Part shown: in pieces, positions 1 through 64,000 of the stretch
Position numbering within the stretch: position 1 is the first letter of the stretch
How the letters are laid out: the number at the start of each line of letters is the position of its first letter
Assembly (NCBI RefSeq): GCF_058153355.1
Contig: NZ_CM177019.1
DNA: 64,000 nt
Strand: one strand, 5' to 3'
The notes under the pieces: model-generated
The model's input: the letters and a program-made list of their open reading frames with translations, nothing else
Databases searched by the model: none
What the model was told of the DNA's origin: nothing
Translations under genes and position numbers: made by a program

Positions 1-1
1 G

Positions 2-1100
<1,099 letters not shown>

Positions 1101-1123
1101 ATAATCGCTTTCGGCGTGAAAAA

Positions 1124-1152
1124 GGGCTGACAACTGTCAGCCCTTATTTTGT
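1124..1152. terminator. bidirectional rho-independent terminator between yciU and oppF
   Basis: GGGCTGACA-AC-TGTCAGCCC hairpin flanked by an A-run upstream and TTATTTTGTTT downstream. Confidence 0.55.
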
Positions 1153-2157
1153 TTAAAGCGGATCGACTTTCAGGCAAGACACGGCGTGTCTGAAACTCCC
1201 CTCCAGCACAGGACGTGTTTTGGCACACTCTGGACCGGCAATCGGGCAACGGGTACGGAAAACACAACCGGAAGGCGGGTTGATCGGCGACGGTAATTCC
1301 CCTTCCAGTAACTGGATAGTTTTGTTCTTCTCCAGATCCGGATCAGGTATGGGGACTGCCGACATCAATGCCCTGGTGTAAGGATGTAGCGGATTGTGGT
1401 AGACCTCATCATAGGTCCCCAGTTCTACCGCATGGCCGAGATACATCACCAGCACACGATCGGAAATGTGTTTTACCACGGCCAGGTCGTGAGCGATAAA
1501 AATTAATGACAATCCCATCTCGCGTTGCAGCTGCTGGAGCAGGTTGACCACCTGCGCCTGAATTGACACGTCCAGCGCCGACACCGGCTCATCACAGATA
1601 ATCAGCTTCGGTTCAAGAATAAGAGCACGAGCAATCCCGATACGCTGGCACTGCCCACCAGAGAACTCATGCGGATAGCGGTTAATCAGGTTAGGCAATA
1701 ACCCGACTTTCAGCATCATCGCCTTCACGCGCTCGCGAACTTCCTGGCGTGACATTTTCGGATGATAAGTACGCAGTGGTTCAGCGATGATCTCGCCGAT
1801 GGTCATACGCGGGTTAAGCGATGCCAATGGATCCTGGAAAATCATCTGAATATCACTGCGAACGGCACGCCATTCATCGGGCTTCATGCCCAGCAACTCT
1901 TTACCTAACCAGGCAACATGACCGTCGGTCGCTTTAACCAGGCCAATGATGGCGCGAGCAAAGGTGGACTTACCGCATCCCGACTCCCCTACCACACCTA
2001 ATGTTTCCCCTTCATACAGGCGAAGAGTTACACCATCTACGGCTTTGAGCGTTTTCGGCGGTTGCCAGAACCACTGTTTGCCATCTTTGATTTCAAAGTG
2101 CACTTTCAGATCGGCGATTTCGAGGAGGACTTTTCTTCCTTCGGTTACAGCATTCAT
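1153..2157 (-). CDS. oppF: oligopeptide ABC transporter ATP-binding protein OppF
   Basis: 334-aa ORF with Walker A GESGCGKST and ABC signature LSGGQ; 4-bp overlap with oppD. Confidence 0.93.
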   Translation of the reverse strand: MNAVTEGRKVLLEIADLKVHFEIKDGKQWFWQPPKTLKAVDGVTLRLYEGETLGVVGESGCGKSTFARAIIGLVKATDGHVAWLGKELLGMKPDEWRAVRSDIQMIFQDPLASLNPRMTIGEIIAEPLRTYHPKMSRQEVRERVKAMMLKVGLLPNLINRYPHEFSGGQCQRIGIARALILEPKLIICDEPVSALDVSIQAQVVNLLQQLQREMGLSLIFIAHDLAVVKHISDRVLVMYLGHAVELGTYDEVYHNPLHPYTRALMSAVPIPDPDLEKNKTIQLLEGELPSPINPPSGCVFRTRCPIAGPECAKTRPVLEGSFRHAVSCLKVDPL

Positions 2158-3167
2158 AACAGTTCCTCCACCGGTTTAAAGCAAGCACGCAAACGGCCAG
2201 GCGTAAACTCTTCCAGCGGCGGTGCGCTACTACAAATTTCCATCGCATGCGGACAACGTGGCTGGAACGGGCAACCTTTCGGTAATCGCAACAGGTTTGG
2301 CGGATTACCCGGGATGGTCAACATTGTTTCACCTTCCGCATCGAGACGCGGCACCGCGTTGAGTAAACCGATAGAATAAGGATGAACGGGTTGATAAAAG
2401 ACATCGCGCGCGTTGCCATATTCCATCGTGCGCCCGGCGTACATGACCAGCACTTTGTCGCAGATCCCTGCCACCACGCCAAGATCGTGGGTGATCATAA
2501 TGATGGCGGTATTAAATTCCCGCTTCAGTTCATTCAATAGCGTCATGATCTGCGCCTGTACGGTGACGTCCAACGCAGTAGTGGGTTCATCAGCAATCAG
2601 CAGCTTAGGTCGACATAGCAATGCCATCGCAATCATGACTCTTTGACGCATGCCGCCAGAAAATTCATGCGGAAACATCTTCATGCGTTTACGCGCTTCC
2701 GGCATTTTTACCGCATCGAGCATCCGCACCGACTCTTCAAACGCCTCAGATTTGCTCATGTTCTTATGCAACATCAGCACTTCCATCAACTGCTCACCGA
2801 CGCGCATATAGGGATTCAACGAAGTCATCGGATCCTGAAAAATCATTGAGATTTGTTCAGCACGCAGTTTATTGAGTTCACGCTCTGGCAAATTGAGGAT
2901 TTCACGCCCATTGAAGGTTGCCGATCCGCCAATACGTCCGTTGGCGGCCAGCAGGCCCATCAACGCAAATGCAGTTTGCGATTTACCCGAACCAGACTCA
3001 CCTACAATGCCCAGCGTTTCTCCGGCACGTAGGGAAAAATTCAAATCATTGACCGCCGTGACGTCGCCGTCCGGGGTACTAAAGGTGACACGCAAATCTT
3101 TCACGTTCAGCAGTGCGTCAGCCTGTTGTTGTGCGAGCGGCACAGTTGCAGTTTCAATTACGCTCAT
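2154..3167 (-). CDS. oppD: oligopeptide ABC transporter ATP-binding protein OppD
   Basis: 337-aa ORF with Walker A GESGSGKS and signature FSGGMRQR; operon position. Confidence 0.93.
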   Translation of the reverse strand: MSVIETATVPLAQQQADALLNVKDLRVTFSTPDGDVTAVNDLNFSLRAGETLGIVGESGSGKSQTAFALMGLLAANGRIGGSATFNGREILNLPERELNKLRAEQISMIFQDPMTSLNPYMRVGEQLMEVLMLHKNMSKSEAFEESVRMLDAVKMPEARKRMKMFPHEFSGGMRQRVMIAMALLCRPKLLIADEPTTALDVTVQAQIMTLLNELKREFNTAIIMITHDLGVVAGICDKVLVMYAGRTMEYGNARDVFYQPVHPYSIGLLNAVPRLDAEGETMLTIPGNPPNLLRLPKGCPFQPRCPHAMEICSSAPPLEEFTPGRLRACFKPVEELL

Positions 3168-3178
3168 GGCTGCACTCC

Positions 3179-4087
3179 TTAACGATCTTTCGGGTCGAGG
3201 GCATCACGCAAGCCATCGCCGATAAAGTTGAAACAAAATAGCGTCACCACGAGGAATCCCGCTGGGAACAACAGTAACCATGGAGAGACTTCCATCGAGT
3301 TCGCGCCATCACTCAGCAATGCGCCCCAGCTGCTTAACGGCTCTTGCGTCCCCAACCCCAGGAAGCTAAGGAAAGATTCAAAGAGGATCATGCTGGGCAC
3401 CAGTAGCGATGCGTAGACCACCACCACACCGAGTACGTTCGGTACAATGTGGCGAATAACAATGCCCGGCGTCGATACACCGCCAACTTGTGCCGCCTCA
3501 ATAAACTCTTTGCGCTTCAGACTCAGGGTTTGCCCACGCACAATACGAGCCATATCCAGCCAGGAAACCATGCCTATCGCCACGAAAATCAGCAGGATGT
3601 TTTGACCGAAAAAGGTCACCAGCAAAATGACGAAGAACATGAATGGGAAGGAGTTGAGGATTTCCAGCAGACGCATCATTACCGAATCCACTTTACCGCC
3701 CAGATAACCGGAAAGCGAACCATAAAGTGTCCCGACGACCACAGCCACCAGTGCCGCAGCAACACCGACCATGAGTGAGATACGCCCGCCAATCGCAACG
3801 CGCACAAGCAGGTCGCGACCGGATGAGTCAGTACCAAAGTAGTGACCGGACTCCATATCTGGGGCGCTGGACATCATCGCCCAGTCAGTATCGTCATAGG
3901 CAAACTGCGAAAGCATCGGTGCCAGGATTACAAATAACGCGATTAGCACCAGCACTATCAGACTGGCAACCGCCGCACGGTTATGCATAAAACGTCGACG
4001 TGCGTCCTGCCACAAGCTGCGCCCTTCGACCTCCAGCTTTTCACTGAAATTTTCCAGCGTCTCGCTGTTTTTCTTACTTAACATCAT
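3179..4087 (-). CDS. oppC: oligopeptide ABC transporter permease OppC
   Basis: 302-aa hydrophobic multi-pass ORF with permease-type composition; operon position. Confidence 0.92.
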   Translation of the reverse strand: MMLSKKNSETLENFSEKLEVEGRSLWQDARRRFMHNRAAVASLIVLVLIALFVILAPMLSQFAYDDTDWAMMSSAPDMESGHYFGTDSSGRDLLVRVAIGGRISLMVGVAAALVAVVVGTLYGSLSGYLGGKVDSVMMRLLEILNSFPFMFFVILLVTFFGQNILLIFVAIGMVSWLDMARIVRGQTLSLKRKEFIEAAQVGGVSTPGIVIRHIVPNVLGVVVVYASLLVPSMILFESFLSFLGLGTQEPLSSWGALLSDGANSMEVSPWLLLFPAGFLVVTLFCFNFIGDGLRDALDPKDR

Positions 4088-4101
4088 CGCGAGCTCCAGT
4101 A

Positions 4102-5022
4102 TCAGTAACGGATTTTCGGGTCGATAACCGCATATAGCACATCGACAATGGCATTAAACAAAATGGTTAACGCGCCAACCAGAATGGTCAGACTTAACAC
4201 TAAGGAATAGTCACGATTCAATGCGCCATTAACGAACAATTGCCCAATCCCCGGTAAACCATAAATGGTTTCGATGACCATAGAACCGGTAATAATGCCG
4301 ACAAATGCAGGGCCCATATAGGAGAGCACGGGTAACAGAGCAGGTTTTAATGCGTGACGTAAAATGATCCGCCGCATAGGTAACCCTTTCGCCCGGGCAG
4401 TACGAATAAAATTGGAGTGTAATACTTCAATCATAGAGCCACGGGTAATACGCGCAATACTGGCGATATAGGCGAGTGACAACGCCACCATTGGCAGTAT
4501 CATGAATTTAAGCGCACCACCATTCCAGCCACCGCCCGGCAGCCAATGCAAAATGATCGCAAATATCATGACTAATAATGGCGCAACCACAAAACTGGGG
4601 ATAACAACCCCGGTCATTGCCAGCCCCATCACGGTATAGTCCCATTTGGTGTTTTGTTTTAATGCTGCAATAACGCCAGCACTAACACCCAGTATTACCG
4701 CAAGGAAAAATGCTGCGGCTCCCAGTTTTGCTGAAACGGGAAAACTGGATGCAACTAGGTCGTTGACCGAATAATCTTTATATTTAAACGATGGACCGAA
4801 ATCGCCATGCGCCAGTTGTTTCAGGTAGCTGAAATACTGTGTCATGATCGGATCATTAAGATGATATTTCGCTTCGATATTGGCCATCACTTCTGGCGGT
4901 AAAGTACGTTCGCCGGTAAAAGGGCTTCCCGGCGCGAGGCGCATCATGAAGAACGAAATAGTAATAAGAATAAATAGCGTCGGAATCGCTTCCAGACAGC
5001 GACGTAGAATAAATTTTAACAT
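4102..5022 (-). CDS. oppB: oligopeptide ABC transporter permease OppB
   Basis: 306-aa ORF, hydrophobic, typical DppB/OppB-family N-terminus MLKFILRRCLEAIPTLFIL. Confidence 0.92.
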   Translation of the reverse strand: MLKFILRRCLEAIPTLFILITISFFMMRLAPGSPFTGERTLPPEVMANIEAKYHLNDPIMTQYFSYLKQLAHGDFGPSFKYKDYSVNDLVASSFPVSAKLGAAAFFLAVILGVSAGVIAALKQNTKWDYTVMGLAMTGVVIPSFVVAPLLVMIFAIILHWLPGGGWNGGALKFMILPMVALSLAYIASIARITRGSMIEVLHSNFIRTARAKGLPMRRIILRHALKPALLPVLSYMGPAFVGIITGSMVIETIYGLPGIGQLFVNGALNRDYSLVLSLTILVGALTILFNAIVDVLYAVIDPKIRY

Positions 5023-5107
5023 TGCCCTACCTTCTGGCCTGTGCCTTCTGTAATGCGATAAAAATCAGACACCGTGGAGCAGGACACTCCTGCCCCACGT
5101 ATTGCCA

Positions 5108-6739
5108 TTAGTGCTTCACAATGTACATATTCCGGGTGTAGGTATTATCCAGCGGATCTTTGCCGGTATAGCCACCAACCCACGGTTTCACCAGACGCGC
5201 ATTCACGTAGTAATAAACAGGAACAATGGCCGAATCCTTATCCAGCTGTTGTTCTGCTTTAGTGTACAGAGCTGTGCGCTGCGCCTCGTCAGTCGCTTTC
5301 AGCGTTTCCGCCATAATGCTGTCAAAGGCCGGGCTCTTATAATGCGCGGTATTCATCGAGCTGTTCGACAGCATGGTGTTCAGGAAGGAAGTTGGTTCGT
5401 TGTAGTCTGCACACCAGCCTGCACGGGCCACATCAAAAGTACCCTGGTGACGGGTGTCGAGGAACGTTTTCCACTCCTGGTTAACCAGTTTGACGTTTAC
5501 ACCAATGTTTTTCTTCCATAATGAAGAGGCAGCAATCGCCAGCTTTTTATGCAGATCGGAGGTGTTATACAACAGGTTGATGGTCAACGGTTTGTCTGCG
5601 GTATAACCCGCTTCAGCCAGCAGTTTTTTCGCTTCTTCGTTACGTTTTTCCTGGCTCCAGCCAAACCATTCCGGCTGAGTCAATTTTGCGCCATCAGTAT
5701 ACGGTGGAGTGTAACCATAGGCGGGCATGTCGCCCTGCGCTTTCACTTTATTAACAATGATATCGCGGTCCATACCCAGTTTCAGTGCGGTACGCACACG
5801 TACATCGTTGAATGGCGGTTTCTGGTTGTTAATTTCGTAATAATAAGTGCACAGGTATGGATCAACGTGAACTTCGTCCGGGATCTCTTTTTTCAGCTTC
5901 TGGAACAATTCGATCGGCATGTTGTTATAAGTCATGTCGATTTCACCACTACGGTAGCGGTTGACATCGGTAACTTCAGAAGCAATAGGCAAATAGGTTA
6001 CCTGGTTAATAACGGTTTTCGCGTTGTTCCAGTAGGTTGGGCTGCGTTCAAGAACGATTCGTTCGTTTACGACCCAATCTTTTAAGGTATAGGCACCGTT
6101 GGTGATGATATTACCAGGCTGGGTCCATTTTTCGCCGAATTTCTCGATAGCGGCTTTTGGCACCGGTGAAGTTGATGGGTGAACAAGTAATTTATAGAAG
6201 TACGGAACAGGTTCACTTAAGGTGACTTCTAATGTGTGATCATCAATAGCTTTCACGCCGAGATCGGTAATCGGTTTTTTCCCTTCAAGAATTTCATCAA
6301 TACCGGCGATATGCCCATATTGCAGATAACTGGCATACGGAGAAGCGGTGTTTGGATCAACAGAACGTTGCCAGCTATACACAAAGTCTTGTGCTGTGAC
6401 TGGCGTGCCATCAGACCATTTCGCATCTTTACGCAAATGGAAGGTCCAGACTTTCGCGTCTTTATTATCCCAGGATTCAGCGACGCCAGGTGCCGGATGA
6501 CCGTCAAGATCGCTGACCAGTAAGCCTTCAAACAGGTCTCGGCTGATATTAGACTCCGGAACACCTTCAATTTTATGCGGATCTAATGACTGAACTTCTG
6601 AACCATTGTTACGTACCAGCGTTTGTTTTTCCGCCAGTGTGACGCCTGCGGGTACATCAGCTGCCAGCGCGACATTCCCTGCCATAAGCGCAGCCAGAAC
6701 GCCAGCTGCTACTAAACTTCTCTTGGTGATGTTGGTCAT
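5108..6739 (-). CDS. oppA: periplasmic oligopeptide-binding protein OppA
   Basis: ORF 5108..6811; start placed at the internal ATG giving MTNITKRSLVAAGVLAALMAGNVALA signal peptide (543 aa). Confidence 0.9.
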   Translation of the reverse strand: MTNITKRSLVAAGVLAALMAGNVALAADVPAGVTLAEKQTLVRNNGSEVQSLDPHKIEGVPESNISRDLFEGLLVSDLDGHPAPGVAESWDNKDAKVWTFHLRKDAKWSDGTPVTAQDFVYSWQRSVDPNTASPYASYLQYGHIAGIDEILEGKKPITDLGVKAIDDHTLEVTLSEPVPYFYKLLVHPSTSPVPKAAIEKFGEKWTQPGNIITNGAYTLKDWVVNERIVLERSPTYWNNAKTVINQVTYLPIASEVTDVNRYRSGEIDMTYNNMPIELFQKLKKEIPDEVHVDPYLCTYYYEINNQKPPFNDVRVRTALKLGMDRDIIVNKVKAQGDMPAYGYTPPYTDGAKLTQPEWFGWSQEKRNEEAKKLLAEAGYTADKPLTINLLYNTSDLHKKLAIAASSLWKKNIGVNVKLVNQEWKTFLDTRHQGTFDVARAGWCADYNEPTSFLNTMLSNSSMNTAHYKSPAFDSIMAETLKATDEAQRTALYTKAEQQLDKDSAIVPVYYYVNARLVKPWVGGYTGKDPLDNTYTRNMYIVKH

Positions 6740-7475
6740 TGTTTTTTGGACTCCCTCATTATAATTACTGGTATTAACCAGCATGTGTAATCCCGGATTG
6801 GGACCCTGCACAGGCTCGGAGACTTTCTGCTGTCAGGTTACTTTATCGTTACGGATTGCTATCACCGACTTTATTTATTCTGGTGATTCAGACGATCACC
6901 TTATGTCGATTCGTACTGTGTCTCCCCTGTCGAGACACATTATTCTTTTGCGACGCTCTTTAATTGTTAATTATTCTCATTACCAATAAAAATCGCCTGG
7001 CGGTTGGTCGGAAAGTACCAAATGCGCTTCTTACTCGCCAATACATTTTGCAAAATTGTTAAGCAATTCTCTTTTATTGACCGTATCAGAATCTATAGCT
7101 TGTATCCATGTCTTAACAAACATCTTTCAATTCAATCAAATAGAGATTGGTTAAGCATGTCTATCTTTTCTGATTACAGTTCCAGTAGTGAAATGCACAA
7201 TAATTTAACAATTGATTGTTATTTAGCACTTTCCTCTACCAAAGGCAGTGGAATTACTAATATCATTTCAATTATTCTTCAGCAAGCCCAGGATTATGAT
7301 GTGGCGAAAATAACATGATGGTGAGGAGAAACAGTTAAGGAAATCCTTATAACCAACTCTAATTTAAGAAGAATATTTTTACCCATTCCTATTGCTTTTG
7401 GTAACTGCACCGGAACAAAGTAAAAATAATGACGAAGTAAACGGAGCATGGCAGCTCCGTTTCATTTGAAAGGAA

Positions 7476-8123
7476 TTAATTAAGCAAGCCGGGGAAAATC
7501 CCCTTAATACCAGTAACGATAAATTCAATCCCCAATGCCATCAGCAATAGCCCCATAATACGCGTAATCACGTTGATGCCGGTCTGGCGTAAAACCCGTA
7601 CCAGCCACGGTGCCATGCGGAACAATCCCCAGCAACATAAAGCGAACAAAGCAATAGCCACAAAGAAACCAAACAGATAGCTAATGCTGTGATAACGCGT
7701 ACCCCAGACGATGGTAGAACTGATCGCCCCTGGCCCCGCCATCAACGGCAACGCCAACGGCACCACACCAATGCTTTCACGTACCGCGGTTTCTGATTTT
7801 TCTTGCTTGTTCTGTTTATCCTCGCCAAGCTTGCCGCTGATCATCGACATCGCTATTGTCACCACCAGGATGCCACCGGCGATACGGAATGAATCAATTG
7901 ATATACCAAAAAGTTGTAGAATCGTGTCGCCGAGAAAAAGCGAGATCCACAAGATAATGGCCACAGACAGGTTGGCTGTAAGGTTCGTTTTGTTTCGCGC
8001 TGCCGCTGTCTGATAACTGGTCATGCTGATAAAGACGGGAATAATCCCTACCGGGTTGACCAGCGCAAATAACCCGATGAAAAATTTGAAGTAAACGGGA
8101 AAATCAAAAAGGGTCTGAATCAC
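7476..8123 (-). CDS. ychE: MarC-family inner membrane protein YchE
   Basis: 215-aa hydrophobic ORF; position between oppA and adhE. Confidence 0.8.
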   Translation of the reverse strand: MIQTLFDFPVYFKFFIGLFALVNPVGIIPVFISMTSYQTAAARNKTNLTANLSVAIILWISLFLGDTILQLFGISIDSFRIAGGILVVTIAMSMISGKLGEDKQNKQEKSETAVRESIGVVPLALPLMAGPGAISSTIVWGTRYHSISYLFGFFVAIALFALCCWGLFRMAPWLVRVLRQTGINVITRIMGLLLMALGIEFIVTGIKGIFPGLLN

Positions 8124-8599
8124 GGTTAGCTCCGAAGCAAAAGCCGGATAATGTTAGCCATAAATAAGGTTAAAAAGACGCGCTGACAATACGCCTTTTG
8201 ACAGCATTTTTCACCTCCTAACTACTTAAAATTGCTATCATTCGTTATTGTTATCTAGTTGTGCAAAACATGATAATGTAGCCAACAAATCATACTACAA
8301 TTTATTAACTGTTAACTATAATGGCGAAAAGCGATGCTGAAAGGTGTCAGCTTTGCAAAAATTTGATTTGGATCACGTAATCAGTACCCAGAAGTGAGTA
8401 ATCTTGCTTACGCCACCTGGAAGTGACGCATTAGAGATAATAACTCTAATGTTTAAACTCTTTTAGTAAATCACAGTGAGTGTGAGCGCGAGTAAGCTTT
8501 TGATTTTCATCGGTTAAGCAAATCATCACCGCACTGACTATACTCTCGTATTCGAGCAGATGATTTACTAAAAAAGTTTAACATTATCAGGAGAGCATT

Positions 8600-11275
8600 A
8601 TGGCTGTTACTAATGTCGCTGAACTTAACGCACTCGTAGAGCGTGTAAAAAAAGCCCAGCGTGAATATGCCAGTTTCACTCAAGAGCAAGTAGACAAAAT
8701 CTTCCGCGCCGCCGCTCTGGCTGCTGCAGATGCTCGAATCCCACTCGCGAAAATGGCCGTTGCCGAATCCGGCATGGGTATCGTCGAAGATAAAGTGATC
8801 AAAAACCACTTTGCTTCTGAATATATCTACAACGCCTATAAAGATGAAAAAACCTGTGGTGTTCTGTCTGAAGACGACACTTTTGGTACCATCACTATCG
8901 CTGAACCAATCGGTATTATTTGCGGTATCGTTCCGACCACTAACCCGACTTCAACTGCTATCTTCAAATCGCTGATCAGCCTGAAGACCCGTAACGCCAT
9001 TATCTTCTCTCCGCACCCGCGTGCAAAAGATGCAACCAACAAAGCAGCTGATATCGTTCTGCAGGCTGCTATCGCTGCCGGAGCTCCGAAAGATCTGATC
9101 GGCTGGATCGATCAACCTTCGGTTGAACTGTCTAACGCACTGATGCACCACCCAGACATCAACCTGATCCTCGCGACCGGTGGTCCGGGCATGGTTAAAG
9201 CCGCATACAGCTCCGGTAAACCAGCTATCGGTGTAGGCGCGGGTAACACGCCAGTTGTTATCGATGAAACTGCTGATATCAAACGTGCAGTTGCATCTGT
9301 GCTGATGTCCAAAACCTTCGACAACGGCGTAATCTGTGCTTCTGAACAGTCTGTTGTTGTTGTTGACTCTGTTTATGACGCAGTACGTGAACGTTTCGCA
9401 ACCCACGGCGGCTATCTGTTGCAGGGTAAAGAGCTGAAAGCTGTTCAGGATGTTATCCTGAAAAACGGTGCGCTGAACGCGGCTATCGTTGGTCAGCCAG
9501 CCTATAAAATTGCTGAACTGGCAGGCTTCTCTGTACCAGAAAACACCAAGATTCTGATCGGTGAAGTGACCGTTGTTGATGAAAGCGAACCGTTCGCACA
9601 TGAAAAACTGTCCCCAACTCTGGCAATGTACCGCGCTAAAGATTTCGAAGACGCGGTAGAAAAAGCAGAGAAACTGGTAGCTATGGGCGGTATCGGTCAT
9701 ACCTCTTGCCTGTACACTGACCAGGATAACCAACCGGCTCGCGTTTCTTACTTCGGTCAGAAAATGAAAACGGCTCGTATCCTGATTAACACCCCGGCTT
9801 CTCAGGGTGGTATCGGTGACCTGTATAACTTCAAACTCGCACCTTCCCTGACTCTGGGTTGTGGTTCCTGGGGTGGTAACTCCATCTCTGAAAACGTTGG
9901 TCCGAAACACCTGATCAACAAGAAAACCGTTGCTAAGCGAGCTGAAAACATGTTGTGGCACAAACTTCCGAAATCTATCTACTTCCGCCGTGGCTCTCTG
10001 CCAATCGCGCTGGATGAAGTGATTACTGATGGCCACAAACGTGCGCTCATCGTGACTGACCGCTTCCTGTTCAACAATGGTTATGCTGATCAGATCACTT
10101 CCGTACTGAAAGCAGCAGGCGTTGAAACTGAAGTCTTCTTCGAAGTAGAAGCTGACCCGACCCTGAGCATCGTTCGTAAAGGTGCAGAACTGGCAAACTC
10201 CTTCAAACCAGACGTGATTATCGCGCTGGGTGGTGGTTCCCCGATGGACGCCGCGAAGATCATGTGGGTCATGTACGAACATCCAGAAACTCACTTCGAA
10301 GAACTGGCGCTGCGCTTTATGGATATCCGTAAACGTATCTACAAGTTCCCGAAAATGGGCGTGAAAGCGAAAATGATCGCTGTCACCACCACTTCTGGTA
10401 CAGGTTCTGAAGTCACTCCGTTTGCGGTTGTAACTGACGACGCTACTGGTCAGAAATATCCGCTGGCAGACTATGCGCTGACCCCGGATATGGCGATTGT
10501 CGATGCCAACCTGGTTATGGACATGCCGAAGTCCCTGTGTGCTTTCGGTGGTCTGGACGCAGTAACTCACGCCATGGAAGCTTATGTTTCTGTACTGGCA
10601 TCTGAGTTCTCTGATGGTCAGGCACTGCAGGCACTGAAACTGCTGAAAGAATATCTGCCAGCGTCCTACCACGAAGGATCTAAAAATCCGGTAGCGCGTG
10701 AACGTGTTCACAGTGCAGCAACTATCGCGGGTATCGCGTTTGCGAACGCCTTCTTGGGTGTATGTCACTCAATGGCGCACAAACTGGGTTCCCAATTCCA
10801 TATTCCGCACGGTCTGGCAAACGCCCTGCTGATTTGTAACGTTATTCGCTACAACGCGAATGACAACCCGACCAAGCAGACTGCATTCAGCCAGTATGAC
10901 CGTCCGCAGGCTCGCCGTCGTTATGCTGAAATTGCTGACCACCTGGGTCTGAGCGCACCGGGCGACCGTACTGCTGCTAAGATCGAGAAACTGCTGGCAT
11001 GGCTGGAAACGCTGAAAGCTGAACTGGGTATTCCGAAATCTATCCGTGAAGCTGGCGTTCAGGAAGCAGACTTCCTGGCGAATGTGGATAAACTGTCTGA
11101 AGATGCATTCGATGACCAGTGCACCGGCGCTAACCCGCGTTACCCACTGATCTCCGAGCTGAAACAGATTCTGCTGGATACCTACTACGGTCGTGATTAT
11201 GTAGAAGGGGAAACTGCAGCGAAAAAAGAAGCCGCTCCGGCTAAAGCTGAGAAAAAAGCGAAGAAATCCGCTTAA
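8600..11275 (+). CDS. adhE: bifunctional aldehyde/alcohol dehydrogenase AdhE
   Basis: 891-aa [29 protein letters not shown]... with C-terminal iron-containing ADH domain; preceded by RBS AGGAG. Confidence 0.97.
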
Positions 11276-11305
11276 TAAGTAGCGCTGTCTGGCAACATAA
11301 ACGGT

Positions 11306-11316
11306 CCCTTCTGGGG
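11306..11316. repeat. IS4 target-site duplication, left copy (CCCTTCTGGGG)
   Basis: identical 11-mer directly flanks both ends of the IS4 element. Confidence 0.85.
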
Positions 11317-12742
11317 TAATGCCGATCAGTTAAGGATCAGTTGACCGATCCAGTGGCTGTGTAAGAATCCGGAAACGCTCACTTGTTTCCGGATTTTTTT
11401 ATGCACATTGGACAGGCTCTTGATCTGGTATCCCGTTACGATTCTCTGCGTAACCCACTGACTTCTCTGGGGGATTACCTCGACCCCGAACTCATCTCTC
11501 GTTGCCTTGCCGAATCAGGTACTGTAACGCTACGCAAGCGCCGTCTTCCCCTCGAAATGATGGTCTGGTGTATTGTTGGCATGGCGCTTGAGCGTAAAGA
11601 ACCTCTTCACCAGATTGTGAATCGCCTGGACATCATGCTGCCGGGCAATCGCCCCTTCGTTGCCCCCAGTGCCGTTATTCAGGCCCGCCAGCGCCTGGGA
11701 AGTGAGGCTGTCCGCCGCGTGTTCACGAAAACAGCGCAGCTCTGGCATAACGCCACGCCGCATCCGCACTGGTGCGGCCTGACCCTGCTGGCCATCGATG
11801 GTGTGTTCTGGCGCACACCGGATACACCAGAGAACGATGCAGCCTTCCCCCGCCAGACACATGCCGGGAACCCGGCGCTCTACCCGCAGGTCAAAATGGT
11901 CTGCCAGATGGAACTGACCAGCCATCTGCTGACGGCTGCAGCCTTCGGCACGATGAAGAACAGCGAAAATGAGCTTGCTGAGCAACTTATAGAACAAACC
12001 GGCGATAACACTCTGACGTTAATGGATAAAGGTTATTACTCACTGGGACTGTTAAATGCCTGGAGCCTGGCGGGAGAACACCGCCACTGGATGATACCTC
12101 TCAGAAAGGGAGCGCAATATGAAGAGATCAGAAAACTGGGTAAAGGCGATCATCTGGTGAAGCTGAAAACCAGCCCGCAGGCACGAAAAAAGTGGCCGGG
12201 ACTGGGAAATGAAGTGACAGCCCGCCTGCTGACCGTGACGCGCAAAGGAAAAGTCTGCCATCTGCTGACGTCGATGACGGACGCCATGCGCTTCCCCGGA
12301 GGAGAAATGGCGGATCTGTACAGTCATCGCTGGGAAATCGAACTGGGATACAGGGAGATAAAACAGACGATGCAACTGAGCAGGCTGACGCTGAGAAGTA
12401 AAAAGCCGGAGCTTGTGGAGCAAGAGCTGTGGGGTGTCTTACTGGCTTATAATCTGGTGAGATATCAGATGATTAAAATGGCGGAACATCTGAAAGGTTA
12501 CTGGCCGAATCAACTGAGTTTCTCAGAATCATGCGGAATGGTGATGAGAATGCTGATGACATTGCAGGGCGCTTCACCGGGACGTATACCGGAGCTGATG
12601 CGCGATCTTGCAAGTATGGGACAACTTGTGAAATTACCGACAAGAAGGGAAAGGGCCTTCCCGAGAGTGGTAAAGGAGAGGCCCTGGAAATACCCCACAG
12701 CCCCGAAAAAGAGCCAGTCAGTTGCTTAACTGACTGGCATTA
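11317..12742 (+). mobile_element. IS4 insertion sequence, complete (1426 bp)
   Basis: imperfect terminal inverted repeats TAATGCCGATCAGTTAAG (left) and TAATGCCAGTCAGTTAAG (reverse complement of right end), 16/18 identical; length 1426 bp; single transposase ORF; 11-bp direct repeats. Confidence 0.9.
11401..12729 (+). CDS. IS4-family DDE transposase
   Basis: 442-aa ORF from ATG 11401 (track ORF starts at alternative TTG 11383); C-terminal Y(2)R(3)E(6)K signature [15 protein letters not shown] typical of the IS4 family. Confidence 0.9.
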
Positions 12743-12753
12743 CCCTTCTGGGG
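12743..12753. repeat. IS4 target-site duplication, right copy (CCCTTCTGGGG)
   Basis: identical to 11306..11316. Confidence 0.85.
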
Positions 12754-13014
12754 CCGTTTTTTTGTTTTACCCAAAGCAACTTTCCCATAAACCGACAGCA
12801 TTTGCCTTCATCATATTTACGGCGATGTATAACGCCTACACACAGCGATATTGTACTTTACAGGTCACAAGTCAACGTCACTGTAAAAGCGATCTGTGAG
12901 GGGTATAGTGGCGTTAAAGAACTGTCGAGAAGGGTATATACACCGGATGAAGTGCGTAAAATGAACTGACAGGATAAAAGCGCCCTGCTCACCCTGTCAG
13001 TAAAGAAATTCTTA

Positions 13015-13632
13015 TTAATCGTGGCGATGCCTTTCCTGAATAGCCGTTAATGAGCCGACTTCTAACGCCTCTTTATAGTGTTTGCGGCATACAGAAACGT
13101 AGCGTTCATTACCACCAATAACCACCTGCTCACCTTCGTTATAAGGTCTGCCTGCTTGATCAAGACGCAGCACCATGCTTGCTTTACGGCCACAAAAACA
13201 GATGGTTTTTAATTCAACCAGTTTGTCGGACCATGCCAGTAAGTATTGGCTGCCAATAAATAATTCACCTCGAAAATCGGTACGTAAACCATAACAAAGT
13301 ACGGGTATATCGAGTTGATCTACAACCTCCGATAATTCATATACTTGTTGTCTGGTTAAAAACTGGCATTCATCAACCAGTACGCAATGAATTGCCTGCT
13401 GTTCATGTTCCGCACGAATCTCATCAAATAATGATGAATTTTGGTTAAATAATTTTGCAGGCGATGACAAACCTATACGCGAGCTGACTTTCCCGGCACC
13501 AAAGCGATCATCAATTTCTGCCGTATATACGACAGTGCGCATGCCGCGTTCCTGGTAATTGTATGAAGATTGCAACAATGCTGTAGACTTACCCGCATTC
13601 ATTGCGGAATAGTAGAAATATAGCTGTGCCAT
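13015..13632 (-). CDS. tdk: thymidine kinase
   Basis: 205-aa [24 protein letters not shown]... with P-loop; divergent from hns. Confidence 0.93.
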
Positions 13633-14235
13633 CAGCCACAGGCCCTCAATGATATGAATTAAAGTTGGCTGGAGTTTATCATAATTCGTCAGTTTTTCAG
13701 CTCAACAGTATGCATAGAAGTGGTATATGCGTTCTCCCTTACGAAGCCTTGCATAATCCTTCTGAGCTATCATTACAACTGCCTCGCTTGTTATAAGCGG
13801 GTAAATGACTGCTGGTAACTATTCACAATCTTTAACCTGTTGCGCAAGTAATAGCCCTCTGTTGACCTCCTGGAGATAGTGCAATACTAAGTCCCTGCTC
13901 TTATTGCGACTGTTCTACTTTTCATCATTCGCTTAATAGGGAATTCTCGTAAACACGACTAATACAGAAGACTGAAAGGTCGTCAGCCTACGATAATCTC
14001 CCCATAAAATGTGACATGAATCAGGAAGTTTTAACCTCACGTGCTGCGAAATCATCGGCGCAAATAGGGCTATATGCCGCGTCTTTTCTGGCTAATTTTA
14101 TGAAAAGATATTTATTGGCGGCACAAAATAAAGAACAATTTTGAATTCCTTACATTCCTGGCTATTGCACAACTGAATTTAAGGCTCTATTATTACCTCA
14201 ACAAACCACCCCAATATAAGTTTGAGATTACTACA

Positions 14236-14649
14236 ATGAGCGAAGCACTTAAAATTCTGAACAACATCCGTACTCTTCGTGCGCAGGCAAGAGAATGTAC
14301 ACTTGAAACGCTGGAAGAAATGCTGGAAAAATTAGAAGTTGTTGTTAACGAACGTCGCGAAGAAGAAAGCGCGGCTGCTGCTGAAGTTGAAGAGCGCACT
14401 CGTAAACTGCAACAATATCGCGAAATGCTGATCGCTGACGGTATTGACCCGAACGAACTGCTGAATAGCCTTGCTGCCGTTAAATCTGGCACCAAAGCTA
14501 AACGCGCTCAGCGTCCGGCAAAATACAGCTACGTTGACGAAAACGGCGAAACTAAAACCTGGACTGGCCAGGGTCGTACTCCAGCTGTAATCAAAAAAGC
14601 AATGGATGAGCAAGGTAAATCCCTCGACGATTTCCTGATCAAGCAATAA
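14236..14649 (+). CDS. hns: nucleoid-associated DNA-binding protein H-NS
   Basis: 137-aa [44 protein letters not shown]...; AT-rich upstream region. Confidence 0.97.
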
Positions 14650-14672
14650 TCTTTTGTAGATGACACTTGCTT

Positions 14673-14702
14673 AAAATCCCGCCATTGGCGGGATTTTTTA
14701 TT
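14673..14702 (+). terminator. hns rho-independent terminator
   Basis: ATCCCGCC-ATTG-GGCGGGAT hairpin followed by TTTTTTA. Confidence 0.6.
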
Positions 14703-14739
14703 GTCCGGTTTAAGACAATTTAATAAGAATAAGCTATAA

Positions 14740-14775
14740 AAAAACGGCGTCGATTGCTCAACGCCGTTTCGTGGA
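14740..14775 (-). terminator. galU rho-independent terminator
   Basis: on minus strand AACGGCGT...ACGCCGTT hairpin followed by a run of seven T, directly downstream of galU stop. Confidence 0.5.
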
Positions 14776-14792
14776 TAACACCGATACGGAAG

Positions 14793-15701
14793 TTACTTCT
14801 TAATGCCCATCTCTTCTTCAAGCCAGGCTTTAAATTCCGTGCCAAGGGTGTTATGACGAATACCGTATTCAACGAAGGCCTGCATGTAACCTAATTTATT
14901 ACCGCAGTCATGGCTCTTCCCTTTCATATGATAGGCTTCCACCGTTTCTTTTTCGATCAGCATATCAATTGCGTCGGTGAGCTGAATTTCATCACCAGCA
15001 CCCGGAGGGGTTTTTGCCAGCAACGGCCAAATATCCGCGCTAAGAACGTAACGACCCACAATAGCGAGATTAGACGGCGCAACATCCGCTTTTGGTTTTT
15101 CAACCACGCCAACCATCGGTACGCTTTCACCCGGCGCTAATTCAACGCCTTTGCAATCCACAACGCCATATGCGGTCACATCAGCAACCGGTTCAACCAT
15201 GATCTGGCTATGACCCGTTTCATCAAAGCGGCGGATCATCTCTGCCAGGTTATCCTGTGACAAATCGGATTCATATTCATCCAGAATAACGTCAGGCAAA
15301 ATAACAGCCACAGGTTCATCACCCACTACCGGGTGAGCACACAATACCGCGTGTCCCAGGCCTTTCGCCAGCCCCTGACGAACTTGCATAATAGTCACGT
15401 GCGGCGGACAAATAGACTGCACTTCATCAAGCAGTTGACGTTTTACACGTTTTTCCAGCATTGCTTCCAGTTCAAAACTGGTATCAAAGTGGTTTTCAAT
15501 AGAGTTTTTAGATGAGTGAGTAACCAGCACAATTTCAGTAATGCCAGCCGCAATACATTCATTCACGACGTATTGAATTAATGGCTTATCGACAAGTGGC
15601 AACATCTCTTTCGGGATGGCTTTCGTCGCCGGCAACATCCTGGTTCCTAATCCCGCAACGGGGATAACGGCTTTTTTGACTTTCGTATTAATGGCAGCCA
15701 T
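14793..15701 (-). CDS. galU: UTP-glucose-1-phosphate uridylyltransferase
   Basis: 302-aa [38 protein letters not shown]... nucleotidyltransferase motif. Confidence 0.95.
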
Positions 15702-15902
15702 TTAAATTCTCCTGGACTGTTCGTGTTTTGAACGTGTTCATATTTCTGTATCGCATCCCAGTATATCAGCACCCCGAAGGGGCTAAGTTCTGAAAAGGAG
15801 GCGAGTTAGCATAATTAAGACAATTACTTATACGAATGGCGACGATAGTACCACCAGCCGACATTAGCAGGTAATGCAAATTTAGCCCGCGTTATCGTTT
15901 GC

Positions 15903-16916
15903 TCATTCTGCAGACAACATCAAGCGAAGCCGACCACCGGTTCCCCATATTTGGCATTGCCAGGCATCGCATCGCTGGCTCAATTGATTCAAATAAGCGT
16001 TACCTAAAGTGCCTAACGGAACACCATTACTGATTTGCACCTGGTGTTCGCCAGTATTTAACGTCGCATTCAGACCCGCAGAAACCAGAATGAGATTTTT
16101 CAGTTCGCGATGATAATAGCCAACTAATAGCGGAAACTGCCCCGGCAGATTGGCCTGACGGAGTAAATGGTTTACCTGCTTCAATAACGCGCCCAACTCT
16201 GGCAACCGTTGATTTTGATGTGCAAGCTGTTCCTGTAATAATCCGTTAAACAATGCGCGTAATAACAAGGCAGCAAGTACGCCATTATGTCCAGCTCTGG
16301 TGACATCAAGGCAATAAAATGCAAGATCGTTTTCCGAAAGTGCGGCAATATCAAGCACCAGGCCGGGTTTGTCCGCGGCAACCAATTGACGATAATTAAC
16401 CCGGCAATGGGAAATCACCTGCTGAACCGGCGGTTGCAATTCCTGTAATAATTTCGCCGCTGCGGCAGGGTTATCAACCATTGCATCCCAGTCGCGAAAA
16501 AGCCTCTCCTCTTCCTCAACGCGGGAATTAAACATGCTGGGATAGAGACAGGCAAAAACCATCTCGCGCAAGCGATTCAGATCTTTAACTGGTTTCAGCA
16601 AAACATCTTCAACGCCCAGACGTAACGCTTTGGCAATATCTGCCATATTTTCAGTGGCAGATATCACCAGAACCGGTGTCTGGTCACCTCTGTTGCGTAT
16701 ATGTTCCAGCAGTTTAAGCCCGTTCATTCGTGGCATCGCGATATCACATATCATCAGGTCTGGAGTGAAACCTCCCAGCAACTCAAGGGCATCCACCCCA
16801 TCAGCCGCCAGTACCGTTGTCGCTCCCAATGAGGAAAACCACGAATCCAGAAGCGAGCGAAATACCTGCTCATCTTCAACAATGAGAATCTGTTTTCCGA
16901 CCAATGGCTGCGTCAT
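15903..16916 (-). CDS. rssB: RpoS-degradation adaptor response regulator RssB
   Basis: 337-aa ORF with N-terminal receiver domain (ILIVEDEQVFRSLL, conserved Asp) and PP2C-like C-terminus. Confidence 0.9.
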   Translation of the reverse strand: MTQPLVGKQILIVEDEQVFRSLLDSWFSSLGATTVLAADGVDALELLGGFTPDLMICDIAMPRMNGLKLLEHIRNRGDQTPVLVISATENMADIAKALRLGVEDVLLKPVKDLNRLREMVFACLYPSMFNSRVEEEERLFRDWDAMVDNPAAAAKLLQELQPPVQQVISHCRVNYRQLVAADKPGLVLDIAALSENDLAFYCLDVTRAGHNGVLAALLLRALFNGLLQEQLAHQNQRLPELGALLKQVNHLLRQANLPGQFPLLVGYYHRELKNLILVSAGLNATLNTGEHQVQISNGVPLGTLGNAYLNQLSQRCDAWQCQIWGTGGRLRLMLSAE

Positions 16917-17007
16917 GTTCTCTCCCCTGACTGGCTTTACTCAATAGTGGCATGCTATTGCCACCTGCGCCTGTCAGAATTAACTTAAGTGTAGATAAAA
17001 ATTCTGG

Positions 17008-17913
17008 TCAAATGTTGGTGCGTACCAACGGCAAAAGTTCGTCCATTTTCTTTTCCACTGCCAGCTGCCCAGCCGCAATGGCAGCGTGCGCGCGATGGAA
17101 ATCAAGCGTAGATATTTGCGGGCAAACAGGTTGAATCAGAATATCGGGCGGATCACCTGCCATGCGGTTCCTTTTAAGGCGGTTCTCCAGCACCTGGATA
17201 GAAGTGGTCATAATCTCTGTTGCCGTTGGCGCTGTCACCGCCCGACGTGTCGTTATGCTGCCCAACCTTTCTTTCAGACGCGCATGCCACGGCAGAGAAT
17301 CACCATTCTCGCTATTTTCTTCACTGACATTAAAGGAGAGCAGATCTTGTTGCATCAAATGAGCATCGTGCTGCAGGTCGACCGCTATCACAATATCAGC
17401 ACCCAATGCACGCGTGAGCGAAATAGGAATTGGGTTAACTACTGCCCCATCAACCAGCCAGTAGCCGTTATGCGCAACGGGTGCCATTAGTCCTGGAATA
17501 CTGCATGATGCACGAATAGCAAGATGGAGATCGCCTTCAGTAAACCATAATTCGCGCCCAGTACTTAAATTGGTGGCAACAGCCGCGAAGCGACGGGAAC
17601 AATTTTCGATCTCTGTTTCCGGCATTATTTCGCGATATTGATTGAAGACACGCTCGCCGCGCAGTAACCCACCGCGCTGCCAGGAGAGATCCATCAGGCG
17701 TAAAACATCCCAATAACTGAAAGAGGTTACCCAATCTTCCAGCGCAGATAATCGATCGCATGCATAGGCCGCGCCCACCAGCGAACCAATTGAGCATCCT
17801 GCAACGATATCAATTTCAATACCCACTTTTTTTAGCGCATTAATAACGCCAATATGCGACCAACCTCTCGCCGCGCCAGATCCCAGCGCCAGCCCTATTT
17901 TTATCTTTCTCAT
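17008..17913 (-). CDS. rssA: patatin-like phospholipase RssA
   Basis: 301-aa ORF with GxGxxG (GSGAARG) and GxSxG (GCSIGS) patatin motifs; upstream of rssB. Confidence 0.9.
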   Translation of the reverse strand: MRKIKIGLALGSGAARGWSHIGVINALKKVGIEIDIVAGCSIGSLVGAAYACDRLSALEDWVTSFSYWDVLRLMDLSWQRGGLLRGERVFNQYREIMPETEIENCSRRFAAVATNLSTGRELWFTEGDLHLAIRASCSIPGLMAPVAHNGYWLVDGAVVNPIPISLTRALGADIVIAVDLQHDAHLMQQDLLSFNVSEENSENGDSLPWHARLKERLGSITTRRAVTAPTATEIMTTSIQVLENRLKRNRMAGDPPDILIQPVCPQISTLDFHRAHAAIAAGQLAVEKKMDELLPLVRTNI

Positions 17914-18025
17914 TATTCCCGCAAGATTCCCCTGGAATGCAATCGTAGCAACATCGCTACTGCTCGGTTAACATAGTGCTACTCAGGCGGTTAATACGCC
18001 GTTATTGTTTCCAGGGAGATTATTT

Positions 18026-18484
18026 GTGTCTCAGCTTTGTCCCTGTGGTAGTGCTGTCGAGTATAGCCTATGTTGCCACCCTTATGTGTCTGGTGAAAAG
18101 GTTGCACCTGATCCAGAACATCTCATGCGTTCGCGTTACTGCGCTTTTGTGATGCAAGACGCAGATTATTTAATAAAGACCTGGCATCCATCTTGTGGAG
18201 CGGCGGCGTTACGTGCCGAATTGATTGCCGGATTTGCGCATACTGAATGGTTGGGATTGACCGTATTTGAACATTGTTGGCAGGACGGCGACAATATCGG
18301 ATTTGTCAGTTTTGTTGCTCGATTTACCGAAGGTGGCAAAACAGGTGCAATAATTGAACGTTCGCGATTTTTGAAAGAAAACAGTCAATGGTACTATATT
18401 GACGGTACACGTCCGCAGTTTGGCCGCAACGATCCCTGCCCTTGTGGTTCAGGTAAAAAATTTAAAAAGTGCTGCGGCCAATAA
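18026..18484 (+). CDS. ychJ: SEC-C motif protein YchJ
   Basis: ORF 18005..18484; probable GTG start at 18026 after GGGAG; CPCGS near N-terminus and C-terminal [18 protein letters not shown] metal-binding motif. Confidence 0.8.
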
Positions 18485-18533
18485 TGGTTGACGGTACGGT
18501 TTAGCAAACACTCTCAACAAGGTTTTTCCAGCA

Positions 18534-19376
18534 ATGCATTCACTCCAACGTAAAGTTCTGCGTACTATTTGTCCGGACCAAAAAGGTCTGATCGCACGTA
18601 TTACCAATATTTGCTACAAGCACGAGTTAAATATCGTGCAGAACAATGAATTTGTTGATCACCGTACCGGGCGCTTTTTTATGCGCACGGAACTGGAAGG
18701 AATTTTTAATGATTCCACCCTGCTGGCGGATCTCGACAGCGCATTGCCAGAAGGCTCCGTACGTGAGCTGAATCCTGCCGGTCGTCGCCGGATAGTGATT
18801 CTGGTCACTAAAGAGGCGCATTGCCTTGGCGATTTGTTGATGAAAGCCAATTACGGCGGCCTGGATGTCGAAATCGCGGCAGTTATTGGTAACCACGATA
18901 CTTTACGTTCTCTGGTTGAGCGTTTTGATATTCCGTTTGAGCTGGTAAGTCATGAAGGATTAAGTCGCAACGAGCACGATCAAAAGATGGCGGATGCCAT
19001 TGATGCTTATCAGCCTGACTACGTGGTGCTGGCGAAGTATATGCGGGTATTAACGCCAGAATTTGTGGCACGCTTCCCGAATAAGATCATCAATATTCAC
19101 CATTCATTCCTGCCAGCGTTTATCGGCGCACGTCCTTATCACCAGGCCTATGAACGTGGCGTGAAGATTATTGGCGCAACCGCTCACTATGTGAATGACA
19201 ATCTGGACGAAGGTCCAATCATCATGCAGGACGTTATTCATGTCGATCATACCTACACAGCTGAAGATATGATGCGCGCAGGTCGTGACGTCGAGAAAAA
19301 CGTCTTAAGTCGCGCACTCTACAAAGTACTGGCGCAGCGCGTCTTTGTTTACGGTAATCGGACGATTATTCTTTAA
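18534..19376 (+). CDS. purU: formyltetrahydrofolate deformylase
   Basis: 280-aa ORF with N-terminal ACT domain and formyltransferase domain. Confidence 0.93.
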   Translation: MHSLQRKVLRTICPDQKGLIARITNICYKHELNIVQNNEFVDHRTGRFFMRTELEGIFNDSTLLADLDSALPEGSVRELNPAGRRRIVILVTKEAHCLGDLLMKANYGGLDVEIAAVIGNHDTLRSLVERFDIPFELVSHEGLSRNEHDQKMADAIDAYQPDYVVLAKYMRVLTPEFVARFPNKIINIHHSFLPAFIGARPYHQAYERGVKIIGATAHYVNDNLDEGPIIMQDVIHVDHTYTAEDMMRAGRDVEKNVLSRALYKVLAQRVFVYGNRTIIL

Positions 19377-19458
19377 TCGCCAGCAAAATAGAACTGGTTG
19401 CCTTTAATCCGTTACGGATGAAAATTACGCAACCAGTTCATTTTTCTCAACGTAACCC

Positions 19459-19494
19459 TTTACAGCGGCGTGTCATTTGATATGATGCGCCCCG
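19459..19494 (+). promoter_or_regulatory. tyrT promoter (-35 TTTACA, 16-bp spacer, -10 TATGAT, GC-rich discriminator GCGCCCCGC)
   Basis: consensus-like sigma70 hexamers about 45 bp upstream of the mature tRNA 5' end; GC-rich discriminator characteristic of stringently controlled stable-RNA promoters. Confidence 0.7.
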
Positions 19495-19536
19495 CTTCCC
19501 CACAAGGGAGCAGGCCAGTAAAAAGCATTACCCCGT

Positions 19537-19621
19537 GGTGGGGTTCCCGAGCGGCCAAAGGGAGCAGACTGTAAATCTTCCGTCATCGACTTCGAAGGTT
19601 CGAATCCTTCCCCCACCACCA
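19537..19621 (+). tRNA. tyrT: tRNA-Tyr (anticodon GUA), variant copy with G-to-T change in the 3' strand of the anticodon stem at 19579
   Basis: 85-nt sequence ending CCA; identical to the second copy except one base (UCUUC instead of UCUGC). Confidence 0.85.
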
Positions 19622-19655
19622 TCTCAAGCATTACATCAAAATTTGAATTATCCCT

Positions 19656-19740
<85 letters not shown>

Positions 19741-19985
19741 TCACTTTCAAAAACCCCTGTATTCTCCAACGAATCCGTAACTGAATATTCTGCCCATACG
19801 GGGAAGGATGAGAAGCTTCGACTAAGGTTCGACTCGAGCGCCAGCGAGAGAGCGTTGCCGCAGGCAACGACCCGTAGGGCGAAGCGCGCAGCGCTGAGTA
19901 ATCCTTCCCCCACCACCATCACTTTCAAAAACCCCTGTATTCTCCAACGAATCCGTAACTGAATATTCTGCCCATACGGGGAAGG

Positions 19986-20075
19986 ATGAGAAGCTTCGAC
20001 CAAGGTTCGACTCGAGCGCCAGCGAGAGAGCGTTGCCGCAGGCAACGACCCGTAGGGCGAAGCGCGCAGCGCTGA
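19986..20075 (+). CDS. tpr: protamine-like Arg-rich 29-aa peptide (tpr-type ORF, repeat unit 2)
   Basis: [38 protein letters not shown] inside the repeat unit. Confidence 0.45.
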
Positions 20076-20163
20076 GTAATCCTTCCCCCACCACCATCAC
20101 TTTCAAAAGTTCCTGAAATCCCCAACAAATCCGCAATTAAATATTCTGCCCATACGGGGAAGG

Positions 20164-20253
20164 ATGAGAAACTTCGACCAAGGTTCGACTCGAGCGCCAG
20201 CGAGAGAGCGTTGCCGCAGGCAACGACCCGTAGGGCGAAGCGCGCAGCGCTGA
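20164..20253 (+). CDS. tpr: protamine-like Arg-rich 29-aa peptide (tpr-type ORF, repeat unit 3)
   Basis: [32 protein letters not shown]; same frame and position within the repeat unit. Confidence 0.4.
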
Positions 20254-20341
20254 GTAATCCTTCCCCCACCACCATCACTTTCAAAAGTTCCTGAAATCCC
20301 CAACAAATCCGCAATTAAATATTCTGCCCATACGGGGAAGG

Positions 20342-20431
20342 ATGAGAAACTTCGACCAAGGTTCGACTCGAGCGCCAGCGAGAGAGCGTTGCCGCAGGCA
20401 ACGACCCGTAGGGCGAAGCGCGCAGCGCTGA
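20342..20431 (+). CDS. tpr: protamine-like Arg-rich 29-aa peptide (tpr-type ORF, repeat unit 4)
   Basis: identical to the unit 3 ORF. Confidence 0.4.
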
Positions 20432-20620
20432 GTAATCCTTCCCCCACCACCATCACACCTTTAAATACTCAAAACCTGTTACTTCAAGCTAATTTGCCCC
20501 GTGGCACCGCGTTTTCCGGACCTACAATATCCTCCCCTGTAGGTCAGATAAGCGAATCACTCCGCACCGTGCCCATAAAAAAACCCCGCCGAAGCAGGGT
20601 CTATGTGAACTAAAATTCGC

Positions 20621-21298
20621 TTAGTGGCGAGCACGCACCAACTGATATTTCCGTGTCAGATACTCCACCGGTACGCTCCAGATGTGCACCAGACGCGAGA
20701 ACGGGAACAGCAGGAATAACGTCATCCCCAGCACCAGGTGCAGACGGAAGATAAACGCCACACCATCAAGATGCTGGGACGCACCACCGTGGAAGGTCAC
20801 CACCGACTGTGCCCAGCCAACCAGTTTCATCATCTCGCTACCGTCCATATGCTGGGCGGAGAACGGAATGGTCAGTAGGCCCAGTGCGCACTGGATAACG
20901 AGTAGCGACAGGATCAGGATGTCCGCCCCAGTAGTCGTTGCTCGTACGCGTGGGCTGGTCAAACGACGCTTCAGCAACAGCACGCCGCCAATCAGGCACA
21001 GCACGCCGCTGGCACCACCAGCAAACATCGCCATTTTCTGTTTCACTTCAATTGGCAGCCACGCTTCATACATCCAGTGCGGCGTCAGCATACCGAAGAA
21101 GTGGCCGACAAAAATCCCCAGAATTCCGATATGGAACAGGTTCGACGCCAGGTTCATCCCTTTGCGATCCAGCATCTGGCTGGATGCCGCGCGCCAGGTG
21201 TACTGCCCGTAGTCATAGCGCAGCCAGCTACCAATCAGGAAGACCGCCCCGGCTATGTACGGGTAGATATCAAAGAAGAACATATTCAGGAATTGCAT
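20621..21298 (-). CDS. narI: respiratory nitrate reductase A gamma subunit (cytochrome b)
   Basis: 225-aa hydrophobic ORF; last gene of narGHJI. Confidence 0.95.
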
Positions 21299-22008
21299 TA
21301 GTGCTGTCCTCCGGTGGTGATATTCAGATATTGCGGCGCGACGGCACCGGCAAAGCGACGCTGATGAGCAGTGATTGCTGAATCACCGCAGCCTTTGTCA
21401 GCAAAGAATTTAACCTGCTCTTCTTCCCAGACGGCATCCAGCGCCTGTGGCGTATCGTCGCGCGCTTCATCAGCAATTTTTTCCGCCACTTTGTCGCTGT
21501 CGATAGCGGTATTCGCCAGTTTCAGCAGCAGATCAAACAGCACGGCATAACGGCTTTCACGTTGTTGCAGACGCGCGCTCAGCAATGCCAGAATCGGCGC
21601 AATATCTTTCAAACCCTCCACTGCTTCGCTTTGCGGAAGCTGCGCCAGATACTCCAGATACAGTGGCAAATGGTCTGGCAATTCGCGGCTGTTTAACTGC
21701 AAACCGTGCTGCTCATACTGTGCCAGCAGGTCCACCATCGCCTGACCGCGATCGCGGGATTCCCCGTGAACGTGTTCAAACAGCAACAGCGACGTTGCGC
21801 GACCACGATCGAACAGTTCGCTGTACTGCGCCTGGGCATCGAGCGGATCCATCGTCGTTAAATCGCGCAGGAAAATGCCCAGCGCATGGGCATCTTCTTT
21901 CGACAGATTTTTCGACGCAGCAATCGCCTCAAACATCTCTTGTTGATGCTGCCATAAGGCAGCATCCGGATATTCAAGGAGACGCGATACAATCACGAGT
22001 TCGATCAT
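21298..22008 (-). CDS. narJ: nitrate reductase assembly chaperone NarJ
   Basis: 236-aa [29 protein letters not shown]...; overlaps narI start by 1 bp. Confidence 0.95.
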
Positions 22009-23543
22009 GGGTGCGGCTCCGTTTTACTGGTCACGTCGATGGCATCGATACGACGGCTGTTAAACAGATTGAATTTGGTATCTGAACCGTGGCAGCCATC
22101 ACCAAAGGTAAAGCCGCAGCCATTTTTCTCCGGGAAGGCTTCCCGCGCCAGTTCACGATGACTGCTCGGCACCACAAAGCGATCTTCGTAGTTAGCAATC
22201 GCCAGATAACGGTACATCTCCTGTGCCTGCGCTTCTATCAGGCCGACCTCTTCCAGCGCACGGGTATCAGCTTTACCGTCAACGGTTTCAGCACGTTTGT
22301 AATGACGCATCGCCAACATACGTTTCAGTGCGCGCAGTACCGGTTGGGTGTCGCCTGCGGTCAGCAGATTCGCCAGATACTGTACCGGAATACGCAGGCT
22401 TTCGACGTCTGGCAGAATGCCATTGCTGCCCAGCTCACCCGCATCTGCCGCAGACTGAATCGGCGACAGAGGTGGCACGTACCAGACCATCGGCAGTGTG
22501 CGATATTCCGGATGCAGCGGCAGCGCCAGTTTCCATTCCATTGCCATTTTATAAACCGGCGACTGCTGTGCGGCTTCAATAACGCTCAGCGGAATACCGT
22601 CTTTAATCGCCTGCTCGATGACTTTCGGATCGTTCGGATCGAGGAACACGTCCAGCTGACGCTGGTAGAGATCTTTCTCGTTCTCGGTGCTGGCTGCACG
22701 TTCAATCGCGTCGGCATCGTACAGCAGCACGCCAAGATAACGGATACGACCGACACAGGTTTCAGAGCACACCGTCGGCTGACCGGCTTCAATACGCGGA
22801 TAGCAGAAGATGCACTTCTCAGACTTACCGCTCTTCCAGTTGAAGTAGATTTTTTTGTACGGGCATCCGGTGATGCACATACGCCAGCCACGGCATTTGT
22901 CCTGGTCGATCAGGACGATGCCATCTTCTTCACGCTTGTAAATCGCACCGCTCGGGCAGGTCGCCACACATGCCGGGTTCAGGCAGTGTTCGCACAGGCG
23001 TGGCAAATACATCATGAAGGTGTTTTCGAACTGGCTATACATCGCCTTCTGGATGTTGTCGAAGTTCTTGTCTTTCGCCAGTTTGTCAAACTCGCCGCCC
23101 AGGTCATCTTCCCAGTTTGGCCCTTTTTCGATTTTCGCCATCCGTTCGCCGGTAATCAGCGAACGTGGACGGGCAATCGGCTGCGATTTGCTGCCTTCCG
23201 GCGCGGTATGCAGGTTCTGATAGTCAAAATCGAACGGCTCGTAATAATCGTCGATCCCCGGCAGATGCGGGTTAGCGAAAATTTTACCCAGCAGCATGGC
23301 GCGGTTACCCATGCGCGGTTGCAGTTTGCCGTTGATTTTACGGATCCAGCCGCCTTTGTATTTTTCCTGGTTTTCCCAGTCTGTCGGGAAGCCCTGGCCC
23401 GGCTTGGTTTCCACGTTGTTGAACCACGCGTATTCCACGCCTTCACGGCTGGTCCAGACGTTTTTACAGGTCACTGAACAGGTGTGGCAACCGATGCACT
23501 TATCCAGATTCAGCACCATGCCGACTTGTGAACGAATTTTCAT
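22005..23543 (-). CDS. narH: respiratory nitrate reductase A beta subunit (Fe-S)
   Basis: 512-aa ORF with multiple ferredoxin-type Cys clusters (CIGCHTCSVTC, CEHCLNPACVATCP). Confidence 0.97.
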   Translation of the reverse strand: MKIRSQVGMVLNLDKCIGCHTCSVTCKNVWTSREGVEYAWFNNVETKPGQGFPTDWENQEKYKGGWIRKINGKLQPRMGNRAMLLGKIFANPHLPGIDDYYEPFDFDYQNLHTAPEGSKSQPIARPRSLITGERMAKIEKGPNWEDDLGGEFDKLAKDKNFDNIQKAMYSQFENTFMMYLPRLCEHCLNPACVATCPSGAIYKREEDGIVLIDQDKCRGWRMCITGCPYKKIYFNWKSGKSEKCIFCYPRIEAGQPTVCSETCVGRIRYLGVLLYDADAIERAASTENEKDLYQRQLDVFLDPNDPKVIEQAIKDGIPLSVIEAAQQSPVYKMAMEWKLALPLHPEYRTLPMVWYVPPLSPIQSAADAGELGSNGILPDVESLRIPVQYLANLLTAGDTQPVLRALKRMLAMRHYKRAETVDGKADTRALEEVGLIEAQAQEMYRYLAIANYEDRFVVPSSHRELAREAFPEKNGCGFTFGDGCHGSDTKFNLFNSRRIDAIDVTSKTEPHP

Positions 23544-26500
23544 TTTACGCTCTCCTGTACCTGGTCATTGCCTTCGCCATCTAACCAGTCAATGTTCTTC
23601 ATCTTACGCACTACAACAAATTCATCGCGGTTAGAACCTACAGTGCCGTAGTAGTTAAAGCCGTATGCCAGATGGGCATAGCCACCGATCATATGCGTCG
23701 GTTTCGGCGTGATACGGGTGACCGAGTTATGAATACCGCCGCGCTGACTGGTGATTTCTGAACCAGGCAGGTTAACGATACGTTCCTGCGCGTGGTACAT
23801 CATGGTCATCCCTGCCGGAACACGCTGGCTGACAACCGCACGGGCAGTCAATGCACCGTTGCTGTTGAAGACTTCAATCCAGTCGTTATCGGCGATACCC
23901 AGCTCTTTGGCATCGGCTTCACTCAACCAGACCACCGGACCACCGCGACCTAAAGTCAGCATCAGCAGGTTGTCGCTGTAGGTGGAGTGGATACCCCACT
24001 TCTGGTGCGGTGTCAGGAAGTTGAGCGCTTTTTCCGGATTACCGTTAGATTTCTGGCCCATCACTTCTTTCACCGAACGGGTGTCGATCGGCGGACGATA
24101 AACCAGCAGGCTTTCACCGAAATCACGCATCCACTGGTGATCCTGATACAGCTGCTGACGGCCAGAGAGCGTACGCCACGGGATCAGCTCGTGAACGTTG
24201 GTGTAACCGGCGTTGTAAGAAACATGTTCATCTTCAAGGCCAGACCAGGTCGGGCTGGAGATGATTTTGCGCGGCTGCGCCTGAATGTCACGGAAGCGGA
24301 TCTTCTCCTCTTCTTTATTCAGCGCCAGATGCGTATGGTCACGACCGGTAAACTCACTCAATGCCGCCCAGGCTTTCACGGCCACCTGGCCGTTGGTTTC
24401 TGGTGCCAGCGTCAGGATCATCTCTGCTGCATCAATTGCGGTGTTGAGCATCGGCTGGCCTTTTGCCGGACCTTCCGCTTTGGTGTAGTTGAGCTTACGC
24501 AGCAGATCCATCTCGCTCTGGGTGTTCCAGGCAATCCCTTTACCGCCGTTACCGATTTTCTCCATCAGCGGACCGATAGAGGTAAAGCGTTCGTAAGTTG
24601 CCGGATAATCGCGCTCAACGACCATAATGTGCGGTGCAGTTTTACCTGGGATCAGGTCGCATTCGCCTTTTTTCCAGTCTTTCACATCCAGCGGCTGCGC
24701 CAGTTCAGCGGCAGAGTCGTGCTGGATCGGCAGCGTAACGATGTCGGTTTCTTTGCCCAGATGACCAACGCACACTTCGGAGAATTTCTTCGCGATGGCT
24801 TTGTAGATTTCCCAGTCGCTTTTCGCTTCCCAGGCCGGATCGACCGCCGCAGACAGCGGGTGAATAAACGGATGCATATCCGAAGTATTCATGTCGTCTT
24901 TTTCGTACCAGGTCGCCGTCGGCAAAATGATGTCGGAATAGAGACAGGTGCTCGACAGACGGAAGTCCAGCGTCACCACCAGATCCAGCTTGCCTTCCAG
25001 ACCGTTGTCCTGCCAGTCCACTTCTTCCGGCTTCACGCCGCCCTGCTGACCCAGGTCTTTACCCTGGATACCGTGCTCCGTCCCCAGCAGGTACTTGAGC
25101 ATAAACTCATGACCTTTACCGGAAGAACCGAGCAGGTTAGAACGCCAGATGAACAGGTTACGCGGGTGGTTTTTACCGTTTTCTGGTTGTTCTGCCGCAA
25201 AACGGATAGAACCCTCTTTCAGGGATTTCACCGTATAGTCCACCGGATTCATCCCGGCTTTTTCTGCTTCGCGAGCGATAGTCAGCGGGTTAGTGCCTAA
25301 CTGCGGCGCAGACGGCAGCCAGCCCATGCGTTCCGCACGGACGTTAAAGTCGATCAGATGTCCGGTATAGCGGGATTTATCCGCCATCGGCGACAGCAAC
25401 TCTTCCGCAGTCACGGTTTCATAACGCCACTGGCTGGAGTGGTTATAGAAATAAGAGGTGCTGTTCATGTGACGAGCCGGACGCTGCCAGTCAAGGGCAA
25501 ACGCCAGCGGCTGCCAGCCGGTTTGCGGACGCAGTTTTTCCTGACCTACATAGTGCGCCCAGCCACCACCGCTCTGACCGACGCAGCCGCAGAAAATCAG
25601 CATGTTGATCAGACCGCGATAGTTCATATCAAGGTGATACCAGTGGTTCAGACCTGCACCAACGATGATCATTGAACGACCGTGGGTCTTATCAGCGTTG
25701 TCAGCAAATTCACGGGCAATGCGGATAATCTGGCTGCGAGAAACGCCAGTGATCTGCTCGGCCCATGCAGGGGTGTAGGCTTTCACGTCGTCATAGCTGG
25801 TTGCGCAGTTAACGTCGTTCAGACCACGTTCCAGACCGTAGTTTGCCAACGTCAGATCATAAACGGTCGTCACCAGTGCAGTGCTGCCATCAGCCAGTTG
25901 CAGGCGTTTCACCGGCAGCTTGTGCAGCAGCACGTTTTCCAGTTCCACTTTGTTGAAGTGTTCCGTGCCGTCGCCACCAAAGTATGGGAAGCCCACTTCA
26001 GCGATCTCATCCTGGCTACCCAGCAGGCTCAGTTGCAGCTCGGTTTCTTCGCCAGTTTTGCCGTCGCGCTGCTCAAGATTCCATTTGCCCTTCTCGCCCC
26101 AGCGGAAGCCAATAGAACCGTTCGGCGCAACCATTTCTCCATTGGTATTAAAGGCGACAGTTTTCCATTCCGGATTGTTTTCCTGGCCCAGCGCATCAAC
26201 CAGATCAGCAGCGCGCAGCATACGACCTGCGGCGTAGTAACCGTCGCGTTCTTCCAGCATCACCAGCATCGGCATGTCGGTGTAGCGACGCACATAGTCG
26301 GTGAAATACTGGCTTGGGTTGTCGAGGTGGAATTCACGCAGCATCACGTGGCCCATCGCCAGCGCCATTGCTGCGTCGGTGCCCTGCTTCGGTGCCAGCC
26401 ACAGATCGCACAGTTTGGCGATTTCAGCGTAGTCCGGCGTGACGGCAACGGTTTTGGTGCCTTTGTAGCGCACTTCAGTAAAGAAGTGAGCATCCGGGGT

Positions 26501-27283
26501 ACGCGTCTGCGGCACGTTAGAGCCCCAGGCGATGATGTAGCTGGAGTTGTACCAGTCAGCGGATTCCGGTACGTCAGTCTGCTCACCCCAGGTTTGTGGA
26601 GATGCAGGAGGCAGATCGCAGTACCAGTCGTAGAAGCTTAAGCAAGTACCGCCAAGCAGCGAGAGATAACGCGCACCCGACGCGTAAGAAACCATCGACA
26701 TTGCCGGAATTGGCGAGAAGCCAGCGACACGGTCCGGGCCGTAGTTTTTGATGGTGTAAACGTTAGATGCGGCGATCAGTTCGTTCACTTCCTGCCAGGA
26801 AGAACGAACAAAACCACCGCGTCCACGCGCCTGCTTAAAGCTTTTCGCTTTATCGGCGTCTTCAATGATAGAAGCCCATGCCTCAACCGGATCGCTATGC
26901 AGTGCCTTCGCTTCACGCCACATTTTCATCAGGCGTTTGCGCATCATCGGGTATTTCAGACGGTTGGCGCTGTAAAGATACCAGGAGTAGCTGGCACCGC
27001 GCGGGCAGCCGCGAGGTTCATGGTTTGGCAGATCCGGGCGAGTACGCGGATAGTCAGTCTGCTGGGTTTCCCAAGTGACCAGACCGTTTTTAACGTAGAT
27101 TTTCCAGCTGCAGGAGCCGGTGCAGTTTACCCCATGGGTAGAGCGGACGATTTTGTCATGCTGCCAACGCTGGCGATATCCATCCTCCCAGTCACGGTTG
27201 GTATTGAGAAGCTGGCCATGCCCATCGGCAAAGGTTTCGCCCTTCTGTTTGAAGTAGCGAAACCGGTCCAGGAATTTACTCAT
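23540..27283 (-). CDS. narG: respiratory nitrate reductase A alpha subunit (molybdopterin)
   Basis: 1247-aa ORF MSKFLDRFRYFKQKGETFADGHGQ...; N-terminal HxxxCxxxC cluster motif. Confidence 0.97.
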   Translation of the reverse strand: MSKFLDRFRYFKQKGETFADGHGQLLNTNRDWEDGYRQRWQHDKIVRSTHGVNCTGSCSWKIYVKNGLVTWETQQTDYPRTRPDLPNHEPRGCPRGASYSWYLYSANRLKYPMMRKRLMKMWREAKALHSDPVEAWASIIEDADKAKSFKQARGRGGFVRSSWQEVNELIAASNVYTIKNYGPDRVAGFSPIPAMSMVSYASGARYLSLLGGTCLSFYDWYCDLPPASPQTWGEQTDVPESADWYNSSYIIAWGSNVPQTRTPDAHFFTEVRYKGTKTVAVTPDYAEIAKLCDLWLAPKQGTDAAMALAMGHVMLREFHLDNPSQYFTDYVRRYTDMPMLVMLEERDGYYAAGRMLRAADLVDALGQENNPEWKTVAFNTNGEMVAPNGSIGFRWGEKGKWNLEQRDGKTGEETELQLSLLGSQDEIAEVGFPYFGGDGTEHFNKVELENVLLHKLPVKRLQLADGSTALVTTVYDLTLANYGLERGLNDVNCATSYDDVKAYTPAWAEQITGVSRSQIIRIAREFADNADKTHGRSMIIVGAGLNHWYHLDMNYRGLINMLIFCGCVGQSGGGWAHYVGQEKLRPQTGWQPLAFALDWQRPARHMNSTSYFYNHSSQWRYETVTAEELLSPMADKSRYTGHLIDFNVRAERMGWLPSAPQLGTNPLTIAREAEKAGMNPVDYTVKSLKEGSIRFAAEQPENGKNHPRNLFIWRSNLLGSSGKGHEFMLKYLLGTEHGIQGKDLGQQGGVKPEEVDWQDNGLEGKLDLVVTLDFRLSSTCLYSDIILPTATWYEKDDMNTSDMHPFIHPLSAAVDPAWEAKSDWEIYKAIAKKFSEVCVGHLGKETDIVTLPIQHDSAAELAQPLDVKDWKKGECDLIPGKTAPHIMVVERDYPATYERFTSIGPLMEKIGNGGKGIAWNTQSEMDLLRKLNYTKAEGPAKGQPMLNTAIDAAEMILTLAPETNGQVAVKAWAALSEFTGRDHTHLALNKEEEKIRFRDIQAQPRKIISSPTWSGLEDEHVSYNAGYTNVHELIPWRTLSGRQQLYQDHQWMRDFGESLLVYRPPIDTRSVKEVMGQKSNGNPEKALNFLTPHQKWGIHSTYSDNLLMLTLGRGGPVVWLSEADAKELGIADNDWIEVFNSNGALTARAVVSQRVPAGMTMMYHAQERIVNLPGSEITSQRGGIHNSVTRITPKPTHMIGGYAHLAYGFNYYGTVGSNRDEFVVVRKMKNIDWLDGEGNDQVQESVK

Positions 27284-27374
27284 CGGTTTTCTCCTGTGGG
27301 AGCCTGTCGGCTCTCTGATAAATCAACATTGCTAATGTTTAAGGGCAAGGTAACGCTCTGAAACAGCGTGGGAA

Positions 27375-27388
27375 TTGATAACGATCAA
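27375..27388. promoter_or_regulatory. FNR box TTGAT-AACG-ATCAA in narG promoter
   Basis: perfect match to FNR consensus TTGATnnnnATCAA about 95 bp upstream of the narG start codon. Confidence 0.7.
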
Positions 27389-27675
27389 GAGTGATGGGGA
27401 TGAAAAATAAAGTAAATTCCTAAGATACCCCTTAAGGATAATTAATAAATTCAACATAAATCACTGTAAATTAAGATATTTTGCATCCATAGTTATTTAG
27501 ACTATTGAGATTTTTATGCAGATGGGTATTAAGGAGTATTCCCCATGGGTAACATATTAATGGCTCTTAATGAAAACCGGCGAAATACGCCACACTTCAT
27601 AAGGATGTTGTAACTAAATGACAGGTAAAAAAAGCGCGACATCATGCCGCGCAAAGGATAATCAAATATTAAGAT

Positions 27676-29067
27676 TTATTTTTTAGAATGCCGACCATAT
27701 ACCGCCCAGGTAATCACTACGCAGGCGATATAGAAAATCAAAAATACTTTCATTGCGCCGACTGGCGAACCCGTTAATGCCAGCGAGCTACCGAACGCTT
27801 TCGGGATAAAGAAGCCACCAATCGCGCCAATCGCAGAGATGAAACCCAGCGCCGCCGCCGTGTCGGTTGCCGCTTCACGCATCGCACGTTCGTCAGAGCC
27901 CCCTTCTGCTTTCACGCGATCCATTGTCAGTTTACGGAAGATCACGGAAATCATCTGAAAAGTGGAACCACTACCCAGCCCAGCTGTCAGGAACAGCGCC
28001 AGGAAGACTGCGAAGAACGCCATGAAGCTTCCGCCCTGTCCGTCAGTCGGTAAGGTCAGGAACAGCAGGCCGCTGAAAATCGCCATCAGGATAAAGTTCA
28101 CCAGTGTGACACGAGTTCCGCCCAGACGGTCAGATAATGCACCACCTGCAGAACGCGCCAGCGCACCAATAAACGGCCCGAAGAAAGCGTATTGCAGAAT
28201 CTGAACATCCGGGAACTGCGTTTTTGACAGCATCGCAAAGCCCGCGGAGAAGCCGATGAAGGAGCCGAAGGTTGCCAGATACAGCAGGCTCATAATCCAC
28301 AGATGACCCCGTTTGAGTACCGGCAACTGCTCCTTGATGGAGGCTTTCGAGGTAGCAAGATCGTTCATGCCAAACCACGCCGCAATGGTGAAGATGGCAA
28401 GGAACGGCACCCATACCCAGGACGCATTCGCCAGATACAGCTCAGTCCCATCCGGCTGTTTGACACCCTGGCTACCAAATACTGCGAAAATCGACAGTGA
28501 TACCACCAGCGGAGCAACCAACTGCATGACGCTGACGCCCATGTTGCCCAGACCACCATTCAGACCCAGCGCGCCACCCTGCTTCTGTTTCGGAAAGAAG
28601 AAGCTGATGTTTGCCATACTGGATGCGAAGTTCGCGCCAGCAAAGCCGCACAGCAGAGAGATGATGATGAAGACGCTATAAGGCGTGGAGGTATCCTGCA
28701 CGGCAAAACCCAGCCAGACACAAGGAATAATCAGAATACCAGTGCTGAACGCCGTCCAGCGACGACCACCGAAGATAGGAACCATAAAGGAGTATGGAAC
28801 ACGTAATAACGCGCCAGAAACCGAAGGCAGCGCAGTCAACATAAATAGCTGATCGGTCGTAAAATTAAAACCGACTTTCGGTAAGTGCACCGCAACAGCG
28901 CTGAACAACATCCATACGCAAAACGCCAGCAGCAGACAGGGAACGGAAATCCACAGGTTGCGGCTGGCAATACGTTGACCGCGTTGTTGCCAGAACGCAG
29001 GATCTTCCGGTCGCCAATCTGTAATGACAGCTCCAGTAGCCCTTTCGGGGGCGGATGAGTGACTCAT
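27676..29067 (-). CDS. narK: nitrate/nitrite antiporter NarK (MFS)
   Basis: ORF 27676..29073; second ATG gives 463 aa MSHSSAPERATGAV...; hydrophobic MFS-like. Confidence 0.92.
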   Translation of the reverse strand: MSHSSAPERATGAVITDWRPEDPAFWQQRGQRIASRNLWISVPCLLLAFCVWMLFSAVAVHLPKVGFNFTTDQLFMLTALPSVSGALLRVPYSFMVPIFGGRRWTAFSTGILIIPCVWLGFAVQDTSTPYSVFIIISLLCGFAGANFASSMANISFFFPKQKQGGALGLNGGLGNMGVSVMQLVAPLVVSLSIFAVFGSQGVKQPDGTELYLANASWVWVPFLAIFTIAAWFGMNDLATSKASIKEQLPVLKRGHLWIMSLLYLATFGSFIGFSAGFAMLSKTQFPDVQILQYAFFGPFIGALARSAGGALSDRLGGTRVTLVNFILMAIFSGLLFLTLPTDGQGGSFMAFFAVFLALFLTAGLGSGSTFQMISVIFRKLTMDRVKAEGGSDERAMREAATDTAAALGFISAIGAIGGFFIPKAFGSSLALTGSPVGAMKVFLIFYIACVVITWAVYGRHSKK

Positions 29068-29126
29068 AGACACCTCTGATACTCGTTTCGATGTCTGCCA
29101 CCTTAGTGTCTGTAGCTAAAGGCAAT

Positions 29127-29140
29127 TTGATGTAAATCAA
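29127..29140. promoter_or_regulatory. FNR box TTGAT-GTAA-ATCAA in narK promoter (proximal)
   Basis: perfect FNR consensus about 65 bp upstream of the narK start. Confidence 0.65.
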
Positions 29141-29164
29141 ACGATAAGATAACTTTATCTATCA

Positions 29165-29178
29165 TTGATATTTATCAT
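29165..29178. promoter_or_regulatory. second FNR-like box TTGAT-ATTT-ATCAT in narK promoter (distal)
   Basis: 9/10 match to FNR consensus, centred 38 bp upstream of the proximal site. Confidence 0.55.
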
Positions 29179-29405
29179 TACCCATAGTGAGTACAGTGAT
29201 TTCATAAAAATTATGAGATTTTTCACGGTGCTGTAAAATCCCTACTCTTACCGATGTAAAGCGACTAACCACGCGGCAAATAAGGAGTAACTCTTTCCGG
29301 GTATGGGTATACTTCAGCCAATAGCCGAGAATACTGCCATTCCAGAATGTATCGTCACATTCATTAAGGTTATTGCTCATTTAAAGCCTGAAGGAAGAGG
29401 TTTAC

Positions 29406-31202
29406 ATGCTTAAACGTTGTCTCTCTCCGCTCACCCTGGTTAATCAGGTTGCGCTTATTGTGTTGCTTTCTACTGCTATTGGACTGGCGGGGATGGCGGT
29501 TTCTGGCTGGCTGGTACAAGGCGTTCAGGGCAGCGCCCATGCGATCAACAAAGCGGGATCGCTGCGCATGCAAAGTTACCGTCTGTTGGCGGCAGTGCCA
29601 TTAAGCGAGAAAGACAAGCCCTTAATTAAAGAGATGGAACAAACGGCATTTAGCGCCGAGTTAACCCGAGCAGCAGAACGAGACGGACAACTGGCGCAAC
29701 TACAGGGTTTACAAGATTACTGGCGTAATGAGCTGATCCCTGCGCTGCTGCGTGCACAAAACCGCAAAACGGTGTCAGCGGATGTCAGCCAGTTTGTTGC
29801 CGGGCTTGATCAACTGGTATCTGGTTTTGACCGCACCACGGAAATGCGCATTGAGACAGTGGTGCTGGTCCATCGGGTAATGGCGGTATTTATGGCACTT
29901 TTACTGGTGTTCACTATTATCTGGTTGCGGGCGCGACTGCTACAACCGTGGCGGCAGTTGTTGGCAATGGCGAGTGCCGTCAGCCATCGCGATTTTACCC
30001 AACGCGCGAACATCAGCGGGCGCAACGAAATGGCTATGCTTGGAACTGCGTTGAACAATATGTCTGCAGAACTGGCGGAAAGTTACGCCGTACTTGAGCA
30101 GCGGGTTCAGGAGAAAACCGCCGGGCTGGAACATAAAAATCAGATCCTCTCTTTTTTATGGCAGGCCAACCGCCGTTTGCATTCCCGCGCCCCGCTGTGT
30201 GAACGCCTGTCACCTGTACTCAACGGCTTACAGAATTTAACCCTGCTACGTGATATCGAACTGCGGGTGTATGACACTGATGATGAAGAGAATCATCAGG
30301 AGTTTACCTGCCAGCCAGATATGACCTGCGATGATAAAGGCTGTCAGCTCTGCCCGCGCGGTGTACTCCCCGTTGGCGATCGCGGCACAACCCTGAAGTG
30401 GCGGCTGGCTGACTCTCATACGCAGTACGGTATTTTGCTGGCAACCCTGCCGCAGGGGCGTCATCTTAGTCATGATCAACAACAACTGGTGGATACCCTG
30501 GTTGAACAACTCACCGCCACGCTTGCGCTGGATCGCCATCAGGAACGTCAGCAACAGTTGATCGTGATGGAAGAGCGTGCCACCATTGCGCGCGAACTGC
30601 ATGATTCTATTGCCCAATCTCTCTCTTGCATGAAGATGCAGGTGAGTTGTTTACAGATGCAGGGCGATGCGCTGCCAGAAAGCAGCCGCGAACTGTTAAG
30701 TCAGATCCGTAACGAACTGAATGCATCCTGGGCGCAGTTGCGTGAATTGCTCACCACATTCCGCTTGCAGCTCACCGAGCCTGGATTACGTCCGGCGCTG
30801 GAGGCGAGTTGCGAAGAGTACAGCGCCAGGTTTGGCTTCCCGGTGAAGCTGGATTATCAATTGCCGCCTCGTCTGGTGCCTTCGCATCAGGCAATCCATC
30901 TGTTGCAAATTGCCCGTGAGGCATTAAGTAACGCCCTCAAACATTCGCAAGCGAGTGAGGTCGTGGTGACAGTGGCGCAAAACGATAATCAGGTCAAACT
31001 GACCGTCCAGGATAACGGCTGCGGCGTGCCTGAAAATGCCATCCGCAGCAATCACTACGGCATGATAATAATGCGCGACCGTGCGCAAAGTTTACGGGGC
31101 GATTGCCGCGTCCGCCGTCGTGAATCAGGTGGCACCGAAGTGGTGGTCACCTTTATTCCCGAAAAAACTTTCACAGACGTCCAAGGAGATACCCATGAGT
31201 AA
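29406..31202 (+). CDS. narX: nitrate/nitrite sensor histidine kinase NarX
   Basis: 598-aa ORF with N-terminal transmembrane/periplasmic sensing region and C-terminal HATPase-like region. Confidence 0.95.
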
Positions 31203-31845
31203 TCAGGAACCGGCTACTATCCTGCTGATTGACGATCACCCGATGCTGCGAACTGGCGTAAAACAGCTTATCAGTATGGCACCAGATATCACCGTGGTTG
31301 GCGAAGCGAGTAATGGCGAACAGGGTATTGAACTGGCGGAGTCTCTTGATCCCGATTTGATCTTGTTAGATCTCAATATGCCCGGCATGAACGGTCTGGA
31401 AACGCTGGATAAACTGCGCGAAAAGTCCCTCTCCGGGCGCATTGTGGTATTCAGCGTCTCTAACCATGAAGAAGATGTGGTCACCGCACTGAAACGCGGC
31501 GCGGATGGCTATCTGTTAAAAGATATGGAACCGGAAGATCTGCTGAAAGCATTGCATCAGGCTGCTGCTGGCGAAATGGTATTAAGCGAAGCATTAACGC
31601 CTGTTCTGGCCGCCAGCTTGCGCGCTAACCGTGCCACTACTGAACGCGATGTTAACCAGTTAACCCCACGCGAGCGCGATATTCTCAAGCTGATTGCCCA
31701 GGGTTTGCCGAACAAGATGATTGCCCGCCGCCTGGACATCACCGAAAGCACAGTAAAAGTGCACGTCAAGCACATGCTGAAGAAAATGAAGCTCAAGTCT
31801 CGCGTGGAAGCAGCAGTATGGGTGCATCAGGAGCGCATTTTCTGA
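31195..31845 (+). CDS. narL: nitrate/nitrite response regulator NarL
   Basis: 216-aa product from ATG 31195 ([22 protein letters not shown]...), receiver domain plus LuxR-type HTH; overlaps narX end by 8 bp. Confidence 0.95.
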
Positions 31846-33303
<1,458 letters not shown>

Positions 33304-33314
33304 ACTTTTGTCGC

Positions 33315-33367
<53 letters not shown>

Positions 33368-33425
33368 TTGCAGAAGCAGTAAGATAGAAGATAAGTGTCT
33401 AATTCCCTGAATACAGGAGTAAATA

Positions 33426-33779
33426 ATGCAAAAAATCGTGATCGTTGCCAATGGCGCACCTTACGGGAGCGAATCCTTGTTTAACAGCTTGCGGCTGGCC
33501 ATTGCGTTACGAGAGCAGGAGAACAATCTGGATCTGCGTCTGTTCCTGATGTCTGATGCGGTCACAGCCGGGTTGCGCGGGCAAAAACCAGGGGAAGGCT
33601 ACAACATTCAGCAAATGCTGGAGATCCTTACCGCTCAGAATGTACCGGTGAAATTGTGCAAAACCTGTACCGACGGGCGCGGGATTAGTACACTTCCTCT
33701 GATTGATGGGGTGGAAATCGGTACTCTTGTGGAACTGGCGCAATGGACGCTGTCAGCCGATAAAGTGCTCACATTTTAA
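33426..33779 (+). CDS. ychN: DsrE/DsrF-like family protein YchN
   Basis: 117-aa ORF MQKIVIVANGAPYGSESLFNSLRLAIAL... Confidence 0.85.
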   Translation: MQKIVIVANGAPYGSESLFNSLRLAIALREQENNLDLRLFLMSDAVTAGLRGQKPGEGYNIQQMLEILTAQNVPVKLCKTCTDGRGISTLPLIDGVEIGTLVELAQWTLSADKVLTF

Positions 33780-33822
33780 TGTTTGAGGGGGCGTCTGACG
33801 CCCCACTATGAGGGAAGTTTAC

Positions 33823-34518
33823 TCAGACGAATCCCGGCCGTAACACACCATCCGGATAATTCTCCGCCAGCAGTTTTTTTACCGATACCAGCAAATCATT
33901 CAGCCCATCGTCCTGCATTCCCAGTTTGATAAGCTCCTGTTCCAGTGAAAACAGGTATTGTGCGTTGGTTCCCAGTGGACCGCTCGCCGCCGCAATCAAC
34001 GGCGCGATGACCTGAGCGCGAGTGTCAGATTCATATTCTGGATGTCGTGGGTCCATAATAAACACAATGGCGTTTACTGTGCGTCCATCATCAAGATCAA
34101 GCTGACACCAGGTTGGCAGATAACAGCCGGTAATCATCTCGCGCTTCCACAACAGGGTTAGTTCCTGCTCCAGCGTCTCTTCTGGCAGTCGATAGGCGAC
34201 GCCTGTGGTGCGTCCGCCCTCTTTCAGTGCAAGCATCCGTCCCGGCTGGTGCGCAGTCCCGCGCCCGGCGGTCAGGCGCAGGCAAAACGCGCGATGCCAT
34301 CCAACCAGTGTACCGGTGCACGACTCGGTAAACTCCAGTGCCGGATTCCACATCAACGATCCATAACCGAAGATCCACACCGGTCCCTCATCAGGTCGAC
34401 AAGCCAGCGTCGCCGCCAGCGAAGCCGCCCGTTGCTCTGCTGACCATAAGAGTGATTCTTCAATGGCACCAAATGCCGTTTTACAATCGGCATTCATCAA
34501 GAAATCACGCGTTATCAC
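33823..34518 (-). CDS. chaC: glutathione-specific gamma-glutamylcyclotransferase ChaC
   Basis: ORF 33823..34554; GTG at 34518 gives 231 aa; contains the FGYGSL motif typical of the ChaC family. Confidence 0.8.
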   Translation of the reverse strand: MITRDFLMNADCKTAFGAIEESLLWSAEQRAASLAATLACRPDEGPVWIFGYGSLMWNPALEFTESCTGTLVGWHRAFCLRLTAGRGTAHQPGRMLALKEGGRTTGVAYRLPEETLEQELTLLWKREMITGCYLPTWCQLDLDDGRTVNAIVFIMDPRHPEYESDTRAQVIAPLIAAASGPLGTNAQYLFSLEQELIKLGMQDDGLNDLLVSVKKLLAENYPDGVLRPGFV

Positions 34519-34674
34519 CTTACACCTCCGCCACTGCATACTTCCCTGCGACAACTTTTTGGTGTCTTCCGGACATTTTACTGCTCATTTTGAAACCATT
34601 AACGGGACAATATGCAATCCACGGACCACTTGCAAGGCAACACCGCACGAATAGCTTTAACTAAGCTACCGGTT

Positions 34675-34905
34675 TTACGATTTTTTATGCCATTTATCAT
34701 CATCCCCTTTGGCATATTCATGCTTCACAGCAGCCCAGGCCACTTTATGCGCGGTTTCTTCGCGACTGGCGTCATCACGCCGATCTTCTTTATCTTTATA
34801 TTGATCCCATGCGCTGTTGAACGCTTCTTTATAGATATCCTGAGCATGAGACGGTAGCACGTGCTTTACGCTTTCCGGCAGATCGCTTTTCGTTTTATAC
34901 GGCAT
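34675..34905 (-). CDS. chaB: cation transport regulator ChaB
   Basis: 76-aa ORF MPYKTKSDLPESVKHVLPSHAQDIYKEAFNSAWDQYKD... Confidence 0.9.
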   Translation of the reverse strand: MPYKTKSDLPESVKHVLPSHAQDIYKEAFNSAWDQYKDKEDRRDDASREETAHKVAWAAVKHEYAKGDDDKWHKKS

Positions 34906-35174
34906 CGTTGACTCCTTTTACAAAGTTGAACATTAAGTGTGGTCAACAATATCCACTCTTGCCAAAACATAAGAATTTTCATGTCAGACTCTTCTTAAGA
35001 AACGCTAAAACAAACATTGTCTAAACGCATTGCTTATTTTTATGGCCCGATGAGTAAAAAATCGACAGCGGGGTAAAAATTCGTAAAATGTTGCCGATAT
35101 CCAGACACTTTCTGTTATTTTTCCTACCTATTTTTTACATTTTCGATAAATTCATCTGCAAAGGGATAACCATA

Positions 35175-36275
35175 ATGTCAAATGCTCAAGAGGCGGTAAA
35201 AACCCGCCACAAGGAGACTTCGCTTATTTTCCCGGTTCTGGCGCTGGTAGTGCTGTTCCTGTGGGGAAGCAGTCAGACACTACCAGTGGTCATTGCCATC
35301 AACCTTCTTGCACTTATTGGTATTTTAAGTAGCGCCTTTAGTGTTGTCCGTCATGCGGACGTATTAGCCCATCGCCTGGGAGAACCTTACGGTTCGCTTA
35401 TTCTTAGCCTTTCAGTGGTTATTCTTGAAGTCAGTTTGATTTCAGCTCTAATGGCAACTGGCGACGCCGCACCGACGCTAATGCGTGATACGCTCTATTC
35501 AATCATTATGATTGTTACCGGTGGGCTGGTTGGCTTTTCATTATTGTTGGGCGGTCGTAAGTTTGCCACCCAATATATGAATCTGTTTGGTATCAAGCAG
35601 TATTTAATTGCGCTGTTCCCCCTGGCGATAATCGTACTGGTATTTCCAATGGCTCTGCCTGCGGCGAATTTTTCAACCGGTCAGGCGTTACTGGTAGCAT
35701 TAATTTCTGCGGCAATGTATGGTGTATTTTTGCTGATCCAGACCAAAACGCATCAAAGTTTGTTTGTCTACGAGCACGAAGATGACAGTGATGATGACGA
35801 CCCGCATCACGGTAAACCGTCTGCCCATAGCAGCCTGTGGCATGCTATCTGGTTGATTGTCCATCTGATTGCTGTTATTGCAGTCACCAAAATGAACGCC
35901 AGCCCGCTGGAGACTTTGCTCGACAGCATGAATGCCCCTGTCGCCTTTACTGGCTTCCTGGTGGCACTGTTGATTCTGTCGCCGGAAGGTTTAGGTGCGT
36001 TAAAAGCAGTGTTGAACAACCAGGTCCAGCGCGCGATGAATCTGTTCTTTGGTTCAGTGTTAGCAACCATTTCGCTTACCGTACCTGTCGTCACGCTAAT
36101 TGCCTTTATGACGGGTAACGAATTGCAGTTTGCACTTGGTGCGCCAGAAATGGTGGTGATGGTGGCCTCTTTAGTGCTGTGCCATATCTCCTTCTCCACC
36201 GGACGTACTAACGTGCTCAATGGCGCAGCGCATCTGGCACTGTTTGCCGCCTATTTGATAACGATATTTGCCTGA
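35175..36275 (+). CDS. chaA: Ca2+/H+ (Na+/H+) antiporter ChaA
   Basis: ORF 35088..36275; internal ATG at 35175 gives 366 aa MSNAQEAVKTRHKETSLIFPVLALVV...; multi-pass membrane protein. Confidence 0.9.
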   Translation: MSNAQEAVKTRHKETSLIFPVLALVVLFLWGSSQTLPVVIAINLLALIGILSSAFSVVRHADVLAHRLGEPYGSLILSLSVVILEVSLISALMATGDAAPTLMRDTLYSIIMIVTGGLVGFSLLLGGRKFATQYMNLFGIKQYLIALFPLAIIVLVFPMALPAANFSTGQALLVALISAAMYGVFLLIQTKTHQSLFVYEHEDDSDDDDPHHGKPSAHSSLWHAIWLIVHLIAVIAVTKMNASPLETLLDSMNAPVAFTGFLVALLILSPEGLGALKAVLNNQVQRAMNLFFGSVLATISLTVPVVTLIAFMTGNELQFALGAPEMVVMVASLVLCHISFSTGRTNVLNGAAHLALFAAYLITIFA

Positions 36276-36567
36276 CAGTTATATCTCCTCCGATGACGAA
36301 AATCGGGGGAGATAATATAAATTCCTGCTTATTGTATTTCTTCATACTACCTGAACAGGTCGTTAATCAGAATTGCGAGCCTGTACCACAACCTGCACTA
36401 AACCACTGCAACAGCTGTTGAAAAGCCGGAATGTACTCTTTATTGCAAACATTTCAGGGATGAAGTGAAGATGAATTGAGACGTAATATCCACACCAAGC
36501 CGGCGTTATCCGGTGAGGCGCAATGTTGCGGGGGCTTTATCCCTGGTGGCATTGGTTGCTGGAAAGA

Positions 36568-36633
36568 GAAAACCCCCGCACGTTGAGAGGTAAAACCTGA
36601 CAACAGAACGGGGGCTAATCTTGAACCATCAAC
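36568..36633 (-). ncRNA. rdl: Rdl-type antisense RNA (antitoxin of ldr), copy 1, approximate coordinates
   Basis: placed by the known ldr/rdl geometry (rdl lies antisense in the ldr 5' leader, about 48 bp upstream of the ldr start); region contains a GC-rich hairpin CCCCCGCACG...; no ORF. Confidence 0.45.
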
Positions 36634-36680
36634 AATTCAAGAATAGCCGCAAAATGTTGTCATTACAACAAGGCGGCTAT

Positions 36681-36788
36681 ATGACGCTCGCGCAGTTTGC
36701 CATGACTTTCTGGCACGACCTGGCAGCACCGATCCTGGCGGGGATTATTACCGCAGTGATTGTCAGCTGGTGGCGTAACCGGAAGTAA
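36681..36788 (+). CDS. ldr: Ldr-family small toxic membrane peptide (35 aa)
   Basis: ATG..TAA ORF MTLAQFAMTFWHDLAAPILAGIITAVIVSWWRNRK, followed by hairpin and T-run terminator. Confidence 0.8.
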   Translation: MTLAQFAMTFWHDLAAPILAGIITAVIVSWWRNRK

Positions 36789-37102
36789 GGTGAAAACGGG
36801 CGTCAGGCTGCCGTGATGGCAATATGCGCCCGAAACCGGCCGCAGGGGTAACAGCCTGCGGCCCTTTTTGTCTTTATCTCTTCTGCAAATAAATATTGGC
36901 AACCCGAGCTGGAAGCATCATCCAGAGCACTCATGAAACGACTGTAACAACTGTTGAAAAACCGGAATGCACTCTTCATTGCAAACATTTCAGGGATGAA
37001 GTGAAGATGAATTGAGACGTAGTATCCACACCAAGCCGGCGTTATCCGGTGAGGCGCAATGTTGCGGGGGCTCTATCCCTGGTGGCATTGGTTGCTGGAA
37101 AG

Positions 37103-37168
37103 AGAAAACCCCCGCACGTTGAGAGGTACAACCTGACAACAGAACGGGGGCTAATCTTGAAACCAGAC
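37103..37168 (-). ncRNA. rdl: Rdl-type antisense RNA, copy 2, approximate coordinates
   Basis: same position within LDR unit 2 as copy 1. Confidence 0.45.
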
Positions 37169-37215
37169 ACTTCAAGAATAGCCGCAAAATGTTGTCATTA
37201 CAACAAGGCGGCTAT

Positions 37216-37323
37216 ATGACGCTCGCGCAGTTTGCCATGACTTTCTGGCACGACCTGGCAGCACCGATCCTGGCGGGAATTATTACCGCAGCGATTGTCA
37301 GCTGGTGGCGTAACCGGAAGTAA
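37216..37323 (+). CDS. ldr: Ldr-family small toxic membrane peptide (35 aa), copy 2
   Basis: ORF MTLAQFAMTFWHDLAAPILAGIITAAIVSWWRNRK (V27A relative to copy 1). Confidence 0.8.
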   Translation: MTLAQFAMTFWHDLAAPILAGIITAAIVSWWRNRK

Positions 37324-37486
37324 GGTGAAAACGGGCGTCAGGCTGCCGTGATGGCAATATGCGCCCGAAACCGGCCGCAGGGGTAACAGCCTGCGGCCTT
37401 TTTTGTATCCGGCCCCATGAAAAAAGCCTTAACGCAGAATGGACTGACCCATAACGCTAAGGCTTTTGTTTTCAAACAAAAAAAGA

Positions 37487-38350
<864 letters not shown>

Positions 38351-38376
38351 TTAATCTTGAGTAAAATGTCGATTAA

Positions 38377-39186
38377 TTAATGCAGCACAATATGTTTATG
38401 CGCGATGTTATTTATTTGCGCACGGATCATTTCGCTGATCGGGTCTTCCGGACACTGTTCAACGAAATAACTTAAATCGTTCAACGCAACGTGTTCGCAA
38501 TCCAGTTGCGCATAAATCAACCCGCGATCGCGAATTTCATAGGGATCTTCCGGGTTGAATTGTAATAATGCTTCGCTGGTACGTAGCGCCAGCTCCATCT
38601 GATTTTCTTCCATCAACGAAGCTTTGAGTGTATCCAGCAATTTGCGGATTACCTCAATGTTATCAGCTTCATCAAGGTCTTCATAAAACAGTTCCGCCGA
38701 CGGGCTGATATTTCCCTTTAACCATACGTCCAGCATATGTTCGCTTAACGATTCACCGTTAAAAGGATTAATCAGCCAAATTTCGCCATCCGGACATTCA
38801 ATGCGCAATATCAGCTGCGTAGGGAAAATCACCGGCAGCAGCGGCAAATCGAGACGATTCGCGACCCATAATAAAACGGCACCTAATGATACGGCACTGC
38901 CCTGTCGATTCTTTAACACCTGGTCCAGCCATAATGCATCGGAAAGACGATAAACGCCGCGTGAGGCTTTAAATCCCCAGTCGCCGTAAAACAGCGCGAT
39001 CAGTTTTTCCAGCTGCTCTTCTAAAGGCAGAAGCTGGCTGATTTCTTCCTTCGCCAGAGTAACGAGACGCTCCAGTTCGTCGTAAACATCTTGCGAGGGA
39101 AAATCGCGGCGGATTGCTTCGCAAGCCAGGATCATGCCTTCGCACAATGGCGCTTTATTAAATTCGAAATCAGCTAACGATCTCAT
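38377..39186 (-). CDS. sirB1: SirB1/YchA, transglutaminase-like/TPR protein
   Basis: 269-aa ORF; position between kdsA and sirB2. Confidence 0.8.
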   Translation of the reverse strand: MRSLADFEFNKAPLCEGMILACEAIRRDFPSQDVYDELERLVTLAKEEISQLLPLEEQLEKLIALFYGDWGFKASRGVYRLSDALWLDQVLKNRQGSAVSLGAVLLWVANRLDLPLLPVIFPTQLILRIECPDGEIWLINPFNGESLSEHMLDVWLKGNISPSAELFYEDLDEADNIEVIRKLLDTLKASLMEENQMELALRTSEALLQFNPEDPYEIRDRGLIYAQLDCEHVALNDLSYFVEQCPEDPISEMIRAQINNIAHKHIVLH

Positions 39187-39189
39187 GAC

Positions 39190-39582
39190 TTACCCCAGTA
39201 ACGGTACTTTTGTGGTGGCGAGTTTAATGATGATGTACAGCACCACCAACGCCAGCGGGAAGGCAATAATGCGCGCCTGCTGACTGTGCATACGACGATA
39301 ATCGAGTGCAATAAAACCCAAAACGATATAAATGATAACTCCAAACAGCTTTTCAGTCAGCCACTGTGCCTGCCCGGAAAATGGCAGGATGTGCGCTTTA
39401 GCCATCAACGCAATGCCGCTTAACAATAACACCGTATCGACAACCGGCGGCACAATGCGCGTCCAACGAGCAAATGCCTGTGGATGCTTCTGATAACGTA
39501 GCCAGAAACGTAAGGTTAATAGCCCTACAGAAAGCGCAATGCTAATGAGATGAACGCTAAGCAGTGTAGAAAAACTTGTCAT
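39190..39582 (-). CDS. sirB2: SirB2/YchQ small inner membrane protein
   Basis: 130-aa hydrophobic ORF. Confidence 0.8.
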   Translation of the reverse strand: MTSFSTLLSVHLISIALSVGLLTLRFWLRYQKHPQAFARWTRIVPPVVDTVLLLSGIALMAKAHILPFSGQAQWLTEKLFGVIIYIVLGFIALDYRRMHSQQARIIAFPLALVVLYIIIKLATTKVPLLG

Positions 39583-40412
39583 TGATAATAGCGGCCGAGC
39601 GTTACGCGCTCGTTATCACCATAGTCCCGACAGGTTTCGACGTCATGATATCCCGCGTGGATAAATGCCTGTCGCACCGCTTCGCCCTGCTGCCAGCCAT
39701 GTTCCAGAAGCAGAAAGCCGCCGGATACCAGCGCGTTACGCGACTGTTCAATGATATGCACGATGTCTGCCATTCCACTGTCTGCCGCAACCAGCGCAGT
39801 GAGTGGCTCAAAGCGGACATCGCCTTGTTGAAGATGTGGGTCCTGCTCGTCAATATACGGCGGATTACTGACAATCATCGCAAACTGCTGCCCGGCTAGC
39901 GCGCTAAACCAGTCGCTTTGCAGAATATGGATATTTTTGATCGCCAGATGCCGGGCATTACGTTGCGCCAGAGAGACAGCATCTGGCATACGATCTACAG
40001 CGGTAATTTCAGAGTCCGGGCGCTCGCTAGCCAGCGCCAGCGCAATCGCCCCGGTACCCGTCCCGAGATCGAGAATACGGCAAGGCTGTTCAGGCAACCG
40101 CGCCAGTGCCTGCTCCACCAGACACTCCGTATCCGGGCGCGGAATTAAGGTCGCTGGCGAAACAAATAACGGCAGCGACCAGAATTCTCGCACCCCGGTT
40201 AAATGAGCAATAGGTTCACCATCGCGACGACGCGTCAGTAGCGCATCAAGTTGCTGACATTGTTCGTCAGTCAGCTGCGTTTCACCAAAGGCGAGAATAA
40301 AAGTACGCCCTTTGCCGGTAACATGCTCCAGCAGGATTTCAGCATCACGCCGCGGGCTTTCGCTCGCCTGAAGTTGGCTTATTGCTTCACGTAACCAGTG
40401 TTGATATTCCAT
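39579..40412 (-). CDS. prmC: release factor glutamine N5-methyltransferase PrmC (HemK)
   Basis: 277-aa ORF with SAM-binding GTGTG motif and NPPY catalytic motif. Confidence 0.93.
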   Translation of the reverse strand: MEYQHWLREAISQLQASESPRRDAEILLEHVTGKGRTFILAFGETQLTDEQCQQLDALLTRRRDGEPIAHLTGVREFWSLPLFVSPATLIPRPDTECLVEQALARLPEQPCRILDLGTGTGAIALALASERPDSEITAVDRMPDAVSLAQRNARHLAIKNIHILQSDWFSALAGQQFAMIVSNPPYIDEQDPHLQQGDVRFEPLTALVAADSGMADIVHIIEQSRNALVSGGFLLLEHGWQQGEAVRQAFIHAGYHDVETCRDYGDNERVTLGRYYQ

Positions 40413-41494
40413 TATTCCTGCTCGGACAACGCCGCCAGTTGGTCGGCCTGATGTTCCTGGATAATCGGTTCAATCAGCATATCCAGCTTACCTTCCATCA
40501 CTTCATCCAGACGGTAGAGCGTCAGGTTGATGCGGTGATCGGTAACGCGCCCCTGCGGGAAATTGTAAGTACGGTTACGGTCGCTGCGATCGCCACTCCC
40601 CAGCAGGTTACGACGGGTAGACGCTTCGGCCTGTTGCCGTTTTGCCATTTCTGCAGCGTGGATGCGAGCACCAAGTACAGAAAGTGCTTTAGCTTTGTTT
40701 TTATGTTGTGAACGTTCGTCCTGACATTCAACAACAATCCCGGTCGGCAAGTGAGTAATACGAATTGCCGAATCGGTGGTGTTAACGTGCTGACCACCCG
40801 CCCCTGACGAGCGGAAAGTATCAATGCGCAAATCTGCTGGGTTGATGTCCGGCAGTTCTGCGTCAGGCAGTTCTGGCATTACCGCAACGGTACAAGCAGA
40901 AGTATGAATTCGACCCTGCGATTCCGTAGCAGGCACACGCTGCACGCGATGACCGCCAGATTCGAATTTCAAACGACCATATACACCATCACCGCTAATT
41001 TTGGCGATGATCTCTTTATAGCCACCATGTTCACCCTCGCTGGCGCTCATGATTTCTACACGCCAGCGGCGGGCTTCGGCGTAACGGCTGTACATACGGA
41101 ACAGATCGCCAGCGAAGAGCGCCGCTTCGTCGCCGCCGGTTCCGGCACGGACTTCGAGGAAGGCGTTACGTTCGTCATCAGGATCTTTTGGTAGTAACAG
41201 AACCTGTAATTGCTGTTCCAGTTGCTCGCTTTTTTCTTTAGCTTCGCGCAGTTCATCCTGCGCCATCTCACGCATTTCAGGATCGTCGAGCATCATCTGT
41301 GCGGTTTCGATATCTTCCTGAACCTGTTGCCAGTCGGTAAAACAGCGCGAAACATCACTTAACTGCGCATATTCGCGTGATAATGCGCGAAAACGTTCCT
41401 GGTCGGCGATAGTTTGCGCGTCACCCAGCAATGCCTGAACTTCTTCATGGCGTTCATGCAGGGCTTCCAGTTTGGCAACGATAGAAGGCTTCAT
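40412..41494 (-). CDS. prfA: peptide chain release factor 1
   Basis: 360-aa ORF with GGQ motif ([15 protein letters not shown]) and PxT-type recognition region. Confidence 0.97.
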
Positions 41495-41535
41495 AGGCGT
41501 AAATGCACCCTGTAAAAAAAGAAAATGATGTACTG

Positions 41536-42792
41536 CTACTCCAGCCCGAGGCTGTCGCGCAGAATATTCAGGCGTTCGTTATCCCCATCACGGGCAGCCT
41601 GTTGAAGTGATTTCGTTGGCGCATGGATCAGGCGGTTAGTCAGTTTCCATGCCAGATCCTGCATAATGGCTTGCGCGTCGCCGCCCTGCTCAAGGGCTGC
41701 TAACGCTTTGGCGGTTAACTCATCGCGAACTTGCTCTGCCTGGCTGCGATACTCGCGAATGGTTTCGCTGGCACTTTGTGCACGCAGCCAGGCCATAAAT
41801 TCGCTGGTTTCCTGAGCGACGATAGTTTCCGCCTCAACTGCGGCAGCTTTACGTTGCGCCAGGTTATGCGAAATAATGCTTTGCAGATCGTCAACACTAT
41901 AAAGGTAAGCATTCGCCAGTTTGCCAACTTCCGGCTCAACATCGCGCGGAACGGCAATATCTACCAACAGCATCGGTTGGTTGCGACGGCTTTTTAATGC
42001 GCGCTCCACCATGCCTTTACCGATAATCGGCAACGGACTGGCGGTAGAACTAATGATGATATCGGCTTCGCGCAGACGTTCGTCAATATCGCTCAAGGCA
42101 ATCACTTCTGCGCCGACTTCATCTGCCAGAATTTGGGCGCGTTCGCGAGTACGGTTGGCGATAATCATCTTCTGTACTTTGTGTTCACGTAGATGACGCG
42201 CCACCAGCTCGATGGTTTCGCCCGCACCCACCAGCAGTACCGTCACCGTAGAGAGCGATTCAAAGATCTGACGCGCCAGCGTACAAGCCGCAAAAGCGAC
42301 AGACACAGCGCTGGCACCGATATCGGTTTCAGTGCGAACGCGTTTCGCGACAGAGAAAGATTTCTGGAACATGCGTTCCAGTTCGCTGGCCTTCATATGG
42401 CCTTTTTGCGAATCGGCAAACGCCTTTTTAACCTGACCGAGGATCTGCGGTTCCCCCAGAACCAGTGAATCCAGGCCGCTGGCAACACGCATTAAATGGC
42501 TAACTGCATCGTTATCCTGATGCCAGTAGAGGCTTTTACGCAGATCGTCTTCATTGAGATTATGGTAATCGCAAAGCCAGCGGATTAACGCCTCTTGCAG
42601 GTTATCCTGCTCTTCAACGCTAAGATAAAGTTCTGTGCGGTTACACGTCGACAGTACCACGCCGCCCTGCACCATCGGCTGCGCAAGCAGGCTGTCAAGC
42701 GCCTGATCGAGCTTATCCGGCGAAAACGATACACGTTCTCGCAGCGATACAGGAGCCGTTTTATGGTTGATACCGAGTGCTAAAAGGGTCAT
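41536..42792 (-). CDS. hemA: glutamyl-tRNA reductase
   Basis: ORF 41536..42990; ATG at 42792 gives 418 aa [21 protein letters not shown]... Confidence 0.93.
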
Positions 42793-42936
42793 GTCTGCGG
42801 GAAATAATACCAACGTTGATAGGGTTAGTCTGCTCGCATCATACAGGATGCGCGAGATCAATAAAAGAGAGTGCCCCCTTTTGGAGTAATTGCCGAAAGC
42901 CGTTAGATTCTGGCAATTAAGACAACTTGAACATAG

Positions 42937-43628
<692 letters not shown>

Positions 43629-43629
<1 letters not shown>

Positions 43630-44480
43630 TGCGGACACAGTGGCCCTCTCCGGCAAAACTTAATCTGTTTTTATACATTACCGGTCAGCGTTCGGACGGT
43701 TACCACACGCTGCAAACGCTGTTTCAGTTCCTGGATTACGGCGACACCATCAGCATTGAGCTTCGTGACGATGGGGATATTCGTCTGTTAACCCCCGTTG
43801 AAGGCGTGGAACATGAAGATAACCTGATCGTTCGCGCAGCACGGTTGCTGATGAAAACAGCAGCCGCCAGCGGGCGTCTTCCTACGGGAAGCGGTGCAGA
43901 AATCAGTATTGACAAGCGTTTGCCGATGGGCGGCGGTCTGGGTGGTGGTTCATCCAATGCCGCGACGGTGCTGGTGGCATTAAACCATCTCTGGCAATGC
44001 GGGCTAAGCATTGATGAACTGGCGGAAATGGGGCTGACGCTGGGCGCAGATGTTCCTGTCTTTGTTCGGGGGCATGCCGCGTTTGCCGAAGGCGTTGGTG
44101 AAATACTAACGCCGGTGGATCCGCCAGAGAAGTGGTACTTGGTGGCGCACCCTGGTGTAAGTATTCCGACACCGGTGATTTTTAAAGATCCTGAACTCCC
44201 GCGCAATACGCCAAAAAGGTCAATAGAAACGTTGCTAAAATGTGAATTCAGCAATGATTGCGAGGTTATCGCAAGAAAACGTTTTCGCGAGGTTGATGCG
44301 GTGCTTTCCTGGCTGTTAGAATACGCCCCGTCGCGCCTGACTGGGACAGGGGCCTGTGTCTTTGCTGAATTTGATACAGAGTCTGAAGCCCGCCAGGTGC
44401 TAGAGCAAGCCCCGGAATGGCTCAATGGCTTTGTGGCGAAAGGCGTTAATCTTTCCCCATTGCACAGAGCCATGCTTTAA
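43629..44480 (+). CDS. ispE: 4-diphosphocytidyl-2-C-methyl-D-erythritol kinase
   Basis: 283-aa ORF with GHMP kinase motif [14 protein letters not shown]. Confidence 0.95.
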
Positions 44481-44504
44481 GCCGGGCAAGCTGAGTTTCG
44501 GTGA

Positions 44505-45578
<1,074 letters not shown>

Positions 45579-45595
45579 TCGAACCCGGCTCAAAG

Positions 45596-45618
45596 ACCCG
45601 CTGCGGCGGGTTTTTTTG
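45596..45618 (+). terminator. prs rho-independent terminator
   Basis: CCCGC-TGCG-GCGGG hairpin followed by TTTTTTTG. Confidence 0.6.
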
Positions 45619-45702
45619 TCTGTAATATCCATTTGTATGACCTATGCCTCCTTCACCTGCCATTTAGTTGACAGATGATGCGCTCACGGATGAAACATTA
45701 TT

Positions 45703-47382
45703 GTGAACAAAATATTTTCCTCACATGTGATGCCTTTCCGCGCTCTGATCGACGCTTGCTGGAAAGAAAAATATACTGCCGCACGGTTTACCCGTGACCT
45801 GATTGCCGGGATAACCGTCGGGATTATTGCTATCCCGCTGGCAATGGCGTTAGCTATTGGTAGTGGTGTGGCACCCCAGTACGGTTTATATACCGCAGCT
45901 GTTGCGGGGATTGTCATTGCTCTGACGGGGGGGTCACGCTTTAGCGTTTCCGGTCCGACTGCGGCATTTGTGGTAATTCTCTATCCCGTTTCGCAACAGT
46001 TTGGACTGGCAGGACTGCTGGTCGCGACACTCATGTCAGGTGTCTTTTTGATCCTGATGGGGCTGGCACGTTTTGGACGCTTGATTGAATATATTCCGGT
46101 TTCCGTGACCTTAGGTTTCACCTCGGGTATCGGGATCACCATCGGTACCATGCAGATTAAAGATTTTCTCGGTCTGCAAATGGCCCATGTCCCGGAGCAT
46201 TATCTACAAAAAGTCGGCGCATTATTTATGGCGTTGCCGACCATTAATGTGGGTGATGCTGCCATTGGCATTGTGACGCTTGGCATTCTGGTTTTCTGGC
46301 CGCGTCTGGGCATTCGTTTGCCTGGTCACCTTCCGGCCTTGCTGGCTGGTTGCGCGGTGATGGGAATTGTTAACCTGCTCGGCGGACATGTTGCTACCAT
46401 CGGTTCGCAATTCCACTACGTCCTGGCCGATGGTACTCAGGGTAACGGTATTCCGCAACTGCTGCCACAGCTGGTACTGCCGTGGGACCTGCCTAATTCA
46501 GAATTCACGCTAACCTGGGATTCTATTCGCACACTGCTGCCTGCGGCATTCTCAATGGCAATGCTCGGCGCAATCGAATCTCTGCTCTGCGCCGTGGTAC
46601 TGGATGGTATGACCGGAACGAAACACAAAGCGAACAGCGAACTGGTTGGACAGGGACTGGGGAATATCATCGCCCCGTTCTTTGGTGGTATTACCGCTAC
46701 AGCTGCCATCGCGCGTTCTGCCGCTAACGTCCGTGCCGGGGCAACTTCCCCTATCTCGGCGGTGATTCACTCTATTCTGGTTATTCTTGCCCTGCTGGTA
46801 CTGGCACCGCTGCTCTCCTGGCTACCACTTTCCGCTATGGCTGCCCTGTTATTGATGGTGGCGTGGAACATGAGTGAAGCGCATAAAGTGGTCGATTTGC
46901 TTCGTCATGCGCCAAAAGATGACATCATCGTCATGCTACTGTGTATGTCATTGACTGTGCTGTTTGATATGGTTATTGCCATCAGTGTGGGGATCGTGTT
47001 GGCATCGCTGCTGTTTATGCGTCGTATCGCGCGTATGACTCGCCTGGCCCCAGTAGTCGTAGACGTTCCAGACGATGTCCTGGTTCTGCGCGTTATTGGC
47101 CCGCTGTTCTTTGCTGCGGCTGAAGGCCTGTTCACGGACCTCGAGTCACGCCTCGAAGGCAAGCGGATTGTCATTCTGAAGTGGGATGCCGTTCCGGTGC
47201 TTGATGCTGGTGGCCTTGATGCGTTCCAGCGTTTTGTGAAGCGTCTGCCCGAAGGATGTGAACTCCGCGTGTGTAACGTGGAATTCCAGCCGCTGCGCAC
47301 TATGGCTCGCGCAGGGATTCAACCGATCCCGGGACGCCTGGCGTTCTTCCCGAATCGTCGCGCGGCGATGGCGGATTTATAA
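45703..47382 (+). CDS. dauA: SulP-family C4-dicarboxylate transporter DauA (YchM)
   Basis: 559-aa ORF, SulP-type membrane domain plus C-terminal STAS domain. Confidence 0.9.
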
Positions 47383-47436
47383 GTACGAAATTGACCAGTC
47401 AGCGCAAACTGACTGGTCAGCAAAAGGCATTATTTG

Positions 47437-47715
47437 TTAGCTATGACGGCGATTGTCGCTACGGCGGCAACGTTTGTCATAGTGGCGAACCCACCAGTAA
47501 CGGTCGCACACCTGTTCATGCCCGCCAACACGGGCACCCGCCAGCCAGAGAATGGCACCGACGAAAATACTTAGCACTGCACCATGTGCGAAATACTGGG
47601 GCATATTAAACTGTGGTAACTGGTTGAGGATTGAATACCCCACACCAACTACCATCACCACCAGACCCAACCCCATGAGCACGTTACCGAGTAACGAAGC
47701 GTTTTTGCGTTTCAT
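47437..47715 (-). CDS. ychH: small inner membrane protein YchH
   Basis: 92-aa ORF with two hydrophobic helices; between dauA and pth. Confidence 0.75.
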   Translation of the reverse strand: MKRKNASLLGNVLMGLGLVVMVVGVGYSILNQLPQFNMPQYFAHGAVLSIFVGAILWLAGARVGGHEQVCDRYWWVRHYDKRCRRSDNRRHS

Positions 47716-47992
47716 ATGTCACCTCCGGAACTTTCTGGGTTGTAACAGGGAATACCCCTCTTCCTTATGTGTAAAGTATAGACAACACCCTGTGGGTTAT
47801 GTGCGGGTGTGATCACAATTACAACCCTTATTTCAACAAAACTTTACAAATAAACGCCTGAACACCTTGACTTTCTAATAGTCCACTTAGGCAATTATTG
47901 CGTTATCTGCATTTGATACGCAGTTTTTTGTCAAGCGGGGCCGCAACCAGTAAACTACGCGCCAGTTATGTACACACTCAGGACAAAAAAAC

Positions 47993-48577
47993 GTGACGAT
48001 TAAATTGATTGTCGGCCTGGCGAACCCCGGCGCTGAATACGCCGCAACGCGACATAATGCTGGTGCCTGGTTCGTTGACTTACTGGCAGAGCGATTGCGC
48101 GCTCCGCTGCGCGAAGAGGCTAAATTCTTTGGTTATACTTCGCGAGTCACCCTTGGAGGCGAAGATGTCCGCCTGTTAGTCCCGACTACATTTATGAATC
48201 TCAGCGGCAAAGCCGTTGCGGCGATGGCCAGTTTTTTCCGCATTAATCCGGACGAAATTCTGGTGGCCCACGACGAACTGGATCTGCCTCCTGGCGTCGC
48301 CAAATTTAAGTTGGGCGGTGGCCATGGTGGTCACAATGGACTGAAAGACATCATCAGTAAATTGGGTAATAACCCTAACTTTCACCGTTTACGCATCGGA
48401 ATTGGTCATCCAGGCGATAAAAATAAAGTTGTCGGTTTTGTGTTAGGCAAACCGCCTGTTAGTGAACAGAAGTTAATTGATGAAGCCATCGACGAAGCGG
48501 CACGTTGTACTGAAATATGGTTTACAGATAGCTTGACCAAAGCAACGAACCAATTGCACGCCTTTAAAGCGCAATAA
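47993..48577 (+). CDS. pth: peptidyl-tRNA hydrolase
   Basis: 194-aa [32 protein letters not shown]... Confidence 0.95.
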
Positions 48578-48693
48578 GTCGTTGTCTGCGGCATTTTTGC
48601 CGAGTGCCGTGTATAATAGGCAAAGTTATTTCCATTTCTGCAATCTGTTAGCAATAACAGGTTGATTATTAAGATATTAAGGTGATTTAAATC

Positions 48694-49785
48694 ATGGGAT
48701 TCAAATGCGGTATCGTCGGTTTGCCCAACGTCGGGAAATCTACCCTGTTCAACGCGCTGACCAAAGCCGGTATTGAAGCGGCCAACTTTCCATTCTGTAC
48801 CATTGAGCCGAACACAGGCGTCGTACCAATGCCTGACCCTCGCCTGGATCAACTGGCTGAAATCGTAAAACCGCAGCGTACGCTTCCCACGACCATGGAA
48901 TTTGTCGATATCGCCGGTCTGGTAAAAGGCGCATCGAAAGGCGAAGGTCTGGGTAACCAGTTCCTGACCAACATCCGTGAAACCGAAGCGATCGGTCACG
49001 TTGTTCGCTGCTTTGAAAATGACAACATCATTCACGTTTCCGGCAAAGTTAACCCGGCTGATGATATTGAAGTTATCAACACCGAACTGGCGCTGGCAGA
49101 CCTCGACACCTGCGAACGTGCGATTCATCGCGTACAGAAGAAAGCCAAAGGTGGCGATAAAGACGCGAAAGCCGAGCTGGCGGTACTGGAAAAATGCCTG
49201 CCGCAGCTGGAAAACGCAGGTATGCTGCGCGCGCTGGATTTAAGCGCTGAAGAGAAAGCGGCTATTCGTTACCTGAGCTTCCTGACGCTGAAACCAACAA
49301 TGTACATCGCCAACGTCAACGAAGACGGTTTTGAAAACAACCCGTATCTTGACCAGGTGCGTGAAATCGCGGCGAAAGAAGGTTCTGTTGTGGTTCCGGT
49401 TTGTGCTGCTGTTGAAGCAGACATTGCCGAACTGGACGACGAAGAACGTGACGAGTTTATGCAGGAGCTTGGGCTGGAAGAGCCGGGTCTGAACCGCGTG
49501 ATCCGTGCCGGTTATAAGCTGCTGAACCTGCAAACTTACTTCACCGCTGGGGTGAAAGAAGTGCGTGCATGGACCATTCCGGTTGGTGCAACCGCGCCGC
49601 AGGCCGCTGGCAAAATCCATACTGATTTTGAAAAAGGCTTTATCCGCGCACAAACTATTTCGTTCGAAGATTTCATCACTTACAAAGGTGAACAAGGCGC
49701 GAAAGAAGCAGGCAAAATGCGTGCAGAAGGTAAAGATTACATCGTTAAAGATGGCGATGTAATGAACTTCCTGTTCAATGTCTAA
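48694..49785 (+). CDS. ychF: ribosome-binding ATPase YchF (Obg-family)
   Basis: 363-aa ORF with G1 motif GLPNVGKST and C-terminal TGS domain. Confidence 0.95.
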
Positions 49786-49842
49786 TTAATTTGTTGTCTC
49801 ATGAGGTTTCGCTAAATCTCATGAAGAGCGCAAAAGTATATA

Positions 49843-49868
49843 AAATCCACGCAATTGCGTGGATTTTT
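49843..49868 (+). terminator. ychF rho-independent terminator
   Basis: ATCCACGC-AATT-GCGTGGAT hairpin followed by TTTTTC. Confidence 0.55.
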
Positions 49869-50030
49869 CATTTCACCGAGTCCTAACCATTCTTATAACA
49901 TCCTACACTTTTGTGCTTATTGCCTATAGTGAACCACGAGAATAATTAAAGACATAAGTGTTCAGATGAGGGATATCTCATTAGCAATGAGATCACGTAA
50001 GTTTGTGTTCCACTGCACATCAGACACCTT

Positions 50031-50285
50031 TTACAGCTGATCAATATTGATCACGCTCCAATATGCTGGCGAGAAAAGGACTTGCCTGAAGGGCAATATC
50101 CAGCAGATAAAGCCCCCGAATAACGTGATTACGTGCGATCCTGACAAGATGAAAATGATAACCAGTATCACGATAATAACGATATGCCAGAAAATCCATT
50201 GATCAAAAATGAATATCGATGTTTTTTGCTTTTTCTTATTAGTAATGCAAAAATGGCTCATATTGTTTTTGTTATGCAGATACAT
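50031..50285 (-). CDS. hypothetical small membrane protein (84 aa from ATG); doubtful
   Basis: ORF with two predicted hydrophobic helices (WIFWHIVIIVILVIIFILSG, VITLFGGFICWILPF) in an AT-rich intergenic region; no clear Shine-Dalgarno. Confidence 0.2.
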   Translation of the reverse strand: MYLHNKNNMSHFCITNKKKQKTSIFIFDQWIFWHIVIIVILVIIFILSGSHVITLFGGFICWILPFRQVLFSPAYWSVINIDQL

Positions 50286-50629
50286 CAAGCGAAAATCCCA
50301 TAACTAATTAGGATTATTACCAAAAATATTCACCAAATTATTTAAACGCTGTTTGTTGTAATGTTTTTGTCATATTCATAGTAACGAATTGGAATAAGTA
50401 ACGACAACTTAGGGAATAACTCGATCTAAACTCACCTTTGTAAGGGGGATGTTAAATATATATTAATTCATGTGTTCCTGATTTTGCCCGGTAATAGAGA
50501 ATTATTCTCAGAGCAGCTCATCATGATTGCACCATACAAATATCATGATGATAAGAGGATATTATTCATTGACTTAAACAAAATGACAAAATCCATAGAC
50601 CCATAGCCTGGGTACTATATAGGAGTGGT

Positions 50630-53497
50630 ATGGGCATCAAACAACACAATGGGAATACCAAAGCCGATCGTCTCGCTGAATTAAAAATCCGTTCGCCCTC
50701 CATTCAACTGATAAAATATGGCGCTATTGGTTTGAATGCAATTATCTTTTCCCCCCTGCTGATAGCTGCTGATTTAGGAAGTCAAAATGGCACCAATATT
50801 ACTATTAATGATGGTGACAGAATTACAGGAGATACCGCCGATCCATCAGGAAACCTCTATGGTGTAATGACCCCAGCAGGAAACACGCCTGGCAATATCA
50901 ACCTGGGTGATGATGTCACCGTCAATGTCAACGACGCCTCTGGATATGCAAAGGGAATCATTATTCAGGGCAAGAACAGCTCTCTGACAGCTAACCGACT
51001 TACAGTAGATGTTGTTGGTCAAACCTCTGCCATCGGCATTAATTTAATTGGTGACTATACACATGCTGACTTAGGCACAGGCAGCACCATTAAGAGTAAC
51101 GATGACGGCATCATTATTGGGCATAGCTCAACACTAACAGCCTCTCAATTCACCATTGAAAACTCGAACGGTATAGGCCTAACCATCAATGACTATGGCA
51201 CCAGTGTCGATCTTGGAAGCGGTAGTAAAATCAAGACCGATGGAAGTACAGGTGTTTATATCGGTGGTCTCAACGGCAATAACGCCAACGGTGCTGCGCG
51301 TTTTACGGCGACAGACCTGACAATCGATGTTCAGGGCTACAGCGCCATGGGAATAAACGTACAGAAAAACTCTGTTGTCGATCTCGGAACAAACAGTACC
51401 ATTAAAACCAATGGCGATAATGCACACGGCCTCTGGAGCTTTGGCCTGGTGAGCGCGAATGCACTCACTGTTGATGTAACTGGAGCCGCTGCCAATGGCG
51501 TCGAAGTTCGTGGTGGTACAACCACTATCGGTGCTGATAGCCATATTTCTTCCGCGCAGGGCGGTGGCCTCGTAACCAGTGGTTCAGACGCGACAATCAA
51601 TTTTTCTGGCACGGCAGCGCAACGAAACAGCATCTTTTCCAGCGGTTCTTATGGTGCCTCAGCCCAGACGGCAACGGCTGTTATCAACATGCAAAATACC
51701 GATATTACGGTTGATCGTAATGGCAGTCTGGCGCTGGGTTTGTGGGCGCTCAGCGGCGGTAGAATAACCGGAGACAGTTTGGCTATCACCGGCGCGGCAG
51801 GAGCCAGGGGGATTTATGCCATGACCAACAGCCAGATCGATCTCACGAGCGATCTGGTCATTGATATGAGTACACCCGACCAGATGGCCATCGCAACGCA
51901 ACATGACGATGGTTATGCCGCCAGCCGCATCAACGCTTCGGGTCGTATGCTTATCAACGGTAGCGTTCTTTCTAAAGGTGGGCTAATCAATCTGGATATG
52001 CACCCTGGGTCGGTTTGGACAGGTTCTTCCCTCAGCGATAATGTCAATGGCGGGAAACTGGACGTTGCAATGAATAACAGCGTCTGGAACGTAACAAGTA
52101 ATTCTAATCTCGACACGCTGGCGCTGAGCCATTCAACTGTCGATTTTGCCAGCCACGCGTCAACTGCCGGCACATTTACCACATTAAACGTAGAGAACCT
52201 TAGCGGTAACAGTACCTTTATTATGCGTGCTGATGTTGTTGGCGAGGGTAATGGCGTTAATAATAAAGGAGATTTATTGAATATCTGCGGGAGTAGTGCT
52301 GGTAATCACGTATTGGCTATCCGTAACCAGGGCAGCGAGGCCACAACGGGAAATGAAGTTCTGACAGTGGTAAAAACCACTGACGGCGCGGCCTCGTTCA
52401 GCGCGTCTTCTCAGGTTGAGTTGGGGGGATATCTGTATGATGTGCGTAAAAATGGCACTAACTGGGAGCTTTATGCTTCCGGGACAATTCCGGAGCCGAC
52501 TCCTAATCCAGAGCCCACACCAGCTCCCGCTCAGCCCCCCATAGTCAACCCCGATCCTACGCCTGCCCCCGCTCCCACGCCTAAACCCACCACGACCGCA
52601 GATGCTGGCGGCAATTATCTCAATGTCGGTTACTTATTGAACTATGTTGAAAACCGTACGCTGATGCAACGGATGGGTGACCTGCGAAATCAGGGTAAAG
52701 ACGGTAATATCTGGTTGCGCAGTTATGGGGGAAGCCTGGACTCCTTTGCCAGTGGCAAACTGAGCGGCTTTGACATGGGTTACAGCGGTATCCAGTTTGG
52801 TGGGGATAAACGTCTCTCTGATGAAATGCCGTTGTATGTCGGTCTGTATATTGGCTCAACACATGCATCGCCGGACTATAGCGGAGGCGACGGTACCGCA
52901 CGTTCAGACTACATGGGAATGTACGCCAGTTACATGGCACACAACGGTTTTTACAGCGATCTCGTTGTAAAAGCATCGCACCAGAAAAATAGTTTCCACG
53001 TACTGGACAGTCAGAACAACGGCGTTAACGCCAACGGCACTGCGAATGGATTGAGCATCTCCCTGGAAGCCGGGCAGAGGTTCAACCTGACCCCTACTGG
53101 TTATGGGTTCTATATAGAGCCGCAAACCCAGCTCACATACAGCCACCAGAATGGGATGGCTATGAAGGCGAGTAATGGTCTCAATATACATCTGAATCAC
53201 TACGAATCGCTGCTGGGGCGTGCCAGCATGATACTGGGATATGACATCACCGCAGGCAACAGCCAGCTGAATGTCTATGTGAAGACTGGCGCTATCCGCG
53301 AGTTTTCAGGGGATACCGAATATCTGTTGAACAACTCCCGGGAGAAGTACAGTTTCAAAGGTAATGGCTGGAATAACGGCGTGGGAGTCAGTGCACAGTA
53401 TAACAAACAGCACACATTCTATCTCGAAGCGGATTACACGCAGGGTAACCTCTTTGATCAGAAGCAAGTCAACGGAGGATATCGCTTCAGCTTTTAA
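50630..53497 (+). CDS. ycgV: AIDA-I-like autotransporter adhesin YcgV
   Basis: 955-aa ORF with Gly/Thr/Asn-rich beta-helical passenger repeats, Pro-rich linker (PEPTPNPEPTPAPAQPPIVNPDPTPAPAPTPKP) and C-terminal beta-barrel ending in F. Confidence 0.85.
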   Translation: MGIKQHNGNTKADRLAELKIRSPSIQLIKYGAIGLNAIIFSPLLIAADLGSQNGTNITINDGDRITGDTADPSGNLYGVMTPAGNTPGNINLGDDVTVNVNDASGYAKGIIIQGKNSSLTANRLTVDVVGQTSAIGINLIGDYTHADLGTGSTIKSNDDGIIIGHSSTLTASQFTIENSNGIGLTINDYGTSVDLGSGSKIKTDGSTGVYIGGLNGNNANGAARFTATDLTIDVQGYSAMGINVQKNSVVDLGTNSTIKTNGDNAHGLWSFGLVSANALTVDVTGAAANGVEVRGGTTTIGADSHISSAQGGGLVTSGSDATINFSGTAAQRNSIFSSGSYGASAQTATAVINMQNTDITVDRNGSLALGLWALSGGRITGDSLAITGAAGARGIYAMTNSQIDLTSDLVIDMSTPDQMAIATQHDDGYAASRINASGRMLINGSVLSKGGLINLDMHPGSVWTGSSLSDNVNGGKLDVAMNNSVWNVTSNSNLDTLALSHSTVDFASHASTAGTFTTLNVENLSGNSTFIMRADVVGEGNGVNNKGDLLNICGSSAGNHVLAIRNQGSEATTGNEVLTVVKTTDGAASFSASSQVELGGYLYDVRKNGTNWELYASGTIPEPTPNPEPTPAPAQPPIVNPDPTPAPAPTPKPTTTADAGGNYLNVGYLLNYVENRTLMQRMGDLRNQGKDGNIWLRSYGGSLDSFASGKLSGFDMGYSGIQFGGDKRLSDEMPLYVGLYIGSTHASPDYSGGDGTARSDYMGMYASYMAHNGFYSDLVVKASHQKNSFHVLDSQNNGVNANGTANGLSISLEAGQRFNLTPTGYGFYIEPQTQLTYSHQNGMAMKASNGLNIHLNHYESLLGRASMILGYDITAGNSQLNVYVKTGAIREFSGDTEYLLNNSREKYSFKGNGWNNGVGVSAQYNKQHTFYLEADYTQGNLFDQKQVNGGYRFSF

Positions 53498-53596
53498 GTG
53501 CGGGATAGACAAGCCCTTAAACGATGCTGAAAATTGTTAGCGTGCGCCGGAATGAAATACAGATCACTCTGATGTATCAGAAATCGTCTCTGTCTT

Positions 53597-55516
53597 TCAT
53601 ACCCGGCGCTTAAACTGCCCTGCATCAATGCCATGTTGCTTCATTTTCCGCCACAGCGTAGTGCGGCCGATTCCAAGTAAAGCCGACATTTCCTGAATGC
53701 GACCGCCTGTGACCTGGGCTGCGTTAATAATTGCCTCTTTTTCAACTTCCGCAAATGACAGACTGGTGGAAAGGCGAGTGGCGCTGACATCATCTGTCGC
53801 CTGCTCGGTAAACAGATGTTCAGGCAAATCACTGACGCGAATGCGCCCGTTATCACTACTCAGAGCAAGATTCTCGATGACGCTGTAAAGTTCAAAATCG
53901 TTGCCTGGCCATGCACAAGAAACCAGGCGAGCGAGGGCATCGTCATCAATTTTCAGACGCGTAGAGAAGCGTTTTTCAAGACTGCGTAATTTGTTATTCA
54001 CCAGCGCCGGAATGCTGCCACGCCGCATACGCAGAGGCGGGATGGTAATTTCAAATGCATGCAGCGCGTAATACAGCTGGCGACTAAAGCGATTTTGTTC
54101 CACCAGCATTGCCAGGTCCGCGGTCGTTGTGGCAATCACTTTGACATCAATTGGTATTAAACGCCGCGCATCCAGTCGCGTGATAACACCCTGCTTGATA
54201 ACCTGAAGCAAAGCAGACTGTAACTCCACCGCCAGATATTCAATCTTTTCAAGAAACAGCGTGCCGCCGTGCGCCAGTTCCAGTCGACTCAGACGACCAT
54301 TTTCATTGTCCGTGCGATCGCCGCCAATAAATTCTTCCGCCAGCGCCGCATCACCATATAACTCACAATTGACGGCGATGTAGGGACCTGCTGCACGCTC
54401 ACTTTCATTATGAATTGCCTGACTTAGCAGTGCCTTGCCTACGCCCTCTTCGCCACAAAGCAAAACAGGAAAGCTACTACGCGCCGCCTGGCGGCCAAAA
54501 TGAATCAAGCGGCGAGTTTGCGGATCGTCCTGTGGCATATGAGCGAAGGTATGGCTGACTTTTCCCAATTGACTGGTCATCAACTGCCGCATCTGTTCCA
54601 CGGGATGGAGCAACAAAATAAAGCTGGTTCCCTGCGTTTCTATTATCGGTTTAAGGGTTATCACAGCATCAATAAACTGGTGCTGACTTTCAAAGGTTGC
54701 TTCTACGTGTTTGAGCGGATGTGCCTGTTTTATTGCTTGTTGCAATACAGCGGGTAACGTTAAGAGTTCAGTGATCGCCCTTCCCTGACTTGCCGTCGCG
54801 TCAAGGCGCAAGACTCGCGCCGCCTGGGCATTGATAAATTGCAAATTACCCTGCTCGTCCCAGCTAATCACGCCATCGTCCATACTTTCCAGCAAGGCGT
54901 TAAGTTGATTTAAATGTCGGTTTGTTTCAGCCAGTAAATTGTCGGTCAGCAGTAAGTTTCCTACCTCGCGTGCAATTGCCAGCGTCAACGGCAAATCAGC
55001 TGCGGTGGTTTGCTTAACCGGACACGCCAAAGCTATCGTTCCCGTTAATCGGCCCTTGCTGTCAAACAGTGGCGTTGCACAAAATGCCCAATCCCAGAGC
55101 GCCTGTTTGAAATGTTGATCGGCCATCGTTTTCACTGCCTGACCAGAAATAGCCGCTAACGATAGCGCACAGGTACCAATAATTCCCTCTGCGCAATACG
55201 TGCCGTCATTGAATCCCAGGACACTAAGCTGGTGCAGCGTTTGTGGATCACCAAAACGACTAAGGATGCAGGCGGTTTCATCAAGGATGAACAGTCCGCA
55301 CGCCCGCGATTCCATATATTCCCAGGCATCTTCCAGCGCAGCCTGCCCGAGCGTCAGCATCGCTTTCTTACGCCGATAGATAGAAGCAAATGTCACGCCC
55401 TGGGCCTGGTGCGGTACGCTCCATGTCTCCCGTTTCATCAGTTTATTGCATCGCTCCCAGGAGGCTGCAATTAAGGGAGATATGCCCCGTTCATCGTTGT
55501 TAAAAGCGCCACTCAT
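53597..55516 (-). CDS. dhaR: dha operon transcriptional activator DhaR
   Basis: ORF 53597..55597; ATG at 55516 gives 639 aa MSGAFNNDERGISPL...; AAA+ central domain (GEEGVGK) and C-terminal Fis-type HTH. Confidence 0.9.
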   Translation of the reverse strand: MSGAFNNDERGISPLIAASWERCNKLMKRETWSVPHQAQGVTFASIYRRKKAMLTLGQAALEDAWEYMESRACGLFILDETACILSRFGDPQTLHQLSVLGFNDGTYCAEGIIGTCALSLAAISGQAVKTMADQHFKQALWDWAFCATPLFDSKGRLTGTIALACPVKQTTAADLPLTLAIAREVGNLLLTDNLLAETNRHLNQLNALLESMDDGVISWDEQGNLQFINAQAARVLRLDATASQGRAITELLTLPAVLQQAIKQAHPLKHVEATFESQHQFIDAVITLKPIIETQGTSFILLLHPVEQMRQLMTSQLGKVSHTFAHMPQDDPQTRRLIHFGRQAARSSFPVLLCGEEGVGKALLSQAIHNESERAAGPYIAVNCELYGDAALAEEFIGGDRTDNENGRLSRLELAHGGTLFLEKIEYLAVELQSALLQVIKQGVITRLDARRLIPIDVKVIATTTADLAMLVEQNRFSRQLYYALHAFEITIPPLRMRRGSIPALVNNKLRSLEKRFSTRLKIDDDALARLVSCAWPGNDFELYSVIENLALSSDNGRIRVSDLPEHLFTEQATDDVSATRLSTSLSFAEVEKEAIINAAQVTGGRIQEMSALLGIGRTTLWRKMKQHGIDAGQFKRRV

Positions 55517-55603
55517 ATCCCGCATCCTTTGTGACAAAAGGTGTTCCGGCTCGCAATTTTTAGTATTAAAACGCGTAAAAGTTTCAATATGGAACATTCA
55601 TTA

Positions 55604-55628
55604 AAACATATGTTTCACCATGAAACAT
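55604..55628. promoter_or_regulatory. overlapping inverted repeats AAACATATGTTT and ATGTTTCA-CCA-TGAAACAT in the dhaR/dhaK divergent region; candidate DhaR operator
   Basis: perfect palindromes seen directly in sequence between divergent dhaR and dhaKLM. Confidence 0.4.
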
Positions 55629-55743
55629 AATTTGGGCTAATTTTCTTTTCCCTTACCTGATGCACAATGGATTTATCGGCAGTCAGTGGTCGCCGTGTCG
55701 TTGAACATCATCCATGCCCTACCGTAATTGCTGGAGCAAGATA

Positions 55744-56814
55744 ATGAAAAAATTGATCAATGATGTGCAAGACGTTCTGGACGAACAACTGGCGGGTCTG
55801 GCGAAAGCGCATTCATCGCTGACACTGCATCAGGATCCGGTGTATGTCACCCGAGCTGATGCCCCCGTTGCAGGAAAAGTCGCCCTGCTGTCGGGCGGCG
55901 GCAGCGGACACGAACCGATGCACTGCGGTTATATCGGTCAAGGGATGCTTTCGGGAGCCTGTCCGGGCGAAATATTCACCTCACCGACGCCCGATAAAAT
56001 TTTTGAATGCGCCATGCAAGTTGATGGCGGCGAAGGTGTACTGCTGATTATCAAAAATTACACCGGCGATATTCTTAACTTCGAAACAGCAACAGAATTA
56101 CTGCACGATAGCGGCGTAAAAGTGACCACCGTGGTCATTGATGACGACGTTGCAGTAAAAGACAGTCTTTATACCGCTGGGCGGCGCGGCGTTGCCAACA
56201 CCGTATTAATCGAAAAACTCGTAGGCGCAGCGGCAGAACGTGGCGACTCGCTGGAGGCTTGTGCACAACTGGGGCGTAAGTTGAACAATCAGGGCCATTC
56301 TATTGGGATCGCCCTCGGTGCCTGTACCGTTCCTGCCGCGGGAAAACCTTCTTTTACGCTGGCAGATAATGAGATGGAGTTTGGCGTCGGCATTCATGGT
56401 GAGCCAGGTATTGACCGCCGTCCCTTCTCTTCCCTTGATCAAACCGTCGATGAAATGTTCGACACCCTGCTGGAAAATGGCTCATACCATCGCACTTTGC
56501 GTTTCTGGGATTATCAACAAGGCAGCTGGCAGGAAGAATCACAAACCAAACAACCGCTCCAGTCTGGCGATCGGGTGATTGCGCTGGTTAACAATCTTGG
56601 CGCAACTCCGCTTTCTGAGCTGTACGGCGTCTATAACCGCCTGACCACACGTTGCCAGCAAGCGGGATTGACTATCGAGCGTAATTTAATTGGCGCGTAC
56701 TGCACCTCACTGGATATGACCGGTTTCTCAATCACCTTACTGAAAGTTGATGACGAAACGCTGGCACTCTGGGACGCCCCGGTCCACACCCCGGCGCTTA
56801 ACTGGGGTAAATAA
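55744..56814 (+). CDS. dhaK: dihydroxyacetone kinase, dihydroxyacetone-binding subunit DhaK
   Basis: ORF 55714..56814; ATG at 55744 gives 356 aa MKKLINDVQDVLDEQLAGL... Confidence 0.95.
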   Translation: MKKLINDVQDVLDEQLAGLAKAHSSLTLHQDPVYVTRADAPVAGKVALLSGGGSGHEPMHCGYIGQGMLSGACPGEIFTSPTPDKIFECAMQVDGGEGVLLIIKNYTGDILNFETATELLHDSGVKVTTVVIDDDVAVKDSLYTAGRRGVANTVLIEKLVGAAAERGDSLEACAQLGRKLNNQGHSIGIALGACTVPAAGKPSFTLADNEMEFGVGIHGEPGIDRRPFSSLDQTVDEMFDTLLENGSYHRTLRFWDYQQGSWQEESQTKQPLQSGDRVIALVNNLGATPLSELYGVYNRLTTRCQQAGLTIERNLIGAYCTSLDMTGFSITLLKVDDETLALWDAPVHTPALNWGK

Positions 56815-56824
56815 GGAGATAACC

Positions 56825-57457
56825 ATGTCACTGAGCAGAACTCAAATTGTTAACTGGCTCACTCGCTGTGGAGAAATTTTCAGCACCGAGAGCGAGTATC
56901 TTACCGGACTGGATCGCGAAATTGGCGACGCTGACCACGGGCTAAATATGAACCGTGGCTTTAGCAAGGTGGTAGAAAAACTCCCTGCTATCGCAGATAA
57001 AGATATCGGTTTCATTCTCAAGAATACCGGCATGACGCTACTTTCCAGCGTCGGAGGTGCCAGTGGTCCGCTGTTCGGTACCTTCTTTATCCGCGCCGCA
57101 CAGACAACCCAGGCACGGCAAAGCCTGACGCTGGAAGAACTGTATCAGATGTTCCGCGATGGTGTAGACGGCGTAATCAGTCGCGGGAAAGCCGAACCTG
57201 GCGATAAAACCATGTGTGATGTCTGGGTGCCGGTGGTGGAATCGTTACGTCAGTCCAGCGAGCAAAATCTCTCTGTTCCGGTGGCGCTCGAAGCCGCCAG
57301 TAGCGTCGCTGAATCCGCTGCACAAAGTACGATTACGATGCAAGCCCGCAAAGGCCGCGCCAGTTATCTCGGTGAACGCAGTATTGGTCACCAGGATCCC
57401 GGCGCGACCTCCGTGATGTTTATGATGCAAATGCTGGCGTTAGCCGCAAAAGAGTAA
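56825..57457 (+). CDS. dhaL: dihydroxyacetone kinase, ADP-binding subunit DhaL
   Basis: 210-aa product from ATG 56825 MSLSRTQIVNWLTRCGEIF... Confidence 0.93.
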   Translation: MSLSRTQIVNWLTRCGEIFSTESEYLTGLDREIGDADHGLNMNRGFSKVVEKLPAIADKDIGFILKNTGMTLLSSVGGASGPLFGTFFIRAAQTTQARQSLTLEELYQMFRDGVDGVISRGKAEPGDKTMCDVWVPVVESLRQSSEQNLSVPVALEAASSVAESAAQSTITMQARKGRASYLGERSIGHQDPGATSVMFMMQMLALAAKE

Positions 57458-57467
57458 GGAAATGGTG

Positions 57468-58886
57468 ATGGTAAACCTGGTCATAGTTTCACATAGCGCC
57501 CGACTGGGAGAAGGTGTCGGTGAATTAGCCCGTCAGATGTTAATGAGTGATAGCTGTAAAATCGCCATTGCCGCGGGAATTGACGATCCCCAAAATCCCA
57601 TTGGTACCGATGCCGTCAAAGTGATGGAGGCCATCGAGTCCGTTGCCGATGCCGACCATGTGCTGGTGATGATGGATATGGGTAGCGCATTATTGAGTGC
57701 TGAAACTGCACTGGAGTTGCTGGCCCCCGAGATCGCCGCAAAAGTACGTTTGTGTGCGGCACCGTTAGTCGAAGGTACACTGGCAGCAACAGTCAGCGCG
57801 GCCTCGGGAGCAGATATCGACAAAGTTATCTATGACGCCATGCATGCGCTGGAAGCCAAACGTGAACAACTGGGTTTACCGTCCTCCGACACCGAAATCG
57901 CTGACACATGTCCTCCGTACGATGAAGAAGCCCATTCTCTGGCCGTGGTCATTAAAAACCGTAACGGCCTTCATGTACGTCCGGCCTCCCGGCTGGTTTA
58001 TACCTTATCGACATTTAATGCCGATATGTTGCTGGAGAAAAACGGTAAATGCGTCACGCCGGAGAGTATTAACCAGATCGCGCTACTACAAGTCCGCTAT
58101 AACGATACGCTGCGCCTGATTGCGAAAGGGCCAGAAGCTGAAGAGGCGCTGGTTGCTTTCCGTCAGCTGGCTGAAGATAACTTTGGTGAAACGGAAGAAG
58201 TTGCTCCGCCTACTCAGCGGCCCATTCCGCCTGTTTCGGGTAAAGCCTTTTATTATCAACCAGTTTTATGTACGGTACAGGCAAAATCAACTCTGACCGT
58301 GGAAGAAGAACAAGAACGATTACGTCAGGCAATTGACTTCACGTTATTAGATCTGATGACGTTAACAGCGAAAGCAGAAGCGAGCGGGCTTGACGATATT
58401 GCCGCAATCTTTTCTGGTCACCATACACTGTTAGATGATCCAGAACTGCTGGCGGCGGCAAACGAATTTCTTCAGCATGAGCATTGCACAGCAGAATATG
58501 CCTGGCAGCACGTTCTTAAAGAACTAAGCCAGCAATACCAACAACTGGATGATGAATATTTACAGGCTCGCTATATCGATGTGGACGATCTTCTACATCG
58601 CACCCTAATCCACCTGACGCAAACGAAAGAAGAACTCCCGCAATTTAACTCGCCAACCATTTTACTGGCGGAGAACATTTATCCGTCCACGGTTCTGCAA
58701 CTGGATCCGGCGGTTGTAAAAGGGATCTGCCTTAGCACCGGAAGTCTGGTATCCCACAGTGCCCTAATCGCCCACGAACTGGGGATTGGCTGGATTTGCC
58801 AGCAGGGTGAGAAACTGTATGCGATACAACCTGAAGAAACGTTAACGCTGGACGTTAAAACGCAACGTTTCAGCCATCAGGGATAA
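57468..58886 (+). CDS. dhaM: dihydroxyacetone kinase phosphotransfer subunit DhaM (EIIA-HPr-EI fusion)
   Basis: ORF 57462..58886; 472 aa from second ATG; EIIA-Man-like N-terminus, HPr-like middle and EI-like C-terminus. Confidence 0.9.
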   Translation: MVNLVIVSHSARLGEGVGELARQMLMSDSCKIAIAAGIDDPQNPIGTDAVKVMEAIESVADADHVLVMMDMGSALLSAETALELLAPEIAAKVRLCAAPLVEGTLAATVSAASGADIDKVIYDAMHALEAKREQLGLPSSDTEIADTCPPYDEEAHSLAVVIKNRNGLHVRPASRLVYTLSTFNADMLLEKNGKCVTPESINQIALLQVRYNDTLRLIAKGPEAEEALVAFRQLAEDNFGETEEVAPPTQRPIPPVSGKAFYYQPVLCTVQAKSTLTVEEEQERLRQAIDFTLLDLMTLTAKAEASGLDDIAAIFSGHHTLLDDPELLAAANEFLQHEHCTAEYAWQHVLKELSQQYQQLDDEYLQARYIDVDDLLHRTLIHLTQTKEELPQFNSPTILLAENIYPSTVLQLDPAVVKGICLSTGSLVSHSALIAHELGIGWICQQGEKLYAIQPEETLTLDVKTQRFSHQG

Positions 58887-59635
58887 ACCACCGTTCGGAT
58901 GGCATCGTTCTGATGCCATCCGGCAATTTACTCTGCTCTGATATTTTTTAACTACCTGTTATATTTTTTACCAAATCATGATGATTTTTTCTGCGCTAAT
59001 CGCAAACCAAACGTCGCTGGCTGGCTAATAAACAGACGTTATTTAATCACTCTATTTCACCCTTATTTATCCCTTTAATCTCCTTTTCCAAAATGCCTGA
59101 CAGTTCGCAGAATGAGATTTCGATCATGCAGTTAGTGCGATCCTGAACTAAGGTTTTCTGATACTTGAATACCGTTTTGTTCGGTTTCGCCCAAGGAGAA
59201 TGATTGATGAAAGCCACCGCCCCTCCTCGCCCGCAAAAAATAGCGTTAATTCCCGCCTGCGTTTTGTTGTGTTTCGCTGCGCTAGCGGTGCAGGCAGAAG
59301 AAACGCCAGTAACGCCACAGCCGCCTGATATTTTGTTAGGGCCGCTGTTTAACGATGTGCAAAACGCCAAACTTTTTCCGGACCAAAAGACCTTTGCTGA
59401 TGCCGTGCCGAACAGCGATCCGCTAATGATCCTTGCAGATTATCGAATGCAGCAAAACCAGAGCGGCTTTGATCTGCGCCATTTCGTTAACGTCAATTTC
59501 ACTCTGCCGAAAGAGGGAGAGAAATATGTTCCGCCAGAAGGGCAGTCGCTGCGCGAACATATTGACGGACTTTGGCCTGTATTAACGCGTTCTACCGAAA
59601 ACACCGAAAAATGGGATTCTCTGTTACCGCTGCCG

Positions 59636-59643
59636 GAACCTTA
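59636..59643. repeat. IS66-family target-site duplication, left copy (GAACCTTA)
   Basis: same 8-mer flanks the other end at 62113..62120. Confidence 0.85.
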
Positions 59644-59673
59644 GTAAGCGGCTCGCCAGAACCGTATTGATAT

Positions 59674-61245
59674 TTACTGAGAGCTCAGATCAACTTTCCA
59701 GGGCAACAGATCGCGTACCCGGTTTGCCGGCCAGTCCTGGATATGTTCAATGACGTAACGCAGCCACTTTTCTGGCTCCACATTGTTCAGACGGCATGTG
59801 CCGATCAGCGAGTACAACACCGCAGCATGTTCACCACCGCTGTCAGAACCCGCGAAGAGCCAGTTTTTCCGGCCTACGGCCACTCCCCGTAAGGCGTTCT
59901 CTGCGATGTTGTTGTCGATTTCCACCCAGCCATTACTGCAGTACACGTTCAGTGCATCCCACTGTTTCAGCAGGTATGCGAACGCTTTTGCCGTGTCCGA
60001 GTGACGCGACAGTGTTTTCATCTGTTGCTGTATCCAGTCATACAGTGACTGCATCAGTGGCGCGGCTCTGGCTTTTCTTGCCGCCAGACGCTGTTCTGCT
60101 GAACAGCCCCGGACCTCTGCCTCGATGGCATACAGTTCACCGATACGCTGCAGGGCTTCCGTGGTGATGTCGGTGGGCACTCTTGCATGCACATCGTGGA
60201 TTTTTCTCCGGGCATGAGCCATACATGCGGCTTCCGTTATTCTGCCGGATTCGTACAACGCCCGGTAACCACCGTAAGCATCGGCCTGAAGCACTCCGCT
60301 GTAACCGGCCAGATGATTCTGTGGATGGATACCTTTCCGGTCCGGGCTGTACGCGAACCAGACCGCCGGAGGCATTTCCGAACCGGCGTTACGGTCATCA
60401 CGAACGTAGACCCACAGCCGGGCAGTCCTTGTTTTACCGCTGCCCGGCTCCTGGACCGGAACGGGGATATCATCGGCATGGACTTTACCGGGCATCAGCA
60501 CATACTGGCGCAGGATGTCATACAGCGGTTCCAGCAGTTCAGCAACAGCACCTGTCCAGCGCCCCAGTGTGGCACGGCTCAGCTCCACGCCCTGACGACG
60601 GTATATTTCTGACTGGCGGTATAACGGCAGATGGTCTGCATATTTTCCAGCGACAACATGGGCCAGAAGCCCCGCTCCGGCATAACTGCGTGCAATGGGT
60701 TTTGAAGGCACCGGAGCCTGCACGATATGGTCGCACCGGCAACAGGCCAGTTTCGGACGTTGTGTTTCGATAACCTTAAAGGCGCTGCTGATAAGCTCCA
60801 GTTGCTCTGACACATCACATCCCAGAGAACTGAGTTCGCCACCACAGGCCGGGCAGCATTCCTCTTCCGGACGGATGACCCGGGTTTCACGGGGAAGTGA
60901 GGCAGGTAACGGTTTACGGGCTGAAGACTGGCGCAGGGGAGATGGCAGTACCGGGTCATATTGCTCACCCAGCGTTTCCGCCATTTCTTCCTGAAGAGCG
61001 CTGATTCGCTCCTGTGCTTCCTGTATCTGCCGTTCGGTTTTTGCACGAAGTTTTTCTGAGCTTTTACCGAACTGCATGCGCTGCAGTTTTGCAACCAGCG
61101 CCTTCAGCCGGTTGATTTCGGAAGCATAAGCCGCCACCCGCTGTGAGAGCAGGCGGTTGTATTTCGCCATCTGGCGGATGGTGTCCTGTTGCGTCTGCAA
61201 CAGTGCCCGCAGGCGGGCATTCTCATGAGCAAGTGAGGTGTCCAT
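59674..61245 (-). CDS. IS66-family transposase (TnpC/orf3)
   Basis: 523-aa ORF with N-terminal coiled-coil/leucine zipper, CxxC...CxxC zinc-finger-like motif (CCPACGGEL...ACCRCDH) and DDE region. Confidence 0.9.
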
Positions 61246-61264
61246 ATCCTCACTTTACAACGGG

Positions 61265-61612
61265 TTATATGCGGATGCCAGCGCGTTCCGTTCGTTTCGG
61301 GTGTTTCCAGTCGATGCCCTCAAGAAGCATGGATAACTGGGCCGGAGTAAGGTGCACCTTGCCGTCACGGGTGACCGGCCAGACGAAGCGGCCCCGCTCC
61401 AGGCGTCTGGTGAAGAGGCACAGTCCGTCACTGTCAGCCCACAACACTTTTATCTGGTCACCCCGGCGTCCGCGGAAGATGAACAGATGCCCGGAGAACG
61501 GGTCATCCTTCAGGACGTTCTGAACTTTTGAGGCCAGGCCGTTAAAGCCATTTCGCATATCGGTGATACCTGCAACCAGCCAGATACGCGAACCTGCAGG
61601 GAGAGATATCAC
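61265..61612 (-). CDS. IS66 Orf2 (TnpB) accessory protein
   Basis: 115-aa ORF MISLPAGSRIWLVAGITDMRNGFNGLASKV... typical of IS66 orf2. Confidence 0.85.
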   Translation of the reverse strand: MISLPAGSRIWLVAGITDMRNGFNGLASKVQNVLKDDPFSGHLFIFRGRRGDQIKVLWADSDGLCLFTRRLERGRFVWPVTRDGKVHLTPAQLSMLLEGIDWKHPKRTERAGIRI

Positions 61613-62037
61613 CGTCTCAGCTCCTGTATAAGCAAGGACAGCAGATTTTCATTCACTGCCCCGTTCAACCGAAGGGTGCCGTTTCTGAACGTAATCTCAC
61701 AGGAGATGCTGTGTATTTCCGGTGTTACTGACGGTCTTGCGGTCAGTGGCTCATTAGCCGGAGCAGTTGGGAGTTGGGCATCAATAGTGACAGGAATTAA
61801 CTGAGATTCTCTGCCTGATTCTGATGATGGCAATTTTATCTTCCCCTGCCGCCATTTCTGACGCCATTTGAACAACAGATTGGCATTAATACCATTGTCC
61901 AGGGCCAGTCTGGAAATTGAAACACCTGGCTGGAATGATGCTTCTATGAGTCGTTGTTTGAATTCAGGAGGATAATTCAGGCACCCTTTAGGCCTTCCCG
62001 GAGAGGCATTTTTTTGTATATCTGACATTTTTATCAC
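61609..62037 (-). CDS. IS66 Orf1 (TnpA) HTH accessory protein
   Basis: 142-aa ORF; ATGA overlap with orf2 typical of IS66-family translational coupling. Confidence 0.8.
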   Translation of the reverse strand: MIKMSDIQKNASPGRPKGCLNYPPEFKQRLIEASFQPGVSISRLALDNGINANLLFKWRQKWRQGKIKLPSSESGRESQLIPVTIDAQLPTAPANEPLTARPSVTPEIHSISCEITFRNGTLRLNGAVNENLLSLLIQELRR

Positions 62038-62112
62038 CCACTATTAATTTAGTGGTGGATACTTTGTCCAAAGCATCGGGAATTTGCCAGACGGTCCTGA
62101 TAAGACGCTTAC

Positions 62113-62120
62113 GAACCTTA
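62113..62120. repeat. IS66-family target-site duplication, right copy (GAACCTTA)
   Basis: identical to 59636..59643. Confidence 0.85.
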
Positions 62121-63710
62121 TGTCGTGCCGGGCGGACGTTTTCGCGAGGTATATTACTGGGACAGTTACTTCACCATGTTAGGGCTTGCCGAAAGCGACC
62201 ACTGGGATAAAGTTGCGGATATGGTGGCCAATTTTGCTCATGAAATAGACACTTACGGGCATATTCCCAACGGCAACCGCAGTTACTATTTAAGCCGCTC
62301 GCAACCGCCCTTCTTTGCCCTGATGGTAGAGTTACTGGCGCAGCATGAAGGCGATGCCGCGTTGAAGCAATACCTGCCGCAAATGCAAAAAGAATATGCT
62401 TACTGGATGGACGGTGTTGAAAACCTGCAAGCCGGACAACAGGAAAAACGCGTTGTCAAACTTCAGGATGGTACCCTTCTCAACCGCTACTGGGACGATC
62501 GCGATACGCCACGACCAGAGTCATGGGTGGAAGATATTGCCACCGCCAAAAGCAATCCGAACCGGCCTGCCACTGAAATTTACCGCGACCTGCGCTCTGC
62601 CGCTGCGTCTGGCTGGGATTTCAGCTCGCGCTGGATGGACAATCCGCAGCAGTTAAACACCTTACGCACCACCAGCATCGTACCGGTCGATCTGAACAGC
62701 TTGATGTTCAAAATGGAAAAAAACCTCGCCCGCGCCAGCAAAGCTGCCGGAGATAACGCGATGGCAAACCAGTACGAAACGCTGGCAAATGCCCGTCAAA
62801 AAGGGATCGAAAAATACCTGTGGAACGATCAACAAGGCTGGTATGCCGATTACGACCTGAAAAGTCATAAAGTGCGCAATCAGTTAACCGCTGCCGCCCT
62901 ATTCCCGCTGTACGTCAATGCGGCAGCGAAAGATCGCGCCAACAAAATGGCAACGGCAACGAAAACACATCTGCTGCAACCCGGCGGCCTGAACACCACG
63001 TCGGTGAAAAGTGGGCAACAATGGGATGCACCAAATGGCTGGGCACCGTTGCAGTGGGTCGCGACGGAAGGATTACAAAACTACGGGCAAAAAGAGGTGG
63101 CGATGGACATTAGCTGGCACTTCCTTACCAATGTTCAGCACACCTATGACCGGGAGAAAAAGCTGGTGGAAAAATATGATGTCAGCACCACCGGAACAGG
63201 GGGCGGCGGTGGCGAATATCCATTACAGGATGGCTTTGGCTGGACCAATGGCGTGACGCTGAAAATGCTGGATTTGATCTGCCCGAAAGAGCAACCGTGT
63301 GACAATGTTCCGGCGACGCGTCCACTCAGTGAATCAACAACACAGCCGCTAAAACAAAAAGAGGCGGAACCTACGCCTTAACTTTACTGTATATCGAGCA
63401 ATGCCATTACGTGCATAAAATTGGCATTGCTCTTTCTTCATCACGAAATACCACTCTTTCTACAGTCTATGCCTTTATTTTCTTTTATTAGGGAAGATTT
63501 TAATTTTATTTTATCAACTTGTTAATCATTACACCTCTATTTATATTTTCCCCCACTCCCCATTCTCCCTGACAATTTTCTTGTGGAACAAAGTGTTATT
63601 TAAGAAACAAGCAAATCATTCTGTCTCTTTAGACAAATTTTGACATCAAACATGATCTTTTTCGCTATATGTGTAAGTATATAGCGGTTTTAATTATCAG
63701 GATATTACTT

Positions 63711-64000
63711 ATGTCACTAACCAGACGGAGGTTTACACAGATTCTTGCGTCGACATTGTTCCTGCATCATCTGCCGTCCTTTGCACAATCAGTCAAATTC
63801 TGGGCCTCACTGACGCTTCCCGAAGCCCAAAACATTACACGCATCGTCAGCGCAGGCGCGCCCGCCGATTTACTATTGCTGGCTGTCGCGCCAGAAAAAA
63901 TGGTCGGTTTTTCCTCTTTTGATTTTGCCCGTCAGGCATTAATTCCATTGCCAGAGCACATTCGCCAGTTCCCCAGGCTGGGACGACTCGCCGGGCGCGC
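63711..64000 (+). CDS. hypothetical secreted protein, N-terminal part (3' end outside window); possibly a periplasmic substrate-binding protein
   Basis: own translation: MSLTRRRFTQILASTLFLHHLPSFAQS... (RRxF twin-arginine-like signal, AxA-like cleavage region) then ITRIVSAGAPADLLLLAVAPEKMVGFSSF resembling cluster-A binding proteins; open to window end. Confidence 0.4.
   Translation, partial: MSLTRRRFTQILASTLFLHHLPSFAQSVKFWASLTLPEAQNITRIVSAGAPADLLLLAVAPEKMVGFSSFDFARQALIPLPEHIRQFPRLGRLAGR

Follow-up and report, generated by a model that had tools for sequence, protein, structure and literature searches.

Control of the dhaK promoter by DhaR has been known since 2005, when Bachler et al. (EMBO J 24:283) reportedly described a DhaR-dependent dhaKLM promoter and probably mapped the binding region; DhaR sites in the dhaR/dhaK spacer are presumably also listed in EcoCyc and RegulonDB. 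Control of dhaKLM by DhaR is stated in PMC6643234 and PMC5890353, and signalling to the regulator is described in PMC6643234, PMC10084136 and PMC5890353 as being exerted by DhaL-ADP (on) and by DhaK (off). DhaR is grouped in the TyrR family (PMC8743547), and drives a sigma-70 promoter (PMC10084136, PMC5890353). As regards E. coli, the result presented here is an essentially ordinary one, in which sequence comparison places a known regulator at its probable sites.

The window (the whole 64-kb stretch of DNA that was analysed) is part of an E. coli chromosome; over 55400-55800 it matches strain 2013C-4282 with 100% and K-12 with 95% identity. The original prediction had assigned two nested palindromes to the control region between divergently transcribed dhaR and dhaK, and this assignment was confirmed by the PGAP annotation of E. 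coli records and by Pfam (Table 1), the divergent spacer extending over 227 bp (55517-55743). The encoded DhaR has the Pfam architecture GAF-PAS-Sigma54_activat-AAA_lid-HTH_8, in which the AAA+ part has the fold of a sigma-54 interaction domain, and its 318 N-terminal amino acids match the solved DhaR sensor domain (PDB 4LRX/4LRY/4LRZ). As read from the protein sequence, the GAFTGA loop is replaced by GGDRTDNENG, with EEFIGGDRTDNENGRLSRLELAHGGTLFLEK standing at the GAFTGA place; the lack of this motif in DhaR is also reported in PMC10084136. The longest dhaR reading frame begins at an ATG at 55597, inside the distal box described below and 27 codons upstream of the annotated start. This 27-codon extension (55517-55597) is shown to be non-coding by 1-bp indels that occur among Escherichia species within 55517-55540.

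Table 1. Coordinates, in the window, of the genes and control elements of the dhaR-dhaKLM locus
Feature	Position	Strand	Remarks
dhaR	53597-55516	-	639 aa; annotated by PGAP in E. coli records that are identical or nearly so; Pfam
Weak third box-like element GTTCCGGCTCGCAAT	55543-55557	.	9/12 specified positions; centred 38 bp from IR1
Distal candidate DhaR box (IR1) GTTTCAATATGGAAC	55581-55595	.	Core GTTTCA-ATA-TGGAAC; extended 55579-55597
12-bp perfect palindrome AAACATATGTTT	55604-55615	.	Right half is the flank and the first left-arm bases of the proximal box
Proximal candidate DhaR box (IR2)	55612-55626	.	Core GTTTCA-CCA-TGAAAC; perfect arms reach 55609-55629
T-tract TTTTCTTTT	55641-55649	+	Lies where the -35 element of the DhaR-dependent dhaK promoter is predicted; putative role
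Predicted YgfI/DhfA site GATGCACAATGGATTT	55659-55674	+	Overlaps the predicted -10 CACAAT; separate from both palindromes
Predicted -10 hexamer CACAAT	55663-55668	+	dhaK promoter; predicted start near 55675
dhaK	55744-56814	+	Annotated by PGAP in the same E. coli records as dhaR; Pfam Dak1
dhaL	56825-57457	+	Second gene of dhaKLM
dhaM	57468-58886	+	Third gene of dhaKLM
dhaKLM operon	55744-58886	+	Regulated target

The larger of the two palindromes had been described as ATGTTTCA-CCA-TGAAACAT, with arms of 8 bp. This sequence is indeed found at 55610-55628, but its arms are one base pair longer than was claimed, the complete inverted repeat being TATGTTTCA-CCA-TGAAACATA (55609-55629), with arms of 9 bp. 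By chance, 64 kb should contain 1.85 inverted repeats with 9-bp arms and a spacer of 0-6 nt, and a 227-bp spacer about 0.007. A second, distal box, absent from the original prediction, is located 31 bp (three helical turns) upstream of this proximal box, and the repeat finder reported GTTTCAATATGGAACAT (55581-55597) as an 82% direct copy of GTTTCACCATGAAACAT (55612-55628). The degenerate core GTTYCANNNTGRAAC has two matches in the 64-kb window (0.01 expected), both of them in the dhaR/dhaK spacer, where the candidate boxes lie 118-163 bp upstream of the dhaK ATG.

Comparison of six Escherichia lineages indicated that the proximal core GTTTCA...TGAAAC is invariant, its 3-bp spacer being CCA, CTA (as in K-12, which retains the inverted repeat), TTG or TTA and its outermost arm bases being variable, and that the distal box is retained as GTTYC...GGAAC in all of them. 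In ST131, O80:H26 and strain 1105, private changes are found just outside the box cores. Conserved cores combined with variable 3-bp spacers and flanks are the pattern expected for an inverted repeat contacted by a protein. The boxes, their conservation and their pairing are thereby established at the level of sequence, and occupancy by DhaR is the probable reading of them.

The second palindrome of the original prediction, the 12-mer, exists, is perfect and lies exactly where it had been placed, as was verified by re-reading the sequence. Together with the larger repeat (given there as a 19-bp element) it had been proposed to form a DhaR operator offering two alternative dimer registers. Both palindromes are perfect in the window and have the bases ATGTTT in common, which is what this model draws on; it is nevertheless very improbable. 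The window contains 15 perfect 12-bp palindromes, against 18.0 +/- 4.3 expected from first-order Markov simulations, and since such palindromes thus occur at chance frequency, the 12-mer is unremarkable. It is perfect in no more than 18 of the 5,385 E. coli records (criterion: at least 99% identity to the window over 55575-55635). In K-12, ST131, O80:H26 and strain 1105 it is broken as AAGCATATGTTT, with a G at 55606, and it is likewise broken in four further Escherichia lineages, that is in all other Escherichia sequences examined; the corresponding position reads AAGAATATGTTT in Escherichia sp. MOD1 and AAGCATACGTTT in E. whittamii. The nesting of the two palindromes therefore depends on a single base, A55606, other lineages having G or further changes. 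No counterpart of the 12-mer was found at the dha promoters of the other genera compared.

The geometry of the two palindromes also argues against alternative registers. The half-sites of the 12-mer are arranged tail-to-tail and abut (AAACAT|ATGTTT), whereas those of the conserved box are arranged head-to-head with a 3-bp gap (GTTTCA-N3-TGAAAC), and because both orientation and spacing differ, the two arrangements would not be readable by one dimer geometry. Judged from the sequences compared, the 12-mer is a coincidence of the rare lineage represented by the window, with no function of its own, the proximal box having a left flank which A55606 completes to a palindrome by accident. Its proposed part in the operator is consequently abandoned here, and that of the larger repeat is retained.

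A search of representative genomes with DhaR returned orthologous loci (53-73% identity), and these were examined for the boxes together with plasmid pKPN-262, whose DhaR is 74% identical to that of E. coli; all compared box-bearing genomes encode a DhaR orthologue (53-74% identity). The segment RTTLWRK of the DhaR helix-turn-helix is invariant in E. coli, Pluralibacter, Pantoea, Serratia and Klebsiella, which fits a common DNA target of the orthologues. The 15-bp core was also found at dha promoters of five genera besides Escherichia, and the box-to-box spacing is 31-33 bp in 18/18 promoter entries analysed. In Pluralibacter, two Pantoea species and an MGYG Enterobacteriaceae genome, dhaK and a gldA-dhaR operon are transcribed divergently, and there is one box pair for dhaK and one for gldA. 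Serratia has a single gldA-dhaKLM operon, convergent with dhaR (which does not adjoin the promoter), and one box pair in front of this operon. Plasmid pKPN-262 carries a Klebsiella-type dha regulon with the units dhaD-dhaR, dhaT and dhaB, where a first box pair is located upstream of dhaD, a second, in the other orientation, is directed at a dhaK1-like region that is broken, and a third lies between the dhaT and dhaB operons, reading towards dhaB.

With at most one mismatch allowed, 22 box matches were counted in 3.7 kb of dha promoter DNA versus 2 in 120 kb of flanking DNA; as the Serratia sites were already known when the pattern was relaxed to GTTNCA, this enrichment is partly circular and an exact P-value is not to be taken literally. 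The original E. coli-derived pattern gave the same picture. No boxes were found at gldA of E. coli, the 45 kb around this gene containing three scattered, unpaired matches, which corresponds to chance level.

The conservation of the boxes across genera also bears on two other readings of the repeat, namely a hairpin formed by RNA or DNA (a terminator, an attenuator or a cruciform) and a functionless chance palindrome. RNA of the segment 55575-55640 is predicted to fold to -12 kcal/mol (z = -2.2 versus shuffles), but this is just marginally better than shuffled sequence. Moreover, the stem is AT-rich, has a 3-nt loop and is not followed by a T-run, the scan of the spacer gave no terminator-like site, there was no Rfam match at E <= 1, and the repeat lies upstream of the predicted promoter. 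What is kept across genera is the core sequence itself, not mere pairing potential, along with two boxes at 31-33 bp, which argues for protein binding and leaves a hairpin or a chance palindrome with very little probability. The inverted repeat with 8-9-bp arms is very probably a DhaR site, as had been proposed, given that its core is conserved in Escherichia and recurs at the dha promoters of other genera. The best explanation of the repeats at 55612-55626 and 55581-55595 is, with good confidence, that they serve the dhaK promoter as its two DhaR boxes.

Several features of the related clusters were recorded alongside the scan. In Pluralibacter, Pantoea and the Klebsiella-type clusters (on pKPN-262 at 7275-7768 of the locus), a gldA/dhaD-dhaR operon with dhaR in second place has its own box pair, and this implies positive rather than negative autoregulation of dhaR in these relatives; dhaR of E. 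coli stands alone and is reportedly autorepressed, and gldA of E. coli, at 19342-20445 of the locus scanned, is devoid of boxes. On pKPN-262, the region where an ATP-dependent dhaK is expected (5290-7274 of the locus) has no listed gene and contains broken ORFs only (407 and 179 aa), and it is still faced by a full box pair, a T-tract and a CAGAAT -10 hexamer. One possibility is a pseudogene whose promoter has stayed intact, another a gap in the PLSDB gene table. The two boxes of Serratia sp. H1w, GTTACATAATGGAAC and GTTCCATTATGTAAC, mirror each other (1607-1653 of the locus), so that the 47-bp unit forms a larger palindrome; Serratia boxes have an A at the variable fourth position, which was unseen in the other genera compared.

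The dhaK promoter was searched for downstream of the boxes. A consensus sigma-70 scan found no promoter in the dhaR/dhaK spacer at its threshold, and a low-stringency scan returned TTTTCT-16-CACAAT, which includes the hexamer of Table 1. A second candidate of the loose scan, AAAACA-17-CATAAT (55603-55631), was rejected, as it falls within the proximal box and lacks conservation beyond Escherichia. With the start predicted near 55675, the box centres lie at about -56 and -87. The arrangement recurs elsewhere: Pluralibacter, Pantoea, Klebsiella and the MGYG Enterobacteriaceae genome have a run of 7-9 T that starts 13-15 nt past the proximal core (in Serratia, as an exception, the T run abuts the proximal box), and an nAnAnT hexamer begins 36-38 nt after the proximal core in 10/10 promoters from six genera (hand-counted), the intervening sequence being unrelated. 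This hexamer is CACAAT in E. coli, CAGAAT, GAGAAT or AAGAAT at the other dhaK promoters, and TATAGT, TACAGT or TAAAGT at the Serratia gldA and the Klebsiella dhaD and dhaB promoters. The promoter geometry is established by these distances, the start position and activation by DhaR being predictions.

Sites for sigma-54 polymerase were sought with the -24/-12 pattern TGGCAC-N5-TTGCW, and the best matches in the spacer have 3/11 specified positions wrong and do not lie downstream of the boxes. Taken together, the missing GAFTGA loop and the missing sigma-54 promoter agree with the published statement that DhaR acts at a sigma-70 promoter. The dhaK promoter looks like one of sigma-70 type in which a usable -35 hexamer is missing, so that it would depend on an activator. 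The position of the activated start is uncertain because Shimada et al. (PMC3946193) predicted, from RNA polymerase SELEX, a different, constitutive dhaK promoter nearer to the ATG (TTGAAC-16-CGTAAT, 55701-55728). The segment from the predicted start to the ATG (55676-55743) hardly varies among six Escherichia lineages and is better conserved than the coding sequence next to it; it contains that predicted constitutive promoter and an FNR-like sequence, TTGAACATCATCCA (2 mismatches). An upstream ATG at 55714, in frame with dhaK, accounts for an older DhaK model of 366 aa.

On the dhaR side, no promoter was identifiable by consensus, a TTGAAA within IR1 having no -10 hexamer at a workable distance; the promoter predicted by Shimada et al. 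(PMC3946193) is TTGCGA-17-CATAAG, at 55556-55528 on the minus strand. A third full box is absent 31 bp upstream of IR1, where 5/12 positions are wrong by eye. The weak box-like element GTTCCGGCTCGCAAT overlaps TTGCGA, the predicted -35 hexamer of dhaR, and is contained in a block, GACAAAAGGTGTTCCGGCTCGCAATTT (55533-55560), which is almost invariant across Escherichia, AAAAGGTGTTCCG..TCGCAA being nearly invariant as well. As a speculative proposal, this element could be the site of the reported dhaR autorepression.

The elements described above can be assembled into the following proposed mechanism. Each 15-bp box would take one DhaR dimer by means of the C-terminal pair of Fis-type helix-turn-helix domains, and the 31-bp spacing would bring the two dimers, centred at about -56 and -87, to the same face of the helix. 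Having a T-tract instead of a -35 hexamer, and a weak -10 element (CACAAT), the promoter would need an activator. In the signalling step, which is taken from the literature, DhaL-ADP binds the sensor domain of DhaR when dihydroxyacetone is present, and the bound regulator activates dhaKLM, whilst binding of DhaK holds DhaR inactive. A wider proposal is that a single rigid module is common to all DhaR-controlled promoters of the Enterobacterales, those of the Klebsiella 1,3-propanediol genes included. It would be composed of two GTTYCA-N3-TGRAAC boxes at a distance of 31-33 bp, a T-tract that usually replaces the -35 element, and a -10 hexamer 36-38 nt past the proximal box; this generalization is tentative and, in our judgement, rather doubtful.

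The inverted repeats were also considered as operators of another regulator of glycerol or dihydroxyacetone metabolism (GlpR, YgfI/DhfA, PtrR/YneJ, NtrC or CRP), which is improbable. The GlpR operator consensus is a 20-bp palindrome, WATGTTCGWT-AWCGAACATW. IR1 matches it at 16/20 positions, but with one half 1 bp out of register, as the GlpR operator is of even length and the spacing of GTTC...GAAC is off by 1 bp, and IR2 has at least 8 mismatches, so that the GlpR test was negative. Binding of YgfI and PtrR (ChIP-exo) and of NtrC (gSELEX) has been reported somewhere in the dhaK/dhaR spacer; however, the predicted YgfI site, GATGCACAATGGATTC (55659-55674), lies away from the repeats, and the CRP, FNR, TyrR and NtrC consensus sequences all fit them poorly, the best spacer match to the TyrR box TGTAAA-N6-TTTACA having 4/12 positions wrong. 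Furthermore, the boxes follow the promoters of the dha regulon, including those of Klebsiella dhaB/dhaT, and co-occur with DhaR, which favours DhaR as the protein that would bind them. GATGCACAAtGGATTC is listed as a predicted site of YgfI/DhfA, a LysR-type regulator, for dhaK (PMC9068703 Table S1); it is odd that a site attributed to an activator should be on top of a predicted -10 element.

The distribution of the locus was noted as well. Escherichia albertii NBRC 107761 has only the last 111 codons of dhaR, and neither dhaK nor a DhaR box at the locus, and this type strain seems to have lost the dha control region along with most of the system. The dhaR-dhaK region was found at 12 places on E. 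coli records labelled plasmid. Dha regulons of the Klebsiella/Citrobacter type are present on plasmids of E. coli, Klebsiella, Raoultella and Citrobacter, where they encode a DhaR about 72-74% identical to that of E. coli and adjoin a cobalamin adenosyltransferase gene. As dha regions occur on plasmids, the glycerol fermentation regulon is considered as mobile.

A full-text literature search, with the 2005 study outside its scope, found neither the box sequence nor a regulon-wide DhaR consensus. What remains as novelty is the cross-genus module of paired boxes, T-tract and -10 element, of which we could not find a description in the searchable literature. For the E. coli locus, the analysis corrects which of the two palindromes matters, and its practical value is modest. 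The box consensus and its fixed geometry could be useful for dihydroxyacetone or glycerol sensors based on DhaR and PdhaK, and for retuning the Klebsiella dha regulon in 1,3-propanediol production. The locus also offers a test case of a regulator derived from enhancer-binding proteins that would activate a sigma-70 promoter without a -35 element. If the rigid module is real, it would show how an AAA+ regulator without sigma-54 contact activates sigma-70 polymerase from about -56/-87, and it would yield a regulon-wide DhaR consensus.

Among known systems, the closest is the E. coli dhaKLM/DhaR system (Bachler et al. 2005), which has the same genes, the same divergent spacer and the same regulator, with no demonstrable difference. 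The Klebsiella/Citrobacter dha regulon has an orthologous DhaR (72-74%) and, in its Klebsiella-type form, the same geometry of paired boxes, T-tract and -10 element upstream of dhaD, upstream of dhaB and facing the broken dhaK1 region; it differs in that E. coli has a single box pair, at dhaKLM, its gldA lying elsewhere and without boxes. The enhancer-binding proteins of sigma-54 promoters (NtrC, NifA, ZraR) resemble the candidate arrangement in having tandem inverted-repeat sites spaced by whole turns upstream of the promoter and a regulator with a Fis-type HTH_8 domain. By contrast with their upstream activating sequences, dhaK has no -24/-12 promoter and DhaR no GAFTGA loop, and the dhaK boxes, at about -56/-87 and at a fixed distance from the -10 element, do not imply looping to a closed sigma-54 complex. 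TyrR is likewise a relative of the enhancer-binding proteins; it has an AAA+ core and an HTH at its C-terminus, and works at sigma-70 promoters through paired palindromic boxes upstream of or overlapping the promoter. It differs in its 18-bp box TGTAAA-N6-TTTACA, as compared with the candidate 15-bp DhaR box GTTYCA-N3-TGRAAC, and in its signal, which is an amino acid for TyrR and a protein partner (DhaL/DhaK) for DhaR.

Follow-up and report, generated by a model that had tools for sequence, protein, structure and literature searches.

The window analysed here is a 64,000-nucleotide stretch of contig NZ_CM177019.1 (assembly GCF_058153355.1) and belongs to a divergent Escherichia coli lineage; the locus of interest is approximately 92-94% identical to its counterpart in K-12 and about 92% identical to that of typical E. 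coli, whereas 17 genomes labelled E. coli match it at 99% identity or more. The genes dhaK, dhaL, dhaM and then treA follow one another on one strand, in the same order as in K-12. The last gene of dhaKLM, dhaM, occupies 57468..58886 on the plus strand. It was identified from its open reading frame, from its Pfam domains (EIIA-man, PTS-HPr, PEP-utilisers_N and PEP-utilizers), and from the annotation of the frame as dhaM both in K-12 and in the EC42405 genome, which is 99.4% identical. The open frame extends back to an ATG at 57462, and the start at 57468 is that of the 1,419-nt RefSeq annotation; the stop codon, TAA, lies at 58884-58886. A 320-bp spacer that aligns to K-12 over its full length separates dhaM from treA, whose 5' fragment (59207..59644, plus strand) was recognized by a trehalase Pfam match. 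In the window treA is interrupted by a 2,468-bp IS66-family element at 59645-62112, leaving treA pieces at 59207-59644 and 62113-63381. This element carries three minus-strand open reading frames, with matches to HTH_Tnp_1 (142 aa), TnpB_IS66 (115 aa), and DDE_Tnp_IS66 plus zf-IS66 (523 aa). Its termini read GTAAGCG...CGCTTAC, and it is flanked by an 8-bp target duplication, GAACCTTA, at 59637-59644 and 62113-62120. Both EC42405 and K-12 have an intact treA.

Immediately downstream of dhaM, in its 3' untranslated region, lies a stem-loop at 58896..58922 (plus strand), delineated by sequence, folding and conservation. Its 5' arm, CGGATGGCATC (58896-58906), and its 3' arm, GATGCCATCCG (58912-58922), enclose the 5-nt loop GTTCT (58907-58911). 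The earlier note on this DNA had described a perfect 11-bp stem behind dhaM, and all 11 pairs are indeed Watson-Crick, six of them G-C; bases 58895 and 58923 could add a U·G pair. The stem starts at the tenth base past the dhaM stop codon, as that note had also reported, with the nine bases ACCACCGTT in between. The hairpin alone has a predicted folding energy of -21.3 kcal/mol, and a 96-nt segment containing it folds at -25.6 kcal/mol (z = -4.2), an energy equaled by none of 200 shuffled sequences. The window contains six hairpins with perfect arms of 11 bp or more and loops of 3-8 nt, compared with a mean of 0.12 in 100 dinucleotide-preserving shuffles of the window. Together, this excess and the fold z-score indicate that the hairpin is not a chance feature. 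The other five hairpins of this set lie at 11366-11395, 12713-12738, 14673-14697, 47392-47419 and 49842-49867. The last of these (AAAATCCACGCAATTGCGTGGATTTT) is identical in sequence to a hairpin at an "orphan" Term-seq 3' end in K-12, 1256636(-), and looks like a bidirectional intrinsic terminator.

An intrinsic terminator is defined by a GC-rich stem of 5-14 bp that closes a short loop and is followed directly by a U-rich tract of 7-8 nt. The dhaM hairpin has a stem-loop of this kind but not the tract. The 15 bases that follow the stem, GCAATTTACTCTGCT, contain no T-run, as the earlier note had observed, and T occupies only three of the first eight positions; the closest runs of six T residues, at 58944-58949 and 58964-58969, are at least 22 nt from the stem. 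Scored in the style of TransTermHP, the tail of the hairpin reaches -0.37, compared with -5.7 for a model U-tract, and a scan of positions 58000-60000 for consensus terminators returned no site. Both results agree with the view, already put forward in that note, that the hairpin is not a classical intrinsic terminator.

Mapping of transcript 3' ends had been proposed as a check on the function of the hairpin, and such a map exists for K-12. In Supplementary file 1 of Adams et al. 2021 (eLife, PMC7815308), a dominant dhaM 3' end, classed as "primary", is given in the sheet "LB 0.4" at 1247656(-), with the sequence GTCAGGGTTAAGCCACTGTTCGGATGGCATCGTTCTGATGTCATCCGGCAATTTACTCAGC. The strings in this table are 61 nt long and extend from 50 nt before the end to 10 nt after it. 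We checked the coordinate against the stop codon, whose last A is string position 11 and K-12 position 1247696, so that position 51 falls at 1247656. The K-12 end is thus the second A of GGCAA, 4 nt past the last paired base of the orthologous stem. Transferred by alignment, this steady-state 3' end (NC_000913.3 1247656, minus strand) corresponds to position 58926 on the plus strand of the window, where an end is predicted for the present genome. The end is called in the LB OD 0.4 sheet only and occurs once in the file. We considered whether the +4 offset could separate processed from intrinsic ends and dropped the idea because some intrinsic terminators in the table of Adams et al. 2021 (PMC7815308) likewise end at +4. 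A further Term-seq 3' end from the same authors, termed "internal", falls within dhaM, at K-12 1248695(-) or approximately window position 57887, with a nonsignificant Rho score of 1.1 and an intrinsic-terminator score of 1.36. The TERMITe supplements do not mention dhaM, and literature searches on dhaM together with bicyclomycin and on dhaKLM-treA transcripts returned nothing relevant. All experimental 3'-end and Rho data that bear on the hairpin locus come from K-12, which is another lineage.

Downstream of the mapped end, Supplementary file 2 of Adams et al. 2021 (PMC7815308) places a K-12 Rho termination region at 1247110(-), 546 nt past the 3' end and inside treA. For this region, the read counts in the absence of bicyclomycin are 176 upstream and 9 downstream; with the drug they are 195 and 151, which gives a Rho score of 15.1 (p = 5.7e-24). 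The score was computed over 800-nt windows that also span the treA promoter, and its peak lies inside treA, so the Rho-sensitive RNA could start at the treA promoter instead of representing read-through from dhaKLM. By approximate coordinate transfer, the K-12 peak is orthologous to position ~59472, within the treA 5' fragment. Between the hairpin and the treA promoter, on the same strand, lies an untranslated spacer (58923..59100) that is C-rich and G-poor, with 42 C and 19 G residues over 178 nt (C/G = 2.2); the 60 nt from 59040 onward consist of 28% C and 3% G. Based on this composition, we regard the spacer as a candidate Rho loading region that may function as a rut site.

The hairpin is widely conserved within the species. 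Using a 46-nt query and accepting matches with E values up to 10, we found it in 5,319 of 5,426 E. coli genomes, at a median of one place per genome. The search for the palindrome elsewhere that had been suggested as a second check thus returned a single copy per genome, always after dhaM. Within the window the exact palindrome occurs once, and it remains the only occurrence when three mismatches are allowed. When metagenome and viral contigs were scanned with a degenerate pattern, 33 copies shared the loop and flanks of the hairpin, and each of them lay after dhaM; 133 further matches to the pattern were set aside as unrelated hairpins that fit a short pattern.

In most E. coli, including K-12, O157 and 30 of the 33 metagenome copies, the 3' arm of the stem reads GATGtCATCCG, and in EC42405 it reads GATGCCATtCG (the C-to-T change of each arm is in lower case). 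In the sense RNA both changes yield G·U pairs, with folding energies of -18.6 and -18.4 kcal/mol; in the antisense RNA they yield A·C mismatches, with energies of -13.7 and -14.0 kcal/mol. This strand asymmetry points weakly to an RNA structure on the dhaM strand, given that only two independent changes of the G·U type are available (about p = 0.25). Across nine Escherichia haplotypes, 97% of stem cells are paired, and no compensatory double substitutions occur among these haplotypes, whose phylogenetic depth is shallow and for which the shuffle control was uninformative.

Comparison among Escherichia species provided information on which gene the hairpin accompanies. E. whittamii retains it in the form CCGGATGGCAT-CGTAACT-ATGCCATCCGG. 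In that genome (L005, 3925-5336), treA is replaced by a convergent gene for a 451-aa transporter-like protein that ends at 3981, and the hairpin lies between the two convergent genes. Because the hairpin is kept even though the downstream gene differs, we assign it to dhaM rather than to treA. In two other representatives of Escherichia species (L004 and L006), a 209-bp segment that comprises the hairpin and the C-rich spacer is missing, and the element is therefore dispensable. In both, the dhaM stop (3925) runs straight into the conserved treA promoter region, an arrangement that could have arisen through either an insertion or a deletion. In Escherichia sp. MOD1-EC7003 (L003), AA replaces CG in the 5' arm at the two pairs that form the base of the stem, which leaves a 9-bp stem, and an insertion of approximately 43 bp is located 8 nt past the stem. 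In E. coli MS8324 (L030, 2720-4000), dhaM is annotated as a partial pseudogene, its 3' part being replaced by approximately 1.3 kb of unannotated, unrelated sequence that ends 4 nt before the hairpin. A scan of species-representative genomes for DhaM showed the hairpin sequence to be confined to Escherichia. In Citrobacter, Klebsiella, Yersinia, Cedecea, Rahnella and Pantoea, unrelated hairpins occur soon after the dhaM stop codon, those of Pantoea with U-rich tails. This recurrence suggests that the dha operon generally needs a 3' structure at its end.

A precedent for a stable hairpin of this kind at an mRNA 3' end was described by Dar & Sorek 2018 (NAR, PMC6061677), who reported that Rho-dependent E. 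coli transcripts have precise steady-state 3' ends directly past stable stem-loops. These stem-loops resemble intrinsic terminators in energy and lack a U-tract. Transcription ends farther downstream, and the tail is then shortened up to the stem by PNPase and RNase II; rut sites and a bias of C over G lie directly downstream of the stem (PMC6061677). By analogy with these transcripts, we think it probable that the dhaM hairpin forms the 3' terminus of the dhaKLM mRNA as a protective stem-loop and that the transcript is ended by Rho and not by an intrinsic terminator. The earlier note had listed a stabilizing stem-loop and a Rho-dependent element as separate options. Taken together, these two options are supported by the K-12 3' end, the K-12 Rho region and the C-rich, G-poor sequence downstream.

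The sequence of events that we propose is as follows. RNA polymerase would not be released at the hairpin, which lacks a U-tract, and would continue past it. After the ribosome has come off at the dhaM stop codon, Rho would load onto the RNA from 58923 to approximately 59100, which is untranslated, rich in C and poor in G. Rho would then end transcription diffusely within a few hundred nucleotides, either between the two genes or early in treA. PNPase and RNase II, acting in the 3'-to-5' direction, would then trim the tail until they are stopped by the stem of approximately -21 kcal/mol, producing a 3' end about 4 nt past it. In this way the hairpin would set the stable end of the message, and the hairpin and Rho together would keep DhaR-controlled dha transcription out of treA. 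This scheme presumes a start of the Rho-sensitive transcripts at the dha promoter, an exonucleolytic origin of the mapped end, and the same course of events in the present lineage.

We considered whether the hairpin could instead be a weak, noncanonical intrinsic terminator, in which the stem and the following GCAAUUUACUCU free some polymerases, perhaps aided by NusA or NusG, and Rho serves only as a backstop. The stability of the stem equals that of real terminators, three U residues are present at +5 to +7, and mixed or transitional cases with reduced U content are discussed by Dar & Sorek (PMC6061677); the hairpins behind the Pantoea dhaM genes, with their U-rich tails, are also in keeping with such a function. 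However, the mapped K-12 end at +4 precedes the three U residues, downstream read-through in K-12 is strongly sensitive to bicyclomycin, and both the tail score of -0.37 and the consensus scan without a match argue against release at the stem, making this explanation unlikely. A different kind of explanation places the hairpin at the level of DNA, as a protein-binding palindrome or as the relic of a mobile REP-like element. The perfection of the inverted repeat and the presence or absence of the 209-bp segment with the hairpin among Escherichia species could be read in this way, as could the base of the stem on the minus strand (TGCCGGATG...CATCCG), which resembles a REP stem base in the Adams table; moreover, the broad operational definition used by RepRanger labels any palindrome without a T-tail as a putative REP. 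REP elements are defined by a GTAG/CTAC tetranucleotide, the recognition tag of RAYT proteins. Neither GTAG nor CTAC occurs within 15 nt on either side of the hairpin, and we rejected an assignment as a REP element, for which many dispersed copies would be expected, whereas the dhaM hairpin is tagless and present once per genome. The annotation of K-12 is uninformative on REP status, since the record has no repeat feature at the dhaM locus and none at 5565-5669, which we take to be the site of a REP/RIP element. The metagenome copies with the same loop and flanks lie after dhaM only, an RNA 3' end maps to the hairpin in K-12, and Rfam has no matching family: a scan of positions 57000-60500 against Rfam 15, with E values up to 10, returned only a chance-level snoRNA match (15.7 bits, E = 8.3). 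The protein-binding palindrome that the earlier note had offered as a third option found no support, as the stem variants keep pairing, through G·U, in the sense RNA only. On balance, a role at the DNA level appears highly improbable.

The short distance between the dhaM stop codon and the stem raises another possibility, namely, that the main role of the hairpin is in translation. REP elements located less than 16 nt from a stop codon affect translation (Liang et al. 2015, as summarised in PMC12306157), and a stem-loop within this distance might by analogy hinder the terminating ribosome and reduce DhaM through stalling, mRNA cleavage and tmRNA. In the Escherichia copies the stem starts 9 nt after the stop codon (11 nt in E. 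whittamii), and a translational effect is compatible with, and does not exclude, a protective role. On the other hand, the effect has been tested for REP elements only, a 3-nt insertion in E. whittamii puts the base of the stem 11 nt past the stop codon, and the spacing between stop codon and stem varies widely in other genera. We therefore regard translation as quite an unlikely main role. We give a similarly small chance to a broader scenario, in which the hairpin, besides protecting the 3' end, would lie exactly at the mouth of the ribosomal mRNA channel during termination at the dhaM stop codon, 9 nt away, and would slow this step, either lowering DhaM relative to DhaK and DhaL or timing the loading of Rho, and would also insulate treA. 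If this were true, the hairpin would uncouple DhaR-controlled dha transcription from the osmotically regulated treA, and the Escherichia species without the 209-bp segment of hairpin plus spacer would cotranscribe treA with dhaKLM.

Under the reading that we favor, a protective stem-loop on a Rho-terminated message, the dhaKLM operon has a defined 3' boundary in the hairpin, and the presence of a strong hairpin without a U-tract after dhaM is accounted for. It would be one more documented example of the rule by which E. coli mRNAs terminated by Rho have protective stem-loops at their ends, and otherwise would matter little beyond annotation. The hairpin could serve as a compact natural element for 3' stabilization without transcription termination, and it could provide a test case for the effect of stop-codon-proximal hairpins on translation termination.

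Several known systems can be compared with the dhaM hairpin. Intrinsic terminators resemble it in the length of the stem, the size of the loop and the folding energy, and they too are found behind the last gene of an operon, but they have a U-rich tract after the stem and an A-tract before it, and the dhaM hairpin has neither. REP elements, like the dhaM hairpin, are extragenic palindromes of 3' untranslated regions with a similar stem base (CCGGATG/CATCCGG). They are known stabilizers of mRNA 3' ends, a role that is likely for the dhaM hairpin as well, and they modulate translation when less than 16 nt from a stop codon, a distance within which the dhaM hairpin also lies. In contrast to the dhaM hairpin, which is 27 bp long with a perfect stem, one copy per genome and no tag, REP elements are repetitive, tagged, approximately 35 bp long and mismatched in the stem. 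Elsewhere in the window, at 20510-20554, an imperfect inverted repeat (CCGGACCTACA / TGTAGGTCAGATAAGCG) resembles a genuine REP/BIME with its GTAG/CTAC tag, unlike the dhaM hairpin.

Parallels are also found in the hairpins after can/hpt, pepD and erpA (Adams et al. 2021, Supplementary file 1), which are of the CCGGATG...CATCCGG type with absent or weak U-tracts and have a stem base similar to that of dhaM. Their Term-seq ends fall 4-6 nt past the stem, compared with 4 nt for dhaM. These are nevertheless independent loci with other stem tops and loops and do not form a homologous family with the dhaM hairpin. The stem-loops described by Dar & Sorek share with it a stable GC-containing structure in the 3' untranslated region, the lack of a U-tract and, in K-12 data, an RNA end a few nucleotides past the stem, as well as sequence with more C than G right downstream and, in K-12, a bicyclomycin-sensitive region farther on whose transcripts may start at either the dha or the treA promoter. 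Three features that mark this class, namely, a stable stem-loop before an RNA 3' end, no U-tract and an excess of C over G downstream, are found at dhaM, with the end taken from K-12 and transferred by alignment. Two differences should be noted: the dhaM stem lies unusually near the stop codon (9 nt), and the ends of the Dar & Sorek class are made by exonucleases, whereas for dhaM an exonuclease origin of the end and the action of Rho on the dha transcript are presumed. With these differences in mind, the dhaM hairpin is an ordinary, individually undescribed member of a well-described class.

Follow-up and report, generated by a model that had tools for sequence, protein, structure and literature searches.

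The chromosomal treA gene of an Escherichia coli strain has almost certainly been interrupted by the transposition of a single, complete and probably still active insertion sequence (IS) of the IS66 family. Within the window, by which we mean the whole stretch of 64,000 nucleotides of DNA analysed here, treA is split after codon 145 (…LPLPEP); the break lies in codon 146, where 2477 bp (the IS plus one copy of the duplicated target) are inserted. The preliminary description of this DNA had treA divided after LPLPEP by a 2469-bp element; its coordinates all hold, and both synteny and the match to the solved E. coli enzyme agree with it. Our analysis found no sequence evidence contradicting the insertion, and treA in the present strain is an IS-disrupted pseudogene (Table 1).

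Table 1. Features of the interrupted treA locus, with positions given in the window
Feature	Position	Strand	Remarks
treA 5' fragment	59207..59644	+	145 codons: signal peptide and first ~115 mature residues; closed by TAG
Left 8-bp target-site duplication GAACCTTA	59636..59643	.	Exact match
IS66-family insertion sequence	59644..62112	-	2469 bp, complete, antiparallel to treA
IRR	59644..59665	-	7/7 then 17/22 match to IRL
tnpC	59674..61245	-	523-aa DDE transposase; start 19 nt past tnpB stop
tnpB	61265..61612	-	115 aa (MISLPAGSRIWLVAGITDMR…); GTG start
tnpA	61609..62028	-	139 aa from ATG 62028 or 142 aa from GTG 62037; HTH accessory protein
IRL GTAAGCGTCTTATCAGGACCGT (IS sense strand)	62091..62112	-	7/7 then 17/22 match to IRR
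Right 8-bp target-site duplication GAACCTTA	62113..62120	.	Exact match
treA 3' fragment	62121..63381	+	Last base of Tyr146 codon, 419 codons and stop

The interrupted treA gene and its setting

The gene order of the window (cls-opp-adhE-tdk-hns-galU-rssAB-purU-nar-cha-kdsA-prfA-hemA-…-ycgV-dhaRKLM-treA-iron ABC transporter) is normal for E. coli, and the identity to the best of 5426 complete E. coli genomes is 97.9-99.1%, which together indicate an E. coli host from a lineage that is not closely represented among complete genomes. A Shigella host was set aside because the flanks are 98-99% E. coli, the gene order is normal and only one other IS-type gene was noticed in the window, an intact 448-aa IS4-family transposase ORF at 11383-12729 (+) between adhE and tdk. 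This ORF occupies the same place in several E. coli genomes, where it is annotated 'IS4-like element IS4 family transposase'. Downstream of treA, positions 63712-64000 of the window and 1626-5296 of locus L012 hold an iron ABC transporter (substrate-binding protein, FecCD permease and ATPase), past which lie a methyltransferase gene and then a gene with QRPTase_N/C (quinolinate phosphoribosyltransferase) domains. In K-12 the position of the transporter is taken by ycgY-ymgE, and in strain 100117 just a fragment of the cluster is left.

The listing of open reading frames for 59000-64000 shows a treA frame on the + strand that starts at 59204/59207 and ends at a TAG at 59642-59644. Its last codons read GAA CCT TAG, the TTA of the target being followed by the element's first G, just as the preliminary description had derived this stop from the duplication and base 1 of the IS. 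The 5' fragment thus closed carries no catalytic residue. The 3' fragment retains D312 and E496, which we take to be the catalytic residues of TreA, and lacks its own promoter, start codon and signal peptide; the structure of a D-to-A mutant (7E9X) aligns at the catalytic column, consistent with that role.

Deletion in silico of the element and one octamer yields a treA of 1698 nt and 565 codons that is free of stops, and the restored 56-nt junction occurs verbatim in the intact treA of E. coli MFDS1022581 and of strain 100117. The restored protein matches 2JF4, the solved E. coli periplasmic trehalase, over residues 31-565, from which it differs only by G172D, I347N and a variable C-terminal tail. 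Its assignment as a GH37 TreA is supported by this match, by the dhaM-treA synteny (dhaKLM-treA) and by the presence of D312 and E496. When the restored 565-aa TreA was looked up by exact sequence, no intact copy of the allele was on record, and the present strain has no uninterrupted coding sequence for an exportable TreA. The preliminary description had 418 downstream codons remaining in frame once the insertion was removed: the restored gene is indeed open, but the count should be 419 codons plus the last base of the Tyr146 codon, 418 being the codon count of the mechanically listed ORF that opens at an internal GTG (62125).

The element, its genes and its relatives

IS66-family elements make a staggered 8-bp cut that becomes a duplication of the target, and have imperfect terminal inverted repeats beginning with GTAAGCG. 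The present element runs GTAAGCG…CGCTTAC, with IRL at 62112, IRR at 59644 and its genes read from right to left; its inverted repeats are imperfect (a perfect 7 bp, 17/22 overall) and both start with GTAAGCG. The octamer GAACCTTA, which spans treA codons 144-146, directly flanks it on both sides, and two fixed positions would share 8 bp by chance with a probability of 4^-8, or ~1.5e-5. These termini and the perfect duplication were placed by the preliminary description exactly where we find them. A composite transposon or larger island was rejected, since there is one copy of the element in the 64-kb window and the duplication abuts it.

The three-ORF set likewise stands as first described, TnpA, TnpB and TnpC all scoring above their NCBIfam cut-offs: 88.8 bits for TnpA against NF047595 (cut-off 74), 127.8 bits for TnpB against NF033819 (cut-off 50) and 479.3 bits for TnpC against NF033517 (cut-off 180). 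The stop of tnpA and the start of tnpB overlap by 4 nt (GTGA, 61612-61609). For the homologues in assembly GCA_047897835.1 (locus L003), PF01527 is on record for TnpA and PF05717 for TnpB, and an identical TnpC there carries PF13007, PF13005, PF03050 and PF13817 (LZ_Tnp_IS66, zf-IS66, DDE_Tnp_IS66 and DDE_Tnp_IS66_C). The TnpC profile, tnpB upstream of tnpC, tnpA overlapping tnpB and the 8-bp duplication are all as in the IS66 family, and by these features the element is a genuine member of it. A scan for terminator-like structures found the hairpin CCACTATTAATTTAGTGGTGG with a 9-bp stem at 62038-62058, between the left end of the IS and the start of tnpA, which may occlude translation from read-through transcripts.

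Other copies of the element allow its boundaries to be set. The copy in GCA_047897835.1 is 99.8% identical over all 2469 bp with identical ends, and one on the Escherichia albertii plasmid pESA134_1 (NZ_CP070285.2, locus L004) is 95.9% identical, also at full length and with identical ends. They are flanked by 8-bp duplications of their own, CACCGGAC in the former and GAATAAGG in the latter, and these ends and duplications fix the element boundaries independently of treA. The first 80 nt of the IRL end are identical across four copies. Because its genes are intact and near-identical copies occur at other sites with different duplications, the element is probably still active.

All five differences between the L003 copy and the IS in the window fall within 94 nt of tnpB (61397-61490, IS positions 623-716; 2756-2849 of L003), a clustering suggestive of gene conversion between copies of the IS66 family and not of scattered point mutations. 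The L003 copy sits just downstream of a gene for a 1363-aa Peptidase_S6 autotransporter of SPATE type (1-1816 of L003, ABXYKR010000031.1), and two rve-type transposase genes come after it, a setting that looks like a virulence-plasmid or island context. The 95.9% copy is flanked by oppositely oriented partial annotations of the Tn3-family transposase WP_204620305.1 (1-2448 and 5632-8469 of L004), which implies that a Tn3-family element, rearranged or duplicated, surrounds it.

The identity of the element is less straightforward. ISCro1 and its close relative IS679 both belong to the IS66 family and occur in Enterobacteriaceae. In the 5426 complete E. coli genomes, close matches exist only to IS positions 502-2469 (tnpB, tnpC and the right end); they share 97% identity with the IS and are labelled 'IS66-like element ISCro1 family' by RefSeq. 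The first 501 nt (the left end and tnpA) gave no match to an ISCro1-type copy in sensitive blastn; for this segment the best non-cognate matches elsewhere in E. coli are at ~66-69%. The point where similarity changes coincides exactly with the tnpA/tnpB overlap. By the ISfinder convention, which we take to unite copies at ~95% nucleotide identity or more as the same element, the IS would not be ISCro1 itself, near-identity not extending along its whole length. It is best described, from these comparisons, as a modular relative of ISCro1 in which an ISCro1-like tnpB, tnpC and right end are combined with a rare, short tnpA and its left end. The short tnpA module is found at 96% identity in E. 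coli 2013C-3033, as a truncated remnant, and at >=90% identity in only 9 of 72,556 plasmids, its next relatives being at ~65%; an exact scan with the 40-nt left IS end gave 0 matches in 100,044 species-representative genomes. A bolder proposal, that a yet-unnamed IS66 member arose by exchange at the tnpA/tnpB overlap and that its insertion in treA marks one clone, in which it was perhaps selected, strikes us as doubtful.

Age and authenticity of the insertion

Compared with its closest intact allele, the restored treA has 17 synonymous and 2 non-synonymous differences, a dN/dS of 0.03 that indicates purifying selection on treA until recently; among the intact alleles themselves dN/dS is 0.05-0.17. 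Of the six treA alleles compared, the interrupted one alone carries the two missense changes, G172D and I347N. Since the Enterobacter cloacae enzyme 5Z66 naturally has Asp at 172, G172D is probably harmless. Position 347 is a conserved hydrophobic one (I, L and I in three solved homologues), and I347N may be an early sign of relaxed constraint on treA. Both changes could also predate the insertion, in which case the allele was perhaps already impaired. In exact look-ups the variants G172/N347 and D172/I347 had no match, and the G172/I347 reverted variant matched only unrelated IS-free metagenome contigs that carry other defects.

The perfect duplication, the three intact IS genes and a treA without frameshift or stop make a clean and recent insertion a reasonable reading of the sequence. 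The preliminary description had called treA otherwise undecayed and the insertion clean and recent. The first claim is true of the reading frame but has to accommodate G172D and I347N, seen in no other allele of the six; the second is upheld by the duplication and the intact genes, with "recent" having a relative meaning only, as the same junctions are present in contigs of other sequencing runs.

Those contigs also bear on whether the interruption is genuine. Related genomes hold several copies of the element, at which short-read contigs break, so a chimera in which a repeated IS was misplaced into an intact treA during assembly has to be considered. A target-site duplication, however, is not a product of misassembly, and here a perfect one lies exactly at the true ends of the element as set independently by the two other copies. 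Both the left and the right junction, moreover, are present in contigs of other runs, which extend 27-29 nt into the IS: a contig of SRR8656992 equals window 54207-59672 with one mismatch and ends 29 nt into the element, and one of SRR31441161 is 100% identical to window 62086-64000, its first 27 nt belonging to the other end of the element. A real insertion of a repeated IS leaves just this signature in short-read assemblies, contigs that stop shortly after entering the IS, and the exact 145-aa 5' treA product is also called on contigs of other samples. We consider an assembly chimera extremely improbable. The same junctions elsewhere reflect either a clone carrying the allele or one strain sequenced repeatedly; the other read sets rule out a one-off misassembly, and a wide spread of the allele does not follow from them.

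A 752-nt metagenome contig (ENA ERZ925685, locus L002) with an IS-free treA carries a TAT-to-TAG change at the very codon that is split by the IS in the window. Its positions 497-530 correspond to window 59636-59644 and 62113-62146, and a second T-to-G change lies 21 nt downstream of the TAG. Set against the window, its 5' 505 nt are 100% identical and its 3' 256 nt only 96.9%. The contig is probably chimeric or contains errors; that its stop falls at the same codon is a coincidence without explanation.

Functional consequences and comparison with known systems

Under osmotic stress, E. coli relies on TreA to split periplasmic trehalose into glucose, whereas at low osmolarity trehalose is handled by TreB/TreC. 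The preliminary description expected cytoplasmic trehalose metabolism to be unaffected; treF, treBC and otsBA, on which this would depend, lie outside the window. The sequence shows that the transposase made a staggered 8-bp cut at GAACCTTA, that repair duplicated those 8 bp and that treA is left in two pieces, a stopped 5' part and a 3' part that has neither promoter, start nor export signal. Because the 5' part lacks catalytic residues and the 3' part lacks signals for expression and export, the strain should be without periplasmic trehalase; as judged from the sequence the enzyme is presumably not made, and periplasmic trehalose would no longer be split to glucose. The strain should then be impaired in using external trehalose at high osmolarity and in recycling leaked trehalose. 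In the extraintestinal pathogenic E. coli (ExPEC) strain BEN2908, a treA null retains growth on trehalose, is more resistant to 0.6 M urea, has fewer type 1 fimbriae and colonises the mouse bladder more poorly (PMC11228248). By analogy, the present strain could show higher urea tolerance and lower type 1 fimbriation.

Alternatively, the insertion might have rewired the locus, an outward promoter of the IS driving either the 3' part of treA, translated from GTG 62125 or ATG 62176 into a truncated cytoplasmic trehalase, or the iron ABC transporter. There is an open frame of 418 codons after the right junction, and gene callers report a 401-aa product there, for which an exact look-up matched one run; the 418-aa forms of the product gave no match in exact look-ups. 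The IS genes, however, point away from the treA 3' fragment, and a consensus scan for promoters found none directed outward from the right end: inside the IS it gave a single promoter-like site, at 61833-61806 on the minus strand, and the overall number of sites was as expected from shuffled sequence. Any 3' product would in addition miss the first 146 residues of the GH37 fold, and the transporter gene lies >300 nt past the treA stop with a promoter-like site of its own. Rewiring of this kind is therefore very improbable. A selected, lineage-defining inactivation of treA, for instance one adaptive through periplasmic trehalose and urea tolerance or through altered fimbriation, gains something from the measurable phenotypes of treA nulls (PMC11228248) and from the occurrence of the same allele in contigs from several sequencing runs. 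Those runs, however, may represent one clone or even one strain, convergent hits are not evident, and the full-length element is absent from all 5426 complete E. coli genomes, 5320 of which have treA, so that none of them appears to carry the present insertion. We regard adaptive loss as unlikely, and return to an ordinary IS-mediated null allele caused by a member of a well-known family, an event that will not surprise specialists.

In practical terms, treA should be marked in the annotation as an IS-disrupted pseudogene, and the junction offers a precise PCR or k-mer marker for the clone; annotation and strain marking are the main value of the finding, and carriers of the allele are predicted to be without periplasmic trehalase. 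Literature searches centred on treA, periplasmic trehalase and pseudogenes gave no report of an IS in E. coli treA. The mildly new points are confined to the modular make-up and rarity of the element, a small and tidy case of module swapping within the IS66 family, and to the possible decay suggested by I347N.

The closest functional parallels are the engineered treA nulls of ExPEC BEN2908/MT78, in which periplasmic trehalase is completely lost, the outcome expected here (PMC11228248). Those mutants were made in the laboratory, by deletion or transposon mutagenesis, and their phenotypes have been measured, whereas the present allele is a natural IS insertion known from sequence. As for the element itself, its nearest counterpart is the unnamed 2469-bp IS of E. 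albertii plasmids and GCA_047897835.1, which shares its ends, its gene lengths (139/115/523 aa) and its 8-bp duplications, but whose copies on pESA134_1 and in that assembly lie in a Tn3-family transposase gene and beside a serine-protease autotransporter gene, respectively, and not in treA. With ISCro1 it has in common the GTAAGCG termini, the 8-bp duplication and the order of the three genes; in contrast, TnpA of an ISCro1-type copy in the enterotoxigenic strain ETEC H10407 is 225 aa long, as against 139-142 aa in the element that interrupts treA.

Follow-up and report, generated by a model that had tools for sequence, protein, structure and literature searches.

MolBC-A (HI1470/HI1471/HI1472) of Haemophilus influenzae is a type II molybdate/tungstate importer in which a class III binding protein works with a FecCD-type permease and its ATPase, and the Escherichia coli operon described here encodes the same three kinds of component. 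The molABC genes are repressed by molybdate through a factor that the authors call unknown (PMC4031551). MolBC-A is thus a molybdate-repressed system, and the E. coli operon bears a predicted ModE operator. Adjacency to modD is also common to both systems, since a Haemophilus-like genome carries modD directly 5′ of molA-molB-molC. However, the Pfam annotations of this Haemophilus-like mol locus (8 kb on each side) include neither a methyltransferase nor a TonB-dependent receptor, both of which belong to the E. coli operon.

A second point of comparison is the modABC operon of E. coli K-12, which resembles the present locus in its operator architecture (CGnTATAT-N7-TAyATAnCG) and in the spacing of the operator from the ATG (−45 to −18, versus −50 to −23 here). 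It differs in that its importer is of type I, with ModA (SBP_bac_11) as the binding protein, and has no receptor in the outer membrane. At modA the binding of ModE is proven, whereas at the present locus it is predicted from sequence. A third comparator is E. coli FhuD, a Tat-exported class III binding protein of the Peripla_BP_2 family with an RR signal peptide, as predicted for the protein considered here. FhuD binds ferric hydroxamates and is regulated by Fur, whereas the present gene lacks a Fur box and its product belongs to another subfamily.

The locus itself corresponds to the cluster called prrA-modD-yc73-fepC in uropathogenic strain CFT073, which is the same as O-island 55 or S-loop 83 of O157:H7 (Z1961–Z1967, ECs1693–ECs1700). 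Its first descriptions are those of Guyer, Kao & Mobley (1998) and Ye & Xu (2001), as cited in two later papers (PMC1890555, PMC12928451). These describe the cluster as ‘proposed to be involved in iron uptake’ (PMC1890555) and as ‘possibly mediating iron uptake’ (PMC12928451). Our literature search found the cluster treated as a putative iron system and epidemiological marker, and returned neither a functional study nor a mention of ModE; a ModE-regulated TonB-dependent receptor was likewise not found. A ModE site at this position may nevertheless have been predicted earlier.

The gene downstream of treA and its operon

The features considered below lie at the 3′ end of the window, the 64,000-nucleotide stretch of DNA that was analysed.

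62125–63381, + strand: 3′ 1.26 kb of treA (periplasmic trehalase); homology to intact treA starts at 62113
63396–63432, + strand: 11-bp perfect inverted repeat GAGCAATGCCA / TGGCATTGCTC, followed by TTTCTT; putative terminator
63640–63645, + strand: putative −35-like hexamer TTGACA
63661–63688, no strand assigned: predicted 28-bp ModE operator TTCGCTATATG-TGTAAG-TATATAGCGGT, at −50 to −23 of the ATG
63699–63702, + strand: Shine-Dalgarno AGGA within the conserved block TCAGGAT, 8 nt 5′ of the ATG
63711–64000, + strand: start of the binding-protein gene, codons 1–96 of 340, MSLTRRRFTQILASTLFLHHLPSFAQSVKFWASLTLPEAQNITRIVSAGAPADLLLLAVAPEKMVGFSSFDFARQALIPLPEHIRQFPRLGRLAGR; frame open to the end of the window
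63711–63785, + strand: predicted twin-arginine signal peptide, residues 1–25, MSLTRRRFTQILASTLFLHHLPSFA

The upstream neighbour treA has lost its 5′ 430 nt or so to an IS66-family insertion, a split that distinguishes the window from the reference copies of prrA-modD-yc73-fepC. The junction of this element with treA was found in none of the complete E. coli genomes searched. The inverted repeat that follows treA probably acts as its terminator, judging from its sequence, and would set treA apart from the next operon. The spacer between treA and the next gene (63382–63710) is indeed AT-rich, as the sequence-only reading had stated, with a GC content of 31.3%; the window as a whole has 50.2% and the ORF 53.8%.

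An ORF does start at 63711 and carries both peptide stretches that had been quoted for it, separated by 14 residues (VKFWASLTLPEAQN); its 96 codons contain no stop before the window ends. From 63382 onwards, the 619 nt match E. coli EC42405 with 100% identity, and in that genome the frame continues into an annotated protein of 340 amino acids. Residues M1, R5, R6 and A25 are unchanged across 17 orthologues with identities down to 49%. This identity to a gene for a 340-residue protein, together with the invariant N-terminal residues and the conserved Shine-Dalgarno block, shows that the ORF is a genuine gene and did not arise by chance. Databases already annotate this gene (it is Z1966/ECs1699 of O157:H7), which is present in roughly 40% of E. 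coli as an accessory gene.

The twin-arginine-like character of the signal peptide was likewise upheld. The segment T-R-R-R-F-T-Q agrees with the S/T-R-R-x-F portion of the motif S/T-R-R-x-F-L-K, although the L-K part is absent, and the RR pair is invariant in the 17 orthologues. This pair is followed by an h-region and then by an S-F-A cleavage site with cleavage expected after the invariant A25. In the AF2 model, residues 1–26 have low confidence, as expected for a signal peptide. Thus, the binding protein is predicted from its signal motif to be Tat-exported.

The resemblance to cluster-A binding proteins was confirmed with the full-length orthologue, which matches PF01497 Peripla_BP_2 (8e-17, 61.9 bits, cut-off 27.5) and adopts a class III fold. 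The family assignment rests on this orthologue because the 96-residue fragment has no Pfam match when searched by itself. The AF2 model (pLDDT 86.7) consists of two lobes connected by a long helix (residues 162–183), and its top Foldseek matches are all class III proteins: 4PAG, TM0189, MolA, YiuA, BhuT and BtuF. Proteins of this fold family are mostly carriers of iron chelates, haem and corrinoids. MolA is the fourth structural match and the best one that has a demonstrated ligand; the crystal structure of YiuA contains iron and the catecholate ligand DHB-Arg-Ser. The closest solved relative by sequence is 4PAG, a structural-genomics entry from Sulfurospirillum deleyianum (1e-25 with a single sequence and 1.6e-40 with a family profile), which is also similar in fold (Foldseek 1.1e-21, TM 0.76–0.80, 26% identity). 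This entry is no guide to specificity, because its deposited name carries neither a ligand nor a function.

The window ends at codon 96, and the gene order beyond this point is read from reference genomes, in which the gene is the first of a six-gene accessory operon. Extension past 64000 through EC42405, which is identical over the first 96 codons, reveals the 340-residue binding protein followed by genes for a FecCD permease and its ATPase, then for a SAM methyltransferase and ModD, and lastly for a TonB-dependent receptor, which in EC42405 has suffered a deletion of about 1 kb. The permease and ATPase genes lie directly 3′ in every reference genome examined, and adjoin the gene in all orthologous loci that extend far enough. 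The permease matches PF01032 FecCD (2.7e-89), the ATPase matches ABC_tran and the methyltransferase, a cytoplasmic SAM-dependent enzyme, matches class I methyltransferase domains (Pfam/NCBIfam). ModD is quinolinate-phosphoribosyltransferase-like and matches TIGR01334 strongly (3.8e-150, 499 bits, cut-off 179). A signal peptide and a TonB box accompany the Plug and barrel domains of the receptor (656 amino acids). No close characterised relative of this receptor, of ModD or of the methyltransferase emerged from PDB searches.

About 40% of complete E. coli genomes carry the cluster, located between treA and ymgE, and it also occurs in many other Enterobacterales. The O157:H7 copy and the copy in strain Z22-2, in which the receptor gene is intact, are 97–99% identical over the island and occupy this same interval. 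The same gene order is found in at least 30 loci. ModD is missing from some Shewanella, Erwinia and Klebsiella loci, which retain the methyltransferase and the receptor. Among the genes flanking the Klebsiella indica and Shewanella fodinae loci, no molybdenum-related neighbours were found.

The permease provides a link to MolBC-A: among solved structures, H. influenzae MolB/HI1471 is its best relative (9.4e-65, 222 bits), followed at lower scores by FhuB (175 bits), HmuU (168 bits) and BtuC (146 bits). Orthology of the binding protein to MolA was considered and rejected: the two are only about 20% identical, with a partial alignment (phmmer E = 1.2e-7), and MolA orthologues of 60–70% identity form a distinct Klebsiella/Pantoea family. 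The specificity of MolA is therefore not transferable to the E. coli protein.

The ModE-type operator predicted upstream of the operon

The 28-bp box at 63661–63688 matches 17 of 20 positions of the ModE operator consensus, ATCGNTATATA-N6-TATATANCGAT (PMC545781). By the same scoring, the experimentally established K-12 modA operator reaches 16/20. The box is the only site in the 64-kb window that scores at least 15/20. Orthologous loci totalling 589 kb contain 36 sites at or above this score, of which 33 fall no more than 300 nt 5′ of the gene for the binding protein; two of the remaining three sit just 5′ of the receptor gene. Counted by locus, 32 of 33 distinct orthologous loci, ranging from Escherichia to Shewanella, have a box of at least 15/20 in the 300 nt upstream, most often at −45 to −60.

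The CG and TATAT cores of the operator are near-invariant across this range, while the flanks diverge. Variation in the box is base-specific: of 28 sites, only 13 have complementary bases at the consensus ‘N’ pair, and changes are uncompensated. This pattern is in keeping with a protein operator rather than an RNA hairpin. The conserved operator has a conserved −35-like element on its 5′ side and the ribosome-binding site on its 3′ side. The TTGA core of the putative −35 hexamer is invariant in 14 aligned upstream regions, and the left half of the operator, TATATG, lies 20 nt 3′ of the conserved TTGA(C/T)A. A sigma-70 scan found no canonical promoter adjoining the operator. Candidate ModE boxes of 14–16/20 also occur at plausible positions in the Haemophilus-like mol locus and in a Klebsiella MolA-like locus, where they are ambiguous in AT-rich DNA.

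ModE also acts as an activator at some promoters, and we infer repression here from the position of the operator alone. If the locus behaves as modA does, ModE–molybdate would occupy the operator and keep the promoter off when molybdate is ample, and the operon would be expressed when molybdenum is scarce. The regulatory evidence, which consists of sequence comparisons, points to molybdenum rather than to iron or B12. The earlier label of ‘siderophore/B12-type’ is apt for the fold of the protein but not for its substrate.

Candidate cargoes and rival explanations

From these sequence comparisons, we consider it rather probable that the operon encodes a TonB-dependent system for molybdenum acquisition repressed by molybdate-ModE, the gene in the window specifying its Tat-exported class III binding protein. 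In the proposed pathway, the receptor would carry a molybdenum species (molybdate/tungstate or a molybdenum chelate) over the outer membrane, and the binding protein would take this cargo in the periplasm and deliver it to the MolBC-related type II ABC importer. ModD and the methyltransferase may, more speculatively, process the cargo in the cytoplasm. Molybdate is small enough for porins, and the need for a TonB-dependent receptor is thus not obvious. To our knowledge, there is no characterised example of an active, TonB-type outer-membrane molybdenum route in enterobacteria, and our literature searches brought up none. A more specific form of the molybdenum proposal, to which we give a tentative weight just short of even, holds that the receptor and a MolBC-like importer form a TonB-dependent pathway for molybdenum (or tungsten) under ModE repression. 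Its cargo would possibly be a molybdenum-catecholate or other chelate instead of free molybdate, which ModD and the methyltransferase would release or process in the cytoplasm.

An unlikely alternative keeps ModE control but makes the cargo an organic molecule free of molybdenum, for instance a metabolite related to nicotinate or a cofactor resembling a corrinoid or tetrapyrrole, that is processed by the methyltransferase and ModD and needed only when molybdoenzymes fail. The ABC core is of type II (BtuCD-like) and the top NCBIfam match of the permease is BtuC (244.6 bits), but this is far under the cut-off of 461, and the permease is nearer to MolB than to BtuC. Similarly, the top match of the methyltransferase is the corrinoid-protein-associated methyltransferase CpaM, but at 43 bits against a cut-off of 180. 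The presence of two cytoplasmic enzymes inside a transport operon suggests that the cargo is chemically modified, and TonB-dependent receptors usually serve bulky or scarce ligands. On the other side, the loci of Shewanella, Erwinia and Klebsiella that lack ModD indicate that it is not essential to the pathway, and an Rfam search of 63200–64000 (E ≤ 1) found no cobalamin or other riboswitch and no leader RNA. We know of no molybdenum-sparing nutrient of this kind. Cobalamin uptake of the BtuB-BtuFCD type was itself rejected as an identity for the system, as there is no Rfam match and both the BtuC score and the receptor score for BtuB (79 bits versus 600) fall short of their cut-offs.

Databases and the E. 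coli literature assign the binding protein to a TonB-dependent ferric-chelate/siderophore uptake system, a role that we regard as quite unlikely. In its favour, iron-chelate systems make up most of the Peripla_BP_2/FecCD family, the structural neighbours of the binding protein include YiuA and TM0189, and the best NCBIfam matches of the receptor, all below threshold, are siderophore (top) and haem receptor subfamilies. However, all scores against curated iron-transporter equivalogs (FecB, FepB and IsdE; FecA, FepA and CirA) are far under their cut-offs; for example, the binding protein scores 31.8 bits against FecB (cut-off 320) and the receptor 127 against a siderophore-receptor subfamily (cut-off 223.5). 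The best Fur-box matches, 12–13/19 in the window and 9–13/19 in 33 orthologous promoters, are at the level of random 300-nt windows, and the promoter has instead the conserved predicted ModE operator. Moreover, the operon includes ModD, a companion of molybdate transporters. Both papers that name the cluster as putative iron uptake do so without a cited experiment (PMC1890555, PMC12928451). The database name ‘iron ABC transporter’ is most likely inherited from the protein family rather than a reflection of function.

It is very unlikely that the palindrome at 63661–63688 is a chance AT-rich repeat or an RNA hairpin and that control of the operon is unrelated to molybdenum. A terminator scan does flag 63662–63687 as an 11-pair stem followed by TTTTAATTAT, and TATA-rich palindromes are likelier in an AT-rich spacer. 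Against this, the stem has just three G-C pairs and its mismatches are uncompensated, and the single occurrence in 64 kb, the promoter position shared by 33 of 36 sites and the near-invariant cores amid diverging flanks also oppose such an origin.

Finally, there is next to no chance that the ORF is K-12 ycgY (b1196), the gene that the sequence-only reading had expected here, or some other short ORF that is strain-specific and unconnected to a transporter. Although ycgY occupies the K-12 treA-ymgE interval, its orientation there is the opposite one and it resembles the island neither in nucleotide nor in protein sequence; blastn and tblastn of that interval match only the island flanks, and in all related genomes the ORF opens a 340-residue protein with transporter genes next to it.

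Implications for the cluster and for ModD

The gene call itself is ordinary, and the new point concerns regulation by way of a conserved ModE-type operator. For 25 years the cluster has figured among the putative markers of iron uptake or virulence in O157:H7, uropathogenic and avian-pathogenic strains; it carries a deeply conserved operator of this type and no Fur box. If the molybdenum proposal is correct, thousands of ‘iron ABC transporter’ annotations would be wrong, and an ‘iron’ marker of ExPEC and EHEC would have to be relabelled. Enterobacteria would also possess a TonB-energised molybdenum route; in the inflamed gut and urinary tract, molybdenum is a limiting element for anaerobic respiration. 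The ModD family has no function that we know of, and on the same condition ModD would gain a defined genetic context for its study.

The gene downstream of treA and its operon

From the sequence alone, an open reading frame starting at 63711 (+) had been read as starting like a cluster-A-type binding protein with a twin-arginine-like signal, with ycgY and a strain-specific gene as the two candidates for its identity. Translation of 63711–64000 yields 96 residues without a stop, beginning with MSLTRRRFTQILASTLFLHHLPSFAQS. Both residue stretches quoted in that reading are present, although they are not contiguous, as 14 skipped residues separate the first from the second, ITRIVSAGAPADLLLLAVAPEKMVGFSSF. 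The preceding spacer (63382–63710) is AT-rich as described, with 31% GC against 50% for the window. The 619 bases of spacer and gene start occur in 2148 of 5426 complete Escherichia coli genomes, and in one of these, EC42405, the frame runs on to 340 codons. It is an accessory gene that is already known and annotated.

Tested independently of annotation, the full-length EC42405 protein matches Peripla_BP_2 (PF01497, 8e-17). Its AlphaFold model (17 orthologues, pLDDT 86.7) has a long helix linking two lobes and finds only class III binding proteins in Foldseek, and these results together support the cluster-A assignment. The twin-arginine signal is supported as well: 17 orthologues, with identity down to 49%, all share R5, R6 and the alanine of the cleavage site, A25. 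The adjacent ABC transporter genes that such a protein might have were found in EC42405.

Operon genes following the binding-protein gene
Gene 2: FecCD permease (2.7e-89; EC42405, tested independently of annotation)
Gene 3: ABC ATPase
Gene 4: class I SAM methyltransferase
Gene 5: ModD (TIGR01334, 3.8e-150, 499 bits against a cut-off of 179)
Gene 6 (last): TonB-dependent receptor

The receptor gene, intact in most strains (1971 bp, 656 aa), encodes a signal peptide, a DTLTVW TonB box, and Plug and barrel domains; the protein fits none of the curated receptor families, and a PDB search found no close solved relative. The methyltransferase and ModD lack signal peptides and are therefore probably cytoplasmic. 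Loci L029–L031 and L034–L036 (Shewanella, Erwinia phyllosphaerae and Klebsiella sp. BIGb0407) lack modD yet retain the binding protein, permease, ATPase and methyltransferase, as well as the receptor except in L030. This pattern indicates that ModD, unlike the methyltransferase, is dispensable for the conserved core.

The upstream gene is treA, as had been stated, but only its 3′ fragment (62125–63381), because an IS66-family element lies within the gene.

IS66-family element in treA and the following repeat
59644–62112: IS66-family element, 2469 bp, genes on the − strand
61609–62037 (−): tnpA-like gene
61265–61612 (−): TnpB_IS66 gene
59674–61245 (−): DDE transposase gene
63396–63432: perfect 11-bp inverted repeat with a 15-nt loop, then TTTCTT, directly after the treA stop codon

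The element has ends GTAAGCG...CGCTTAC, with an 8-bp target duplication, GAACCTTA, on either side. This duplication, along with the collinearity of 48905–59643 with ychF-ycgV-dhaR-dhaKLM-treA 5′ of EC42405, marks a simple insertion, which inactivates the periplasmic trehalase. The junction between element and treA is absent from the complete E. coli genomes in the collection searched. The inverted repeat is probably the treA terminator; so large a loop would be unusual in an intrinsic terminator.

A candidate ModE operator

Shortly upstream of the start codon of the binding-protein gene, a repeat search confirmed a palindrome, CGCTATAT / ATATAGCG, at 63663–63686.

63661–63688: candidate ModE operator, 28-mer TTCGCTATATG-TGTAAG-TATATAGCGGT, matching 17 of 20 specified consensus positions

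The published E. coli ModE consensus is ATCGNTATATA-N6-TATATANCGAT (PMC545781). Under identical scoring, the experimentally established modA operator of K-12 reaches 16/20, and the cluster resembles modA in where the site lies relative to the ATG (−50 to −23, compared with −45 to −18 at modA). No other site in the 64-kb window scores at least 15/20.

The comparison covered 34 orthologous loci, drawn from Escherichia, Citrobacter, Yokenella, Symbiopectobacterium, Serratia, Enterobacter, Klebsiella, Raoultella, Affinibrenneria, Erwinia, Pluralibacter and Shewanella. Two of them, L025 and L026, mirror each other in position on one Affinibrenneria salicis scaffold, NZ_VYKJ01000001.1 (147827 + 927302 = scaffold length + 1). 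As no analysis distinguished their results either, they represent a single locus, leaving 33 distinct loci. A ModE-type box of at least 15/20 lies within 300 nt upstream of the binding-protein gene in 32 of these, mostly at −45 to −60; that of A. salicis is unusually distant (−278). A chance palindrome is very improbable, given that the orthologous loci, 589 kb in all, contain only 36 sites of 15/20 or better and 33 of these occupy the binding-protein promoter. Two of the remaining three directly precede the receptor gene.

Second ModE boxes, each about 40 nt upstream of the receptor gene
L034 12738–12765: Shewanella fodinae, 20/20
L032 9059–9086: Serratia sp. H1w, 16/20

If these boxes act, the receptor gene in both organisms would be served by a separate promoter that responds to molybdate.

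When 14 promoters are aligned, the only conserved elements are the box, an upstream TTGA (−35-like) and a Shine-Dalgarno block. The box varies in a base-specific way: only 13 of 28 sites have complementary bases at the consensus 'N' pair, and where one arm has changed from A to G the other shows no compensating change. This favours a protein operator over the weak terminator-like hairpin that a terminator scan flagged here. A search of Rfam gave no match.

Distribution and decay of the cluster

The reading frame is not ycgY: in K-12, ycgY lies on the opposite strand of a treA–ymgE interval of roughly 0.7 kb, which shares no nucleotide or protein similarity with the 5.7–6.8-kb island, and homology restarts only about 70 nt before ymgE. 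The final ~80 nt of treA (63300–63381, against 5680–5760 of the K-12 locus L002) are only 76% identical, so the TreA C-terminal tails of K-12 and the island-bearing allele differ, and the boundary between the two states lies inside the treA 3′ end rather than in intergenic DNA. Because the order treA–cluster–ymgE recurs in E. albertii, several Citrobacter species and other Enterobacteriaceae, the cluster is probably ancestral at this site and the ycgY state derived.

Some strains show decay of the cluster. In EC42405, which matches the window most closely, the receptor gene has a deletion of about 1 kb and a frameshift (L001 16786–17759); in the O157:H7 strain examined, an internal stop interrupts the methyltransferase gene (L005 4603–5415); and truncated binding-protein genes are present in Shigella flexneri records. 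In the same O157:H7 strain, treA and ycgR are frameshifted. A 2.5-kb contig filed under an actinobacterial 'Collinsella sp.' MAG (L006, JAIJJM010000486.1) codes for a binding protein and a permease that share 99% protein-level identity with those of E. coli, and is almost certainly a binning contaminant.

Molybdenum transport and the iron annotation

The best solved relative of the permease is Haemophilus influenzae MolB (HI1471; 9.4e-65, 222 bits), ahead of FhuB, HmuU and BtuC. Among the structural matches of the binding protein, MolA (HI1472), which binds molybdate and tungstate, ranks fourth, after structural-genomics entries that are uncharacterised, and is the best with a demonstrated ligand. 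The two proteins are only about 20% identical, and separate MolA-like proteins (60–70% identical to MolA) exist in Klebsiella and Pantoea; orthology to MolA was therefore rejected. MolBC-A is repressed by molybdate through a factor that its authors call unknown (PMC4031551).

A Haemophilus-like locus (L040 1414–10700; GCA_015473185.1, BNJV01000294.1) carries three tandem transporters.

Transporter sets of L040
Set 1: second Peripla_BP_2/FecCD/ATPase
Set 2: modABC-like
Set 3: modD-molA-molB-molC and a ModA-like SBP_bac_11 gene

The order modABC-like, modD, molA, molB, molC indicates that ModD accompanies a MolBC-type importer there too. Candidate ModE boxes (14–16/20) precede set 1 (1218), modA (4139) and molA (7209). 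Many genes of this locus are split, reflecting frameshifts in assembly or genome.

Gene identity, fold, signal peptide, operon structure and a conserved ModE-type operator placed as at modA are established. From these we consider ModE control of the operon likely, and molybdenum as its cargo an even bet or slightly better. ModE–molybdate would repress the operon; under molybdenum limitation, the receptor would bring in a molybdenum species that the Tat-exported binding protein would hand to the type II importer, and ModD and the methyltransferase may act on the cargo or its ligand. Compared with characterised systems, the operon would add a TonB-dependent receptor, ModD and a methyltransferase to an importer of the MolBC kind. 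Free molybdate should need no such receptor, which suggests that the imported molybdenum is chelated, or scarce to the point of very low concentrations.

That ModE instead governs import of a molybdenum-free compound is improbable. Iron uptake, as annotated, is marginally more so. Fur-box matches are only at background level; Peripla_BP_2-type proteins usually carry iron chelates, haem or corrinoids, which is a reservation about molybdenum as the cargo.

The cluster was named prrA-modD-yc73-fepC in uropathogenic CFT073, O-island 55 or S-loop 83 in O157:H7 (Z1961–Z1967) and 'GR9 ymgE..treA' in ExPEC and APEC strains, and an O157:H7 comparison labels its genes fbpA, fecD, fepC and modD (PMC8046923). 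A role in iron uptake is 'proposed' (PMC1890555, after Guyer et al. 1998) and, in 2026, the cluster is still 'possibly mediating iron uptake' (PMC12928451, after Ye & Xu 2001). The literature searched, which excludes the original cluster papers and Studholme & Pau (2003), contained neither a functional study of the cluster nor any connection with regulation by molybdenum. Our analysis adds evidence against the 'iron' label of the binding-protein gene, which is probably wrong, and for the operon as a probable member of the ModE regulon.
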